Below the pieces are notes generated by a model that searched no databases, was not told the DNA's origin, and worked only from the letters and a program-made list of their open reading frames with translations. A stretch of 64,000 nucleotides of DNA from Nitrosopumilus sp. (GTDB taxonomy: Archaea; Thermoproteota; Nitrososphaeria; Nitrososphaerales; Nitrosopumilaceae), in the NCBI GenBank assembly GCA_965204345.1, contig OZ241981.1, forward strand, positions 512,001 to 576,000, written 5' to 3'. The position numbers and the translations under genes are program-made. Of this stretch, positions 1 through 64,000 are shown in pieces. Within the stretch, counting starts at the first letter, position 1. Every line of letters begins with the position of its first letter.

Positions 1-171
1 ACGAAAAAGACCTAGAAAATAATCCAAACACTTATCCATCAAGGAATATCTGAAATTAGTAATTGGTTTGCACGCCAAATTATGTTAACCTAGCTAGTGG
101 CTCATACCCCTAGTCAGGATTTCATAATACTTGAGGGGACTTGCCCCTCAAGGACATTAAAAATTATTCAA

Positions 172-789
172 TTAAACTACCCATTCAGATATTTCAATAT
201 CCATACCTTCTTGCGATTCATGTTTCACAATTTTTTTTACTGCATTTACCTCAAAAATTATGTGATCATGATCTTCTTCAATCAAGCCAATTCCAAGAAT
301 AGTTTTGTCCTTATTAGAATAGTCAGATAAAACATCACAGAAAATTTTCAACATATTGTCTATATCTTTATTATATCGCGTGTATTGTTTAGGATCTTTA
401 AATAGGTAAAAACATACAGAGACAGATAATCGTTTACCTCTTGTTTTCCTTTTAATATTAGAAATATCAGCAATTTCTTTAGATAATTTTTCTTGTAATA
501 GCTTTTTATGACATGCATCAGTTTTTCCACCTCCAGTCATAGGAGTAAATTCTCGGATAGAAAATTTGGCCAGCAGATGTTCACCGTAGATTTTTTTTAT
601 TTTCCTCTCCTGATATTGTTGTATAAAAAAGAAAGCGATAATAGATACAATCCCCCAACCTATTGCCCATTCGATTCTATGTTCAGTCAGTGAATGAAGA
701 CTGAATGCAACCAAAATACCAATAGCTAGAATATATAGTACAAACTTATTTTGAAAGTGTAATAATTGCACATTATGTTTTTTTGTCAT
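172..789 (-). CDS. Membrane-anchored RusA-like nuclease (two N-terminal TM helices plus RusA/Holliday-junction resolvase-like domain)
   Basis: Hydrophobic segments FVLYILAIGILVAFSL and WAIGWGIVSIIAFFFI; RusA-type motif DIDNMLKIFCDVL followed by GLIEEDHDHII..VKK..EGMDIEI. Confidence 0.6.
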   Translation of the reverse strand: MTKKHNVQLLHFQNKFVLYILAIGILVAFSLHSLTEHRIEWAIGWGIVSIIAFFFIQQYQERKIKKIYGEHLLAKFSIREFTPMTGGGKTDACHKKLLQEKLSKEIADISNIKRKTRGKRLSVSVCFYLFKDPKQYTRYNKDIDNMLKIFCDVLSDYSNKDKTILGIGLIEEDHDHIIFEVNAVKKIVKHESQEGMDIEISEWVV

Positions 790-817
790 TTTATTTAATT
801 CCTAAATTTTTAATCAA

Positions 818-1090
818 CTATATTTTTTTACCAGGAGGTAATATTGTACCTTTTAGATGATAGCAACAATCATTTTTTAATAATGAACTTACTTTTTCAT
901 TAAATTCTTCCCAACCAGAATGAGAATGATAAATTGACTCAACATTACATGTAACATCAGTGATTTTACGTTCTTGATCAATAACCAAAATAAATACTGC
1001 AATAACTCTATGTCCATCGTAAATTAATTCTTGACATACACGTAATCATCCATCGATTACTCCAGCATTTTCAATCAACAGTAAACCCAT
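818..1090 (-). pseudogene. Small ORF of about 90 codons interrupted by an in-frame TGA
   Basis: ATG at 1090, TGA at 1048-1046, then the same frame stays open (LRVCQELIYDGHRVIAVFILV...LPPGKKI) to TAG at 820-818. Confidence 0.35.
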
Positions 1091-1149
1091 GTTTAATTAA
1101 CACAGGTCTTAAATCAACTTCAAACACATAAAGAAAATCACGCCAGAGT

Positions 1150-1470
1150 CTATGAAATCTGGACTTGTACGTATTGAGTCAACAGTTGAGAGTATTCTTC
1201 TTTGATTCTAAACTTGTAAGGAATTTTTACTTCTTCATTAGAATCAGCAACTCCTTCTGGGAACTCGGGATAAGTTTCAATGACTTTTACTTCATTGATT
1301 AATCTATCAAGAGTAAACCAAATTGATGCCTCATCAAACTTAATTTTATTTTTAAGAGTTTCAAAATCATATCCTGTGTTATTTTTTGCAAATAATTGAC
1401 CTAAAGATCTACAAGTGTTGCTAGTATTAGGACTGGCAAATGCTTCTCTCATTATTTGTTCTGGATTCAT
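1150..1470 (-). CDS. Hypothetical protein, possibly winged-helix-like
   Basis: 106-aa ATG-started ORF in an AT-rich island; no recognised motif. Confidence 0.5.
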   Translation of the reverse strand: MNPEQIMREAFASPNTSNTCRSLGQLFAKNNTGYDFETLKNKIKFDEASIWFTLDRLINEVKVIETYPEFPEGVADSNEEVKIPYKFRIKEEYSQLLTQYVQVQIS

Positions 1471-2007
1471 TTTAATTCCTCGTGAGATTGAATTTCGACA
1501 ATCTCACTATAAAACCTTTCATAGCAATCACTAGTGAAAAATGCCTTATCAACAAGGGTATGTAATATGAAGAAACTACCAATTAATCCACAGGAATGGC
1601 GACCAAGCATTAGATGTTTGATGAGTCAAGAGATATTTATCATTCTCAAATAAGGATATTTGATTTTGTTGGAAAAAAGTAAAAGTTTGGGGAGCCTATG
1701 AAATTAGGGCAAATATAAGATCTTAAATTTTAGATCCAGAACATGTAGTTTTATTTATAAAAAATTCATCTTTAAAAAATATTTTTGATCTATCAAAAAC
1801 AATGCAACCAAACGATTGAGTTTTAGAAGTTGTTTGATATCTATAAACAAATTTGGTTTCTAATTTTAGAGGATTTCTGCATCTTTTTAATTTCTCTTTT
1901 TGTATTTGATTAATCAGTCCAGTAATTTGTTAAAATCCAATTTGGCCAAGATTCATTTTCATATTTTGTATAATAGGACACCGGACCCTAGTTGTCTCCC
2001 CTGTACA

Positions 2008-3897
2008 CTACATTCTATTAGGAGCTCTTATCCCAAGTAAGTCCAGTGCCTTCTCCAGAGTAATTTTAAAAGAGTTTACCAGGCATAAGCGAGATTCTTC
2101 AAGAGATTCATCATCCAAACCCAAGACCTTGGATTTTTCATAAAAAGAGTTGAACGCGACTGCAAGGTTATGACAGTATCTGGCAATTATCTTTGGAGAT
2201 AAATTATTTGCAGCATCTCTTACTTGTAAGTTAAAGAGACCGATATTTTTAATCAAGTCTAGTTCAAACGGCTCTTTTAGCAAAGAAAAATCAACGTCAA
2301 ATGAAGGAGTGCGGCCAGATTTTTCCACAATTCTTGATGCACGAGCATGAGTATACTGGATGTATGGTGCAGTATCACCCTCCAGACTAAGGGACTTTGT
2401 CAAGTCAAACGTAATAATTTTATCCAAATCCTGTTTTATCATCTCATATCGTAGCGTACCAACTGAAACATGGTGTGCAATTTGTTCTATTTGAGAAGAA
2501 TCCATTTCAGGATGTCGCCTAGAGGTTTCTGCCTTTGTTTTTTCTTTTAGCATATCATATACGGAATCGGCATTAACATACAATCCCTTTCGTCCAGACA
2601 TTTGGGCTTGCTTTCCATCAGTTTCTAATCCAAGGGTTTTTGCAGTATCAGAGCTTAGAGTAACAGACTCGTATCCCAAATGAACATATGCGTCTGGGAC
2701 TGATTTGAACTTGCCCATCAGTGATGTAACAATTTTTTGCAGTCTAGCCTGTCTAGAATCAATTACAGTCACAACCTTTTCAGCAGCAAAGTTTTGGGGC
2801 GTATTGGCACCACCATTACCCAATGCGGTTTGCCACAAAACTCTAGATAATGGCTGGGAACTCGGATATTTTTCATATCTGAAAGGATCATCTAACAGGC
2901 CTAATTTCCATGCGGCATAAGGAATGTCCTTTGCAACATAGGTTGCAGTCCCATTGCTTCGGACAATTACCTTATCCTCTTCTTTTCCTTTGCCACGAAT
3001 CACCCAACAGCCCTTGTTTTTTCCATCATCCTCAAATTCTACAAGATTCATTTCTTTGAGTTTTTCAAAGATTTTACCCCACAGACCCGAACGAATTATC
3101 TGGGATTCAAAATTCAGGCAATCATATGAGACGCCTAAATTCCAGCAAGTTTCAAGCTGTCCTGCCAAAACACGACGTGTGATTTTGTCTGCAAACTTTG
3201 CAGTTTCAGATTCGCCGTCTTCAAGTTCCTTTAGAACATTCTTTCTGATCTCCTCAAGACTCGGGTCAGTCTCATATTTCTCAGTGGTCTTGACATAGAC
3301 ATCATCCCCACAATAATGATCAAATTTTTTTCGGTCAGGAGGTTCCAAATCATATCCAAGATGCCTGAATCCAACTATGATATCGGCTACTTGTAGTCCA
3401 GAATCATCAACATAGTTTAACACGTTGACCTTGTAGCTTGCTTTTTCCAAAATCCTAGATACGGTATCGCCAATTATGATATTTCGTATGTGGCCAATGT
3501 GAAGGGCCTTATTTGGATTTACGCTGGTATGTTCAACTGTAATTACAGAATTATTGCCAATCCCAACATCGCCAAAAGTATCAAGGTACGACTCAGACAA
3601 AATCAACTGACTGAGCCTGTTCCAATTGGCAACAAAGTTAAGATATCCTGAGGCATGTGGTACAGAATTTAGCACCAGGGTGCTTGCACATCTGGAATAT
3701 TTTTCAGATAGCATTTCAGAGATTTCTTTGGGGCTTTTTTTGAGCTGCTTTGCAAGTAGAAACGGAAGATTGGAACTGACATCTCCAAAACCAGTTTTTG
3801 CAGGTTCGACAGAAAATGATACGTCTGAAACAGACAGATCAGATAAAATTTTGTTTAAGTTATTTTCAATTTCATCGATAATAGACTTGAATGTCAT
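2008..3897 (-). CDS. argS: Arginine--tRNA ligase
   Basis: VEHTSVNPNKALHIGHIRN (HIGH motif), MSGRKG, PYIQYTHARA, anticodon-binding C-terminus ending APNRM. Confidence 0.97.
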   Translation of the reverse strand: MTFKSIIDEIENNLNKILSDLSVSDVSFSVEPAKTGFGDVSSNLPFLLAKQLKKSPKEISEMLSEKYSRCASTLVLNSVPHASGYLNFVANWNRLSQLILSESYLDTFGDVGIGNNSVITVEHTSVNPNKALHIGHIRNIIIGDTVSRILEKASYKVNVLNYVDDSGLQVADIIVGFRHLGYDLEPPDRKKFDHYCGDDVYVKTTEKYETDPSLEEIRKNVLKELEDGESETAKFADKITRRVLAGQLETCWNLGVSYDCLNFESQIIRSGLWGKIFEKLKEMNLVEFEDDGKNKGCWVIRGKGKEEDKVIVRSNGTATYVAKDIPYAAWKLGLLDDPFRYEKYPSSQPLSRVLWQTALGNGGANTPQNFAAEKVVTVIDSRQARLQKIVTSLMGKFKSVPDAYVHLGYESVTLSSDTAKTLGLETDGKQAQMSGRKGLYVNADSVYDMLKEKTKAETSRRHPEMDSSQIEQIAHHVSVGTLRYEMIKQDLDKIITFDLTKSLSLEGDTAPYIQYTHARASRIVEKSGRTPSFDVDFSLLKEPFELDLIKNIGLFNLQVRDAANNLSPKIIARYCHNLAVAFNSFYEKSKVLGLDDESLEESRLCLVNSFKITLEKALDLLGIRAPNRM

Positions 3898-3898
3898 G

Positions 3899-4594
3899 TT
3901 ATATCTCAGATAGCTTGGGTGCTAATTTATCTAATGCCTCAAGAACACCCTCTCCTGCACTAGCAGAGACTGTCATAGTAGCCCTTGATTTTACATAATC
4001 TGAAGCATTACCCAGTGCAACGCTTGTTTTTGAGACCTCAAACAGTGAGACGTCAGTGGCACTATCGCCAATGGCTATAACATCGTCTTTTAAAATTGAC
4101 AGCCTCTCCATGATTTTGGTAAATCCAGTCCCCTTGTCAATTCCAGGGGAATTGAGGTGGTATGCATATTGGCTGTCAGATAATTTTACATCAACGTGAT
4201 TGTCTGAAAGAACCTTTCTTGCAAGATCCAAGTCAAAGGTTCTCTCCAAAACAACTTCAGTCATCCTAGGAAAGACAGGCTTTTCCTTGACATTCTCAAC
4301 ATTGTTTTTGATTATTTCTAATGCTTTTTTACATTCCCCAAGGTTGCCAAGCAAGATATGTTCATCAGAATCCAGCGTAATGCATCCGCCGTTTTCACCA
4401 ACGGTAATTTTTGTGGTACCTCCAAAAACAGAAAGCAAAAAGCCTTCAACAGATGAGCGGCCAGTTACAAAGATAACATTATGGCCCATGGCAGTCAAGC
4501 GTCTTAATGCCCCTAGTGCTTCAAGGTGAATTCTCCCTCCGCCGTTTTCAGTAATGGTTCCATCAATATCTACGGCAAATGTTCTCTTTTTCAC
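3899..4594 (-). CDS. HAD-superfamily (Cof-type) phosphoglycolate phosphatase
   Basis: DIDGTIT, VTGR, GENGG and DKG..IAIGDSATD HAD motifs. Confidence 0.85.
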   Translation of the reverse strand: MKKRTFAVDIDGTITENGGGRIHLEALGALRRLTAMGHNVIFVTGRSSVEGFLLSVFGGTTKITVGENGGCITLDSDEHILLGNLGECKKALEIIKNNVENVKEKPVFPRMTEVVLERTFDLDLARKVLSDNHVDVKLSDSQYAYHLNSPGIDKGTGFTKIMERLSILKDDVIAIGDSATDVSLFEVSKTSVALGNASDYVKSRATMTVSASAGEGVLEALDKLAPKLSEI

Positions 4595-4683
4595 AAAAAT
4601 TGTTTTTAGAACCGAATAATATTTGCTACGTATCTAAAGTAATACGGTTTTATTTGAAAGAATGACACAAGAGATGAGCAGTA

Positions 4684-5793
4684 TTGGGAATTCCTGAAAA
4701 AATCAAGGCCATACAAGACGAGATGGCAAAAACCCAGATCAACAAAGCTACAGAACATCACCTGGGATTGCTCAAAGCAAAGATTGCAAAGTTGAAAAGA
4801 GAGCAGGAGGCAGACATTACCAAAAAATCAGGAATGAAGCAGGACGGATTTGATGTAAGGAGAAGCGGTGATGCCACAGTCGTATTTATCGGATTGCCAA
4901 GTGTTGGAAAATCAACATTGCTAAACAAGATGACAGGGGCAAAATCCACGGTAGGTGCTTTTCAGTTTACAACACTTACAGTGGTTCCGGGAATGATGGA
5001 ATATAGGGGTGCAAAGATCCAAGTACTAGATCTTCCAGGAATCATCAAGGGTGCATCCACAGGCAAAGGACTGGGAAAGAGAATCTTGTCAGTTGCAAGA
5101 AGCGCAGACCTAGTATTATTGGTGCTAGACGTGTTTCAGCCATATCATGAAGACGTGCTAGTAAACGAATTAGGAAACATAGGAATTAGATTAAATCAGT
5201 TACCGCCAAACATCACAATTGAAAAAGCATCCATGGGGGGAATTGCAATTGCACAGCAAGTTAAATTAACAAAAATTACGGAAAAACATCTCAAAGACAT
5301 TTTGCATCTTTATGGAATAGTAAGCGCACGTGTGGTAATAAGGGAAGACCTCACCTCAGAGCAGCTATCAGACCATATTGCAGGAAACATCAGCTATTCA
5401 AAGGCAATTACAATTTTAAACAAAATCGATTTAGTTGATCAGGCGTTCTTGAAAAATTTAAAAACAAAAATAAAATCAGAGGTGATAGAGGTATCTGCAA
5501 ACTCGGATGTAAACATTGAGGTACTAAAAGAAAGAATATATGAAAAATTAAAATTTATCAGAATTTATCTCAGGCCAAAAGGAGGGGAAACGGATTTCAA
5601 GGAGCCGCTGATTGCAAGGGAGGGAGACACAGTTGAAGACATTTGTAACAAATTACACAGAAGGCTAAGACGTGAGTTTAGGTACGGCTTGGTTTGGGGC
5701 AAAAGCGTAAAATTTGGAGGACAAAGGGTGGGCTTGAACCATATTTTGATTGATGAGGATGTGTTAACAATAATCAAAAGAAAAGGAGCATAG
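4684..5793 (+). CDS. DRG/OBG-family GTPase with TGS domain
   Basis: GLPSVGKST, FTTL, DLPGII, NKID; N-terminal KTQINKATEHHLGLLKAK typical of DRG. Confidence 0.95.
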   Translation: MGIPEKIKAIQDEMAKTQINKATEHHLGLLKAKIAKLKREQEADITKKSGMKQDGFDVRRSGDATVVFIGLPSVGKSTLLNKMTGAKSTVGAFQFTTLTVVPGMMEYRGAKIQVLDLPGIIKGASTGKGLGKRILSVARSADLVLLVLDVFQPYHEDVLVNELGNIGIRLNQLPPNITIEKASMGGIAIAQQVKLTKITEKHLKDILHLYGIVSARVVIREDLTSEQLSDHIAGNISYSKAITILNKIDLVDQAFLKNLKTKIKSEVIEVSANSDVNIEVLKERIYEKLKFIRIYLRPKGGETDFKEPLIAREGDTVEDICNKLHRRLRREFRYGLVWGKSVKFGGQRVGLNHILIDEDVLTIIKRKGA

Positions 5794-6085
5794 CAGTATC
5801 AGAGATGGATCAAAAAATGATCAGCAAAGGCAAGTAAAAAGCGAGATAACAAAAAAGACGCAACTGGAATTAAAAAAAACAGCTTTTGCAAGCACAAAAA
5901 AGAGTTCAAGCTGCATGTTACATTAGAACAAGAAATAACAAGACATAATCAAAGACAAAAAACAGATCGGATAAAATAACGATCAAGGGAGAAAATTATG
6001 AAAAACTACTTGACAAATAGTAATCAATTTGTGTAAATTTCTTTAGTTTAACCACTGAAAAACAATGAAAATGTCGAATTCAGTA

Positions 6086-6442
6086 ATGGCTACAAAAAGA
6101 AAAGCTGCTGTTAAACGTAGACCAACTAAAAAATCTACAAAAGCAGCTCCAAAAAGAAAAGCTACTAGAAAGACTGCCGTTAAACGTAAAGCAGCTCCAA
6201 AGAGAAAGGCAGCAGCAAAACGTAAAGCAGCTCCAAAGAGAAAGACTGCCGTTAAACGTAAAGCAGCTCCAAAGAGAAAGGCAGCAGCAAAACGTAAAGC
6301 AGCTCCAAAGAGAAAGACTGCCGTTAAACGTAAAGCAGCTCCAAAGAGAAAGGCAGCAGCAAAACGTAAAGCAGCTCCAAAGAGAAAGACTGCCGTTAAA
6401 CGTAAAGCAGCTCCAAAGAGAAAGGCAGCTAAAAGGCGATAA
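6086..6442 (+). CDS. Histone H1-like, Lys/Arg/Ala-rich repeat protein
   Basis: MATKRKAAVKRR followed by KTAVKRKAAPKRKAAAKRKAAPKR repeats; alternative ATGs at 6065 and 6071. Confidence 0.75.
   Translation: MATKRKAAVKRRPTKKSTKAAPKRKATRKTAVKRKAAPKRKAAAKRKAAPKRKTAVKRKAAPKRKAAAKRKAAPKRKTAVKRKAAPKRKAAAKRKAAPKRKTAVKRKAAPKRKAAKRR
6167..6429 (+). repeat. 72-bp coding tandem repeat, about 3.6 copies
   Basis: agactgccgttaaacgtaaagcagc recurs at 6171, 6243, 6315 and 6387 with essentially identical copies. Confidence 0.95.
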
Positions 6443-6643
6443 GACCGTCAAAAAATTAACAATCGTCATGCAGACGACGAATTGTTTCCATTTTTCTAAA
6501 TACTAAATTAGTGTTGACTGTAAATTTTTTTTCAAAAGAAAAAAATTAAAAAAATGAAACTAAAAAACAAGTTTTGATTCTCAATTAGCTTTCTTTGGCC
6601 GAATTAATCATTCGTGTACCACATAAAAAACAAATTTTGATTG

Positions 6644-8305
6644 TCAATAAAGATAGCTCATTAATTTAATTTGATCTTCAGTTGTGATGACATTTTTGCT
6701 TGTCAAAATTTCCAACAGATCCTTAAAAATTGCCTTTTGTTCAGAGGACATGCCGCCAGATGGGCCCTTTTCTCCCGGCGGGCCAGGCGGACCCCTGGGA
6801 CCGGCAAGACCTATAGGGCCTTGTTCGCCAACAGGACCCTGTTCGCCAATGGTTCCAATGGGGCCGATGGGGCCGCGCTCACCTTGTGGGCCTTGAATTC
6901 CTTGCGGGCCCTGTGGGCCTTTTTCTCCAGAGGGACCAGTTGTTCCGCGCTCACCTTGGGAACCTTGCGGGCCCTGTGGGCCTTTTTCTCCAGTTGAACC
7001 AATGGGCCCTGTGGGGCCTTTTTCCCCAATGGGACCAAGTGCGCCCTTGTTTCCTTTTTCTCCCTGAGGGCCCGGAACTCCGGTTAATCCTTTAGCGCCG
7101 GCAGGACCCTGCGGGCCTTGTGGGCCTTTTTCTCCAATTGTACCTTCAGGACCCTTGTTTCCTTTTTCTCCAATGGGACCGGGGGGACCTACATGGCCTT
7201 TGTCACCGGATGGTCCAGTCGGACCGGTTAATCCCTTGTCACCTAATGGCCCGGGCGGACCCAACGGGCCTTTTTCTCCAATGGGACCCAACGGGCCTTT
7301 TTCTCCAATGGGACCGGGGCCGCCTTGAATTCCTTTTTCTCCTTGAACGCCAGTAAGACCGGTGGGACCTTTTTCTCCGGGAGGACCAGTAGTACCGGTT
7401 AATCCCTTGTCACCGGGAGGACCTTGTATGCCCTTGTCACCTTTTTCTCCGGGAACTCCCCTTAGTCCAGTAGCACCCTTGTCGCCGGTCGGACCGGTTG
7501 GGCCTTTTTCTCCAGTAGAACCAAGTGGGCCTTTTAATCCAGACAGTCCCTTGTCGCCGGGAGGACCAGTAGGGCCTTTTTCTCCCTTGTCACCTGGAGG
7601 ACCGGTAACTCCCTTGTCACCCTTGTCACCCTTGTCGCCGGTAATTCCCTTGTCGCCGGTAATTCCCTTGTCACCTGCAATTCCCTTGTCACCAGTTGAA
7701 CCCTTATCGCCGGTCGGACCCTTATCGCCGGTCGGACCCTTTGATCCCTCAGGACCCTTAATTCCAATTGGACCTTGTTGTCCGGGAGGGCCTGCAGGAC
7801 CCTTGTCGCCGGGAGGACCAGTAGAACCTGTCAGTCCCTTGTTGCCTGGAGGACCAGTAGGACCAGTAGAACCTGTGAGAGTGGATTTTACAGAACGTCC
7901 AGATTTTGGACTTTTAGCATCAGTTTTTGTTGGAGGTTTTGGTGTTGGTTCAAATTTAGTTCCATGCTGTAAGGGAGATGTTCTTGCTAAAGGAATATCA
8001 AAAACCGTGTGTAATGAAGAGAATAAATCAGTTACAACAATCCAAATTTTATCAAGACTTGCAATGGAGGCAGGGAGGGGATTGGAAGGAGTGCCAAGAG
8101 TTTCAGAAAAACTGCCATCCTTAACTCTAAGATGGAAATTTCCACGCCATAAAGATGAGAATTGTCTGGATCGAATCTCCTCATCTGAGGGTCTGCTATC
8201 AGTAATTGTGATTTGGGCTTCATATACACCAGATTGTTTGAATGGTGCCTGCCCCTGAATCTCTAATCGTGGCTGAGAGGACACAATCGTTTGTTGATAT
8301 TTCAA
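6644..8305 (-). CDS. Collagen-like protein (N-terminal globular domain, about 125 G-X-Y triplets, short C-terminal helix)
   Basis: Uninterrupted G-X-Y run at about 6758-7873 rich in [12 protein letters not shown]. Confidence 0.9.
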
Positions 8306-8408
8306 GTATTTCTGTATTTAGATCGCATCAATACTTTCAAAACAGAGTGAGATGCCAATAGGCTCAATTAAGGATGGTATTTATCTAGATAAAATCGCAA
8401 TTTGAGCT

Positions 8409-9530
8409 GTGAAGAAGCCATTTGGTAGAAAATCAAAGGAGCCTGAGGAGGTAAAACCAGAGAAGACAATTCCTCGAGAAAGAAGCCTAGTTGATCCAAA
8501 CTATAATCACAAAAAATTATTCAAAAAAGGAGTCAACCTCATGGCAGATGAAAAGTTAGAGGAGGCCATAGATATTTTTGAGCAGGCACTACGAATAGAG
8601 CCGGACAATATTGAAACCTTGATCAAGTTAGGATATGCAAGATTCCACCTAGACGAACACGCAAATGCATTAAAAGTATACGACAGGATTTTGGAACTAG
8701 ATGTTGCAAATCCAGAAGCCTGGAATCTCAAAGGACTGGTGCACTATGAACAAAAAAATTATGCAAAGGCACTAGATGCGGTTCAGAAGGCAATTGAATC
8801 GGATCCAACATACGGCATGGCATGGTATAATCAAGCATGTTTCCTATCACTGCTAAACCAAGTTCCAGAGTCATTAGAATCACTCAAGCGCTCAATTGAA
8901 ATCGATGTGAAAAATGCAAGAAAGTCAATTAGAGACAAGGATTTTGTAAATGTTAGAATCGAGGAGGGGTTCAAGAGAATTGAGGAGGTAGTAGTTTTAG
9001 AATCAATCAGACAGGGATATCACACCTTGGGTGCAATTGTATGGACGACATTTTTAGACAAGATTGATGCTGAAACAGCTTTGAGAAAACTGTTGGAGAA
9101 AGGATTAATCGTACAAAACGAGAAACGTGACGGGCTAAGTAAAATTCCAATATATGATCTTGCAGATAACATTGCAGAAAAAATTGGAAAAGAAAAGAAG
9201 GGATTGTTTGGAATTACAAGAAAGACACTGCCAAAGCCAATCAAGAACCTAAAGGAACTCAGCCAGGCAATTCAGACAGTGAAAGAATCAATAGAGACAG
9301 AAGACCTGGATAAAACATTAGAGACATTTGAGGTGTTCATAGACCCTGCAAAATCAGGAGAACAGATGATAGAGAACTTTTTTGATGAACACAGGGAGAT
9401 TAGGTTATGGAAGATCAGGCTAAATGATAGGGGAGAAGAGTATCTAGCTGAAAATAAGGAAAAGATGCTGGTATTGTTTGAGAATATCGGAGGCACAGTG
9501 ACAAAAAAGCTTAGACGTGAAATTTCCTAG
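8409..9530 (+). CDS. TPR-repeat protein with probable winged-helix segment
   Basis: TPR patterns (A..IFEQALRIEPDN, AWNLKG, AWYNQAC); LRKLLEKGLI wHTH-like segment. Confidence 0.85.
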   Translation: MKKPFGRKSKEPEEVKPEKTIPRERSLVDPNYNHKKLFKKGVNLMADEKLEEAIDIFEQALRIEPDNIETLIKLGYARFHLDEHANALKVYDRILELDVANPEAWNLKGLVHYEQKNYAKALDAVQKAIESDPTYGMAWYNQACFLSLLNQVPESLESLKRSIEIDVKNARKSIRDKDFVNVRIEEGFKRIEEVVVLESIRQGYHTLGAIVWTTFLDKIDAETALRKLLEKGLIVQNEKRDGLSKIPIYDLADNIAEKIGKEKKGLFGITRKTLPKPIKNLKELSQAIQTVKESIETEDLDKTLETFEVFIDPAKSGEQMIENFFDEHREIRLWKIRLNDRGEEYLAENKEKMLVLFENIGGTVTKKLRREIS

Positions 9531-10325
9531 TTATTCAGCAGACAGATCCCAATAATTGGCATCTTCTTGCTTTTGAGTGGGTTTTTGAAGATTCTTCCAT
9601 TCCTTAAAGGAGCGAACATACAATCGGGTATTTGGCAATCCTGCAGATTTTAATGCATAGTATGCCAAGCCAGAGAGGGTTCCAACACTGCCACAATAGG
9701 TGATAATTTCAGAACTTTCAGTCACGCCGCGATTATCCAGCAGCCTTTTCATGTCTTCTTTTGGGCGTAAAATCTTATCAGAAGTGGCCAAGGTACGATA
9801 AGGCAGACTAATGGCGCCAGGAATGTGCTGTTCAAGAAAATTTAGCCTTTCCCGATTATCTATTAGGATGACATTGTCTCTGGCTTTTGCAGCCTCCAGA
9901 TAATCAGAGGTTGCCAAGATCTCAGGCTGTAATTTCACAGAGTGCTCCTTGCTTTGAATTTGAGGAATTGCAGAATCAGTTTCCAATCCAAGTGATTTCC
10001 AATTGCCATAGGTGGTTTCAAGTAATGTGACATCAGAATGCCCCAAATATTCCAGCGTCCATGCAACTCTTGATGCCAGAGCACCAAAGGTATCATCATA
10101 AACAACTACGGGGGTTTCATCATCAATGCCCATGGAATTTACAAGTTTTAAGACTTGTTCGGGACTATCATCAGACAAGAGATTGGCCAATGGAAGGTTT
10201 ACGGCAGAAGGAATGTGGTCCTGCTTGTAATCATCCTCTCGCCTGACATCAACTACTCTAACACTCTTATCCCTTATCTCTGAACGTAAAGAATCAACGT
10301 CAGTTGTTATTTTAGCAGAGTCCAT
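9531..10325 (-). CDS. Tandem-domain rhodanese/thiosulfate sulfurtransferase
   Basis: VVDVR..Y...HIPSAVN, VVVYD, IDNR..F...HIPGA, ITYCGSVG active site; ATG overlaps the upstream stop (TGATG). Confidence 0.9.
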   Translation of the reverse strand: MDSAKITTDVDSLRSEIRDKSVRVVDVRREDDYKQDHIPSAVNLPLANLLSDDSPEQVLKLVNSMGIDDETPVVVYDDTFGALASRVAWTLEYLGHSDVTLLETTYGNWKSLGLETDSAIPQIQSKEHSVKLQPEILATSDYLEAAKARDNVILIDNRERLNFLEQHIPGAISLPYRTLATSDKILRPKEDMKRLLDNRGVTESSEIITYCGSVGTLSGLAYYALKSAGLPNTRLYVRSFKEWKNLQKPTQKQEDANYWDLSAE

Positions 10326-12133
10326 CAAGCAGCACATTCACCCTTGCCAGTTTTTGTATGATAGCTAGAATCACTTCCATAGTCCAGGTAAAAGTCAGGA
10401 TCTTCTTCGATGGCAGGTGGAACAATCAGCGGCTCTAGGATCTTTTTAAGATCACCAACGGATCTGATTTGTGAATCCTCATTGCCGCTTACGACTCTGT
10501 GAATCCAAGACTTTAGCGTATCATCGGGCTTTTTATTTTCTTTGAATATTTCAATTATTTTTAGAATTACATTGATTACTCTTTTTGCAGGAACCCTAAG
10601 CAGTATTTGTCCGAGCATGGCATCGCCATCAGAACGGCCGCCAAGAGACATTTGGTAATTGGCATACATGTTTTTGCCAACACGTCCGCCGCCGCCAAAA
10701 AAGCCGATTGTTGCAATCCCATGCTGTCCACAAGAGTTGGGACAGCCGCTTATCTTAATAGAGGAATCGCCAAGATCATCATCCTCATCAAGTTTTAGCT
10801 CTAAGAATTTTCTTTGGATTTCCTTTGCCAGCCTATGGGAGTTAGTCAGTGCCAGATTACAGGAAGTGGTTCCAGAGCATCCAATAGGAGCAGTCATGGT
10901 CAAGGCGCCAGATTTTGCCAGTCCAGCCTCAAGCAGCTTGGAATACAGTCGTGGCAGGTCATCTTCATGAACATAGCGTAAGGCAATATTTTGAGTAAAT
11001 CCAGTTCGGGCCTTTCCTTCAGAAGAAAAGTTGCGGATAATATCAGCCAGCGCATATAGCTGACTAGAAGTAATATCACCTGCCTCAAGTGTCAAAAACA
11101 CAGAACGGTAGTCAGGCTGTGTTTGGCGCACAGTGTTTGTTTTTAGCCACCTAGCATATCCGTCAGGAATTGTAGCATCGCCACTCTCATCAGATATTCT
11201 GATTGCTCTTTTGATTTGAGTCGGGGTATGATCAACTTCCAGCTGTGTGATTACTGATTGGGTGGCTCTAACTATAGCCCTTTCTTTAAGAACAAGGTTT
11301 TGGAACTTTTCCCAGCCCATTTCATTTACAAGATAGCGCATTCTATTTCTTGCAAGGTTTTTTCTGTCACCTAGCCTATCAAAGATTTTCATAACAGCAA
11401 TGGAAGTGTAAAGCAGATCTTCTTCGGGAGTAAATTCCTCTAGCTGATGCCCAATAAAGGATTTGTTTCCCAAACCGCCGCCTAAGAAAATCCTAAATCC
11501 CCTCTGAGGCGTTCCGTCAATTTCTTTTATTTGTGGAACCAGTCCAACATCCACCATTCTTACCATCCCATGTTTCTCACAACAGGTAAAAGTGAATTTG
11601 AATTTGCGTGGAAGGTTTTGTGCCATTGGGTTTCTTAAAAAGAATCTTGCAGTTGCAAGGGCATAGGGTGTCGCATCAAAGGCCTCATCAGGGCAGACAC
11701 CAGACAAAGGACTGCACATTACATTTCTAACAGTATTGCCACATGCCTCCCTAGAAGTCAGTCCGACCTCAGCTAGTCCCCTAAAAATTTCAGAGACATC
11801 CTCAAGGATTACCCAGTGCAGTTGGATGTTTTCTCGAGTCGAAAAATGTGCACTGCCTATGGAATACTGTTCACTTAGTTGGGATATTTTTTCAATTTGA
11901 TCAGGATAAACTTCCCCTGCAGGTATCTTGATACGCACCATTGCGTAATCGCCAGTCATTCTGGTGCCATATGCACCGTGTTGCAATCTAAAACGCCTAA
12001 AACTGTCTGCGTCATATTTTCCTTGACGGAACAGCTTTACGGTTTTTGCAAAATTATCGGCCTCTTCAATCCTTGACCAATTGATCTTGGGTTTTGCAGG
12101 CTCTAATAGAGATTCCTTAGCATCCACTGTCAA
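10325..12133 (-). CDS. sir: Ferredoxin-dependent sulfite (nitrite) reductase, siroheme/[4Fe-4S]
   Basis: STRENIQLH, NLPRKFK, CSGTTSCNLA...ISGCPNSCG; likely TTG start at 12133. Confidence 0.9.
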   Translation of the reverse strand: MTVDAKESLLEPAKPKINWSRIEEADNFAKTVKLFRQGKYDADSFRRFRLQHGAYGTRMTGDYAMVRIKIPAGEVYPDQIEKISQLSEQYSIGSAHFSTRENIQLHWVILEDVSEIFRGLAEVGLTSREACGNTVRNVMCSPLSGVCPDEAFDATPYALATARFFLRNPMAQNLPRKFKFTFTCCEKHGMVRMVDVGLVPQIKEIDGTPQRGFRIFLGGGLGNKSFIGHQLEEFTPEEDLLYTSIAVMKIFDRLGDRKNLARNRMRYLVNEMGWEKFQNLVLKERAIVRATQSVITQLEVDHTPTQIKRAIRISDESGDATIPDGYARWLKTNTVRQTQPDYRSVFLTLEAGDITSSQLYALADIIRNFSSEGKARTGFTQNIALRYVHEDDLPRLYSKLLEAGLAKSGALTMTAPIGCSGTTSCNLALTNSHRLAKEIQRKFLELKLDEDDDLGDSSIKISGCPNSCGQHGIATIGFFGGGGRVGKNMYANYQMSLGGRSDGDAMLGQILLRVPAKRVINVILKIIEIFKENKKPDDTLKSWIHRVVSGNEDSQIRSVGDLKKILEPLIVPPAIEEDPDFYLDYGSDSSYHTKTGKGECAA

Positions 12134-12316
12134 TACAAAGAAATTCAATCTAATGGAGTTATAAATTTTTGATATCAGGGTATCTGGTTTGAAGGCACAA
12201 GGCAGAGACATTATTTTCCCGTCTTGTACAAATGGAATTTTATAAAATGTTAGTGTTACCTAATTTTCTAAAAAAATTGTGCGAAGGTATTAATGGTTAA
12301 GGAATGAAATATCGGC

Positions 12317-13135
12317 ATGCAAGAGGCAACAGTTGCAGAACAATCCTCAAAAGTCTTTACAGACGTACGTGAAGTAGAAATTACACGTGCAATTGCAAAT
12401 GAATTTCATGACGTATTAATTGACAGGGCAGAATGTGACGTAATCATTATCGGTGCAGGTCCCGCAGGATTAACGGCAAGCAGGGAACTTTCCAACCTAG
12501 GTTTCAAGGTACTAGTCATTGAACAAAACAACTATCTTGGGGGAGGCTACTGGCTTGGGGGATACATGATGAATCCAGTTACAGTAAGAGAACCCGCACA
12601 AAAAATTTGGGATGAGCTTGGAGTGCCATACAAAAAAGTTCAGGACGGTCTATACCTGACACCGGGACCGCACGCAGTTTCAAAGTTAATTGCAGGTGCA
12701 TGTGATGCAGGAGTAAAGTTCCTTCAGCTAACAAAGTTTGATGACCTGGTTCTAAAGAATGGAAGAGTTGCAGGAATTGTGGTAAACTGGATGCCGGTTT
12801 CAGCACTGCCGCGCAACATCACATGCGTTGACCCCGTAGCCTTTGAGGCCAAAATAATCATAGATGCATCAGGACACGATTCTGTTGCAGTAAAAAGACT
12901 GGTAGACAGAGGACTTGCAGAATGGAAAGGCATGGAGCCAATGTTTGTAAATGACGGTGAAGAACACGTGGTTCACAAAACAGGCGAAGTTTATCCGGGA
13001 TTAATTGCAGCAGGAATGTCAGTAACAGAAACGCACGGACTGGCACGAATGGGTCCAACATTTGGGTCAATGTTATTCTCAGGCAAGAGGGCAGCAGAGA
13101 TTGCAGCTGAAAAAATCAAAGAGTTAGAAAGATAA
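12317..13135 (+). CDS. thi4: Thiazole synthase Thi4 (ADT synthase)
   Basis: GAGPAGL, LGGGYWLGG, CVDP, DASGHD, RMGPTFGSMLFSG. Confidence 0.95.
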   Translation: MQEATVAEQSSKVFTDVREVEITRAIANEFHDVLIDRAECDVIIIGAGPAGLTASRELSNLGFKVLVIEQNNYLGGGYWLGGYMMNPVTVREPAQKIWDELGVPYKKVQDGLYLTPGPHAVSKLIAGACDAGVKFLQLTKFDDLVLKNGRVAGIVVNWMPVSALPRNITCVDPVAFEAKIIIDASGHDSVAVKRLVDRGLAEWKGMEPMFVNDGEEHVVHKTGEVYPGLIAAGMSVTETHGLARMGPTFGSMLFSGKRAAEIAAEKIKELER

Positions 13136-13224
13136 ATGAATAGTTTTCTAAAGGGTTAGTTTTTCTTTTATACCTGTTACACGCCTATAGCATAAATGAT
13201 TAAACAAGAGTCAATTGATGAATT

Positions 13225-13830
13225 ATGATACCCAAATACAGAAAGAATCAGAGACATGTTTTTAACAAACAAGTTCAATAAATCAAAATCAACTAGTACT
13301 GTAGATTTTTGCAAAGAGGCGCTAAAATTTTGATAAATTTGTATTTACAAAATTTGATAAAGATTCAACCTAAGAAGTAAGTGAAGATATTAAGAAGCAG
13401 TCAAAATCACTACAGGGGCAAGTAATCACAGAATTGCTTCAAAAATATCTCCACTGAAAGCATGAAGATTCAAAGGCCAGTACTTCAATAGCATATTCCG
13501 AACGAGAGTAGAATATTTTACATATCATCAATTGAAAATAAATCATTATAATTTACGTCGTGGGATTATCCCACCAAAAGATCCTAAAAATATGAGGTGT
13601 ATAGTGACACTTTCAGAAATTCAAAAATTGATTAATTATGACAGACCAAAACGGAAATGTCTCTATACGATACTGTTAGTCTCAGGTATGCTCATAGGAG
13701 AATGTTTAGTATTAAGGAAAAGAAATTTTGGTTTTACTCAAGAAAGAATATACATGCGATTCCTGCAAAATTGACAAAAAGAAACATGCAACGTCAAACA
13801 TGCATTGTGCTTGAAGGGGAATTTTTATAA
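13225..13830 (+). pseudogene. Degraded tyrosine recombinase/integrase
   Basis: LYTILLVSGMLIGECLVLRKRNF matches the SGMRIGE box with catalytic Arg replaced by Leu; frameshifted continuation IPAKLTKRNMQRQT; fragmented N-terminus. Confidence 0.75.
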
Positions 13831-13879
13831 TATTTTGCACAATCATAAATCATAAATGATATTCATGATTTCTTAAAAT

Positions 13880-14428
13880 ATGTTCAACATCCCACCAAAA
13901 GGAATCACTCCCAACAAAGAAGAAATTGAAAAATTAACAGAAAAATTTCCAAATTTACATGAAAATGAATGGTCAAAAACAGGAGAAGCAACAGGTATAT
14001 GGGGACCTAATGCATACAACTGTTATGCTTGGAGTTTGTGTAGAGATGACATTGGGTGGATTGAACAAATTATTGATGCTTTAGGCAATAATAATAAAAT
14101 TTTAGATGTAGAAGATTTTGATAATTTTTATAAAAATAAAGGATATACAGTTTGTGGTAATTCTTTAACAGAATGTAATCCAGAATACGAAAAACGAAAA
14201 ATTGCAATATTTTGTAAGGATGGAAAACCAATGCATGCAGCTAAAGAAGCAGAAGATGAAAATTGGTGGGAAAGTAAGCTGGGATCTAATATACGAATAA
14301 TGCATAAACTCGGACAACTTGAAGGGGAACAATATGGAGAAGTATGCCGATGTTATCACATTATAGATAAGGAGGCAAATTGTAGCCTCAAAAAGGATAC
14401 CAAAAATTTATCAGAGGAAAAGGAGTAA
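13880..14428 (+). CDS. Putative Cys/His papain-like enzyme (DUF7689-like)
   Basis: YNCYAWSL ... KIAIFCKDGKPMHAAKE ... WESKLG..IRIMH..QLEGEQYG motif series. Confidence 0.65.
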   Translation: MFNIPPKGITPNKEEIEKLTEKFPNLHENEWSKTGEATGIWGPNAYNCYAWSLCRDDIGWIEQIIDALGNNNKILDVEDFDNFYKNKGYTVCGNSLTECNPEYEKRKIAIFCKDGKPMHAAKEAEDENWWESKLGSNIRIMHKLGQLEGEQYGEVCRCYHIIDKEANCSLKKDTKNLSEEKE

Positions 14429-14436
14429 GAAGAAGA

Positions 14437-15816
14437 TTGGCAATAGAACAAGATTTCAATGATGCATTTTGCAAATGGAAAGAAGAGTTAGAAAGAGATA
14501 CATTCAATTCTAATTCTACTCAATTTCGCACTTCAGAAAATTTTAAAAAAATTGTAAGTTTGGGAAAAAATACAGTTCCTTTTATTATTGACAAATTAAG
14601 TGAAGGATATTTTTTCTTAAATCATGTAATCCAAGAAATAACAAGAATAGATATCAAAAATCTAAAAGAGATATCGTTTCAAATATTATCAGAGCAAGAT
14701 ATTTCTAAATTGTGGATTGAATGGTGGAATACAAACAAAAAAATTCCTAAAATTTCATCTTCAATTGCACCATGGGTACTACCCAAAGAAGAAATTCCAA
14801 TGTATGTCTATTTGAACAAGTTAACTTCATTATCTAAAATTAAAATTGAATTACCAGAATGCTGTGATGTAATCGAAACAATTAATGTTTTAGAAAAACA
14901 GGAAAAAGAAAAAATCATTGAAATATCTAAAATTGGAGAAACCCCCTACTTTGAAAAAAACTATTTTGGTTTAGTTCTGCAAAGTAATAAAATATTTGAT
15001 GATCTTGCCATAAAGACTCCAATAAAAATAACTTTAGTTGAAACTGATGGCACTGAAGAAGAACATATAGTACATGCAAAAATATTTCGACCTCGTATGG
15101 AGATAAATCAAATACCTACAAAAATTTCAATTATAGAAAATGAAGAAACAGTACTACCAATTCATCTAAAATACCAAGGGTTTGGAGATGTGTCAATAAG
15201 AATAGAAGGTACCATTGGAGGAGATATTGTTACTGAAGGTGGCAGAATGTTAATGGATACGGTATTTTATGGATTAATGAAAGAAGGGATTGTAGATGAA
15301 GAGTATAAAGAGAAGACTGAATCCGGAATAGTTGTCAATAAAGAAAAACTTCTCAACCTGATAGATGAGTTCAAAGATCAATTAAAAGATCCAGCATACA
15401 TTGAGAAATTTGAAAAGGATAAAGAAGTCACTCAAGAATCTGTAGAATGGTTAAAAAGCTTTAACGAGGGAGAACAAGAAAAATTCATGAATGTCTTATA
15501 TGATACTGTAGAAACCTACTTGATCAAAAAAATCACTGATCTGGTCTCAAAAAATGTGTCCAATAAAACTCATCTTGACTCAGGAACAAAAATTTCAACT
15601 ACTATTCAGACTCAAATAACTAACCTACATATGAAAATTTTCTATATAGATCTGAAAGGAAATGTATACGCCCCATTAGAAACAGATGTAAAAATTGTAG
15701 ATAAAAGAAAAAATATTGCACCTATACGTGTTACTATCCCAATTGAAATTGAAAAAGTAGATGAAACAGAAGCTTACAAAAACGTAGAGGAGATGCCTAT
15801 TGGAATCTCTGTTTAG
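14437..15816 (+). CDS. Two-part hypothetical protein: helical N-terminal partner domain fused to a beta-rich/helical domain
   Basis: 459-aa ORF; AGGAG upstream of TTG; N-terminal F..WKEE...NS....NFKKIVSLGKNTVPFIIDKL...W.EWW pattern. Confidence 0.75.
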   Translation: MAIEQDFNDAFCKWKEELERDTFNSNSTQFRTSENFKKIVSLGKNTVPFIIDKLSEGYFFLNHVIQEITRIDIKNLKEISFQILSEQDISKLWIEWWNTNKKIPKISSSIAPWVLPKEEIPMYVYLNKLTSLSKIKIELPECCDVIETINVLEKQEKEKIIEISKIGETPYFEKNYFGLVLQSNKIFDDLAIKTPIKITLVETDGTEEEHIVHAKIFRPRMEINQIPTKISIIENEETVLPIHLKYQGFGDVSIRIEGTIGGDIVTEGGRMLMDTVFYGLMKEGIVDEEYKEKTESGIVVNKEKLLNLIDEFKDQLKDPAYIEKFEKDKEVTQESVEWLKSFNEGEQEKFMNVLYDTVETYLIKKITDLVSKNVSNKTHLDSGTKISTTIQTQITNLHMKIFYIDLKGNVYAPLETDVKIVDKRKNIAPIRVTIPIEIEKVDETEAYKNVEEMPIGISV

Positions 15817-16735
15817 TGTTACTCCTGAAAGCTTTTTTGGTTGGTACGAAAAAATAAAAAAATACTTTGAAGATTTTAAGCCAGAGACACGAACAATTAA
15901 CATTAACTATTCTAAACATACTAGTACAATTGGGTTATTGGTTCAAATTGATTCAGGTTTCAGAAAGAAACACAATAAAATAAAAATTCCAGTTTATAAA
16001 GGATTTTCGATTGCAAGAATGCAAGATGCATCTTTTAGAGAATTAAAATTCCTTTGGAAGATAGAAGGCAATTATTGGATCCTTGATGCCAAAGAGCTTC
16101 CTCCAAGTGATGGATATCTTATTGAATTAGAGGGTCAAATAGAGGAGAAAGCTGTTAATGAACTTGTAAGGATTCAACCAGCAACAAATCGTGATAGTAA
16201 CGATGAAGTTGACAAATACTGGCTAGACTCTAGCATCAAAAACCCATCTTTATTAGAAAAAGTTTGGACACATTTAGAAATCAATGAAGTTGATGTGGGA
16301 GTAAATGTGGATTTTAATAAATTATTTGCATTACAAGTGCCTCTAAAAGTTCAGGACAGAGCTGAAGCTATAAAAAATTATTTACAAGCAGGAAGTACAA
16401 GAACATCAGATAGAAATCTAATATACAAAACACTTCAAGAGTATAGAAGACAAGATAGAAATGTTCCTTTTCACCCAAATGATTTTCTTCGATTAATCAA
16501 AAATTTGACTGCACGTGAAACATTGATGGATTATCTATCTGTGGATAAATCATATACAATAGGAGAAATTGAACAGCCAACAAAATATGAAGGGATAGTT
16601 CCGCAAGATGTTAAAGTACAAACATTAACGGATTTAACATCGAGACAGCCACAGGCATTAGGATATCTTGTTTTTAAAAGACAAAATTATCTCAACAAAC
16701 TGAAAGAAGAATTTGATAAATTAATGAAAAAATAA
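15800..16735 (+). CDS. Hypothetical protein translationally coupled to the upstream gene
   Basis: 311-aa ORF; 17-nt overlap; GAGGAG just upstream of the TTG. Confidence 0.75.
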   Translation: MESLFSVTPESFFGWYEKIKKYFEDFKPETRTININYSKHTSTIGLLVQIDSGFRKKHNKIKIPVYKGFSIARMQDASFRELKFLWKIEGNYWILDAKELPPSDGYLIELEGQIEEKAVNELVRIQPATNRDSNDEVDKYWLDSSIKNPSLLEKVWTHLEINEVDVGVNVDFNKLFALQVPLKVQDRAEAIKNYLQAGSTRTSDRNLIYKTLQEYRRQDRNVPFHPNDFLRLIKNLTARETLMDYLSVDKSYTIGEIEQPTKYEGIVPQDVKVQTLTDLTSRQPQALGYLVFKRQNYLNKLKEEFDKLMKK

Positions 16736-16802
16736 TTGTATTTTTAGTCATATTCTGAATTTTCTTGTTTAATTTTAATTGTAAAATCTGCAGTGAGAGT
16801 AT

Positions 16803-17060
16803 CTAAAACAAAGGCTCTATCTTAAATTTTAAAACCTTTACTGCATGTTTTTCACGTTTAAAACAGTATGCCGTAATTTTATCGTCATTGTAGTTGGTTT
16901 CAAATATATCCACTTGGAGACGACGCCCATATTTTACACATTTTGGTTTTTGAAGAATTATACTAAATTTCACCCATAAATCGTAGATTAATCCAAACTT
17001 AAAAAAAACCAAGTATGAATCACATGTGAAAATACAGCAATTTACTTTATTTCCATCCAT
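16803..17060 (-). CDS. Small hypothetical protein, possible degenerate Zn-ribbon
   Basis: PKCVKYG...YCFKREK resembles two eroded CxxC pairs; start uncertain. Confidence 0.25.
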   Translation of the reverse strand: MDGNKVNCCIFTCDSYLVFFKFGLIYDLWVKFSIILQKPKCVKYGRRLQVDIFETNYNDDKITAYCFKREKHAVKVLKFKIEPLF

Positions 17061-17393
17061 TAATCAATTGATATGATATTTGGCTATTGTTGAAAAACAA
17101 AAGGATCATATGTCATTAAAATCAAAAATTCTTTACGATTTATCGATTTAAAAAATAGAATAAATAAAACAAATTATTTCAGACATGGATGGCATTGTAA
17201 AAAGATTAGATTTGAAAGGTGGCAATTTATAATAGCAGGTAAGCGTCAAATAAAACAAGGAATTACCAGAGTATTACTTAAACACAAATTACACAAAGAA
17301 AAAGAATTATTTGAAAAAGCATATGATAATATAAAACAGCATTATTGATTGTTAAAAAATCAAAAATAAGAAAATCGTGTTTGTATTAAAGAA

Positions 17394-17870
17394 TTATTGA
17401 AATTTTTCGTCCCACTTGCTTTTGTTAATTTCGGCAGTGATTTCTTTAGGAGTTTTTCCTTCTACTTTGACTTCTAATGCAACACATGTTTTCCAATGAT
17501 TGTCTTTGCAGTTGATTTTAATTAACTAGCACCAGATTTCTTTAGTATTTGCAACTTTAACAATTGAATCCATTTTGACATCTTCCGTCCATTCAGTTCT
17601 AGAAGATCCCGTTCCTTTTTGGATTCCTAGTTCTTTCATGATGGGTGCAGCAGTTGAAAGGATTCCTATTTCAATTTCATACTTTTTTGTATCTGAATCA
17701 ACAGCTACTGTAACCGGAACTTTTATTCTCTCAAAGTCTTTTGTCTTTTCATTAATAGAATTGATAATTTCCATGATGTGGACTCCAAATGAACCAAGTA
17801 CTGAACCTAAAGGTAGACTTGCTGATGCTACTCCGTCTATTACAAGTGATGATGTTTTTTGTTCTCCCAT
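17394..17870 (-). pseudogene. rpl11: Decayed copy of ribosomal protein L11 (uL11)
   Basis: MGEQKTSSLV..GVASASLPLGSVLG..GVHIMEIINSINEKTKDF..IKVPVTV; after frameshifts/stop LKSTAKTIIG, TCVALEVKVEGKTPKEITAEIN, KWDEKFQ*. Confidence 0.9.
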
Positions 17871-18319
17871 GTTAATTCAGCCTCTAAATGAAAATTTAAT
17901 ATTTCCTAAGAAAAAAGTTTATGAGCAAATTTTAAACAATTAAAATTGTCAAGAGTACAATAGGAATAATAAAAATAGGATCCTTGAGAAGCAACAGTAT
18001 TTTTTATAATTCACAGCATAATCTAATTCACGAGCATTGCAAAAGCAATTGAAATGTTGCAAAATCTTAGAAACACAGAACCCGAAATTATCAAAATTTT
18101 TAGAAAAGAAGGCAATATCTGGAAAACCATGATCCGGATATCTCAAGGAAAAGCAACTTATTTTGAGGAAATCTTACATGAAATTGAGCCTAAAACATAT
18201 CCATGTATGCATCCTAAGATTTAAAATAATATTTCTGACGGACAATTCTATTGTACGGGTTGTAATCAAAATCTCTAATTTTTTCAATACTATTAAATTC
18301 ATACAAAATAGTAAATATC

Positions 18320-19017
18320 ATGATAGAATTAGACACAGTTATAATTTCTACGGGATTTTCAGGATTAATCGGCTTATGTGTGGCACTTTATGTAAGATAT
18401 TTTACAAAACCAACCCATGAAAAAGTATTTCAAAGTAATAGAAATACAAATCTAGATATTATTTTCAATCAAATGGAACTCTATGGTAGTAATGTTGATT
18501 CTCTTTTTGAGATTTTGACTAGAGATTTTGGAGAATTATCCCATAAAAAAAGAACATAATACCTCTTTCTTTAGAACCTGTTGAGTACAGTAAAGATGGC
18601 AGAAGTACTACTGAAATAACATCTGCAGAAGACTGTGTAAAAAGAAGACAGTTAGAAATCCAATTTGAAGTAACAAAAGATGAATTGAGATACATGTTAA
18701 ATATTATCAAAGAAACACATGAAAACTTTGTAAAAGATTGTAATATTTATCATAACTACATTCATGATTCTTTTCTTCGAGATGTAAAGCAATATCATTG
18801 GAACACAGATTATTATTTTGAAAGAATTCTCTATAACGAACTAAATTCATTATTCTTGAATGAGAGAATAAAATATGCCAAAAAAATTATACAGTATTTA
18901 GAATCAGATAAATCAATAGAACTAACATATTCAATAAATAACTTCATTGAGAGATGGAAGGAGACAATAGAAGAAGACATTAAGATAGAATCAGAAAGCG
19001 TGAAAAATGATGAATAA
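18320..19017 (+). pseudogene. Membrane-anchored hypothetical protein split by a frameshift in an A7 run
   Basis: ORF 18320-18559 (N-terminal TM) joins the frame ending at 19017 if the A7 at 18545-18551 is read as A8. Confidence 0.6.
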
Positions 19018-19179
19018 ATATTGCAAATGTAAGAATGAAAGTGCAATCATTCAAAATTGGCTACGTCTTAGATGTATCAAAATAGCATTATTGGATGAAT
19101 AAATTATGCCTAAATTATCTAATCCTTTAAAAAAAATAGATCGTTAGAAAGATAAACAAACAAAAGATCAATCCCAATA

Positions 19180-19959
19180 TTGCAAATTTCCAAGATCATC
19201 CTGTATGACGAGCCTACAGTTCCAGAAATACAGATTCAGAAAACAGGCAAATTCATTGCAGATACACTTAATGTGGAGACCCAAGTACGGGCAAACTTTT
19301 TTCAATCAAAAAAAGAGGAGAAAATATTTGAAAAGACAGCGGCGGCCAGAGTTTTTGATTTAAAAGGCAAATTTGTAAGGCATGCGCCAACACCAAATGA
19401 AATTTTGATTGAAAAAGAAGATTTAGAGACATCAGAAAAAAACGCCATGATCGTATATGACGGATTTGAGTTGCAAAACATAATTACAGAATTCATCCCA
19501 AAGGAAGAAAACAGATCAGATACATTGCATATCATCCTAACAAACAAGCTAACTGCAACATTTGATCAGGATGATTTTAGATATCATGCAAGATCCCTGA
19601 TTGGCACAAATCCCACAATCATCTCAACAACAGGAATGATTGAGGCTCCTGCAAAGCCAAAACAATACTACTTGGATCTTATGACAGACCAACAGTCCGA
19701 AGAAAAAATAAGAGAGATTGGAGAAAAATACAAGGGACAGTTTTTAGAGTATCATGATTCAAGACTAGATAAGATCACAGAGGGATACGTGCTCCAGTCC
19801 ATAGTATATTATGTTACAGGAGAGGCATTTTGTGAGGATAAAGGATGCAGGCTATTTAATGCGCATTGGCAAAAGGAATTATTTTACACCCAAATAGAGA
19901 ACAGAAAGCTATGCAAAAAACATTCAGAGATCATAAATGAAATTAAAAACAAAGTCTAA
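19180..19959 (+). CDS. Conserved archaeal putative metallopeptidase (DUF6775-like)
   Basis: YDGFELQ, RYHAR, IISTTGMIEAPAKPK, FC...CRLFNAHWQ...LCKKH. Confidence 0.7.
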   Translation: MQISKIILYDEPTVPEIQIQKTGKFIADTLNVETQVRANFFQSKKEEKIFEKTAAARVFDLKGKFVRHAPTPNEILIEKEDLETSEKNAMIVYDGFELQNIITEFIPKEENRSDTLHIILTNKLTATFDQDDFRYHARSLIGTNPTIISTTGMIEAPAKPKQYYLDLMTDQQSEEKIREIGEKYKGQFLEYHDSRLDKITEGYVLQSIVYYVTGEAFCEDKGCRLFNAHWQKELFYTQIENRKLCKKHSEIINEIKNKV

Positions 19960-20022
19960 AGAAAATCCAAAGGGAGGTGGGGGATATTCACTTAAATTAT
20001 TGAGGCAAAGACCAGTAACATA

Positions 20023-21024
20023 ATGATGGCAGCAGATGCAGGTTCCGCAGTTCTTCAAACAAAAGACGACGGGCCTGAGATTCCCGACAAAAGTAAGACA
20101 AAATATGACGTCATCATCATAGGTGCAGGTCCCGCAGGATATACCGCAGGAATATACTGCTCTAGGGCAGGTTATGATACCCTGATTTTGTCAGGAATTT
20201 TGCCAGGAGGGCAGCTAGTAAACACAACAGAGGTTGAAAACTATCCGGGATTTGAAAATGGCATAATGGGCCCAGACCTAATGATAGACATGAGAAAGCA
20301 GTCACAAAGAATGGGAACTACCATTATCGATGACGTGGCAGTAGATGTGGATTTTAGACGGAGGCCGTTTAAGGTACTAACAGCGTCAGAGGAATACGAA
20401 GGACGTGCAGTTATCATTGCAACAGGTGCAAATCCAAGAAAGCTAGGCGTTGAGGGAGAAGAGATATTTAGTGGCAAGGGGGTATCGTATTGTGCAACAT
20501 GTGATGGGCCATTCTTTAGAAATCAGGAGATAGTTGTTGTGGGCGGCGGAGACTCTGCAATAGAAGAGGCAACATTTCTTACAAAATTTGCAACTAATGT
20601 TCATCTAGTACACAGGCGGGAAGAATTACGTGCAAGCAAAATAATGCAAGAGCGAGCGCTAGGCAATGAGAAAATTAAATTTCACTGGAATTCAGTTGTA
20701 ACTCAGATCAAAGGGGACCAAAAAATACAGCAGGCGATGCTAAAAAATGTAAAAACAAACGAGGAAACGGCCCTTGATGCGGGAGGCCTGTTTGTGGCAA
20801 TAGGACACAACCCAAATACAAAACTGTTTGAGGGACAGATTGACTTAGACGATGAGGGATACATAGTACTAAAAAACAAAACATGCACCAACATGGAGGG
20901 AATCTTTGCGGCAGGTGATGTGCATGATAGGAGCTATAGACAGGCAGTTACGGCAGCGGCATTTGGATGCATGGCAGCAATTGACGTTGACAAGTATCTG
21001 ACTGAGGGCGCAGATGCACAGTAA
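20023..21024 (+). CDS. trxB: Thioredoxin-disulfide reductase
   Basis: GAGPAG, VENYPGF, GVSYCATCDG, GGGDSA, FAAGDV. Confidence 0.96.
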   Translation: MMAADAGSAVLQTKDDGPEIPDKSKTKYDVIIIGAGPAGYTAGIYCSRAGYDTLILSGILPGGQLVNTTEVENYPGFENGIMGPDLMIDMRKQSQRMGTTIIDDVAVDVDFRRRPFKVLTASEEYEGRAVIIATGANPRKLGVEGEEIFSGKGVSYCATCDGPFFRNQEIVVVGGGDSAIEEATFLTKFATNVHLVHRREELRASKIMQERALGNEKIKFHWNSVVTQIKGDQKIQQAMLKNVKTNEETALDAGGLFVAIGHNPNTKLFEGQIDLDDEGYIVLKNKTCTNMEGIFAAGDVHDRSYRQAVTAAAFGCMAAIDVDKYLTEGADAQ

Positions 21025-21239
21025 TGAAGGATGCCCAATGCAAAAAATGTCTGAATAAATTTTATGAAAAAGAAATTTACACCATACAGCAGTTCCAATA
21101 CAGAAAGGAACCAGATTACGAGTGGTCTGTCAAATTTTTTGGGGGATTAAAAATAACAGAGTGGGATTCGTTTTGTGAGGGATGCATCACCATACATGCA
21201 GACGAATCAAAAAAAGCATGGGAGCAAGGCAGGGATTAA
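21024..21239 (+). CDS. Small Zn-binding hypothetical protein
   Basis: CKKC...CEGC; TAATG coupling to trxB. Confidence 0.7.
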   Translation: MKDAQCKKCLNKFYEKEIYTIQQFQYRKEPDYEWSVKFFGGLKITEWDSFCEGCITIHADESKKAWEQGRD

Positions 21240-21271
21240 ACTCTTTATTGCATATTGACAAGTCAGATAGC

Positions 21272-21736
21272 ATGAGTGAGAAATCCAAAGAGTCTGTAAA
21301 AAAACACAGCGACAAACTGGCAAAATTAGGCATGGAGATAAGAGGGATTCAGTTCAGCTATAAAGTGGAGGAAAAAACAGACAAAGAATATTGGGAGAGG
21401 AGAATAGATGATTTTCAAAAATACAACAAAAAAAGTTTAGAGTATTACAATCAGGTACATGCAATGATTAGTGCCGTAAACAGGGAAGAATCCCAGATGT
21501 TTCTCATCAGAATCAGCAAATTTCATCAGCTAAGTATCGCGTTGACTGGTACGATGAGAAAAATAAAAGAAAACCCGTCAATAATAAATTCAAGGGACAA
21601 ACAGCAGAGTCTGTGGAGCAAAGAGATCAAAGACCAGCTTACCACTCAAAGCAACGAATGCCTACGACACGAGATGGATATGAATGCAAAATTCAGGGAA
21701 TTGTATGACAAAGAACTGAAAAAATTGTTGGAATAA
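21272..21736 (+). CDS. Hypothetical helical protein
   Basis: ORF open from MSEKSKESVKK; helical composition. Confidence 0.7.
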   Translation: MSEKSKESVKKHSDKLAKLGMEIRGIQFSYKVEEKTDKEYWERRIDDFQKYNKKSLEYYNQVHAMISAVNREESQMFLIRISKFHQLSIALTGTMRKIKENPSIINSRDKQQSLWSKEIKDQLTTQSNECLRHEMDMNAKFRELYDKELKKLLE

Positions 21737-21748
21737 TAATAAGAATAA

Positions 21749-22765
21749 TCAGTATGCCAATTCAGACATGTGTTTTGCATCCTTGAGTGCTACGTCAAAC
21801 TCTTCTTTGCTCATAACGTTTTGAGTGGAATAAATACTCTTGAATTTTCTGCCATCATCTGCAAAAATTCCGACAGCACAGGCGTTATCTTGTTTAATGG
21901 AATATTTTTTCATGCACGCATATACTGCAGCCGATGAGGGACTGATTAACAGTCTATCCTTTGCAAACACTTCCTTTACAACAGAAAATGCCTCATCATT
22001 ATCAACAGACACCCAATCATCGACGATGCCTTCCCTTTTTAGAAACAGATCAGGCTTGGCAGACTCTTCAAAGTTTCTCCAGCCCTGAATCAGATGGTTT
22101 TGTTGGGGTTGGCAGCCAATTATTTTTACATCAGGATTCCTTTCTTTAAGAAAAGTGCCAATCCCGGTAATGGTCCCGCCGGTACCAACACCTGTAAAAA
22201 AATGAGTTATCCTGCCTTTGGTTTGTCTCCAAAGTTCGGGCCCCGTTCCAACGTAATGTCCCTTAAAATTGGCCTCGTTTGCATATTGGTTGGGGGAATA
22301 GTAAGTGTCAGGTCTTGATGATGCAATGGATGTTGCAAGTGCAATGCTTTGATCAGTTCCAACCCCGACTTTGGGGCACAGGTCATCACTTGTCTCAAAG
22401 ACCTTGGCACCAAGGTTTCGAATGATATCCTTGGTCTCATTGCTTGCTTTTTCAGGAATCACTATCTCAACTTTGTAACCTAGAACGTTTGCAATTCCAG
22501 TCAGTGCAATTCCAGTGTTGCCTGAAGTTGGCTCTATGATTATGCTTTTTCCCTTGGTCAGAACTCCTTTTTCTTCACCATCCTTTATCATCCAGTATGC
22601 GGCCCTGTCCTTTACAGAACCAAACGGGTTATGACCCTCAAGTTTTGCAAAGTACTGGGTCGTGTCATTTGAAAGCGAATCTAATGGTACAAGCGGCGTG
22701 TTGCCCACACGATTCAGCACGTCTGTATCGCTAACAGCAGCAGCAGTAGTAGTAGTAGTAGTCAT
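21749..22765 (-). CDS. PLP-dependent cysteine synthase family protein (CysK/CysM)
   Basis: GNTPLV, KLEGHNPFGSVKDR, EPTSGNTG, GVGTGGT. Confidence 0.92.
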   Translation of the reverse strand: MTTTTTTAAAVSDTDVLNRVGNTPLVPLDSLSNDTTQYFAKLEGHNPFGSVKDRAAYWMIKDGEEKGVLTKGKSIIIEPTSGNTGIALTGIANVLGYKVEIVIPEKASNETKDIIRNLGAKVFETSDDLCPKVGVGTDQSIALATSIASSRPDTYYSPNQYANEANFKGHYVGTGPELWRQTKGRITHFFTGVGTGGTITGIGTFLKERNPDVKIIGCQPQQNHLIQGWRNFEESAKPDLFLKREGIVDDWVSVDNDEAFSVVKEVFAKDRLLISPSSAAVYACMKKYSIKQDNACAVGIFADDGRKFKSIYSTQNVMSKEEFDVALKDAKHMSELAY

Positions 22766-22769
22766 GTGG

Positions 22770-23006
22770 TTACTTCACCTTTTTGATTTGAAATGTGATG
22801 GTATCCCCATCTTTTGATAAATCTAATAACTCGTGTCCGTTTCTTGTAACCCATCTGGAGATATCCTCTTCTGCGGCAGGATCATCAGCTGATACTGTCA
22901 GAGTTTCTCCAACCTGCATTCTTTCAATCTCAATTTTTGTTCTAAATACGGGCTCGGGACAAAACAATCCGGTAGCGTCGATTTTTTTTTCAGAGGATTC
23001 AGACAT
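22770..23006 (-). CDS. tusA: TusA/SirA-family sulfur carrier
   Basis: IDATGLFCPEP...DDPAAEEDI. Confidence 0.9.
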   Translation of the reverse strand: MSESSEKKIDATGLFCPEPVFRTKIEIERMQVGETLTVSADDPAAEEDISRWVTRNGHELLDLSKDGDTITFQIKKVK

Positions 23007-23057
23007 GCTAACTAATCTACAAACAATGAATTGTCATATTAAAAGCTATTTTAAAAA

Positions 23058-23783
23058 TCACCTAAAGAGATCCTCATCCTCAGAACGAATAATCTCATCA
23101 ATACTGGAATTTTTAGATTCAAAAGAGTATCCACGAATGACAGCAATGGGACATTTCAGGGACTTGCCCATCACCAATTCAGAAGCTCCAGATAATTCAT
23201 CGGCAATTGCAATGGCAGTTACACGCAAAACATTCTCAAAAGAATCCAGGGTTCCAGCATAATCTAAAATGGGACTCAGACCAGAGACGCCAATGGCGTG
23301 ATTAGTCTGTCCCATTCTAAAGGGGCGTCCAAACGTATCAGAAATTATTACGGCAACAGATACTCCGGACTGCTCCAAAATTCCATCTCTAATCTTTGCA
23401 GCAGAAGCATCAGAATTCAAAGGCAGTAAGGTCGCATAGCCGTCTGCAACATTACTCTCATCAATGCCAGCATTGGCACAGATAAATCCATGTGCAGTCT
23501 CGACAATAATAACTCCCTTATTCATACGAACAATACGCTTTGATTCAGACAGAATTAATTCAACAAGCCTAGAATCCTTTTGATATTGTGATGCAATGCC
23601 TTGGGCCAGCAATGAGGGGGTTACATCAGACAGTCTTACCAGACGTCCCTCTTGCTTTGAGATAATCTTTTGTGCAATTACCAGTATATCGCCATCGCAT
23701 AGTTTCTCAGAATTTAGAACAAGCGAGGAGACATCATCAGAGGATGCAATCTCCTGTGGAATATGAATTGGAATGATTTGCAA
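23058..23783 (-). CDS. cofE: Coenzyme F420-0:L-glutamate ligase
   Basis: KIISKQEG, CANAGIDESN, ISDTFGRPFRMG. Confidence 0.93.
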   Translation of the reverse strand: MQIIPIHIPQEIASSDDVSSLVLNSEKLCDGDILVIAQKIISKQEGRLVRLSDVTPSLLAQGIASQYQKDSRLVELILSESKRIVRMNKGVIIVETAHGFICANAGIDESNVADGYATLLPLNSDASAAKIRDGILEQSGVSVAVIISDTFGRPFRMGQTNHAIGVSGLSPILDYAGTLDSFENVLRVTAIAIADELSGASELVMGKSLKCPIAVIRGYSFESKNSSIDEIIRSEDEDLFR

Positions 23784-23817
23784 GTGAAATATCTAATATC
23801 ATCAACTAAAAAATTGT

Positions 23818-24468
23818 TTATGCCAAGGGCACGGACTCTAATTCTAGTTTATAGTGCTTGTTGATAATGTCTAGAATTTTAGAAAGATCTTTTTCTTCCA
23901 GGGTTGTAGTTGCCAGGTCCTTAACTATATCTTGAGCACGATATGCGATTCCCAACCCACATATGTCAAATAACTTTACATCATTTGCGCCATCTACAAC
24001 ACATACAATATCTTCTTTTTTCTCACCCCATTCTTGAATTTTAATTCGGGCAGACTTTGATTTGTCAGAATCCACGTTAATTTTAACGCCGTCTAATTTT
24101 CCATCTTTGAATATCAGTTCATTAGAATAAACATAATCCAAATCCAACTCCTTTTGCAACCTATGCATCATCAAGGTAAATCCGCCAGATACTGCCATTA
24201 GTTTCCACCCGGCAGCCTTTAATGCCCTGCAGGCCTCTTTTGCGCCAGTCATGATTGGCAGGCCATCAGATATCTCCTGGCATGTTTTCTCATCTAATCC
24301 CTTTAGGGCAGCAACTCTAGTACGAAGTCCCTCTTCCCAGTTAATTTTACCCTGAATTCCCTGCTTTGTAATTTCCCAAATTTCATCCTCTTTGTTGAGT
24401 TTTTCTGCAAGGATTGGAAGATATTCCTCATCATACAGGACTCCTTCAACATCAAAAATTACTAGCAA
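23818..24468 (-). CDS. serB: Phosphoserine phosphatase (HAD)
   Basis: FDVEGVL, VSGGF, DGANDV; probable TTG start at 24468. Confidence 0.85.
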   Translation of the reverse strand: MLVIFDVEGVLYDEEYLPILAEKLNKEDEIWEITKQGIQGKINWEEGLRTRVAALKGLDEKTCQEISDGLPIMTGAKEACRALKAAGWKLMAVSGGFTLMMHRLQKELDLDYVYSNELIFKDGKLDGVKINVDSDKSKSARIKIQEWGEKKEDIVCVVDGANDVKLFDICGLGIAYRAQDIVKDLATTTLEEKDLSKILDIINKHYKLELESVPLA

Positions 24469-24937
24469 TAGATTTCTGAATTGGAAAAAATCGCTAATTA
24501 TATTAAAGTTAAGGTAACGGTTTTGTCGCTGTTTAAACACTTTTGATGACTTGGATCGCATGCTGTAATGATTTTATTTTTAATAGATATTCAATGGCAT
24601 AAAGTAACTCCCAGTCTTGAGCGTTCCATCACCATACCGTTTGAAGATAATTTGAATTCATAAAGGAAATAAATTTTCTCCAGGAAGAATAATATTAAAA
24701 CCGTCAGGCCCGCAGATTAAAACTGTCTTTTCTAATTTAATTCAGCAATGTTTGTAGTCCATTAATTGAGGGATGATGCCTGAATTGACATCAAGGGCGA
24801 TAGCAAATGGAAAATTATCATGGAGAATGCCATCTTCTGACAGTTGACAGCAAGAGGATTTTCAGGCATCTACAGACAAGTTAACAGAGCCGAGGATCCA
24901 ACTAAATTATATAAATGATTAAAACGATTTTTGCAAC

Positions 24938-25078
24938 ATGGCATTAAGGGAAGTAAAACCATTAGATAAGAAACAATGGAAATTAGTAACTGCAAAATTG
25001 GAATCAGGTCCAACTAAAAAATCCGTTAACGCATTACAAAAGGCACTTAGTCTAGCCGCTCAAATCAAAGAAGCATAA
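24938..25078 (+). CDS. 46-aa putative antitoxin upstream of a GNAT toxin (absent from the ORF track)
   Basis: MALREVKPLDKKQWKLVTAKLESGPTKKSVNALQKALSLAAQIKEA; TATA-like TTATATAA about 25 bp upstream; resembles the C-terminal half of AtaR/DUF1778 antitoxins. Confidence 0.55.
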   Translation: MALREVKPLDKKQWKLVTAKLESGPTKKSVNALQKALSLAAQIKEA

Positions 25079-25086
25079 TTTTACCC

Positions 25087-25713
25087 TTGTCAAAAGTTCC
25101 AAAAACTATTAACTATTATCTCATGATGTTTTCAGTCCAGTTAGAAGACACTGCATCTATAGATCGGTCCTTTGAATGCAGCAATCCAAAATATACAGAA
25201 TATTATAGAATACATGCTTTTAATGACATGCAAACAGGAATTGGAAAAACATGGGTTCTAACATACAAGGACAAAGCCATTGGCTTTATTTCAATAGCAA
25301 TGGCTCATATTAGACAAGAAAGACATGAAGATTTGCAAGATAACGGATTTGGGAATATCCCTGCATTATTGATTGGGCATTTAGCAACACATCAAGATTA
25401 TGAAAACAGAGGTGTTGGGACTCGTCTTCTTGCATGGGCAATAAAAAAAGCTACAGAATATTCAAAAACAATTGGGTGTAGTATTGTAATGTTAAGTCCA
25501 GAAAACAAAAAAAATAGAGGCTAATACAAAAAACGTGATTTTGTATATGTTCCACATGACAACAAGGAAAGGGATGCCTTCTTTTTTGGCATCAATCATA
25601 ATAAAAGAGATTCTGCAAAAAAGAGATCAGACAAAAAGAGATCAACAAGAAAAACTATAGCTAAAAAGGGATCAACAAGAAAAACTATAGCTAAAAAGAA
25701 ACCCTCACGTTAA
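25087..25713 (+). pseudogene. GNAT acetyltransferase (AtaT/TacT-like) with a nonsense codon at 25522-25524 and a basic C-terminal tail
   Basis: IPALLIGHLATHQDYENRGVG; TAA sits in the G-x-YKKRDF (FYxxxGF-like) motif and the frame continues to 25713. Confidence 0.75.
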
Positions 25714-25969
25714 TTAAAATGAAAAAATTTCTTGTATTTTTAAAAAACAAGCAAAAGACTATGGCGATTCTTTGATTGTTAAAGCAAAATTCCTCTTTGT
25801 GCACTGATTTCTGTTTCTGGCCTTCAAAAGAACAATTCAAATCTCAACTAGTCCGAGTTCAAACACTAATGCGGTTAACTCTAGAGAATCCACAATCTTT
25901 AGGTTATTTGACTTTACGTAAAGATTGCATTTAGAAAAAAATTAAAGAAGAGTTTGATATGATTTTAAA

Positions 25970-26263
25970 GAAGAAAAAATGGATTGTTACTTGCTTCCAG
26001 TTAATCCCAACTCCATCACTAGCACCATAAAATGATTTTAGAGCAAAAATGATGACTCAGATGATTAGTGCTTTTTCCTGGCATCCTTTAGAAATAAGAT
26101 ATAATCTCCAATTCTTTCTTTTATCTCTATATTTTCAGGATTTGGATCAAATGATTCAAGTTTATGATATTCTGCAATGGGCTAAATGGCATAGATATTG
26201 TTTTCTTGTTTTCGGACTTTGAATATATTGCTCAAGGATCACAATAGACCTTGGAGTTTTCAT
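25970..26263 (-). pseudogene. Remnant of the N-terminal domain of a thaumarchaeal tyrosine integrase
   Basis: Fragments MKTPRSIVILEQYIQSPKTRKQYL / IGDYILFLK / ALKSFY..DGVGINWKQ with frameshifts and stops. Confidence 0.45.
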
Positions 26264-26379
26264 AGCAGGTTATGAATCTAAAGTGTTTAAGCCCTTTTTT
26301 GGTTCTGTTAATTAAAGTTTAAACTTTTTTGAGATCAAAAAAACGCTAGTAATAAATCACCGAGTGAATTACACCAAGC

Positions 26380-26667
26380 ATGGCCGATGAATTAGAACAC
26401 AAGTTCGAGGTAGAAATTAAAGAAAGGGAAGGCAGGCAAAAGCTCCCGGACCCAGTCAAGGAGGAACTAAGAGCATCCGGAATGATGGATGAGAAAGGAA
26501 AGTTGAAACTAAAGGGAGTTAGTCCGAAAATGCTCAAAAGGATGAAGCAAGAGTTTGTAGAATGCCCAGTCTTAAAGGAGGATATCCACTTTATCCAGTG
26601 CTTTGTGTGTCCAAATTTTCAAAGCAGGGTAATGGGCAAAGTGCTTTGCAAGGGCGACAAGCTATAA
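26380..26667 (+). CDS. Conserved small Cys-rich hypothetical protein
   Basis: VECPV...CFVCPNF...LCKG. Confidence 0.75.
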   Translation: MADELEHKFEVEIKEREGRQKLPDPVKEELRASGMMDEKGKLKLKGVSPKMLKRMKQEFVECPVLKEDIHFIQCFVCPNFQSRVMGKVLCKGDKL

Positions 26668-26711
26668 CAAAATAAATTCTCACGAAAGGCTCATTAGTTA
26701 AGCTAATTCAA

Positions 26712-28163
26712 ATGATTCTGTTGAGCAAGGAGGACGTAGGAGTTACGGTTTCAAAAGACGATGATTTTAGTGAATGGTATACACAAGTAGTTCTCAAGGC
26801 CAAACTTGCAGATTATGCACCAGTCAAAGGCCTAATTGTACTAAGACCTGACGGATATTCAATCTGGGAATCATTGCAAAGTACATTTAACAAAAAATTT
26901 TCAAGAAACGGAATCAGAAACGGGTTTTTGCCAATACTAATCCCAGAGTCACTGCTAGGAAAAGAACAAAAGCATTTTGCAGGATTCAATCCAGAGGTAT
27001 TTTGGGTAACGCACTCAGGAACCAACGAGATAGGAGACAGGCTAGCATTAAGGCCAACATCAGAGACTCTGGCATACACATTGTATTCAAAATGGATTCA
27101 AAGCTGGAGGGATTTGCCACTAAAAATCAATTTTTGGAATACTGCCCTAAGGGCAGAAATTAAGGCAACAAAGCCATTTTTGAGAACGTCGGAATTTTTG
27201 TGGCAGGAAGGCCACACAGTACATGCCACACAAGAGGAGGCAGAAAAGGAAGTCATGAAAATTTTAGAGATTTACAAAAATACAGTGGAGGAAGAGCTTG
27301 CAATTCCAGTTGCAACAGGCAAAAAAAGCGAGAAGGAGAAATTTGTGGGCGCAGTGTACACTACAACCATGGAGTCAATAATGCCAGATGGCAAGGCGCT
27401 ACAGATGGGAACGTCTCATTTTCTTGGACAGAACTTTTCAAAGCCGTTTGAAGTAAAGTTTGCAGACAAGGACAACGTGGAACACCTTGCCTGGCAAACT
27501 TCATGGGGGGTATCCTGGAGACTGATTGGCGCAATGATAATGGCCCATGGGGATGATGCAGGCTTGGTCTTGCCGCCAAAAGTTGCACCAATTCAGGTGG
27601 TAATTGTGCCAATTTACAGAAATGATGAGGGAAAAGAAACGGTACTGCCAAAAGTAAATCAAGTCAAAAATGCATTGGAACTAAGGGAGATCAGGGTCCA
27701 CGTTGATCAGAGAGAGGGGTTATCACCAGGATACAAATTCAATGATTGGGAATTAAAGGGAGTTCCTTTACGAATCGAAATAGGTCCAAAAGACATTGAA
27801 AAGCAAAGTATCGTTGCTGCAAAAAGATACAACCAAGAAAAAATAAACCTGAGGTTTGCTGAAATTGAAAAAATACCCGCAATGCTAGATGAAATCCAGT
27901 CAGAGATGCTAAAAAAGGCAAAAGAGGAATCAGAGACAAACACAGTAAGCATTTCAGACTATACAGAGTTCAAGTCAAGGATTGAGAAGGGGGGATTCTT
28001 CAATTCCCCATGGTGTGGGAGGGCAGAATGTGAGGAGAAGATTAAAGAAGAAACAGGTGCAGAAATCAGAGTAATTCCATTTGGCAGTGAGAATACGGAC
28101 CAAAAATGCATCTACTGCAAGGAACAGAGTGTTTCAATTCCAATCTTTGCAAGAGGATACTAG
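26712..28163 (+). CDS. proS: Proline--tRNA ligase (archaeal/eukaryotic type)
   Basis: DFSEWY, LRPTSET, FLRTSEFLWQEGHT, QTSWGVS, C-terminal FARGY. Confidence 0.97.
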   Translation: MILLSKEDVGVTVSKDDDFSEWYTQVVLKAKLADYAPVKGLIVLRPDGYSIWESLQSTFNKKFSRNGIRNGFLPILIPESLLGKEQKHFAGFNPEVFWVTHSGTNEIGDRLALRPTSETLAYTLYSKWIQSWRDLPLKINFWNTALRAEIKATKPFLRTSEFLWQEGHTVHATQEEAEKEVMKILEIYKNTVEEELAIPVATGKKSEKEKFVGAVYTTTMESIMPDGKALQMGTSHFLGQNFSKPFEVKFADKDNVEHLAWQTSWGVSWRLIGAMIMAHGDDAGLVLPPKVAPIQVVIVPIYRNDEGKETVLPKVNQVKNALELREIRVHVDQREGLSPGYKFNDWELKGVPLRIEIGPKDIEKQSIVAAKRYNQEKINLRFAEIEKIPAMLDEIQSEMLKKAKEESETNTVSISDYTEFKSRIEKGGFFNSPWCGRAECEEKIKEETGAEIRVIPFGSENTDQKCIYCKEQSVSIPIFARGY

Positions 28164-28213
28164 GCAAAACAGACCCACAAACATAATAATGGAAAAAGGA
28201 TGATTTTTCAACA

Positions 28214-29527
28214 ATGACCTCAAACCCAGAACTAGAATCAGGCATACCGCTCTTAGAGCAGTTCAGAGAGACACGAAGTAGGACATTAGAACTAGTTACG
28301 ACTCTAGAAAAGGATGATTTTATAGTCCAAACTGCGTTTTTTACGAGTCCGCCAAAGTGGCACATAGGTCATGTAAGTTGGATTTATGAAACAATTATGA
28401 ATAAAATTGACAAAAACTATGAGTATTATTCTAAGGAATTCTCAGAATATCTCAATTCCTACTATCAGCAATTTGGGGTACCGCATGACAAGGGATTGCG
28501 CGGGGTGGTCTCAAGGCCAACCACAGATCAAGTCTTCCAATACTTTAACACAGTTAACCATAGTGTGGAGAAATTCATCAAAGAACAGACACTAGATGAG
28601 GAAAGTATCAGGTTGATTCAAACAGGCCTGCATCATGAATGCCAGCATCAAGAACTGCTAGTGTATGACTTGCAACACCTGCTTGCAGAACAATACAGGC
28701 CGGTAAGGAAAAACAAAACCAAACAGACGGCGCATCCCCCTAAAGGAGGATCAATCCACATCAAGGGCGGGATATACACCATGGGCAATCAGGGAAGGGA
28801 GTTCTGTTATGACATAGAACTGCCAGAACACAAAGTGTATCTAAATGACTACAAAATTGATGTGTTTCCTGTAACAAATCAGCAATTTTTGGAATTCATT
28901 GAGGATGGAGGATATGAGACATACAAGCACTGGCTATCAGACGGATGGGAGAGAGTTAAGGCAGACAGGTGGAAATCCCCAATGTACTGGGAAAAAATCA
29001 GTGAAAAGTGGCATGTAAGGGACTTTTTAGGAATTAGGGAGATCAATCCAGGTGAGCCGGTATGCCATGTTAGCTATTATGAAGCAGATGCATACTGCAA
29101 GTGGGCAGGCAAAAGACTGCCAACAGAAGCAGAATGGGAAAAGGCCGCATGCTGGAATGAGCAAAAACAGGAAAAAACCGCATTTCCATGGGGGAACCAA
29201 AAGCCAACATCAGAGAAATGTAATTTGCTTGAATCATATCACTGGGGATGCTCAGAAGTCGGGGCATACCCTAGCGGCACCAGTCATCTGGGCTGTCATC
29301 AGATGATCGGAGACGTTTGGGAATGGACATCATCAGAATTCACAGGATATCCAGGCTTCAAATCAGGCTTTGATGAGTATAACGACAAGTGGTTCACAAA
29401 TCAAAAGGTTTTGAGAGGAGGATCATTTGCAACTCCAAAAATGTCAATAAGAGGAAGCTATAGAAATTTCTTCAGATTAGATGAGCGCTGGTTGTTTTCA
29501 GGCTTTAGGTGTGCTGAGGACATCTAG
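28214..29527 (+). CDS. egtB: Ergothioneine sulfoxide synthase EgtB (DinB + FGE-sulfatase domains)
   Basis: SPPKWHIGH, HHECQHQELL, RLPTEAEWE, GDVWEWT, VLRGGS, FSGFRCA. Confidence 0.92.
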   Translation: MTSNPELESGIPLLEQFRETRSRTLELVTTLEKDDFIVQTAFFTSPPKWHIGHVSWIYETIMNKIDKNYEYYSKEFSEYLNSYYQQFGVPHDKGLRGVVSRPTTDQVFQYFNTVNHSVEKFIKEQTLDEESIRLIQTGLHHECQHQELLVYDLQHLLAEQYRPVRKNKTKQTAHPPKGGSIHIKGGIYTMGNQGREFCYDIELPEHKVYLNDYKIDVFPVTNQQFLEFIEDGGYETYKHWLSDGWERVKADRWKSPMYWEKISEKWHVRDFLGIREINPGEPVCHVSYYEADAYCKWAGKRLPTEAEWEKAACWNEQKQEKTAFPWGNQKPTSEKCNLLESYHWGCSEVGAYPSGTSHLGCHQMIGDVWEWTSSEFTGYPGFKSGFDEYNDKWFTNQKVLRGGSFATPKMSIRGSYRNFFRLDERWLFSGFRCAEDI

Positions 29528-30546
29528 GCCTTTGAAACCAGGGTCAATGAAAAATAATTCTGCTCATCCAGCCAAGTATGACAGATTTTAAAGCCGGTAC
29601 CCTCAAGCAGAGAACGAATTTGATCCAGAGTGTACTTGTGGGAATATTCAGTATGAATCAGCTCATTTTTTTCCAGATTTAATGAGAGGCTGGATTTTGA
29701 GATTATTACGGACTGGTTGACCAATGATTTAAGATACATCTCTATTCGCTGTTGTTCTTTGTTGTAGATGGAGAAATGTTCAAAGTTTTTCAAATCAAAA
29801 TCTGCATCAAGCTCGTCATTTATTCTGGATAAAACATTAAGATTAAACTCAGCAGTCACATCTTGGGCATCATCATATGCTGCCTCCAAGATTGCAGAAT
29901 CTTTTACCAAATCCAGACCAATCAAGAACAGGTCGCCGGATTTCATAGTAGAGTTTATCTTTTTCAAAAAGTCTTCCCCATCAGAGGGCAAAAAATTGCC
30001 AAAACTCGAACCAAGAAAAACAATAAGATTGTTTTTCTTATCGTAGTTTTTTAGAAATTTCAGACCGCCCTCATATGTGTCAATGATACCGGTTATTCGT
30101 AGATTCTCATAATCCTGTAGCAGTTGCTCAGAGCTTTCAGCGAGAATTTCAGAGATATCAATGGGAAAATATTCAGTCGTATTCTGAAGGTTTGCAAAGA
30201 CATCAAGAAGTATCCTAGTCTTTACAGAGGCGCCGCTGCCCAACTCTACCAGCCTAAAATTATCATCAATAAATGAGGATAGCTCGCCCTGTAATTTTTT
30301 TAGAATGCCAATCTCGGTTCTGGTAGGATAGTACTCAGGCAAAGTGCAGATTTTCTCAAATAAATCAGAGCCCTTTTTGTCATAAAAAAATTTGGGCGTG
30401 ATAAACTTGGAGGGTCGATTCAGACTCGAAGAAATTTCCTCTGCAAAAGTTTTCTCTATCCTGCTTGCATGCGGCTTAAAATACTGCAGTTTAGAATCCA
30501 CAACATATTTTTTGTATTCCTGGTTTTTTTGAATCGTTTTACTCAA
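29524..30546 (-). CDS. egtD: L-histidine N-alpha-methyltransferase EgtD
   Basis: PKFFYD..GS.LFE.I..LPEYYPTRTE, ELGSG, LGSSFGN, AAYDD..VTAEFNLN, TEYSHKY. Confidence 0.93.
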   Translation of the reverse strand: MSKTIQKNQEYKKYVVDSKLQYFKPHASRIEKTFAEEISSSLNRPSKFITPKFFYDKKGSDLFEKICTLPEYYPTRTEIGILKKLQGELSSFIDDNFRLVELGSGASVKTRILLDVFANLQNTTEYFPIDISEILAESSEQLLQDYENLRITGIIDTYEGGLKFLKNYDKKNNLIVFLGSSFGNFLPSDGEDFLKKINSTMKSGDLFLIGLDLVKDSAILEAAYDDAQDVTAEFNLNVLSRINDELDADFDLKNFEHFSIYNKEQQRIEMYLKSLVNQSVIISKSSLSLNLEKNELIHTEYSHKYTLDQIRSLLEGTGFKICHTWLDEQNYFSLTLVSKA

Positions 30547-30640
30547 GTATTAGACCGTCTTTATTTAACATAAATGCTTTATCCCAGGTTTTACGCATAA
30601 AAGATATTTCTTGATATACCTCCTAATGTAACGATATGTA

Positions 30641-31606
30641 ATGAATGACATACTGCGGGTAGAGCACTTGAAAAAATATTTTACAAAAAAGGGAATATTT
30701 GACTCAAAATCAGTCACAGTCAGGGCAGCAGATGACATATCATTTTCGCTAAAGAAGGGAGAGGTGTTTGTTCTGGCAGGAGAGTCAGGTTCGGGCAAAT
30801 CAACAGTTGCAAGGTTAATCCTAAAATCAGCCAAGGCAGATGCAGGAAAAATATTTTTTGAGGAACAAGAGATTGACAGCCAGAAAAGCAATATCTCCAA
30901 AATAAGAATGAATTGCCAAATGATACATCAGGATCCATACGATTCCATCAATCCAAGAATGAGAATTGGGGACATTGTATCTGAGCCGCTTGAAATACAC
31001 AAAATAGGAAACAGGGAAGAGAGAAACAGGAGGGTAATTGAGGTATTGCAGGAAGTCAAGCTAGAGCCGGCAGAGGACATTGTGAAAAGATACCCACACA
31101 TGCTATCAGGAGGACAGAGGCAAAGAGTTGTTTTAGCAAGAGCGCTTGCACTAAAGCCCAAAGTAATTCTAGCTGATGAACCAGTATCAATGCTAGATGT
31201 TTCAATCAGAGCAGAGATGCTAGAATTGATGAAGGAGCTGCAAAATAAGTACAATATTTCGTTTGTTTACATTACTCATGACTTGGCCACGGCAAAATAT
31301 TTCGGCCAAAGAATTGGCATCTTGTATCTGGGCAAAATAGTGGAGATGGGGCCAATTAAGCAGGTTCTAAGCAAGCCGGGACATCCGTATACACAGGCAC
31401 TAATTGATGCAATTTCAGAGCCGGATCCGGATAACTTACACAAGACACGAAAAATCAGAATTAATGAGCCGGCAGATGTTGATGTGTATCAGGGATGCAG
31501 GTTTAGATCAAGATGTCCCTATGTCATGGACAAGTGTGCAGAGGAGCCAAAATTAGAAGAGATTGGCAATGAACACTATTGCGCATGTTATGTAAAATCA
31601 TACTAG
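30641..31606 (+). CDS. Oligopeptide/dipeptide ABC transporter ATP-binding subunit
   Basis: GESGSGKST, LSGGQRQR, ADEP, HPYTQAL, Cys-rich C-terminus (GCRF..RCP..C..C). Confidence 0.92.
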   Translation: MNDILRVEHLKKYFTKKGIFDSKSVTVRAADDISFSLKKGEVFVLAGESGSGKSTVARLILKSAKADAGKIFFEEQEIDSQKSNISKIRMNCQMIHQDPYDSINPRMRIGDIVSEPLEIHKIGNREERNRRVIEVLQEVKLEPAEDIVKRYPHMLSGGQRQRVVLARALALKPKVILADEPVSMLDVSIRAEMLELMKELQNKYNISFVYITHDLATAKYFGQRIGILYLGKIVEMGPIKQVLSKPGHPYTQALIDAISEPDPDNLHKTRKIRINEPADVDVYQGCRFRSRCPYVMDKCAEEPKLEEIGNEHYCACYVKSY

Positions 31607-34600
31607 GAGGTTTTCACAGAAGGCATTCGCTTATCCTTGTAGGTAACAACGTTTGAAACGCCATTCTTTGGGAATACGCCATAGATCAGTTTGGCTTTTT
31701 GTATAACAGAGTCCTTTAGGGACACCATAATGAACTGGCTTTCTTTTGATCTCTCTTCTAATATTTTTGCAAGGCGTTGAGAGTTTGGAGCATCAAGATG
31801 TGCATCAACCTCATCAAAGAGATAAAACGGGGAAGACTTTAGTTTTTGCAAGGCAAGCACAAATACGATTGCTGCAAGCGTCTTCTCACCGCCGCTAATT
31901 GACGTTGACTCTCTTTTTGGCTTGTTTGGGAACTGAATCAGGTAAGAGATTCCAGAATTAAATATATCGTCTTCATTTTGCAGTTCTAGCCAGGCATTAC
32001 CATCAGTCATTTTGTTGAAGATTAGCCGAATTTCTTTATCGACCTTATCAAATGCATCCAAGAACGTTTGCCGCTTGTCTTTTTCGATATCTTCAATGAA
32101 TTTAACAATGGAGTTTCGTTCTGCCTCAAGGGAGTTCTTTCGGCTGGACATTGAGCGGTATCCGTAGGATACCTCAAGATATGTTTCAGGAGCTTTTGCA
32201 TTTAATGCATTAAGGGATGCTAGTTCTGCTGTCAGTCCGTGCACAATAGGTTCAACATCAAACGTTTCCATGTTTTTATCAAAGCCAAACGCAGACAAAA
32301 CATGTTGTAGTTTTGTTTCATTTTCAATCAAATCATGCAGATCACGGTTAAGGGAATCAGTCTGACGCTCAATACTGTTGATCTGCTTTGTTAGTTCCCT
32401 GTCTTGGTCAGATAGGACTTTGAGTTTATCATCAAATTCTTGAAGATGTTCAATAGAAGAGCCGGAGGTAGAAATCAATTCCTGCTCTTTTTCACGCAGG
32501 GATACAAGAACCTTGTTCTTGGATTCTTTTTGGGACTCTAATTCTTTGATTTTGGCATCATGTTCTTGAGATTCAAGATTTAGGGAATTGGCTTCACCAT
32601 CAAGGCGGTTTGATTGCGACTTTTCCCTGTTGTATTGTGTCTGAAGGGTTGTTTGTTGGGAAGACTTGTCCCTGTATTCGTTTGTTAATGTAGTGTATAG
32701 TTTTTCAATTTCGGATTTTTTTATATTGATTCTGGACAATTCGTTTGCAATTCGATCTTGCTCCCCGCCTGCATAATTTTCTTCAACAAGGACAATGCGC
32801 TCCTGTAAAGACTCAACATGGGATTCGCTTGTACTAATTTCAGACCTTGTCATATCATTTCTGGAGGTCAAGGCAGAGATTCTCTTTGTTAGCTGCTCTT
32901 TCATGCTATGGGCAGAGGCAATTCTTGATTTTAGATTAGAATAGTTTTCAGTAGTAGAAGATAGGGACTTTTCAGATATTGAAAGCCGTTCATCATAGGA
33001 TTGAATAGAATCCTCCAGTTTTTTCAGAGAATATTTTTTCTTTAGCATGTATTTTTTAACAATGCCAATGGACTGAAACAATCCGTCAATGTCACTGCTC
33101 ATGGAGATGAGTTTTGTAAGCTTGGAGATTTTTGAATTAATGTCAATTACAACCGTACCGCCCCTTGCCTCAAAGAACTCGCCATCTAGAGTCACTGATT
33201 TGTATCCTAGTTGAGACACGGCATGGGCAGACTTTCTAGTGTCAGTCAGGACAATATTGCCAAAGAGGAATGTCTTAAGGGAAGAGTAGGCAGGATCGCA
33301 TTTAACATAGTTTGAAAGCGAGCCTAAAACCCCGGATTCCTTAGGCAGCGAAAGCTTGAATTTGGGAATTGCATCAAGTGGAATTATTTTGAGCTTTGGA
33401 AGTTTTTTGCTTCTTGCAACTTCGGCAATTCCAAGCAGGGTTGCAAAATCTTTTACGACGATTGCCTTGATCCAATCAGAGCTTACTGCCAATACAGAGC
33501 GTTCGTACTTTTTATCCCAGGATATCATTTCATAAACCAGTCCCTCAATACCAAGCTTATCGGCGTCCTCTTTGAGCTTGGCAACAGTGTAATCCTCATG
33601 CATGAATCCCTTTACGGTTTTTATTTTAGATTCGTACTGATTTGCAGCCTTGCTAGATTTTTCCAAAATCAAGCCAAGCTCGTCCATGTCATTGTGTATT
33701 TTGGCTTTTCTTGTGTGGAGCTTCTTGATTCGAGACTTTAATTCGGTAATTGTTGCATTGTGGTTCTTTGACATGGACTCAAGCTGGGTTTGATACCCAG
33801 TTAATTTTTGAATGTCGTTTTCCAGCTCAGAAAACTTTGCAGTGTTTGTATCAATCTTGCTTTCGAATTCACTTTTTTCATGTTGAACTTTAGAAAGTTT
33901 GAGCTTTGCATCATTGAGTTTGCCTGTAAGAGACCTTATCTTATTGTCAATTTCGGATTTTTTGGCGGCAGCTTTTGACTGTTCATCAAGTATTTTGTTT
34001 CTCTGCAAATCAATTATTTGCAAGTCATCATTGATTTTGTTTTTCTTTACGTTGGTTTCGTCAATGGATTCTTTGATTTTTAAGAGTTGTGCGTCTATGT
34101 CAACTCTGGCTTGACTGATGCCGCTGATTTCATTTTGAATTTCAGGAAGTCTGGAACGGATTTGTTCCAATCTCTTCTTTGATGCAGATATTGCACTGTT
34201 GTCTATTTCATACTGCTCCATTGCAGAACTAATTTCAGCATCAAGGGATGCCTTTACCTGACTGTAGTCATTTGCCTCTGCCATGAGCTTGTTTTTCTCA
34301 GTTTCCAGGGTGCCAATTTCTGTCCGCAAGGCAGTTCTTGCAGCATCAAATTCAGTAACTTTACTCATCAAGGTGTTCAAAGTTGCCTCTTTTGTGGCTT
34401 TTTGACTTGAAACGACCTTCATTTTGTTGGCAGCAGCAACTGCTTTGTAACGATTTAGCTCACGTTCCAGGAGATCATGGCGCAATTTTTGGTTGCGTTC
34501 TTCCTCTAATTCGTCTATTCTCTTTTTAATTTCGCCCATTTTTGCAAGAGCAACCTCTAACCGCCTGTCTGCCTCATCTAACTGTTTTACAGATTCAATT

Positions 34601-35127
34601 TTTTTATCATCAAAGTAAGAGAGTCCAATCAAATCCTCAATTGCCTTTCTTTTTTCCTCAGAAGTAAATTCGGAAATTCTAGTAACGGTGCCTTGCTGGA
34701 CTGCATTGAGCTGACCCAGACCGGCATTTGCCATATCAAGTAAATCAAGAATATGACCCCGGTTTGTTTTCTTTTTGTTTAGATAGTACGTATTCTCACC
34801 GTTACTGTCCATTTCTCTTGTGATCTCAACAATGTCTGAATCTACTGGGATTTTTCTATCAGTGTTATCAAAATGAACGCTGGATCTTGCCATTTTTGGC
34901 CCACGCCTACCCCCTTCAATATCATGAATTAAAGATCGCAACTTATCAACCCTCATGACTTTGGGCTTGTTCTCACCCATTGCAAAAATTATAGCATCCA
35001 AGATGTTGCTTTTGCCAGAGCCGTTAGGTCCAGAAATAGAAACCAGTCCGGGTTCAAACTGAACCGTGGTATTCTTAAATCCAAATGACTTGAAACCAAA
35101 GATCTCAACTTTTTTAACATGAACCAA
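31603..35127 (-). CDS. smc: Chromosome segregation protein SMC
   Basis: FGFKSF, GPNGSGKSN, long coiled coils with hinge, ISGGEKT, LFDEVDAHLD. Confidence 0.96.
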   Translation of the reverse strand: MVHVKKVEIFGFKSFGFKNTTVQFEPGLVSISGPNGSGKSNILDAIIFAMGENKPKVMRVDKLRSLIHDIEGGRRGPKMARSSVHFDNTDRKIPVDSDIVEITREMDSNGENTYYLNKKKTNRGHILDLLDMANAGLGQLNAVQQGTVTRISEFTSEEKRKAIEDLIGLSYFDDKKIESVKQLDEADRRLEVALAKMGEIKKRIDELEEERNQKLRHDLLERELNRYKAVAAANKMKVVSSQKATKEATLNTLMSKVTEFDAARTALRTEIGTLETEKNKLMAEANDYSQVKASLDAEISSAMEQYEIDNSAISASKKRLEQIRSRLPEIQNEISGISQARVDIDAQLLKIKESIDETNVKKNKINDDLQIIDLQRNKILDEQSKAAAKKSEIDNKIRSLTGKLNDAKLKLSKVQHEKSEFESKIDTNTAKFSELENDIQKLTGYQTQLESMSKNHNATITELKSRIKKLHTRKAKIHNDMDELGLILEKSSKAANQYESKIKTVKGFMHEDYTVAKLKEDADKLGIEGLVYEMISWDKKYERSVLAVSSDWIKAIVVKDFATLLGIAEVARSKKLPKLKIIPLDAIPKFKLSLPKESGVLGSLSNYVKCDPAYSSLKTFLFGNIVLTDTRKSAHAVSQLGYKSVTLDGEFFEARGGTVVIDINSKISKLTKLISMSSDIDGLFQSIGIVKKYMLKKKYSLKKLEDSIQSYDERLSISEKSLSSTTENYSNLKSRIASAHSMKEQLTKRISALTSRNDMTRSEISTSESHVESLQERIVLVEENYAGGEQDRIANELSRINIKKSEIEKLYTTLTNEYRDKSSQQTTLQTQYNREKSQSNRLDGEANSLNLESQEHDAKIKELESQKESKNKVLVSLREKEQELISTSGSSIEHLQEFDDKLKVLSDQDRELTKQINSIERQTDSLNRDLHDLIENETKLQHVLSAFGFDKNMETFDVEPIVHGLTAELASLNALNAKAPETYLEVSYGYRSMSSRKNSLEAERNSIVKFIEDIEKDKRQTFLDAFDKVDKEIRLIFNKMTDGNAWLELQNEDDIFNSGISYLIQFPNKPKRESTSISGGEKTLAAIVFVLALQKLKSSPFYLFDEVDAHLDAPNSQRLAKILEERSKESQFIMVSLKDSVIQKAKLIYGVFPKNGVSNVVTYKDKRMPSVKTS

Positions 35128-35584
35128 TGATTTTATTTTCTCATTACGTAGGATAATCGATGTCTAACAAGTTTAGTTGACATAATTACATAATTTTTCT
35201 TATTGTGTTATGATATTTTTCGTAGCGGTAGCAGCAATAACTGAACTTTTTACGGATTGATCGCAGTTACGCCTGCCATGTTTGCTCAAAGGGAACTAGT
35301 TGATGATAAGGCCAGGATTAATACAAACCATATCACAAGGCACAAACCAGATAGGGATTTTGCAGGCTGTAAAAGTACTAGAAAAAGAAGGACTCTCAAT
35401 ATTGCTCCAAACGTAGAGAGTCAGAGACAAGGGTGAAATAGGTCATTGGATTTGGCTGAAAATAACAAGACAGTAACTGGCAAGGGTACAAAATTAAAAG
35501 GGGAAGTGCAAATACAAAAAATCAGTTTAAAGAAATGCAAAGGGTCAAAGGGGGAAATTCTTAAACCCTAGTAATTTTTAATGG

Positions 35585-36679
35585 CTAGTTGCCTGCAACA
35601 AACTTTTCGCATTCGGATTTTGCGTTAACATCAGATGTCTGTTCAATGGGATGTTTCATCAGATACGCACTTGCAGATTTGATCGGCCCGCCTATGCCCC
35701 TGTCAAGGGCAATTTTTGCCAATCTGATTGCATCAATTACAATTCCTGCAGAGTTTGCCTTATCATCAACTTCCAGACGAACTTCCATGTTGTAGGGGAT
35801 ATTTGCCCATTGGCGTCCCTCAATTCTCATAAACATGAGTTTGGTATTGCCCAGGAAGGGAATAAAATCAGAGGGACCAACATAGATTTGATCATCGTCT
35901 AGTCTTTCATTGAGTTGGCTCTGAACACTTTCAGTTTTGGAAATTTTCTTTGATACAAGCCTGTCTTGCTCTTTCATGTTTAGGAAATCAGTGTTGCCAC
36001 CTACGTTGATTTGGTATGTTTTTTCAATTTTGGTTCCCCTGTCGCTGCACAGCTTAGCCAAGGTCCTATGAACAATAGTTGCGCCAACCTGCCCCTTAAT
36101 GTCATCTCCAATGCAGGGAATGTTTTTTTCTGTAAACTTTTTTGCCCATGTTTGATCAGATGCAATAAATGAAGGAATGCAGTTTACAAATGCGATATCA
36201 GTGTCAAGGCAAATCTGAGCCCAGTATTCAGTTACTTTATCAGAGCCCACAGGCAGATAAGAGACAATAATTTCAACGCCGGTATCCCGTATTACTTGTT
36301 TCACTTCTTTTGTGATTTGCTCTACGGATTTTGGGTTGTCAATGGGCTTGATTCTGTTCTCTACCCACAATCCGACCCCATCTAAAATCGGACTCTCATA
36401 AATTTTAGCATCGTTTTTTGGCAATTCGTCTTTGGGAATCCAGTCAACCATGTTTGGAAATGCATAGATTGCTTCATGGAGGGGTTTTCCAACTTTATTC
36501 TCACCCACATCAAATCCACAGACAAAATCAATGTCATAAATGCCATATCCGGCCAATTTATCGTGAATGATTCCAATAACTTCCTGCTCAGGGTTTTGTC
36601 GATAATATTCAATGCCTTGAATTAAACCCGAAAAGCAATTGCCAATTCCCACTAGACCAACTTTGATTCTGCCTGCCAT
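35585..36679 (-). CDS. ino1: myo-inositol-1-phosphate synthase
   Basis: GIGNC, YLPVGS, GDDIKGQVGAT, QINVGGNTDFLNM, SKKISKT. Confidence 0.93.
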   Translation of the reverse strand: MAGRIKVGLVGIGNCFSGLIQGIEYYRQNPEQEVIGIIHDKLAGYGIYDIDFVCGFDVGENKVGKPLHEAIYAFPNMVDWIPKDELPKNDAKIYESPILDGVGLWVENRIKPIDNPKSVEQITKEVKQVIRDTGVEIIVSYLPVGSDKVTEYWAQICLDTDIAFVNCIPSFIASDQTWAKKFTEKNIPCIGDDIKGQVGATIVHRTLAKLCSDRGTKIEKTYQINVGGNTDFLNMKEQDRLVSKKISKTESVQSQLNERLDDDQIYVGPSDFIPFLGNTKLMFMRIEGRQWANIPYNMEVRLEVDDKANSAGIVIDAIRLAKIALDRGIGGPIKSASAYLMKHPIEQTSDVNAKSECEKFVAGN

Positions 36680-36781
36680 TCGAAATGTGATGTTATTGGG
36701 CGGGTTTAAAGTTTACGTAGATTTTGAAAAGAAATTCCATCATGAAGGCAGAATTTTATACTTGAGATCAAAAGTAAACAC

Positions 36782-37723
36782 ATGGTAGAATCAGGCCGTG
36801 TGGTAAAAGATATTGAAATTGATTCAAACACTTCAATAGAAAAAATTTTTGAAGAGTTGTCACAATCAGGAGGATTTGAATCTGTGAATCTATCAGACGG
36901 ATTGGGAATTTTAACAGACATGATTTTGGATAAAGAATGCTTACGGTTTGTCTCGTTTGTAGGCGCAGTTGTGTCTACGGGACTGAGGGGCATAATTAAA
37001 GACATGATCAAAAACAAGTGGTTTGATGTAGCAATTACAACGTGCGGGGCATTAGATCATGACATTGCAAGGCACTTTTCACATTATAAGGAGGGATCAT
37101 TTACCATGGACGATATGGAGCTGGCAAACCAAAATATTCATAGGTTGGGAAATGTACTAGTTCCAACGGACAGTTATGGCCCATTAATTGAGGAGAAGAT
37201 GCAATCATTTCTAGAAGAAGAATATCAAAAGGGAGTCAGAGAGATGAGTACAGCAGAACTATGCAAAATGATTGGAAGGCACCTAGGAGAAGATTCGTTT
37301 CTTTATTGGGCATACAAAAATGATGTTGACGTAATAGTGCCAGGCATAATGGATGGGGCAGTAGGCAGCCAGATTTGGTTATTTACACAAAAACATGGTG
37401 ATTTTAAACTAAACATGATAGGAGATGCCAATTTGCTATCAGGATTGATTTTCAAAGCTCAAAAATCAGGGGCGTTTATGATTGGGGGAGGAATTTCAAA
37501 ACACCATACACTATGGTGGAATCAATACAGGGAGGGACTGGATTATGCATTTTACATCACTACAGCACAAGAATTTGACGGCAGTCTTAGCGGAGCACTT
37601 GTCAGAGAGGCAATCTCATGGGGAAAAGTTACACAGGTAGCAAAGCAGTCAACATTACATGCAGAAGTAACAACAATACTTCCATTCATCTATGCCGCAC
37701 TAGTTTCAAAATTACGGAAATAG
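36782..37723 (+). CDS. dys: Deoxyhypusine synthase
   Basis: STGLRG, GGGISKH, FDGSLSGA..REAISWGK. Confidence 0.93.
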   Translation: MVESGRVVKDIEIDSNTSIEKIFEELSQSGGFESVNLSDGLGILTDMILDKECLRFVSFVGAVVSTGLRGIIKDMIKNKWFDVAITTCGALDHDIARHFSHYKEGSFTMDDMELANQNIHRLGNVLVPTDSYGPLIEEKMQSFLEEEYQKGVREMSTAELCKMIGRHLGEDSFLYWAYKNDVDVIVPGIMDGAVGSQIWLFTQKHGDFKLNMIGDANLLSGLIFKAQKSGAFMIGGGISKHHTLWWNQYREGLDYAFYITTAQEFDGSLSGALVREAISWGKVTQVAKQSTLHAEVTTILPFIYAALVSKLRK

Positions 37724-37745
37724 AATTAGATAAAAAAGCTATTAT

Positions 37746-38483
37746 TTGATGAATGTTCAAAAAAATCAGTTGTCACCCAGAATTAGAATTAGAGAACTAA
37801 AGGAGTTAAATTTGGAGGAAGGTTTTCTCATAGACGGATTTCCTTCAGTAGGCCTTAGCAGTGCCATTGCAACAGAATCAATGATTCATACATCGCAATT
37901 TGAATTGGGGGGAACGATTGATTCAGATAAATTTCCCCCAATAAGCGTTGTTAAGAATGGAAAGCCAAACTTTCCAACAAGAATATTTGTCAATGAGGAA
38001 TTAAAAGTGGGTATTTTTTCATCGTATCTGTCTTTAGAAGAATCCTTCCATAGAGCTACGGCAAAAACAATGCTGTCATGGGCAAAAAAACATAAGATAA
38101 AATTAATTGTAAGTAGCGTAGCAGTAAAATCAACGGATTCCAATAAGGAAATCATGGGGATTGGAAGTACAGATAATGCAAGAAAAAAAATACGTGACGC
38201 AGGTCTGAAAATACTAGAGCATGGCATAGTTCCGGGAATTCCGGGAATTTTATTAAACGAGGGGAGTACATCGGATCAGGATGTAATTGTAATAATTTTT
38301 CATACAGATGGAGATGGTCCAGACTATAAATCCAGTGCAGAATTATGCATGATGATGTCAAAATTAATTCCGGGCGCATCGTGTGATATTCCATCATTAC
38401 AAAAGGAAGCTAAAAAGGCAGAGGGAGTGATTAGAGAAGCACAAGAAGAATCAAAACATCTCAAAGATTCAATGTATAGATAA
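37746..38483 (+). CDS. PAC2-family proteasome assembly chaperone
   Basis: IDGFPSVGL, S..FPP, GIPGILL, PD..SS pattern; C-terminal MYR. Confidence 0.8.
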   Translation: MMNVQKNQLSPRIRIRELKELNLEEGFLIDGFPSVGLSSAIATESMIHTSQFELGGTIDSDKFPPISVVKNGKPNFPTRIFVNEELKVGIFSSYLSLEESFHRATAKTMLSWAKKHKIKLIVSSVAVKSTDSNKEIMGIGSTDNARKKIRDAGLKILEHGIVPGIPGILLNEGSTSDQDVIVIIFHTDGDGPDYKSSAELCMMMSKLIPGASCDIPSLQKEAKKAEGVIREAQEESKHLKDSMYR

Positions 38484-38528
38484 AAAAACTCAATCAAGTT
38501 TATTTCATTAGAGAATAAATCAACAGCA

Positions 38529-39149
38529 ATGACTCAGATTGCGGAATTTGCCATCATGGTCATTATCATCTCAGCATCAGGAGTAATGGCACCAGGCCCA
38601 CTTTTTGCAGCTAATGTATCATATGGATTACGAGAAGGAGCAAGATCAGGAATAAAGATGGCAGTTGGTCACACAATTGTTGAATTTCCATTATTGGTTT
38701 TGTTAGGAATAGGGGTAATTTCCTTACAGGCATTTCCAGAATTTACGACAATAATTTCAATTCTAGGTGCAATTACATTATTTGTATTTGCAGCAATGCA
38801 AATCAGATCAACATTAGGGAAAAAATCAGGCAGTACTGCAAACCCAAAACAGGGGCCGCTAATTACAGGGATTTTACTTAGTGCATTAAATCCATTTTTT
38901 ATTGTATGGTGGTTAACCATAGGATTCAAATTAATTTCAGACGCGATGCTAATTTGGGCATTTGCAGGAATACTAATTGTATTTGTTTTACACATATGGA
39001 TGGATTTTGCCTGGTTAGGAGTAATTTCTTTTCTAGCAGGAAAAAGTTCACAAATTCTGTCAAACAGAAATTATAAGATAATAATGATAGGGCTAAGTTT
39101 AATGCTAGTTTACTTTGGAATTAAATTTTTATCAGAGATTGACATCTAA
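38529..39149 (+). CDS. LysE-family transporter
   Basis: SGVMAPGPL, GH..VE, LNPFFIVWW; multiple TM helices. Confidence 0.85.
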   Translation: MTQIAEFAIMVIIISASGVMAPGPLFAANVSYGLREGARSGIKMAVGHTIVEFPLLVLLGIGVISLQAFPEFTTIISILGAITLFVFAAMQIRSTLGKKSGSTANPKQGPLITGILLSALNPFFIVWWLTIGFKLISDAMLIWAFAGILIVFVLHIWMDFAWLGVISFLAGKSSQILSNRNYKIIMIGLSLMLVYFGIKFLSEIDI

Positions 39150-39365
39150 CCGCAATCTAAAATCTCCATAGGTGGTTTGCAGTCATAATTAAACAAGTCA
39201 ATTCTTTCAAGAATATTTTCACAAAACTCAGGATCTAATGATTTTTCATACATGCCAATATCATTAGAAAGTAAAAGGTATTCAAAATTGCAAGAAAAAT
39301 CAAAAAGACTGACAGCTATGGCCAGAAAAAGACATCCAATACAAAAATACATTAATTTTTTTAAT

Positions 39366-39385
<20 letters not shown>
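39146..39385 (-). CDS. Small membrane/secreted Cys-containing hypothetical protein
   Basis: Hydrophobic N-terminus; [10 protein letters not shown]...FN..C...EILDCG; start uncertain. Confidence 0.55.
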
Positions 39386-40139
<754 letters not shown>

Positions 40140-40176
40140 TTTTAAATTCCTATTATAGCAAATTTCTCTCTCGCTT

Positions 40177-40428
40177 TTATTTAATTTTTTCAGGATTTCC
40201 TTTCAAATAGTCTTCAAATAATTTTTCAAGATCGTCATCATTATCACATTTTTCAATTTGATTGACTAGATCGGGTTCTTCAATTTCATAACAATTCAAA
40301 ACATCTTGAGAATCTTTGAAAATTAGCATGGCTTTATTTTTGAAGATGCAGTGATAGAGTTTTTCTTTTTCCATTTTTTCAGGCTTTAGATTTATGCCAT
40401 TTTCATCCACAGATACAGGATATACCAT
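40177..40428 (-). CDS. Conserved small hypothetical protein
   Basis: 83-aa ORF, LYHCIF..K.MLIFKD...LNCYEIEE. Confidence 0.7.
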
Positions 40429-40952
40429 AGGAATAATTTTAGGATGCTACAATTAACAATTATGGATGTTTTTACAGATCCATTTAGGTTCAAATATTTG
40501 ATCAGGTACAGCAATATAATATTTAATTTGAACAATTATTCATCAGAGATAAAGTTTCCAGGTGGATGCTTGCTTCTCAAAGGATGTTTAAGGAATCCTT
40601 TGCATGCTAGTTTAATTTTATAGCATTCATTTAGCATATTGAAAAAAGGTGATTCAACAGCAATTATGAAAATTCATCCATTCATAGCTACATCAGATCC
40701 ACATAAGCTTGTATGATGACACACCATATTCAAGGGCAGAAATTGGCATCAAGGGTGATAGTAAATGGATCATCATAATTCAAAACGTGTGGCAAATATC
40801 CGCAAGTTACCAAGGCCTTAAAAAAATAGAGTTTTTAATTCTAGAAAAATTATGTGATGATTTAATTTCTCAGACAACAAAAGGGAATTAGAAATAAAAT
40901 CAAAGCAGACATGCTCTGAAAATCAAGACATTAAGATAAATGCATGCAAAGA

Positions 40953-41603
40953 TTATAGTTTCAGGCCAAATATGGGATGACTTTTCTTTAGGACAACTAT
41001 AGGCAAATACGGAAAGCCGTGTTCAAACACATCAGTAAACTGTACAGGAATACCCTTGTGTCCGGAATATTTTATGAAAGGCTTGGTTGGCCTTTCATCT
41101 AGTTGAACATAATAAAAACAGTAAACTGTTTCAAGCAGATCAATTATAGACATGTAACCTACAACCCATTTTTTTCTTAGAGGAAAACACAGCAGAGTTA
41201 CCTTGGGTTCATCAGGCCATTCAGGATCATATGTTAGTCTGGCAAGACTTCCCAAGTCGTGTACCTTGGAGGATTTGAACTTGTCTGTGATTTTTTTATA
41301 AGATTGAACCGGAAAAGGCAGGGAATCCAAATGGACTATAGGAGCATGTTGAGATATAGACTTGATCGAATTTACAACTCTGGCAGTCTCCTTGCCATTT
41401 TTTGAATTATATTCGATGTAACGGCCATCTTGATAGCCGGTGTAAAATGCAAGAAGTGAATCAGACAAAACAAGCCTACAAGACAGCACCATGTTTCCGT
41501 GTAGTTTGTGGGCATATACTCTCAAAGGATGCTCCCTGAAAGCACAGACAAATCGAGCAAAATCTAAAAAGCCGTCTGTCTCTACAAAATGAATTTGAGT
41601 CAA
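40953..41603 (-). CDS. Hypothetical protein
   Basis: 216-aa ORF with normal codon usage. Confidence 0.7.
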   Translation of the reverse strand: MTQIHFVETDGFLDFARFVCAFREHPLRVYAHKLHGNMVLSCRLVLSDSLLAFYTGYQDGRYIEYNSKNGKETARVVNSIKSISQHAPIVHLDSLPFPVQSYKKITDKFKSSKVHDLGSLARLTYDPEWPDEPKVTLLCFPLRKKWVVGYMSIIDLLETVYCFYYVQLDERPTKPFIKYSGHKGIPVQFTDVFEHGFPYLPIVVLKKSHPIFGLKL

Positions 41604-41685
41604 TTCAACCAGCCTTTTATTTAAAAACTAATTAATGTTAGTCATAAAAAATTTGAAAAATAGGTCAGGATGGAACAAACCCAAA

Positions 41686-42000
41686 TCAGATAGAGGCGGT
41701 TCCACGCTGCTTGGTACACAAGTCTAATGCATCATCAACAGCAGTTACAAACACCTTGCCATCGCCTTTTGTTCCAGTACAAGCAACATTTGCAATCGAA
41801 TTTAAGACAGCATCAAGTTTAGTGTCATCTATGACACAGATTATCATTTCCCGACTATAATATTGTCCGACCAGCGGAGGATCTTCTGTGCCCTGTCCCT
41901 GGGCAGACTGAATCGTCACACCGCCAACGCCATTTTTCTTGATGGCTACAACAACAGCATCCCTTATTCCGGGATGAATTATCGCTTCAATTTTTTTCAT
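41686..42000 (-). CDS. PII-family signal transduction protein with a shortened T-loop
   Basis: MKKIEAII, GVGGVT, TGTKGDGKVFV. Confidence 0.88.
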   Translation of the reverse strand: MKKIEAIIHPGIRDAVVVAIKKNGVGGVTIQSAQGQGTEDPPLVGQYYSREMIICVIDDTKLDAVLNSIANVACTGTKGDGKVFVTAVDDALDLCTKQRGTASI

Positions 42001-42040
42001 AGATGGCGTTGAACTTTAATTTCTATAAAGCAGCATGCCT

Positions 42041-42058
42041 ATTCTCACAAATGAATAT
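42041..42058. promoter_or_regulatory. Regulon palindrome upstream of PII
   Basis: ATTCTCA-CAAA-TGAATAT, 41 bp from the ATG at 42000, upstream of a TATA box. Confidence 0.7.
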
Positions 42059-42159
42059 CAGATCAGATAATCATGCGACATTAAATTGATTTTTATAAAA
42101 AAATTATCATGACAGCCTCACAAAGTACTTTGGCATATTTAGAATTTTATATTGCTTGC

Positions 42160-43077
42160 CTAAATTAGATTTAGAGTTTTCTTAATCAGAGTCACCCTAT
42201 TCCTAATTGTGACATCACTAATCCCAGATTCTTTTGCAATCTTAGCCTGAGTTATTTTTTCATTATTTATTATACATGAGAGATACAACGATGCAGATGC
42301 TTGTGCGACAGGGTGCTTACCTGCAGTAATACGTGCATCCTCACAAGACTTTAGTATTTCAAAGGCATCTCGTTTTGTTTTTTCTTTCAAATCCATATTG
42401 TTTGAGATTTTTGAGATAAAGGAAGTGATATCATATTGGGTAAGATTTAACTCAAGCCTTTTGATTATAGTGCGTAAATCTCGAGAAAGAATTCTTCGTT
42501 CTATATTTCCAGCGTTTCCTATATCACTCAAAGTTCTTGGAATGTTATTTTCCCTACATGCAACATACAAAGAGGCAGAAATTAGGGATTTCATGGTTCT
42601 GCCTCTAGTCAGTTTTGCATTTACGGCTTTTCTGTAAATGTATGCTGCATTTTCAACCACATTATTTGGAATCCCCAGCTTTGTCTTCATTGCATGAAGC
42701 AGCGTGAATGCCTTACTCAAGCTAGCAGTTTCTCTGGATTTGCTTCGCTGATCCCAAGTTCGTAATCGGCGAAAGTCATATTTTGTCTTGCTAGATAGTG
42801 CCTTTCCGGTAGAATCTTTGTTTGTGCCAATTACAGTAGATAGCCCCCTGTCATTCATTGTTAATGATGTGGCAGGGCCTGTTCTTGTCAACTTTGCATA
42901 ATCTTCTTGGGTATAGCCATTATTTTCATGTGATGTGTCAATCATATTTTGCAATAAGATAAGACCGCATCCCCCACAAACAACTTCTCCCCGTTCAGAA
43001 TCTGTGATTGCAGGATAGGCTTTGCAAGCATCTAGTTGACACTCGACATCATAATCATTTGAATAATTCTCTATCAC
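42160..43077 (-). CDS. tfb: Transcription initiation factor IIB paralog
   Basis: Zn ribbon ...GEVVCGGCG, RTGP, GLSTVIG, LRTWD, two cyclin repeats, SDVTIRNR. Confidence 0.93.
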   Translation of the reverse strand: MIENYSNDYDVECQLDACKAYPAITDSERGEVVCGGCGLILLQNMIDTSHENNGYTQEDYAKLTRTGPATSLTMNDRGLSTVIGTNKDSTGKALSSKTKYDFRRLRTWDQRSKSRETASLSKAFTLLHAMKTKLGIPNNVVENAAYIYRKAVNAKLTRGRTMKSLISASLYVACRENNIPRTLSDIGNAGNIERRILSRDLRTIIKRLELNLTQYDITSFISKISNNMDLKEKTKRDAFEILKSCEDARITAGKHPVAQASASLYLSCIINNEKITQAKIAKESGISDVTIRNRVTLIKKTLNLI

Positions 43078-43388
43078 TGTTAATTTGTACTAGTCATTAT
43101 AAAATAAAAATAACCTGATAGAGGTAATTTTATGATTAAAAATAAAAAATACATACAAAAAATTCCTATAGTTTCTTTTAGAAATTATTACATTTTATGT
43201 AAAAACATGCAGCATAATAAATGTTAAAATAAAAAAAATTTTTAAAATAAAAATAAAAAATATTTGTGGATTATTGCATCTGTTCCTTCTTTGAGTTTCT
43301 TCTCAATTATCGCATCGGTGTATCTGCCTTGCTGTGCATTACAACCACGGCATTTGCTACAAAACCATCATAGTGATTTTCCAATCCG

Positions 43389-43406
43389 ATATCCACCCAT
43401 GAGAAT
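43389..43406. promoter_or_regulatory. Regulon palindrome upstream of Hsp20
   Basis: ATATCCA-CCCA-TGAGAAT ending 41 bp before the ATG at 43447. Confidence 0.6.
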
Positions 43407-43446
43407 TTACACTTGATTTCATAAATATCCAAAGTCACTGCAAAAT

Positions 43447-43917
43447 ATGACAAAAAAACTCGTCAAAAAACAAGCATCACTGCCAGCAATGCCTAGTTTT
43501 TCTGAATTTGACAGGATTTTTGATGAGTTTAGAGAGGATATGGAAAAATCATTTTTTGCACTCTCCAGAACAGATTTTCCAAAATTTCCAGAAACGACAT
43601 GTGATGTAATTGACGAAGGCAAGCAACTCAGGGTAAAAATGAGTGTTCCAGGTGTTACAAAAAAAGAGGTAGCTTTGAGCGTAACTGATACTGCAATAGA
43701 CATTCGTGCAGAACACAAAGAAGAATCAGAAGAAAAGAAAAAGAATTTTCTTAGAAAAGAGAGAAGCAATGTATCATATAAAAGAATCCTGCCATTGCCT
43801 GACAAAATAATTCCTGCAAGAGTCAAATCAAAACTCACAGACGGAATATTGGAAATCATACTTCCAAAGGCAAAGCCGACAAAAATTCAGAAGAAAAGAA
43901 CAGTAAGAGTTCAGTAG
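43447..43917 (+). CDS. Small heat-shock protein (Hsp20)
   Basis: VPGVTKKEV, RKER..SYKR.LPLP, DGILEIILPK, C-terminal VRV (IXI-like). Confidence 0.93.
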   Translation: MTKKLVKKQASLPAMPSFSEFDRIFDEFREDMEKSFFALSRTDFPKFPETTCDVIDEGKQLRVKMSVPGVTKKEVALSVTDTAIDIRAEHKEESEEKKKNFLRKERSNVSYKRILPLPDKIIPARVKSKLTDGILEIILPKAKPTKIQKKRTVRVQ

Positions 43918-43970
43918 CCTTTTCTTATTTTTTACCGACAGTATAAAAGAATGAAATGACATATTTTATC

Positions 43971-44111
43971 ATGGCAAAGCGAATAACAGTGATGCTAGAT
44001 GATGACAATCTTAAAAAATTGCGGCTAAAACAAGCAAAGGCAATCAAGGAATCATCAAAATCAGTTAGTTTCTCCAGAATAATCAACGACGAAATCAGAA
44101 ACTGTAAGTGA
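43971..44111 (+). CDS. 46-aa ribbon-helix-helix-like protein (absent from the ORF track)
   Basis: MAKRITVMLDDDNLKKLRLKQAKAIKESSKSVSFSRIINDEIRNCK; TATAAAA about 25 bp upstream. Confidence 0.65.
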   Translation: MAKRITVMLDDDNLKKLRLKQAKAIKESSKSVSFSRIINDEIRNCK

Positions 44112-44113
44112 CA

Positions 44114-44275
44114 TCATATCCAAGGATCGGCATCCTCACCCCACTGTTCAACACCTTTGGATGACTTGCTCAGAGAGTTACTTTTTGCAACGTTAGCTAA
44201 AAGACATTCATCAGAGCAGTGACTGAGTTTTGGGCGCCTCATCACTTTGCCACATTTTTTACAAAACTTTCCCAT
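44114..44275 (-). CDS. Small Zn-finger protein
   Basis: MGKFCKKCG...HCSDEC; start at 44275 supported by a TATA box and the regulon motif. Confidence 0.65.
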   Translation of the reverse strand: MGKFCKKCGKVMRRPKLSHCSDECLLANVAKSNSLSKSSKGVEQWGEDADPWI

Positions 44276-44315
44276 TAATGAACAAAGTATTTTTATAAAT
44301 ATACCAACTTTGTAG

Positions 44316-44333
44316 ATTTTCAATACTGATAAT
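44316..44333. promoter_or_regulatory. Regulon palindrome between the divergent Zn-finger and RHH genes
   Basis: ATTTTCA-ATAC-TGATAAT, 41 bp from the ATG at 44275. Confidence 0.7.
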
Positions 44334-44384
44334 GAGTACAAGTATCCAGGATATTTTTGATATGTTTATTTGTAATGTTAAAAT

Positions 44385-44981
44385 ATGAAAATCATGGATG
44401 TGTCTGCGGTAAAAAGAAAGCCACATTCTCAAAAAAAGGGGAAGACAAGAACGGTAACATTTAGGCTCCCAGAGAAATTAATCACAGAGTTAGAAACAGA
44501 GGCCGTACAAAAAGAGATATCTACAAATGTTTTGGCAAGACAAATTTTTGAAAAATTTGCTCGATGGGACAGATTTTCTGACAAAATTGGAATAATACCA
44601 GTGCCAAAAAGAATACTAACATCACTTGGGTTGGATTTGGAAACTCAAGACATCAATATGATAATAGATGTGTTAAAGCCAATAATCAAAGACAATGTAT
44701 TATTCATGAAAGGAAGATATGATTTGAAAAGATGCATAGAAACATTTGAAGACTATGTGAGGGCATCCGGAATGAAATCAGACCACAGAGTGGAAGGCAG
44801 CCTACATCATTTTATCATACAGCACGGGTTAGGAATGAGCTGGTCATTGTTTACAGAACAGCTACTCAAAGAGATATTTCATGAATTTTTACCTGATAAA
44901 ACCGTCAAATCAGAAACAACTGAAACTACTGTGATTACAACCATTGCACTTGGAGCAGATTTTAATGAACATGAATATTAA
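44385..44981 (+). CDS. Putative regulator: N-terminal RHH-like domain plus ligand-binding-like domain
   Basis: TRTVTFRLPEKLITELE...ISTNVL..QIF (RHH-like); IIQHGLG..WS motif. Confidence 0.7.
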   Translation: MKIMDVSAVKRKPHSQKKGKTRTVTFRLPEKLITELETEAVQKEISTNVLARQIFEKFARWDRFSDKIGIIPVPKRILTSLGLDLETQDINMIIDVLKPIIKDNVLFMKGRYDLKRCIETFEDYVRASGMKSDHRVEGSLHHFIIQHGLGMSWSLFTEQLLKEIFHEFLPDKTVKSETTETTVITTIALGADFNEHEY

Positions 44982-44991
44982 AAAAAAGAAA

Positions 44992-45321
44992 CTAGCTGTT
45001 GAGAATTAACTCAACGTTTGTTTTTCCGTTATTAAATACACTTTGTATTCCTTTTACTTTGCTTTTGTAAAGGAACAGCCTTTTGCCATCTTCAGTAATG
45101 ATGCCAGATGTTAAAAGCAATTTGTTGTCATGAAGAGTCTGAATTCTTCGGTATACGGTGCTCATGGGAATCTTTGACTCGGCAGTGATCTCAATTACTG
45201 ACTTTGGTTTGTACATGATGGATTCCAGGATGGTCCTGCAATACTTGTCAGACAAGATTTCAAGCAGGCTATCTTGTTTTTCTGCCTCTTCAATTTTGAA
45301 GGTTTGCTGTAATGATTGCAT
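44992..45321 (-). CDS. ArsR-like winged-helix transcriptional regulator
   Basis: LSDKYCRTIL...PKS..EI....IPMSTVYRRI..L...LL...G...DGK...LY. Confidence 0.85.
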   Translation of the reverse strand: MQSLQQTFKIEEAEKQDSLLEILSDKYCRTILESIMYKPKSVIEITAESKIPMSTVYRRIQTLHDNKLLLTSGIITEDGKRLFLYKSKVKGIQSVFNNGKTNVELILNS

Positions 45322-45361
45322 AAAATAGTATTTTATAGAATATGATATAATAAATCAGTCA

Positions 45362-45378
45362 ACACTGTCTTGCAGTGT
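45362..45378. promoter_or_regulatory. Perfect inverted repeat upstream of the wHTH gene (probable operator)
   Basis: ACACTG-TCTTG-CAGTGT, 41 bp from the ATG at 45321. Confidence 0.5.
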
Positions 45379-45502
45379 ATACGATTATTTTCTGAAATTC
45401 ATCCCCCATTTCGTGCCTCATCTTTTCTGATTTTGGCCAACACCAAAGACAAAATGTCAGGATCTTGATTTTTAAATTTGACAGACCATAAAGCAGGCTT
45501 TA

Positions 45503-46774
45503 TTATTTTTTAGAGAATTTATAGAATAATGCACCAATTCCAACAAGCGCCATCCCTATAAGCACAACTTTGAATTCAAATTGCAAAGTCATGTATATTG
45601 AGATTCCAACTCCAAATAATGGAAGAATGGGAAACCTGCCAATGTTTAATGGAACTGTGAATTTTCTTTGGATCTCAGGTTCGGTATAACGTAAAACAAT
45701 TACTGCCAAATTTACAGCGGCAAAAGTAATTACAATGGCAAAAACAGCAATGTTTGCAACAATTACAATATCACCAATTAATGTAAAAGAAATCGACATA
45801 ATCATAATCACAATAATTGCCATCCAGGGAGTTTTGGTCCTAAAATGAATTTTTTTTAGGAACAATGGGAATGCCTGTTCTCTTGCCATGCCATAAAAAA
45901 TTCTAGAACCGGCAACAAGAGTAATCAAAACAGTGTTGGTTATGGCAAAAAGGGCAATTGATGAAAGCAGTACATGTGCTTTAGGACCTAGTCCTCTTTC
46001 TGCAACCAATGCAATGGGTGCAGATGAGGCTGCAAGTTCGCTCCAGTCTACAACTCGTACCACAGACAAAGAGACAAGTATGTAAATTGTTCCAGTAATC
46101 AGAACGGATAAAACTATTGCCCGAGGGATGGTTTTTTTAGGATTTTTTACCTCTTCTGCTATATTTGCCATATTTTCAAATCCAATAAACGCAAAAAATA
46201 TCAATACAAATGCAACCATAATTCCTGCAAGGCCTGTGGGGCTTTCAGCATAATCTACAGGTGCAGGATTAACAAAGGTAAACCCAATTATAATAATCAA
46301 AACCAGGCCTGTCGCTTCAATTATTGTAAAAATGGTATTTGTCCATGCAGATTCCCTAATCCCCATGAAATTTACCAGTGAAAGAATAGCCAACAGCCCA
46401 ATTGCAGATAAAACTATAGGCAGATCCACAAACTCCGAAAAATAGCCGCCGAATCCCAATGCAACAGTTGAGGCAGTAATAACAGAAGTAACGGCAGTTA
46501 GCCATCCAATAATAAAAGCAGCAAAATTATTTTTGAAAGCATTTTTAACAAAGACATACTCTGCGGCAGCCTTTGGAAATACAGAGGATAATTCAGCATA
46601 GCTGAATCCAGCAAATAATGCAACAATGGATCCCAAAACAAATGCAACCCATACTGCATTACCTGCAATACCTGCCGCCTCTCCTATCAGTACATAGATT
46701 CCCGCACCAAGAATTAATCCAACCCCATACATGGTAAGTTGAAAGAGGCCCATGTGTCGTTTTAGCTCAGACAA
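45503..46774 (-). CDS. APC-family amino acid permease
   Basis: GLILGAGIY, YAELSS..P..A..Y, FFAFIGFE...AEEVKNP; about 12 TM helices. Confidence 0.92.
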   Translation of the reverse strand: MSELKRHMGLFQLTMYGVGLILGAGIYVLIGEAAGIAGNAVWVAFVLGSIVALFAGFSYAELSSVFPKAAAEYVFVKNAFKNNFAAFIIGWLTAVTSVITASTVALGFGGYFSEFVDLPIVLSAIGLLAILSLVNFMGIRESAWTNTIFTIIEATGLVLIIIIGFTFVNPAPVDYAESPTGLAGIMVAFVLIFFAFIGFENMANIAEEVKNPKKTIPRAIVLSVLITGTIYILVSLSVVRVVDWSELAASSAPIALVAERGLGPKAHVLLSSIALFAITNTVLITLVAGSRIFYGMAREQAFPLFLKKIHFRTKTPWMAIIVIMIMSISFTLIGDIVIVANIAVFAIVITFAAVNLAVIVLRYTEPEIQRKFTVPLNIGRFPILPLFGVGISIYMTLQFEFKVVLIGMALVGIGALFYKFSKK

Positions 46775-46813
46775 CAAATTGCTTTGTTAGTCAATGATAA
46801 GAGGAAAGTTACG

Positions 46814-46831
46814 ATTATTGATGGTGAAAAT
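46814..46831. promoter_or_regulatory. Weaker regulon palindrome upstream of the APC permease
   Basis: ATTATTG-ATGG-TGAAAAT, 40 bp from the TTG at 46774. Confidence 0.45.
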
Positions 46832-46881
46832 AAGGATTTGGTTTATTTGCCATAGATTACGTTTTGCTTAGTTCTGTTAAA

Positions 46882-47307
46882 TCACTTTACAATCAATACT
46901 GGTTTGCCGGATTTATGAAGGACATAGTTTGATGTGCTGCCCAAGAAAATCTCTCTTGCCGCACTCATCCCTCTAGAACCAATCACGATAAGATCAAAAT
47001 TGTGTCTTGAAGCAATATCAACTATTCTTTTTCCGTCATCGCCATAAGAGACTCGCTCAAAAAACAAAATGCCCTTTTTTGCTGCCTTTAGCTTGGCTTT
47101 TTTCATAATTTTTTTGGCATGATCTAAAAAAAGTCTTTCCATAGGAGGCATGGGTTCGTCAGTTCTAGGTTTAACCATCCCAATCACATACAAGCCAGTA
47201 ACAGCGGCATGAGACTCTCTTGCCATCTGAATTGCAACGTCTAAACCACGAAAAGAGTTAGGAGAGCCATCTAGGGGCACTAGAATTTTCTTTATGCTAA
47301 TTGCCAT
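46882..47307 (-). CDS. Universal stress protein
   Basis: KILVPLDGSPNS, DLIVIGSRG...FLGSTS..V.H....VLIVK. Confidence 0.93.
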   Translation of the reverse strand: MAISIKKILVPLDGSPNSFRGLDVAIQMARESHAAVTGLYVIGMVKPRTDEPMPPMERLFLDHAKKIMKKAKLKAAKKGILFFERVSYGDDGKRIVDIASRHNFDLIVIGSRGMSAAREIFLGSTSNYVLHKSGKPVLIVK

Positions 47308-47346
47308 GAAAAAATACGCTAATTTTTAAATTTAAAGACAATCGAG

Positions 47347-47377
47347 ATTCTCCCAGTTGATTTTCATATATGACATT
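47347..47377. promoter_or_regulatory. Two overlapping regulon palindromes in the USP/CBS divergent promoter
   Basis: ATTCTCC-CAGT-TGATTTT (47347, 40 bp from the USP ATG) and ATTTTCA-TATA-TGACATT (47360). Confidence 0.65.
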
Positions 47378-47421
47378 CTAGATGAACATGAAATATCAAA
47401 TCAGACATTGTGAATTGTAAG

Positions 47422-47883
47422 ATGAATAATGCAAAGACCATGACTATTGCAGATGTTATGACAAAATCAGTGATTTCAGTGGATGCATCCATGACAGTAA
47501 ATGAAGCTGCAAAGATGATGGAAGACACAAAGGTTGGTGCAGTCATTGTAATGGAAAACAACATTCCCGTAGGAATTATCACAGATAGAGATTTTGCAGT
47601 AAAGGTTGTAGCCCATGCATATCAAATTACATCTCCAGTAAAGCAGATAATGTCATCTCCCTTATTCTCAATAAGCTTAGACGAGTCAGTTAGGACAGCA
47701 GCTGATTTAATGCATGCACGAGGGATAATGAAACTGCCCGTAATTGATGGCGAAAAGGTTGTAGGAATAATAACAGCAAGGGATATTGTTAATTTATTGG
47801 CAGTTTGTGTGGAAGATGACGTACGAGACATGTACTTTCATTCAGTAGTGAAAATATTTTCAGATTACAGCCCATATAACTAA
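47422..47883 (+). CDS. CBS-pair protein
   Basis: IADVMT, VGIITDRD, IMSSPL, LPVID...VGIITARD; start could be 47410-47440. Confidence 0.9.
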   Translation: MNNAKTMTIADVMTKSVISVDASMTVNEAAKMMEDTKVGAVIVMENNIPVGIITDRDFAVKVVAHAYQITSPVKQIMSSPLFSISLDESVRTAADLMHARGIMKLPVIDGEKVVGIITARDIVNLLAVCVEDDVRDMYFHSVVKIFSDYSPYN

Positions 47884-48269
47884 AAAAAATTACGGCAAGC
47901 CAGATAATACTAGCAGCAATGCCATTTTTTATTGGAATTGCAACGTATCTCCATGGAACAGCCAGCCAGAATAACCGCAAAGAACGTCTCAGAAAAGAAG
48001 AAGAAGCCAAATAGGAATATTCTGTATGTGATTTTGTCAGGAATTTGGGCTTTTCTCTTTGCTGGGAATTATACCACAATTTAAAAAAGGTGCTTTGATA
48101 ATAACTTGAGGTAGTACCAAGCATGAATACAGCCCCATACTGGAATAAAAAAATATGTTCAGATTGCAAGAGAATGCGGTGTGACAAAGGATGTCTTTGT
48201 GACTGCCATCAGTTACGAGATAGAACAAATTAAGCAATATCTGCATATCTTTTAAAAAAAAATTACCAG

Positions 48270-48707
48270 TTAATCAGGACCCAGTCTCAAAAGTATCTGA
48301 TCACAGATTTTGCGCATTTGGGAATCAGAACCTACACTAGAAATTCTTACAATATCACTAGTGGTGATGATTCCAATAATTTTGTCATTTTCTCTTACAG
48401 GTAGTTTATGAATGTCTTTTTCTTTCATCATCTCTGAGGCCTCCCACACTGTTGCTTCCGGACCAATGGTGATCAAAGGAGAGGACATTACTTCATAAAT
48501 TTCAGTAAAAAGAGGCTTGCCTCCGGCTATGACTTTGGTTACAAAGTCCCTTTCAGTTACAATTCCAACAGGCCTTGCATCATCGGTAATAACAACACAG
48601 CCGATATTTTGTGTTTTCATGCGCTCAGCAGCTTCTTGTAATGAGGCCAGCTTGTCAACAGTTAGAACGGTTTTGCTCATTATCTGATTTACAAACGTAC
48701 TATCCAT
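48270..48707 (-). CDS. CBS-pair protein
   Basis: VNQIMS, VGIVTERD, VMSSPL, LPV...IGIITTSD. Confidence 0.9.
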   Translation of the reverse strand: MDSTFVNQIMSKTVLTVDKLASLQEAAERMKTQNIGCVVITDDARPVGIVTERDFVTKVIAGGKPLFTEIYEVMSSPLITIGPEATVWEASEMMKEKDIHKLPVRENDKIIGIITTSDIVRISSVGSDSQMRKICDQILLRLGPD

Positions 48708-48747
48708 ACGACACAACATATTTCCAATTATATCAGATAAATTCCAG

Positions 48748-48765
48748 ATTATCATTTTTGAGAAT
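48748..48765. promoter_or_regulatory. Near-perfect regulon palindrome in the CBS/USP divergent promoter
   Basis: ATTATCA-TTTT-TGAGAAT; 41 bp from the CBS ATG at 48707 and 54 bp from the USP ATG at 48819. Confidence 0.75.
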
Positions 48766-48818
48766 CAGCAAAGAAAATCACAATATCTTTTAAAATATAA
48801 AAACAAGAGTTCCAACAT

Positions 48819-49250
48819 ATGGCAATATCAACAAAGAGAATACTGGTTCCCTTAGATGGCTCAAAAAATTCAGTCAGGGGATTGGACATGGCCATACACA
48901 TTGCAAGGCAATCTCAGGGAACAATCACGGCACTATCAGTAAAATCAGTGCCTGGAATATATTCACTTCACCCCCTAGGATTTTTGGATCTTAATTCAAT
49001 GACAGAAGTGAAAAAACTGCTTGAAGATTCAAAGGTAAGGGCTGCAAAAAAAGGAATCAAATTGGTTGGAAAGGCACTTGCAGGAGATCCGGGATACGAT
49101 ATTGCAAGATTTGCAAATAATGCAAAAAACAAAATTGATCTAGTGGTAATTGGCGCTCGTGGAAGAAGCTCTGCAAAAGAGATTTTCTTGGGCAGCACGT
49201 CAAACTATGTCCTTCACAAATCCAAGAAACCAGTATTGATTGTAAAATAA
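48819..49250 (+). CDS. Universal stress protein
   Basis: RILVPLDGSKNS, DLVVIGARG...FLGSTS. Confidence 0.93.
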   Translation: MAISTKRILVPLDGSKNSVRGLDMAIHIARQSQGTITALSVKSVPGIYSLHPLGFLDLNSMTEVKKLLEDSKVRAAKKGIKLVGKALAGDPGYDIARFANNAKNKIDLVVIGARGRSSAKEIFLGSTSNYVLHKSKKPVLIVK

Positions 49251-49259
49251 TCAAGAACC

Positions 49260-49675
49260 GTCATTTTAAAAAAAATGCTGATGTCAATGGACGGTTTGAA
49301 ATTTTCTCAAAAAGCGTTACAGCGGGCATGCGAAATTGCCAAAGCACTTGATTCAAAAATTATTCTGCTTTATGTGATTGAAAATCCACCTGTGATTAGC
49401 CTTTTAGATCGTAGGAAAATCTTAATTTATTGCAACAGTTTGGAACCAGGACACTTAAAAAAAGCAAACGACATGTGGTAAAAGAAGAGATCGGTGCAAA
49501 GAGTCTTAAAAAGAGAAAGCATTGCAGGTAAAATTAAAAAATTTGTTAAAACTGAAAAATGCAGTCTGATAGTAGTGGAAAGCAGGGATTGGGAACAGTT
49601 AGCAAAGCGCTGCTTGAAAGTGTTTCAAACAGACTTGCGCAAACATTATCTTGTTTGCTGTTGACTGCAAAATAA
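49260..49675 (+). pseudogene. Frameshifted universal stress protein
   Basis: FKKMLMSMDGLKFSQKAL..ACEIAK; later frames give CSLIVVESR and GLGTVSKALLESVSNRLA. Confidence 0.75.
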
Positions 49676-49677
49676 AG

Positions 49678-50529
49678 TCATGCTAGTGTATTTACAATAT
49701 CAGACTTTGTAATAATGCCCACTAACCTTGATTTTTTGACTACGGGTAATCCACTAATGTCATATTTTATCATACGAGTAATAGCCAACCTAACATCCTC
49801 ATCTGCCTGAATTGTGATGGGATTGGTTGCCATGATGTCAGCGGCGTTGAATGCAAAGAGATAGCTCAAGTGATTGGGATGATGTTCTCTTAGTCCCTTA
49901 TGGAATTGATACTCTTTAACCTCAAGAGGATCTGCAGATTCTGCAATCCACTTGGGAACCTTTGCAGGCACAAAATCTCGAAAGGTAATCACTCCCACGG
50001 GTAGCGAATCACGTTTTACGATAATTCTTGATATTCCATATTTCATCATTAGACCCTCCACATGAAGTATTGGATCACTTGGAGCAACAGTGATTAATTT
50101 TCTTGTCATTATTTTTGAAACTTTTATTGGCATCACATTTTTTGTGAGGAAGACAGTTACAAGATTGGTTTTAGTCACGATTCCTCTCAGAGTTTTGTTT
50201 TTGTTGAGAATAATCACCAAATTAATTCGATGCTTTTTCATCAGTTGTGCACATTCTTCAATAGAATCGTCTGGAGTCAGTGCAAATAATGTTTTTGATG
50301 TAAAGTCTTTTGCCTTTACTGATTTTATTGGCTTTGTACCCAACTCATAAATCTTCCTTGCAATGTCCTTTTCAGTTATTACTCCAGTTGGTTTTTTTTG
50401 ATCTAAAACTATTACTCGCTTTATCTTATGCTCAAGTAAGATTTCCCTTATTCTCAACAGCGAGGTGCCAGGAGTGACTGTGAGAGGTTTTATGATTACA
50501 TTGGATAATTTTGATTTTTTTATATCCAC
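49678..50529 (-). CDS. Four-CBS-domain protein
   Basis: GVITEKD, GIVTKTN, GVITFRD, GIITKSD; GTG start at 50529 supported by motif spacing. Confidence 0.9.
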   Translation of the reverse strand: MDIKKSKLSNVIIKPLTVTPGTSLLRIREILLEHKIKRVIVLDQKKPTGVITEKDIARKIYELGTKPIKSVKAKDFTSKTLFALTPDDSIEECAQLMKKHRINLVIILNKNKTLRGIVTKTNLVTVFLTKNVMPIKVSKIMTRKLITVAPSDPILHVEGLMMKYGISRIIVKRDSLPVGVITFRDFVPAKVPKWIAESADPLEVKEYQFHKGLREHHPNHLSYLFAFNAADIMATNPITIQADEDVRLAITRMIKYDISGLPVVKKSRLVGIITKSDIVNTLA

Positions 50530-50568
50530 GGCAATTCTGTGCCACAAGTTGGTAAATACCCCATCAAT

Positions 50569-50586
50569 AATTTCAAAAGTGAGAAT
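50569..50586. promoter_or_regulatory. Regulon palindrome between the 4xCBS and HPF-like genes
   Basis: AATTTCA-AAAG-TGAGAAT; 40 bp from the GTG at 50529 and 54 bp from the ATG at 50640. Confidence 0.7.
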
Positions 50587-50639
50587 CAAGATGATGTATT
50601 TATCATACTAGTTTTAGTTTTAATTAAGAAGCACAGGAT

Positions 50640-51005
50640 ATGTCAGAGAAGATTCCAATATATGTAACAGGATTGCCAAAAGATGAGCCAGCTGGAGAGC
50701 TGCTGGCATCAAAATTTGGCAGCACGTTAGAAAAGGTCAGACAGGTGCTATCAGACATAATTGAAGCAAAGATTGATGTAAAATCTCAAAATACAGACGG
50801 AACAAAATCCCATTATGATGTAACTGCAATTATTAAAACATCAAGCGAGCAGCTAACGTATACGGAATCAGGCTGGGATATTCTTAAAATTGCAGATGAA
50901 CTGTCTAGAAAATTGGAAAGAGAGTTATCAAAGCATGATGACAAACGTCAAAGAGAGAGCATTCGTAAAAAAGATATCAGAGTCTCAAAAATGAGATCTA
51001 GTTGA
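50640..51005 (+). CDS. Stand-alone HPF/RaiA-like putative ribosome hibernation factor
   Basis: Beta-alpha-beta-beta-beta-alpha pattern: IYVTG..., IIEAKIDVK, YDVTAII, ESGWDILKIADELSRKLERELSK; basic tail. Confidence 0.65.
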   Translation: MSEKIPIYVTGLPKDEPAGELLASKFGSTLEKVRQVLSDIIEAKIDVKSQNTDGTKSHYDVTAIIKTSSEQLTYTESGWDILKIADELSRKLERELSKHDDKRQRESIRKKDIRVSKMRSS

Positions 51006-51232
51006 TTTCAATGGGCAGTAAGAGTCAGAAAAGCAGTAGTATTTCCAGGTGCAGTTAATTCTTCTTTGGATAGCATTTATCGATAAACAATTCTAAAAAA
51101 CAAGGCAATTCAAAAAGCATTAGATGTTGCAAGTGCCTCCTTCTCCTCCATCAAGGAACCATCAATAAAACCATCAAAATATAATTTCATTTTTCATTTA
51201 TTGGCAGTCTAATGTCAATAACGGATATGAGT

Positions 51233-51250
51233 AATTTCAATATTGGAAAT
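51233..51250. promoter_or_regulatory. Regulon palindrome upstream of a USP
   Basis: AATTTCA-ATAT-TGGAAAT ending 41 bp before the ATG at 51291. Confidence 0.6.
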
Positions 51251-51290
51251 CATCACTGTCTCTTATATTGAATATATTGTGTTGCAATAC

Positions 51291-51713
51291 ATGTCAAAAT
51301 TAAGAAAAATTCTTGTCCCGCTAGACGGATCAGCAAACTCCAACAGGGGACTAGACAAAGCAATTGAAATTGCAAAAGGCAGTGATGCAGAGATTACGGG
51401 ATTTTATGTATTTCATGTGCCTCTTGCTGCAGGAGTAAAATATACCCAAAAAATGAAAGATCAGGTACAGGAGAAAGCAGTTAAAGCAATTGGTCCGGCA
51501 ATGGTTCGTGCAAGAAAGGCAGGAATCAAATTCCAACATAAAGAGGGAGGAGGCCATACAGGTTCGGAGATCCTCAAATTTGCACAAAAGGGAAAGTTTG
51601 ACATGATTACAATTGGTGCCAGAGGAAGAGGCGGCATTAAGGAGGCATTTCTTGGAAGTACATCAAACTATGTCATGCACAAATCAAAAATTCCAGTATT
51701 GATTGTAAAATAA
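51291..51713 (+). CDS. Universal stress protein
   Basis: KILVPLDGSANS, DMITIGARGRG...FLGSTS. Confidence 0.93.
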   Translation: MSKLRKILVPLDGSANSNRGLDKAIEIAKGSDAEITGFYVFHVPLAAGVKYTQKMKDQVQEKAVKAIGPAMVRARKAGIKFQHKEGGGHTGSEILKFAQKGKFDMITIGARGRGGIKEAFLGSTSNYVMHKSKIPVLIVK

Positions 51714-52046
51714 TCAAAAACTGGCCATCGCATTATTTTTGCTTAAGGTAAAACTACTAAAAATCAGATAAATGTCTATTGTAATATTCAATAGTGAGAA
51801 GTGATTATATTTTATAATGTATTGTTTGAAACAGATTGAATAATCAATATTTTGTGTTATCTGCTATGGGTTATTGTCAATAATTCCATCGGGTGCTGCA
51901 TGCGCTGAACATGTTTTTGAAAACAAAGGTGTATTCATAATAAAGATCACAGGACATTGTCAGATTCCAGTGTAATTTTTTTCAGATTCTAATTGAGATG
52001 TGTCTAGATGTTGAGCAAAAGCGCTAAGATAAAAAATATCTAATCC

Positions 52047-52188
52047 AAAAGAATCAGAATATGGTTCGTAATAATATTTTTTAAAACCAACTGCTTAGTT
52101 GTTGCATAGTCTCAGAAAACAAATTCCATGTATCAGCAACGTCTATGGTTTACTAATTATTATTACATCGTCTTGCAAGTATGCTTGC
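52047..52188 (+). repeat. 142-bp direct repeat, copy 1 (att core plus arm P)
   Basis: Matches 54715-54856 with one visible mismatch (gtctcag vs gtttcag). Confidence 0.95.
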
Positions 52189-52233
52189 GGCACCGGTAAA
52201 TTCCAGTGAACAGATCATCTGAATTTACCAGAA
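52187..52233 (+). repeat. 47-bp hairpin-containing repeat, copy 1
   Basis: gcggcaccggtaaattccagtgaacagatcatc..aatttaccagaa also at 55567-55613; GGTAAATTC/GAATTTACC inverted repeat. Confidence 0.9.
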
Positions 52234-52478
52234 CCGTTGGAAATACACTACTTGAAGTAAATCAAATAATTATTTTAAATTTTGAAACAGTCAAAAAATA
52301 ATTGATTCCAAATTGTAATCACTCTAAGAAGATGATGAATAAGATCTCGGAGAGTCAATAATGTTATATGAATTGTAATTGGGATCTATGATCTTTTTTA
52401 AAAAGTTTGATTATTCTAGATGTCATTCCAATATTTGGAGATATTTTTTATGTGAGTATTTTCAGATGTCATCATATT

Positions 52479-53294
52479 ATGAGTTCTGATTCCTATCAAT
52501 TACCATATATAGAAATGGCATGGGTTTGAGATAACAAACAGTATGGTGTTTCTCTAAACAATCCAGTTGTTATGGTTGGAGAAGATATGCAAACATATCA
52601 CGTAAAATTTAACAAACCAGATGATCTTAGAATTGGAATTAATGAAATAGTTTGCAGTTTAGTGGGTTTAGAGTTGGAATTACCTCTCTTTAAGCCAATA
52701 ATTGCTAAAATTTCTCAAAAAGTAATTGACAGTCATGACTCTTTAGCAGGTTATTGTGCAGGAGAACATTTTGCTCAAGTGTATTTACAACCATTTGAAA
52801 CAGTCAACTCATACATAGGCCAAGGTAAAGAACTCAAAAAAGAAAATGTGGCAAATATAAGATCAGTACCAGATCTAATTGTCTTTGACAAGTATGTAGA
52901 AAATTACGATAGACATGGAGATAACATTTGCCTACGACCAAATGAAGCATTGAGTACAAAGGTTGATTATTACTTATTTGATCATGATTTGGCATTTCAA
53001 AGAAATGACACAAAGACAGACATAAGCAATTTACGTGACTTGAAAAAAGAGTTGATTCACATGTGCTATGTTGTTGATGATGTAAATAAAAGGACATTAT
53101 TTTGGCGTGGAACTAGCAAATGTATTGGATTGAAATCTAAAATTCCAGATTTAATTAAAAAAATCCCAAAATCATGGGCAGAAGGATATGAATCATATAT
53201 GTCAGATATAGAAATTTTACTTTCAAAATTTTCTGAAAGTATCATGAATGAGCATATAGAACTTAATAAAGGAAGATTCCCTAAATTACAGTAG
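52479..53294 (+). pseudogene. HipA-like kinase with an in-frame TGA at 52527-52529
   Basis: YHVK, NEIVCS, FDKYVENYDRHGDN, YLFDHDLAF; upstream in-frame ATG at 52479 and the YGVSLNNP loop lie before ATG 52572. Confidence 0.7.
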
Positions 53295-53296
53295 TC

Positions 53297-54091
53297 ATGA
53301 CTGAGTGTGAATTTTCTGTAATTAAATATGTGCCAGATATTGTAAGATTTGAACCAGTCAATGTTGGGATTGCATTATTGGATAAGGAAAATAAAAAAAT
53401 GCATAACAAGTACATTAGAAATTTTTCAGCATTTTTTGATAGGTTAGGTGTTGAAAAAATTAATGGTTTTGAACATTCATTTGAAAATTATAAATCAATA
53501 GTAAATGTAGATAATTCCGATTACTTATGGAAACTTCATGATTCGTTTCAAGGCAGTATGTTTTATTCTGAACCAACAAAGATCAAATCAGATACAATCG
53601 ATGCTACTTTACAGCAAATTTTTAACAAAATGATTAGCATTCCAGAAAAAGAAATTTCAGTTAAGGAACAAATATCAGTAAATGTAATTAAAACAAAAAT
53701 TAAACGGCATATTACAAAATTAAAATTTCCAGAAAAATCATACAAAGAAAGATATGAAATTATTCCGGAAACAAAGATTCCACAAACACGAGATTTTGCC
53801 TTTCTTAAAGAAGATGAACTAATAAACACTATTGATATTTTCACTTTTTCAAGCACTGGATTACTTGACAATCTTAAATTATTTTTATATGAAATAGATG
53901 CAATAATGAAATCAAAAATATCCCAGAACAATCAACCATTAATATTCAGTACCAAGCCAATTAATGCCTATGAAAAGTCTAGATCAGTTCATCAGTCAAT
54001 AGAATATTTGCATATGAGCAAAATCTCGATAATATATCCTGATAAACAAGAAGAAATGATTCAAAAAATTCGAAATAATATAGCAGTCTAA
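53297..54091 (+). CDS. DUF3037-domain protein, partner of the HipA-like kinase
   Basis: FSVIKYVPDIVRFEPVNVGIAL; C-terminal DFAFLK resembles a nuclease-like fold. Confidence 0.75.
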   Translation: MTECEFSVIKYVPDIVRFEPVNVGIALLDKENKKMHNKYIRNFSAFFDRLGVEKINGFEHSFENYKSIVNVDNSDYLWKLHDSFQGSMFYSEPTKIKSDTIDATLQQIFNKMISIPEKEISVKEQISVNVIKTKIKRHITKLKFPEKSYKERYEIIPETKIPQTRDFAFLKEDELINTIDIFTFSSTGLLDNLKLFLYEIDAIMKSKISQNNQPLIFSTKPINAYEKSRSVHQSIEYLHMSKISIIYPDKQEEMIQKIRNNIAV

Positions 54092-54676
54092 ATCAAACAA
54101 AATCTTTTCCCAAAAACTCCTCAAGCATTTACGAATTTGAAAAATCATTCTACAGTATTATTCATCAATAATTCATATTTGAGATAGAGCAGTCATTTGT
54201 TTTGATAAAATTTGTTTTCCTTTAACTTTAAGAGCTGTGGTTGACAGAAAGGAAAACTAGGCTAGTGTAATTAGCACATTTAATCTTGATACCCAATATT
54301 ATTATGATTCTGTATCATTAAAAACCTTGTAGGTCTGTGTAATGGTCGCATAAAAGTCTGAAATTCTTTAGGTAAGGTTTGATTCCCGTGAAGTCAATGA
54401 GATATTATCCAAACTAGATGTATCATATGCTTAAAGGTCTCTTTTTCAGATATAGATAAGCAAGTCAGCTGTGCTCAACAGCTATGAGTTTAATAGTTCT
54501 AGCATATTTTCATTTTCTTAAAAAAATATATGACAATATTATCATCAACTGAAATTCCCATAGTATGGAAAGAACACCCCTATCAGAGAATTGGTAAATA
54601 TCTCATCAAGTTATTTTTTTTTTGTTTGTTTGTTTGTTCTAGTATGCAAGCCCCAATCTTGATACAATTTATGATT

Positions 54677-54856
54677 CCAAACAAGTAAGAACTACAAATA
54701 TCATGCTAAACATAAAAAGAATCAGAATATGGTTCGTAATAATATTTTTTAAAACCAACTGCTTAGTTGTTGCATAGTTTCAGAAAACAAATTCCATGTA
54801 TCAGCAACGTCTATGGTTTACTAATTATTATTACATCGTCTTGCAAGTATGCTTGC
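54677..54856 (+). mobile_element. Composite att junction (P' arm + AAAAGAATCA core + P arm) between two tandem elements
   Basis: 54677-54724 identical to 57202-57249; 54715-54856 near-identical to 52047-52188. Confidence 0.75.
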
Positions 54857-55194
54857 TCAATTTCAGCGCGTTTTAAAATCTCATTTACCACATAATCATT
54901 GAATTCTGATGCTTGATCATCATTTAACTCATAGCCTGCATCATTTTCTATTTTTTCTAGTGCTTTACCAAGTGCATCATCATACTTTGCTTTCAGTTCT
55001 TCTTTTTTATCGTCTTTTGATTTGTCTTTTTGTTCTTGCTTGAGATATTGTTTTGCTTCCCAGTCTGCATCTTTGAGAATATCTTTAACAGATTTCTCAT
55101 TTGTTTTGGCATCTGTGCTGTCTACCATTAAAAGTGGTATAACGAGTGCAGCAGCCAAAGACGCAAACAAAAAGATTTTGACTGTATTTTTCAT
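54811..55194 (-). CDS. Secreted hypothetical protein, probably 3'-truncated
   Basis: Signal peptide MKNTVKIFLFASLAAALVIPLLMVDSTDA; the stop lies inside the duplicated arm. Confidence 0.6.
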   Translation of the reverse strand: MKNTVKIFLFASLAAALVIPLLMVDSTDAKTNEKSVKDILKDADWEAKQYLKQEQKDKSKDDKKEELKAKYDDALGKALEKIENDAGYELNDDQASEFNDYVVNEILKRAEIEQAYLQDDVIIISKP

Positions 55195-55566
55195 TATTGT
55201 AGAATATGATTAGTCCAGTCCAATAAAAATAGACTTGATTCTCAAGACTTGTAAATGATTTTATTCTAGTTTTAGAAATTTTCAGCCTTGCATGCTGACA
55301 GTAAATCAAAAACCATTACTTTAGGTTGTATGAAGATAAGTTCAAAGCAGAAAATGGGGAGTGTAAAGGCGATTACTGAGCTCTCTTTTGAATCTCGTAG
55401 TTAGAATAGTCTAACGGAACCGTAATAACTATACCACTTTTCATTTTTTTAAAGGTTGGGAATTGTCGATTTTGATAAGTTTTGATGATCCATGCCATAA
55501 ATCACAAATTTAGTAGGGATAGACACGAATCTGTCTGATCGCACAAGTTTTAATCAAGACCTGCAA

Positions 55567-55613
55567 GCGGCACCGGTAAATTCCAGTGAACAGATCATCG
55601 AAATTTACCAGAA
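55567..55613 (+). repeat. 47-bp hairpin-containing repeat, copy 2
   Basis: Matches 52187-52233 with two mismatches. Confidence 0.9.
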
Positions 55614-55857
55614 TTGTCCGTTGCATTTACCGTGTTCATCTTAAAACCATCAAGATTTGCTTTGGTGTGGTTGTTTCCTCTATTCCTTGATCAATGTCAG
55701 AGAAAGAATCTCACTACACTAAATGAACATAAGTTTGAAAATCAGAAAACACCCCAAGATTCAACAATGTCCCAATTTATCTCCGGTGCTTATCTCTCAT
55801 GAACGCAACAGAACCCAAACACAAAAAGATTAAAATGATTTGGCTTGAAGATAATGC

Positions 55858-56067
55858 ATGAAATTTCAAACAATATTTTGGAAAGAGGATGACATGTATG
55901 TCATAAAAAAAGTCACTGCCGATGTAACAACACAGGGTCGTACCATAGATGAGGCGCTAGCAAATATCAAAGAAGCAGTCCATATTTATCTTGAAGAAAT
56001 GCCAGATGTAAAAAATACCATACAAAACATGGATATGGTTGGGATAACAAGTCTCAAAGTTCCCTAA
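55858..56067 (+). CDS. hicB: HicB-like antitoxin (UPF0150)
   Basis: EDDMYV....VTTQGRTIDEALANIKEAVHIYLE. Confidence 0.85.
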   Translation: MKFQTIFWKEDDMYVIKKVTADVTTQGRTIDEALANIKEAVHIYLEEMPDVKNTIQNMDMVGITSLKVP

Positions 56068-56279
56068 GCTTGCATAAAACAAAATAGTAAAAATTCTTGT
56101 TGATGACTTTGATTTTCAAGTCTCACATCAGAGAGCAAGTCACGTTGTTTTGCATAAATTTGTAAAAGATAGAAAAATAACCACGGTGGTTCCGTTGCAC
56201 AAAGGTAAAGGTTGGAACTATTTTTGGTATTTTATCACTTGCAAAAATCAAAAAAGAAGATTTTCTTAAAAACATATGA
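56057..56279 (+). pseudogene. hicA: HicA toxin pseudogene
   Basis: PKLA*NKIVKILV..FDFQVSHQRASHVVL...TTVVPLHK, then frameshift to VGTIFGILSLAKIKKEDF. Confidence 0.75.
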
Positions 56280-56455
56280 TGAGATTGTTGTAACATCTGC
56301 CATATCAGAATTTGGAACATATTCGGGAATTATTTTTGGCGCTGCTACTACACTCTGGTTAACATTTTTACAAAAATATACCAAATGTGCTTTCCAAAAT
56401 TATTAGATGAACTCAAGTAATTATGGAAATGGAATTTATGTTTGTAAGATGCGAT

Positions 56456-57112
56456 TTAATTTTTAATTACCCAATCATGAATTATTTTTACTTGTTCCAG
56501 AATTATTGTGTTTAGATTGTCAATAGTTTGTTGCATATTTGCAATCTTATCTTTTAGATCCTGGTTTTCTTTTTGTATTTCGACAGCTTTTGCAGATAAA
56601 GCATTAAAATCATATAGCACATCAAAATATTTTTGCTCCCAATCAGTCATTTCTCCAACTTTTGAAGTTGGCAGTTTGGATGGAACAGGGTCTGATGAAC
56701 CATCAGAATATGTTACAATGATCGTATCTGTCATCCAAGGATGAACTATGCAAAAGTAAGGTACTTCGCCTACTTCAGTTGGATTCCATTCAAATGAATT
56801 TCCAGTTATTACTAGACCAGAGTCAAATATGGCACCTACTGAATCAGCATCTTCTGCAACACCTGATGTGAATGTATGTGCTGCGCTATCAGTGTTTGAA
56901 AATATCACAACACCACCTACATCAACTGTTGCTGTACTTGGTATGTAACATCCTTCTGGTGTGTCTTGACAACCAGAAAAGCCAGAACCTGCCGCGGCTT
57001 TGACTGTTACCTCTGAGTGATCTGCAAAAACAGCAGTTGGTGCTGTCATTGTGACAATACCTGCTGCAATAGCAAATAGTACGAAGAAAGAACCAAGTGC
57101 TTTAGTCTTCAT
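56456..57112 (-). CDS. Secreted plastocyanin-like blue copper protein with C-terminal coiled coil
   Basis: Signal peptide; NTDSAAHTFTSG and YFCIVHPWM type-1 copper ligands. Confidence 0.88.
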   Translation of the reverse strand: MKTKALGSFFVLFAIAAGIVTMTAPTAVFADHSEVTVKAAAGSGFSGCQDTPEGCYIPSTATVDVGGVVIFSNTDSAAHTFTSGVAEDADSVGAIFDSGLVITGNSFEWNPTEVGEVPYFCIVHPWMTDTIIVTYSDGSSDPVPSKLPTSKVGEMTDWEQKYFDVLYDFNALSAKAVEIQKENQDLKDKIANMQQTIDNLNTIILEQVKIIHDWVIKN

Positions 57113-57201
57113 TAGAGAAATTACCTGTTAAGATACATAAAAACCCCACTGGTTTCGAGATACAGAATCAGCTTCTTCTGTGTTGGTGCAATTTTAGAAT
57201 G

Positions 57202-57249
57202 CCAAACAAGTAAGAACTACAAATATCATGCTAAACATAAAAAGAATCA
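57202..57249 (+). repeat. 48-bp perfect direct repeat overlapping the tauE 3' end (att site)
   Basis: ccaaacaagtaagaactacaaatatcatgctaaacataaaaagaatca is identical to 54677-54724. Confidence 0.95.
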
Positions 57250-57983
57250 AAAAACAATTTAACGGCAGCAATTACCATTACTGCCGAGATTAGAATTTGT
57301 AAGATGCGTTCATTGACATCTAGGGAGATTCTTGCCCCAACCAGCCCGCCAAGAAAAGAGCCCATGGCTAAAAGACCAGCGTGAAGAAAATCAGGATGTC
57401 CCAAAATACTATGAGTCATCATTCCAGAAAATGAAGCAAACAGCAGTATCAACTGGGATGTAGGGGCAGCCTTTTTCATAGTCATGTTTAGCCCGACTAG
57501 CATCAAAGGAACAAAAACTATCCCGCCGCCAATGCCAAAAAACGAAGAGATTATACCAGCAAAGAAGCTGGCAGCAATCACAAAAAGTAGCATCTGATAG
57601 GAGGAGGTCTTTTCTCTTGTCTCAATTTTTTTTCTCAAAAAAATATAAGCCGCAGAAGCAAACAATACAAGGCCAAACAAGATTTTAAAGATATCAGGAG
57701 TTACAATATTTGAGACAAATGCCCCCAAAATAGTGCCAGGTACTGAGAGCAGCCCAAGCTTTAGTCCTAAAGAAAACTCAATTCTTTTTTGCCTGGAATA
57801 AGAGATCGTAGATGCAGTGGCATTGCTAAATGCGGCAAAAAGACTGTTACTTGCAGCAGCAGTGGGGGAAAATCCCAGAAAAGTCAGTACAGGAACTATA
57901 ATGATGCCGCCACCCAGTCCTATCATAGAACCTAAAACTCCTGCTGCAAATCCCAGGGGAACTAGCCATAAAGAATCAATCAT
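57231..57983 (-). CDS. TauE/SafE (TSUP) sulfite exporter family protein
   Basis: Duplicated G.GGG.I.VP motifs; about 8 TM helices. Confidence 0.9.
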   Translation of the reverse strand: MIDSLWLVPLGFAAGVLGSMIGLGGGIIIVPVLTFLGFSPTAAASNSLFAAFSNATASTISYSRQKRIEFSLGLKLGLLSVPGTILGAFVSNIVTPDIFKILFGLVLFASAAYIFLRKKIETREKTSSYQMLLFVIAASFFAGIISSFFGIGGGIVFVPLMLVGLNMTMKKAAPTSQLILLFASFSGMMTHSILGHPDFLHAGLLAMGSFLGGLVGARISLDVNERILQILISAVMVIAAVKLFFDSFYV

Positions 57984-58023
57984 CGTAATGCCAATCAAAG
58001 AATTTTCTGTTATTTAATTTGGG

Positions 58024-58656
58024 CTACTTTAGAATTATCAGGGTTTGCAAGACAGAGTTATCTTGGGATGTAATTTCCAAAAAGACTTTAACGTCCCCCA
58101 AATTATCAATTTTGGATTTGATGTTGCGCTCATCAGAGTCATAGTAAAAAGTCTGAACAGCCTTGACCCAATCAGAGACAGACTCAAATTCAAGGGATTC
58201 TTCTTCCTCCCAGCAGTCACAAACAAGAGTTTCAATCATGGTTTCAAATATTGCCATAGTTTCATCTGAATTTGATTCCAGAGTAGGAGTTTCAAGATTG
58301 GCCACGGCCATAATGGGGGAATTGATGTCTCCCCCGATGTTGATATTGCCCAGGGGATTTCTTTGAGAGTCAAGAACGGCAGTAGTAGTACAGTAATCCA
58401 CAGTTCTTGGCATGCCCTCATCAAAAAAGGTACAGTATTGATCAATAGTATGATCAGTTATTGCAGTAGGAGTGGATACGGAAATATTCTGTTCAGATAA
58501 TTTGGTTTGGATGGTTTGAATATCATAATAAGTAAAGCCAGCATCATAAATTAAATCAGACCCCGGTTCTACTGAATCAGGCTCAGATAAAACCAGAGAT
58601 ACAGAAATGGCCGCAATAACTCCTAGCAGTACAGAGATTAAGACAAGTTTGTTCAT
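58024..58656 (-). CDS. Membrane-anchored/secreted acidic hypothetical protein
   Basis: N-terminal hydrophobic segment; YC..YC..LVCDCW. Confidence 0.75.
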   Translation of the reverse strand: MNKLVLISVLLGVIAAISVSLVLSEPDSVEPGSDLIYDAGFTYYDIQTIQTKLSEQNISVSTPTAITDHTIDQYCTFFDEGMPRTVDYCTTTAVLDSQRNPLGNINIGGDINSPIMAVANLETPTLESNSDETMAIFETMIETLVCDCWEEEESLEFESVSDWVKAVQTFYYDSDERNIKSKIDNLGDVKVFLEITSQDNSVLQTLIILK

Positions 58657-58708
58657 GAATTGTAAATCCTGTGGTTAACGCCTGTTTTAAAGATAAGGCT
58701 TTGCAATG

Positions 58709-59200
58709 CTAGATTGAGATTATACTTAACTTGGAATCCTTGTCAATATTGTTTTTGGCAATAAACCCAGAGGTTACCTCAAGAACATACAGTGCATCAC
58801 CATCCGGAACTACGCTTTGACAGGTTGTTATTTCTAATGCAGTTTTGCAAGGAGGCACATCTTGCTCTATGTGGACAACATTGCCGTCCTGATCAAACCA
58901 AATCATATCCAAAGAAAACTGCATGTTTAACATCCAAAGAGAATAGATACCAGGCTCGCTAAACACGAAGATCATTCCCTGATCATATGGAAGTTGGTCT
59001 TGAAACATTAATCCGCGAACACGCCTAGGTTCAGAATCAGCAATTTGTACTTCAAGGGGTATGTCATCTACCATAATTGTCCCCCTAGGAAATTCAACAG
59101 ACTCTAGCTTGCTATCACTTGGAAGCGTCATTAGTCCAATTACGCCAATAATTACAGCTGCAATGGTTACGGGGATTAATGCCTGGGCCCTGGTGGTCAT
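58709..59200 (-). CDS. DUF192-domain protein
   Basis: IAD...R..GLMF...GMIFVF...WMLNM.FSLDMIW...YVLEV. Confidence 0.85.
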   Translation of the reverse strand: MTTRAQALIPVTIAAVIIGVIGLMTLPSDSKLESVEFPRGTIMVDDIPLEVQIADSEPRRVRGLMFQDQLPYDQGMIFVFSEPGIYSLWMLNMQFSLDMIWFDQDGNVVHIEQDVPPCKTALEITTCQSVVPDGDALYVLEVTSGFIAKNNIDKDSKLSIISI

Positions 59201-59237
59201 GTACTAATTTGTCTCAATCCTTTTAAAAACTAAGACG

Positions 59238-59588
59238 TTACAAGACAGAACTTTTAAAATCATTAATTGTAGATAGCGTACTTTTTGTCTCATGTCCAAT
59301 ATCATGCAAGGTAGAGCCGTTGTATTTTTTGTCAAGATACCTGCCTGCTACAATCATTGGACCGCCTACTGCACAAGTAACACCGGTCGGTTCAGGTACC
59401 CACAGCATTAAAAATCCAATTTTTTGGAGTTTTTTGCCCGGTGCAGGCGCTTTTTGAAGGGCACCTAAAGAGGTGGCCGTATGTTTGTTATCAATGGTGG
59501 CAACCTCACTGTACAAATTTGCCCTACGTTTGGCAGAATCAGAAAATTTTCGTAATTTATCTAGACGTTCCTTTAGGGGATCAGCCAT
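59238..59588 (-). CDS. Hypothetical protein
   Basis: 116-aa ORF with a PEPTGVT hydrophobic hairpin. Confidence 0.65.
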   Translation of the reverse strand: MADPLKERLDKLRKFSDSAKRRANLYSEVATIDNKHTATSLGALQKAPAPGKKLQKIGFLMLWVPEPTGVTCAVGGPMIVAGRYLDKKYNGSTLHDIGHETKSTLSTINDFKSSVL

Positions 59589-59718
59589 TCGAACATAAAT
59601 TTAAAAAAAAATAGTTAAGAGCAAAAGATCAACTACGGTTACTTGCAGGTCAACAAAGAATAGCTAAAATTAAACAAAAAAACACTCAATTATAAAGATT
59701 GAGATAGATATAGAAACA

Positions 59719-60183
59719 ATGAAACCGAAAAATTCCAAAAGATTGGATTCAATCAAGGCCGCACACCAATCAGAAAGAGCAAGATCCAGTACAAGAAAAG
59801 AGGACTATTTGGAAGTAATTTCAGAGCTGGTAGAGTTAAAAGGATATGCCACGACATTGGACATTTCAAGATACATGAACGTAAGCGCGCCAAGCGTTAC
59901 CAAGATGTTGCAGAGACTAGATGAAAATGGGTTTTTAGAATATGAAAAATACCACGGAATTAACCTTACAAACAAAGGAAGGCAGATTGCAGAAGGGATT
60001 AGACAAAAACACGGAATACTGTTAGAGTTTTTTGAAATTTTGGGAGTTGGATTTGAGACTGCAAACCAGGATACGGAGGGAATTGAGCATCACTTGAATC
60101 CAAAGACAATCAAGCAGCTAAGAAAATTCATCACGTTTCTCAAGGCAAATCCAAAAATCATCGACAGCTTCAAAAATCTTTGA
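59719..60183 (+). CDS. DtxR/MntR-family metal-dependent regulator
   Basis: EDYLE.I, VSAPSVTKML, LT.KG, H..L.EFF, EGIEH. Confidence 0.92.
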   Translation: MKPKNSKRLDSIKAAHQSERARSSTRKEDYLEVISELVELKGYATTLDISRYMNVSAPSVTKMLQRLDENGFLEYEKYHGINLTNKGRQIAEGIRQKHGILLEFFEILGVGFETANQDTEGIEHHLNPKTIKQLRKFITFLKANPKIIDSFKNL

Positions 60184-62005
60184 GGAAGACCTGAATGTCA
60201 TTTTGAGATGAAGAGTTATTCATCAGGGTGCGTGCAGTCTCAGAGCGTTTTGGTATCTTGATTTGGCCCTTTTTGCCAATTCGCACAGATGTCACAAAAC
60301 TTCCACTAGCATGAATGTCAGCATGCATTGAGGCAAAATCCCTATTGACAGTTAGCAGAAGAGCGGTTTTAGACTCTGAAAAACTAAACGGCAAATCATT
60401 AGTTGTTACAGATACATCCTCAAAAACCTTCTCAACAACGTCTATGTGAACTTGGAGTGATTTTTCGATTTCGTTTATGTTAGAGCCGCCCCGGCCAATG
60501 ATTGAAGCCATGTTTCTTGCATCAACCATGACCTTGACTCGGTTATCAGACAGGATTTCGACCTCGGCACGTGGATCATAGCGCCTAAAGACTTCACTGA
60601 TTTTGTCTTCTGCAAGCTTTTCTATTCCTATTTTTTCAGTATTTTTTCCAACGGGAACGATCACATTCTCCTCTCCAAACGTGTAGATTTCGTGCTCTAA
60701 AAGCCCATCATCAAAATTCTTGATCTCAATGACAGGTCTTGCAAGATCAGACTCTGTCATGCCGGTAGGTACTTTGACCTTTAATTCCAGATCATAGATT
60801 TTTTGAATTGTGCCATCTTTTACAAACACTACAGTATCCAAAACGTTGGGAATCATACCAAGTTCTATTTTTCCTATGAATCGCTGAACTGCATCCAATG
60901 GAGAATTTGCATGTATCACGCCTACCATGCCAACACCAGTTAATCGCAAATCAGCAAAAGTCCTAAAATCCTCACGCCGTCGGACCTCATCAAAGATGGT
61001 ATAATCGGGCCTGACAAGTAACAAAATATCAGCAGTGTTATCAAAACTTCCATCCAGCTTGCTATACTGCGTAATTCCCGAGTCTACCTGAAGATCACGC
61101 GGAGATTCAAATGTTTTAACAATTTTTCCCTGATTGTGATAAAAATTTGCCAGTCCGGATGCCAGAGTACTTTTTCCAGAGCCTGGGGCGCCAGAGATTA
61201 TGATTCCCTCAGCGTCATCAGAAAAACGTTTCATTAGTTTTTCTGAGATAGAGTAATCATCAAGGGATAATTTTACAATAGGATGAACTATGGTTATCTC
61301 AAAGGATTCAGAGAAGGGAGGAAAAGTAATGGCAATTCTATAGTCATGATGCTGTATTACATATGCGCCAGTCTTGGATATCTCCCGGGTTGTACCAGAA
61401 TCAGAAGCGGCAGCAAGATCTAAAATTTGGGATGAAACTAGTTCCAGATAATCCCTAGAGAGCAACTCATCTGAGAGCGCTTTTAATGCAAAAGATCCGG
61501 GCTTGCCTTTTTTTGCCAACGGATAGTTGTGCTCTTTTAGATGAACGCTCATGGTTTCAGGGTCAAAAAACTTGAGAAATTCAAGAGGCTTAGACAGAGT
61601 TCCAGATTTTAAAAGAACAGTCTCCACCCCTTCGGCCTGAGCTACCAAATGCTGGAGGTTATCAGAGGTGTACAAAACAGCATTATTTTGTTTGGCCATA
61701 TCAACAATTAATGCATCCAACCTTCCGCTTTCTGCAAGCTTGACATCATCAAAAGAAGGATGTATGCCAGATACGGCAATGCTTAGGCCGTGTGTTCCAG
61801 ACAGTGATTTGAGATGCTTGATTTTTTCCAGTCCAATAAATCCCTGCTCTTTTTTCTTTGATGCCTGTGACTGCAACTCATCAAATACTACCTGAGGAAT
61901 AATTATTTCGCAGTTACAAACAGAGCCGGATTCTATTTGGGCAATTAACTGTCCATTAATAATAACACTGGTATCAGATACAATTTTTGACAATGCAGTA
62001 ACCAA
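60170..62005 (-). CDS. PIN-domain ATPase with KH domain (PINA family)
   Basis: DTSVII PIN domain, GAPGSGKST, ESPRDL, RPDYTIFDE.R, IIGRGG KH motif. Confidence 0.92.
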   Translation of the reverse strand: MVTALSKIVSDTSVIINGQLIAQIESGSVCNCEIIIPQVVFDELQSQASKKKEQGFIGLEKIKHLKSLSGTHGLSIAVSGIHPSFDDVKLAESGRLDALIVDMAKQNNAVLYTSDNLQHLVAQAEGVETVLLKSGTLSKPLEFLKFFDPETMSVHLKEHNYPLAKKGKPGSFALKALSDELLSRDYLELVSSQILDLAAASDSGTTREISKTGAYVIQHHDYRIAITFPPFSESFEITIVHPIVKLSLDDYSISEKLMKRFSDDAEGIIISGAPGSGKSTLASGLANFYHNQGKIVKTFESPRDLQVDSGITQYSKLDGSFDNTADILLLVRPDYTIFDEVRRREDFRTFADLRLTGVGMVGVIHANSPLDAVQRFIGKIELGMIPNVLDTVVFVKDGTIQKIYDLELKVKVPTGMTESDLARPVIEIKNFDDGLLEHEIYTFGEENVIVPVGKNTEKIGIEKLAEDKISEVFRRYDPRAEVEILSDNRVKVMVDARNMASIIGRGGSNINEIEKSLQVHIDVVEKVFEDVSVTTNDLPFSFSESKTALLLTVNRDFASMHADIHASGSFVTSVRIGKKGQIKIPKRSETARTLMNNSSSQNDIQVFLKDF

Positions 62006-62318
62006 CAGGAATTACTCTAGTGCCCTAAATTACTTTTCTAAAATATCAGAAACTGCCTTTAAGACAGTTAAAGTCAAAGGGTTTTCAAATACAGATAGTT
62101 GATATCATCCAAACCTGATCAAAGCATTTAATCAAAAAGAGGGCTAAAAAACGACTTTTTATGCCATACTGCGATTAAAGGATAGCGGCATTTTCATTGA
62201 CAGCTCCAAAAATGGTGCCGCAGTATCGGACCTGCAAAGATTCCAGCTAAAGAAAACAGACACTTAGAGCCAAAATCCCTCACTCTCTTAAAAAAATGCA
62301 GGCATTGGAATGCACATT

Positions 62319-62456
62319 ATGGGCCAAGGAATCCAAAAAAACCAAGAGTTTTATGAGAACTGTGGCAAGTATTTTGAATTTTTACGCAAAACCGGCTCTA
62401 AAGACTATGAGTTTGAGGATGAATACTATTTTACCATGCCTGCAATTTCAAACTAG
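62319..62456 (+). CDS. 45-aa hypothetical protein (absent from the ORF track)
   Basis: MGQGIQKNQEFYENCGKYFEFLRKTGSKDYEFEDEYYFTMPAISN; co-oriented just upstream of tldD. Confidence 0.5.
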   Translation: MGQGIQKNQEFYENCGKYFEFLRKTGSKDYEFEDEYYFTMPAISN

Positions 62457-62497
62457 GCAACACAAGGTTTAGGAGTCTTAAAAATAATGAAAAAGGA

Positions 62498-63919
62498 ATG
62501 AACAGCACGCTTCAAGATTTTGCAGACAGTGCAATAAAATATGCAGAAACAAAGGGAGTCCGGTATTGTGACGTCAGGGCCGAAGAATATGAGAAAAAAT
62601 CAGCACTGTTAGAAGACAGCCAGATTGAACACATAAGGACAGAGAAGGACCGTGGAATAGGAATCAGAGTCATAAAGGAAGACGTGTGGAATTTTTGCTC
62701 AATTACCAACCCACAGTCATTTGAGCAAATCAAAGAAGAGATTGACAAACTAGTTAAAAATGCAACATATAATTCAAAAAACGAAAAAAACAGGATAGCA
62801 CTTTGCCCAAACAAAACAAGCAAGGCTAAAATTAACTTCCCGGTATTAAAGAATCCAGAACTAGAAGAGATTGTAAAGATAGGGCTTGAATGCAGCAAGA
62901 TAATTACAGATACGCCCAAAATCATCAAAGCCGTAACCAATCCCCATTATTTGATAAATTCAAAATATTTTGCAAGCAGTGAAGGCTCGGAAATTTTACA
63001 AAATTATACAGATGTTGTAATAGAGATGATTGCAACTGCCCACGAGTCAGGAGTAACCCAATCAATAAACATAACAGAAGGAGGCAGAGGAGGAACAGAG
63101 CAGATCACAGGCAAGGAAAAGGCCTTTCATAGTGCAAAAGAAATTGCCTCAAAGACATCACAGCTAGTAAATGCAAAGCATCCAAAAGATCAAAAAGCAA
63201 CAGTTGTAATGAACCCTGACTTTGTATCACTGCTTGCCCATGAGATACTAGGTCATCCATCAGAGGCAGACAGGGTATTAGGTAAAGAGATGGCATGGGC
63301 AGGAGGTGCATGGTGGAAAGGAAAGATTGGTGAGAAAATCGGCTCAGAGAATCTAAGCGTGTTTGATGACCCCACAATCAAAGGGAGTCTTGGATGGTAT
63401 TATTTTGATGATGAGGGAGTTCAAACCAAAAGAACGCCACTAGTCAAAGACGGAATACTAGTAAATCATATGCAAAACAGGGAGACAGGCAAAATATTCA
63501 ATTCTGCACCCACAGGAAACATGAGGGCAACAAACTATCGATTCATGCCTCTGATTCGCATGGCATGCACATGTATAGGGGGCGGGGATTGGAGGGTAGA
63601 AGACATGATAAAGGATGTTAAGGAAGGGTATCTGATATCAAATATGAAAGTTCCCTCAATTGACATGAAAAGATACAACTGGAGCATATCATGCCAATAC
63701 GCACAAAAGATTGAAAGGGGAGAGATCACGGACCTGCTGCGAGATGTGATCGTAATGGGAACCTCAATGGAATTTTTTGACTCAGTTGATGCATGTGGGA
63801 ATGACTTTACAGTAAGGCCAATAACAAATTGCGGGAAAGGTGATCCAATGCAATCGATGATCATGGGAAATGGCGGACCCACCATAAGGGGAACTGCAAC
63901 AGTCAAAGGCGTGAACTAA
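62498..63919 (+). CDS. tldD: TldD/PmbA-family metalloprotease
   Basis: HEILGHPSEADR, DDP...G.Y.FDDEG, TGNMRA, CGKG. Confidence 0.92.
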   Translation: MNSTLQDFADSAIKYAETKGVRYCDVRAEEYEKKSALLEDSQIEHIRTEKDRGIGIRVIKEDVWNFCSITNPQSFEQIKEEIDKLVKNATYNSKNEKNRIALCPNKTSKAKINFPVLKNPELEEIVKIGLECSKIITDTPKIIKAVTNPHYLINSKYFASSEGSEILQNYTDVVIEMIATAHESGVTQSINITEGGRGGTEQITGKEKAFHSAKEIASKTSQLVNAKHPKDQKATVVMNPDFVSLLAHEILGHPSEADRVLGKEMAWAGGAWWKGKIGEKIGSENLSVFDDPTIKGSLGWYYFDDEGVQTKRTPLVKDGILVNHMQNRETGKIFNSAPTGNMRATNYRFMPLIRMACTCIGGGDWRVEDMIKDVKEGYLISNMKVPSIDMKRYNWSISCQYAQKIERGEITDLLRDVIVMGTSMEFFDSVDACGNDFTVRPITNCGKGDPMQSMIMGNGGPTIRGTATVKGVN

Positions 63920-63921
63920 AA

Positions 63922-64000
63922 ATGAGGCAAAAATTAGAAACAGTCAAACAAAATGTCATAGAATGCACAAAGTGTGATTTATGCAAAACAAGAACAAACT
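63922..64000 (+). CDS. Probable family-4 uracil-DNA glycosylase (5' end only)
   Basis: MRQKLETVKQNVIECTKCDLCKTRTN contains the CxxCxL..TRT Fe-S motif. Confidence 0.6.
   Translation, partial: MRQKLETVKQNVIECTKCDLCKTRTN

Follow-up and report, generated by a model that had tools for sequence, protein, structure and literature searches.

A position-fixed palindrome at USP, CBS and Hsp20 promoters of Nitrosopumilus and a candidate two-regulator relay

Closest described systems

Ammonia-oxidizing archaea require oxygen, yet they are abundant where it is scarce. In the FNR/ANR and FixLJ–FixK systems, a sensor tier turns on a second activator which is able to repress its own gene, and the cargo of the mycobacterial regulator DosR/DevR includes USP, small heat-shock and hibernation-type genes. 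The heat-shock regulator Phr is a repressor at a site different from those described here, and MsvR joins an HTH to V4R. In Pyrococcus, TFB-RF1 (PF1088) acts at promoters with a weak BRE and TATA box, upstream of which a palindrome lies at a conserved distance (PMC5937170), and HhpR of Pyrococcus yayanosii is a 4xCBS protein at an inducible promoter (PMC11705074).

The locus described here is partly like and partly unlike these systems. Like DosR/DevR, as presented in PMC3177182, it has boxes that are palindromic and, at divergent promoters, arranged in tandem, and, on indirect published data for gene families, probably hypoxic induction; however, the box core is GGGACT there and TCA-N4-TGA here, and our island has archaeal TATA/BRE promoters and no two-component genes. 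The genome has only two receiver domains; both are stand-alone (121–122 aa) and neighbour two kinases that are distant from the island. All target classes of the DosR-like gene set proposed in the initial annotation, i.e., USP, small HSP, CBS and hibernation factor, are present, but the system is not DosR or FNR by descent, and the DosR likeness is convergent. Like FNR/ANR, it has hydrogenase, PFOR, haem synthesis, arginine deiminase pathway and USP targets in two families of the order, f7 and f10; unlike FNR, the half-sites run TCA..TGA, the reverse of their order in the FNR box, and the candidate regulators are an ArsR/Phr-fold winged-helix protein and an RHH fusion rather than a CRP/FNR-type HTH protein (PF13545), for which this 99.7% complete genome gave no match while 14/14 controls were found. 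The TFB-RF1 geometry recurs here with another motif and at tens of promoters instead of two operons. HhpR binds a TA-rich upstream sequence, whereas the 4xCBS genes here are targets.

The box and its promoters

The window, i.e., the whole 64,000-nucleotide stretch of Nitrosopumilus contig OZ241981.1 that was analysed, contains an island in which an 18-bp palindrome, ATTHTCA-N4-TGADAAT (the box), lies 39–41 bp 5′ of start codons, with a TATA box 10–12 bp past it and an A-poor BRE between the two. All nine sites listed in the initial annotation are present at their coordinates, and its fixed 40/41-bp spacing is borne out, the intervening bases numbering 39/40, i.e., one fewer by our count.

The PII gene (41686..42000, minus strand; Pfam P-II), part of a nine-member PII cluster with boxes in relatives, starts 40 bases from its box (42041..42058, 15.8 bits); a second box offset by 13 bp (42054..42071, 16.4 bits) faces no divergent gene. 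The TFB paralogue (42160..43077, minus; Pfam TFIIB) is a boxless island member, and copies 75–81% identical lie near islands in loci L042, L043, L046, L047 and L048, with no box seen upstream of them. Hsp20 (43447..43917, plus; Pfam), the only Hsp20 that this query found in the genome, has its box at 43389..43406 (14.7 bits; gap 40). The small RHH-like protein (43971..44111, plus) is boxless, with one paralogue in the genome and representatives in L080 and L229. Next to it, a conserved gene for a 53-aa Cys-rich Zn-finger protein (44114..44275, minus; gap 40), present in 4/5 genomes searched, is separated from the large RHH gene by the box at 44316..44333 (19.9 bits), an arrangement also seen in L224-226, L228 and L229. 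The APC permease (45503..46774, minus; Pfam) is a probable target, with the weakest site of all (46814..46831, 8.6 bits) at a gap of 39 from its TTG start.

A double box at 47347..47377 (47347 and 47360, 12.5 and 16.9 bits) serves a USP gene (46882..47307, minus; Pfam; gap 39) and a divergent 2xCBS gene (47422..47883, plus; Pfam; gap 44), and another at 48748..48778 (48748 and 48761, 21.8 and 10.4 bits) serves a 2xCBS gene (48270..48707, minus; gap 40), identified as a target from orthologue promoters, and a USP gene (48819..49250, plus; Pfam; gap 40), the target of the 48761 box. A frameshifted USP pseudogene follows (49275..49676, plus), with a Pfam match over its first 68 codons and the remainder of the domain in other frames. 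The box at 50569..50586 (17.0 bits) lies between a 4xCBS target (49678..50529, minus; Pfam; gap 39) and an HPF/YfiA-like gene (50640..51005, plus; Pfam S30AE at cut-off, TIGR00741 below cut-off), and the box at 51233..51250 (16.1 bits) precedes a USP gene (51291..51713, plus; Pfam; gap 40).

A consensus search allowing at most two mismatches recovers 8/9 sites (47347 is missed) and gives 22 matches in the window against a shuffle mean of 10.1, a count which none of 100 shuffles reached. Boxes of at least 10 bits at a gap of 39–41 precede 6/14 called island genes vs 5/2004 genes elsewhere (Fisher 1.5e-11, a value that is not fully independent, as the matrix derives from relatives' sites which were themselves first chosen by a window-trained matrix). 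Genes were called with a simple caller of our own, and hence target clusters with one member include spurious ORFs. Among box–ORF pairs within the 36–47 range, 330/466 have a gap of 39–41, and the unselected histogram over 0–99 peaks at 39–42 and 52–54. Two of the three starts that had been chosen among alternatives are backed by orthologue N-termini, with offset 0 in 28/33 for 48707 and with 20/26 for 50529; 46774 is not one of these two, and the same codon is ATG in locus L086. The A count at BRE positions is 1.27 vs 1.71 and 1.77 (p 0.017 and 0.0002, a modest difference among non-independent orthologues), and TFB-RF1 promoters likewise have fewer A at the BRE (PMC5937170). The proposed activator-type site directly upstream of BRE/TATA is kept in orthologous and non-orthologous promoters. 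We regard the regulon as real with near certainty, and the geometry, with the box one BRE-width upstream of TATA, is very probably that of an activator.

The initial annotation had also noted a distance of 54 bp to the opposite gene at divergent promoters. The spacing is there, but it is better read as each divergent gene having a box of its own, the two overlapping with a 13-bp offset: around 302 strong boxes, 114 neighbours lie at offset 13 and at most four at every other offset. The boxes at 42054 and 48761 had been overlooked. In orthologue promoters of the CBS/USP pair, the box of the CBS gene at 48707 lies at gap 39–41 in 28/30 and the second box is kept in 26/30. At the 4xCBS/HPF promoter the second box has decayed (the site at +13 scores −5.9 bits), and in orthologue pairs HPF has its own box at gap 39–41 in 17/20. 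The 42054 box is possibly a relic of a PII/CBS divergent pair, an arrangement which exists in locus L045.

Candidate regulators and a second motif

The ArsR/Phr-fold winged-helix protein (wHTH; 44992..45321, minus) is a candidate box-binding activator on its model, profile and promoters. The model (pLDDT 89.4) is nearest to Phr (Z 12.4, rmsd 2.5, 97 aligned), and a PDB sequence search with the profile gave no match. Its promoter in the window has no box; instead, a different palindrome, unnoticed in the initial annotation, of the type TGCAYTG-N5-CARTGCA (element 2; 45361..45379, 17.3 bits) lies at a gap of 39 from the gene. Repeats of this type stand ahead of 24/41 wHTH-family genes vs 9/2018 genes of this genome. 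In five genomes a box lies across the wHTH start, i.e., in a repressing position, which amounts to about one event because all five belong to one clade.

The large RHH protein (RHHL; 44385..44981, plus), a candidate sensor and element-2 activator on its model, profile and loci, joins RHH to a probable H-NOX/V4R/Bet3-like C-domain, a combination for which no Pfam or NCBIfam family scored above cut-off. In the AlphaFold2 model (pLDDT 87.9), the C-domain aligns with VirS-N, CdpR, BcsD, TRAPPC3, H-NOX and DmpR at a middling Z of 4.8–7.3, with no natural protein at Z of at least 8 and Foldseek E >0.001. Profile searches gave three weak PDB sequence matches. No canonical haem ligand is apparent in RHHL: helix 111–124, which takes the proximal-helix position by secondary structure rather than superposition, is without His. 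H144, G147 and S151 are near-invariant and map, by secondary structure, to a strand–helix turn.

The ESM Atlas returned only unnamed Nitrososphaerota clusters, at <0.9. Among the regulator candidates, only two families are found repeatedly in regulon loci, wHTH in 19 and RHHL in 18. Of the local regulators proposed earlier, wHTH and RHHL gain support from profiles and from the loci of genus g57 described below, whereas the small RHH protein and the TFB paralogue, both boxless, have no special support. An HTH protein with a B12-binding-like domain (C1:955888-956781) was rejected as box binder, being found in 27/28 f1 genomes, boxless ones included, and in 0/14 of f7/f10. HTH_10 (Bat/DmsR/NarO type) gave no match in this genome; a box-preceded HTH_10 gene is present in an f7 locus.

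Distribution and motif swap

The box+TATA pattern occurs in 168/201 genomes of the order, where a reversed control is rare, and the regulon is not confined to ammonia oxidizers. In family f1, the median number of matches is 14.5 in 24 genomes with close wHTH and RHHL and 1 in 13 without, for a panel of related, non-independent genomes chosen with match counts known; as wHTH and RHHL are island neighbours, co-occurrence in f1 would be expected of any island gene.

Element 2, which in f1 stands mainly ahead of wHTH genes, is placed differently in g57. There the regulon targets carry it in place of the box, around an RHHL orthologue; median counts are 0.5 boxes and 7 element-2 matches, as against 24 and 0 in f7, and element 2 occurs in 3/47 f10 genomes. 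All nine g57 loci (two of them retrieved by motif, not by RHHL) have RHHL among USP/CBS/Hsp20 genes together with element 2, and none has a box of at least 13 bits or a wHTH. Close RHHL was found in 7/7, and 4xCBS genes are retained. The apparent absence of wHTH from g57 was a sensitivity effect, the profile recovering other subfamilies in 5/5; the g57 wHTH-family matches (n=8) have no STxYRR helix, unlike those of f1, f4, f7 and f10. It would be wrong to describe family f15 as lacking the regulon in the case of g57, where element 2 serves. The f15 genera g15 and g43 have 3–21 box+TATA matches, with controls reaching up to 9, and no STxYRR wHTH was found in them; in g15 the RHHL orthologue lies outside any island and without element 2 (L408-410). 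In f7 and f10, the box and the winged-helix family would operate without element 2.

Targets and signal

The targets in the window are USP, CBS, Hsp20, HPF and PII genes. In f7/f10 loci, boxes also precede anaerobic-metabolism genes, a target class not seen in this genome: small subunits of NiFe hydrogenase, Tat-type FAD_binding_2 flavoproteins (fumarate-reductase type), TatA/TatC, NarJ/TorD chaperone, a PFOR operon, carbamate kinase, HypC, DsrE and HemA. No nirK or amo target was found among the loci read, which cover part of the sites; a 436-aa boxed gene of marine loci, which had first been taken for nirK, resembles EgtB and begins with a DinB_2 domain, and malate dehydrogenase in L060 was rejected, as the box sits within the gene.

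The expected co-induction is seen in published data at the family level. In hypoxic sponge symbionts, UspA, HSP20, CBS, PII and a 'TBP stabilizer' are up; under anoxia, where 3 and 0 genes changed, the set was not shown. In N. maritimus, whose genes are linked to boxes by family and arrangement only, five CBS/USP proteins are zero in every sample but 32 °C iron-replete, a pattern read as heat stress (PMC12974425), whereas Hsp20 Nmar_0010 is higher at 32 °C iron-limited. In the same paper, CBS Nmar_1481 and Nmar_0164 are up when copper is limiting, and ammonia starvation is reported to leave three uspA transcripts without significant change. No differential expression was done in PMC13475601 because the anoxic RNA was degraded. 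In RNA runs, 14–33% of words were present as contigs. Of the energy stresses invoked in the initial annotation, low oxygen or respiratory limitation is favoured and ammonia starvation, given the steady uspA transcripts, is not. The programme is likely one for low oxygen or respiratory limitation.

Proposed mechanism and alternatives

We infer the binders of the two motifs, the activation, the signal and any dormancy as follows. A dimeric activator would bind the box and recruit TFB to weak-BRE, mostly leaderless promoters, with divergent promoters holding two boxes 13 bp apart, one for each gene. RHHL would sense a signal in its H-NOX/V4R-like pocket, bind element 2 and turn on the wHTH gene; wHTH would then bind the box and switch on USP, CBS, Hsp20, HPF, PII and others. 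In g57, RHHL would drive the same targets directly via element 2. RHHL is probably the sensor that acts on the wHTH gene through element 2, and wHTH is, with slightly less assurance, our candidate for the box-binding activator. The combination of activator box, low-oxygen programme and relay from RHHL via wHTH to the box is on balance the best explanation, by a little better than even chances.

Chance palindromes in AT-rich intergenic DNA, helped by flexible start choice, could be suspected from the loose 18-bp pattern, which matches 30 times in the genome, many of them in repeats and coding DNA; however, positional conservation across families refutes this, and the regulon signal is sharpest in genomes of 44–66% G+C, which leaves the idea hardly credible. 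The trigger is the point on which a rival deserves most weight. The same regulon and relay might respond to general energy or electron-transport stress, be it heat-driven demand, copper limitation or adenylate charge, to which low oxygen would be a single route, a reading which we consider possible but clearly the less probable. CBS, USP and PII bind adenine nucleotides, the N. maritimus set is on at 32 °C iron-replete, two CBS genes are up under copper limitation, and the set is unreported under full anoxia, for which a proteome paper mentions no USP or CBS protein in its main text. However, the N. maritimus set is off at 32 °C iron-limited, though Hsp20 Nmar_0010 is higher there, hypoxia induces the set in situ in sponge symbionts, and hydrogenase, PFOR, NarJ/TorD and arginine-deiminase-pathway genes are oxygen-linked in FNR/ANR regulons.

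As to the binders, it is unlikely that a third factor (an HhpR-like CBS-only activator, the island's TFB paralogue if it reads an extended element, or a regulator encoded elsewhere) binds the box, with wHTH as a target or side branch. HhpR, a 4xCBS protein, does activate a Pyrococcus promoter, but its site is TA-rich and non-palindromic (PMC11705074); g57 has 4xCBS genes and no box, and two genomes in which no 4xCBS was found still have matches, 8 in G172 and 11 in G155. About 48 regulator candidates exist in this genome, three of which were profiled across genomes, and there are exceptions: G084 (70 contigs) has seven matches and no close wHTH or RHHL, and G045 and G145 have an STCYRR wHTH yet no box+TATA match. 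The recurrence of wHTH and RHHL in regulon loci and the rejection of the HTH–B12-binding candidate argue the other way. Still less probable are swapped roles, with RHHL tetramers on the box and wHTH auto-activating via element 2. The core of element 2, CTG-N5-CAG, is similar to TCTG-N5-CAGA, the site bound by TFB-RF1, an activator of its own operon (PMC5937170), RHH proteins can bind 18-bp sites (AmrZ structure entry), and the f1 placement of element 2 would fit; however, g57 combines close RHHL and many element-2 sites with no boxes and no STxYRR wHTH found, and f7/f10 combine many boxes and STxYRR wHTH with RHHL that is no more than distant and with next to no element 2.

Implications

Neither of the motifs nor the relay was found by full-text searches of an open-access library, which miss motifs printed as figures, and the box system is not described in passages of PMC12448741 and PMC5847659. 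How UspA proteins contribute to regulation in ammonia-oxidizing archaea is largely unknown (PMC12974425). With two motifs, two candidate proteins and a target list, low-oxygen sensing in ammonia oxidizers is now testable; the motifs provide a genome-only marker of the response, and the exchange of one motif for the other at a single gene set is a clean example of regulon rewiring in archaea.

Relative to the RHHL–wHTH relay preferred above, a broader reading is more speculative. The system may be an archaeal counterpart of FNR/DosR that spans the order, predates ammonia oxidation and is run by a new one-component RHH + H-NOX/V4R-like oxygen/redox sensor, directly or via an inserted wHTH relay, with one gene set rewired between two motifs; we hold this as a tentative, rather doubtful proposal. 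If true, the motifs would tell which ammonia oxidizers can carry out a low-oxygen shutdown, and with which genes.

Box sites in the window and source genome

All nine copies of the palindrome ATTHTCA-N4-TGADAAT (the box) listed in the initial annotation are present in the island (window 41686–51713), and the fixed spacing claimed there holds for all eight named genes, with 39–40 bases from box edge to start codon (the gap). With two mismatches allowed, the consensus gives 22 matches in the window against a shuffle mean of 10.1, and none of 100 shuffles reaches 22. The gene identities were borne out by Pfam, which gives PII, TFIIB, Hsp20, an APC permease, four USP, three CBS and an S30AE/HPF-like protein. 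By the names of its homologues the source genome (2.12 Mb, 9 contigs) groups with Nitrosopumilus. Genome-wide, a box of at least 10 bits at gap 39–41 precedes 6 of 14 island genes versus 5 of 2004 others, scored with a matrix from relatives' sites that were themselves initially chosen by a window-trained matrix.

The five non-island genes exceed the 0.81 found in control windows (p 0.0015), suggesting that a few scattered regulon members outside the island are likely. The strongest such box belongs to an exported protein at C1:1383803 (contig C1 of the source genome G000). Candidate members are two adjacent exported proteins (C1:1383744 and C1:1384496, locus L216; 20.3 and 12.7 bits), the latter with boxed homologues in loci L250 and L329, together with proteasome alpha (C1:834659), Lsm (C1:1464107) and a 569-aa exported protein (C1:1129342) resembling a boxed gene in L052. 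Outside the island, a HipA_2 kinase and DUF3037 gene pair (Pfam) lies to the right (window 52572–54091), and window 39366–40139 encodes a putatively Alba-like protein whose N-terminus is a long Pro-Glu-Pro-Thr repeat.

Promoter anatomy and the double box

A TATA-like TTWWW begins 10–12 bases past the box in 148 of 208 scored cases, which leaves space for the BRE only; the A count at BRE positions is 1.27 in 71 box promoters versus 1.71 in 76 same-locus controls and 1.77 in 257 source-genome promoters. A matching geometry, with the box directly upstream of BRE/TATA, is described for TFB-RF1 promoters in the accessible text of PMC5937170, and from this likeness we infer that a box-binding factor would act in activation.

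The 54-bp spacing to the opposite gene, noted initially at divergent promoters, does recur, but it is explained by a second box 13 bases on, found in 71% of 83 divergent promoters versus 28% of 68 others. Around 302 strong boxes, 114 neighbours lie at offset 13 and at most 4 at every other offset. The window holds such pairs at 47347/47360, 48748/48761 and 42041/42054. The second box of the 50569 box, at 50582, is decayed, and the USP gene at window 49275–49676 is frameshifted, with an intact USP at the same position in most relatives; together these suggest that the island is eroding in the source genome. The strong box at window 42054–42071 is directed away from PII without a divergent gene, and downstream of it lies only a 19-codon ORF (ATG 42109) antisense to the TFB 3′ end; a relic and a small RNA promoter are candidate readings.

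Conservation across the order

In 30 same-family loci fetched around 4xCBS homologues, an unselected gap histogram (range 0–99) gave, for 278 island homologues, 97 box matches at gap 39–42 and 52 at 52–54; for 516 other genes it gave 34 at gap 39–42. In a larger locus set, 330 of 466 box–ORF pairs have gap 39–41; boxed genes there, named from 52 + 36 scanned proteins of 132 cluster representatives, encode CBS, USP, Hsp20, PII, blue-copper proteins, ammonium transporter, thermosome, flavin-binding PNPOx-like protein, phosphoribosyltransferase and AMP phosphorylase.

Of 201 genomes examined across the order, 168 contain the box+TATA pattern; the reversed-pattern control has 0–2 matches in most genomes (maximum 9). 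Counts are 7–28 in most genomes of family f1, 8–49 in six of seven of f7, 2–13 in f4 and 0–10 in f10; several f1 genomes, families f12, f13 and f19 and genus g57 have almost none. Judged by their gene content, size and G+C, f7 and f10 are probably not ammonia oxidisers and g57 is probably a Nitrososphaera-like genus. In f7 and f10 (44–66% G+C) the box has a sharper consensus, RATTCTCA-N4-TGAGAATCGT, at an unchanged distance from the TATA box. Integrated elements of thaumarchaea commonly bear USP, CBS, TFB and RHH genes, according to the accessible part of PMC6563490, and such carriage may account for the regulon's patchy, island-like spread.

Targets and possible signal

Twenty f7/f10 loci, picked for box clusters, gave 119 oriented box sites. 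Targets include NiFe hydrogenase small subunits (two genomes), three Tat-type FAD_binding_2 flavoproteins, TatA/TatC, a NarJ/TorD chaperone, a pyruvate:ferredoxin oxidoreductase (PFOR) operon, carbamate kinase, HypC, DsrE, HemA, DnaK, USP and CBS. Such a target set is what FNR/ANR regulons contain. A 180–200 aa membrane protein family without Pfam match, boxed in f7/f10 and near element 2 (see below) in g57, is a recurrent regulon member (L143:9270, L148:17562, L137:4608, L142:3917, L063:12688).

In two sponge thaumarchaeal symbionts, UspA, HSP20, CBS, PII and a 'TBP stabilizer' rose under hypoxia, in which 20 and 17 genes changed, versus only 3 and 0 under anoxia, as far as the accessible text reports (bioRxiv 10.1101/2023.02.27.530229). 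For N. maritimus, where family membership and CBS/USP pairing are all that links the genes to boxes, the available part of PMC12974425 gives zero spectral counts for CBS Nmar_0673, 1271 and 1304 and USP Nmar_0674 and 1272 except in five 32 °C iron-replete samples; Nmar_1481 is nearly as restricted, 0164, 1274 and 1768 are raised there, and USP/CBS 1012, 1334, 1659, 0568, 0764 and 0778 do not follow the pattern. Its authors read the pattern as heat stress. However, Hsp20 Nmar_0010 has its higher level at 32 °C under iron limitation, so the CBS/USP set is not a plain heat response. In the same available part, three uspA transcripts show no significant change under ammonia starvation or copper stress, and two CBS transcripts are up under copper limitation. 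The accessible text of an anoxia proteome preprint (10.1101/2021.04.01.436977) names no USP or CBS protein.

In cargo and logic the regulon resembles DosR and FNR/FixK; membership tests placed it outside both DosR and CRP/FNR. Binding and signal we infer by comparison. Neither the box nor element 2 was found in search listings of the open-access full-text literature or in the papers cited here, a search which motifs printed as figures escape.

Candidate regulators

Five family searches plus local searches gave about 48 candidate regulators in the source genome, and only two families recur in regulon loci, those of the local winged-helix gene (wHTH, window 44992–45321, −) and large RHH gene (RHHL, 44385–44981, +), both proposed initially. 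Among 37 f1 genomes, a panel chosen with counts known and of non-independent kin, the median number of box+TATA matches is 14.5 (4–28) in the 24 with close wHTH and RHHL, mostly neighbours, versus 1 (0–7) in the 13 without. The predicted wHTH structure is an ArsR/Phr-type winged helix. That of RHHL, whose family forms 2502 clusters at 50% identity, comprises an RHH domain (16–66) and a second domain (68–189) whose model aligns with VirS-N, CdpR, BcsD, TRAPPC3, H-NOX and DmpR (Z 4.8–7.3), a designed protein scoring above these (Z 8.0); H144, G147 and S151 are near-invariant. Strong boxes overlie the wHTH start, at gaps 1 and 14, in five genomes (6 of 40 wHTH genes versus 4 of 785 others; five of the six in one clade), which would fit autorepression.

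Distant wHTH paralogues form a tandem pair, identical on two contigs (C1:213503–214183, C6:1605–2285), with weak box-like scores at gap 44–45. A further HTH protein with a C-terminus read by eye as B12-binding-like (C1:955888–956781, L215) occurs in f1, f4, f9 and f15 and was not found in f7, f10, f12, f13 and f19; it may track ammonia oxidisers. A possible third operator is a short palindrome, TATCC-W-GGATA, that lies past the 44316 box and ahead of the RHHL start (window 44344–44356) and is partly kept in L093.

A second palindrome and genus g57

Element 2, a TGCA-repeat palindrome of the TGCAYTG-N5-CARTGCA type ending about 10 bases ahead of TATA, occurs in 24 of 41 wHTH promoters versus 9 of 2018 of the source genome's own genes; the window copy lies at 45361, gap 39 to the wHTH gene. 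It precedes wHTH in f4 loci, and loci of g43 and g59 have it ahead of Hsp20 or CBS; it was not found around g15 RHHL orthologues.

By a matrix seeded from f1 and f4 wHTH loci, three box-less g57 loci carry element 2 upstream of 4xCBS, CBS, PFOR, nitroreductase, Cdc48 and alcohol dehydrogenase. Across the 201 genomes, at least two matches occur in 16 of 18 g57 genomes (median 7; box median 0.5), versus medians of 0 for element 2 and 24 for the box in f7, and any element 2 in 3 of 47 f10 genomes. Nine of nine further g57 loci hold an RHHL orthologue amid USP, CBS, Hsp20, PII and APC genes, with 3–18 element-2 sites each, no box of at least 13 bits and no wHTH; the eight wHTH-family matches in g57 belong to other subfamilies. 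Over the 12 g57 loci, 53 of 118 element-2 matches lie at gap 38–42. The g57 RHHL orthologues are 40–44% identical, with strand TRS[IV]TFR. The simplest reading of these sequence patterns assigns element 2 to RHHL and the box to the STxYRR wHTH.

Also under element 2 in g57 is a multicopper oxidase fused to a cupredoxin (L399:11407–12732, L406:10450–11778), which may bear on the low-oxygen NO chemistry of these archaea.
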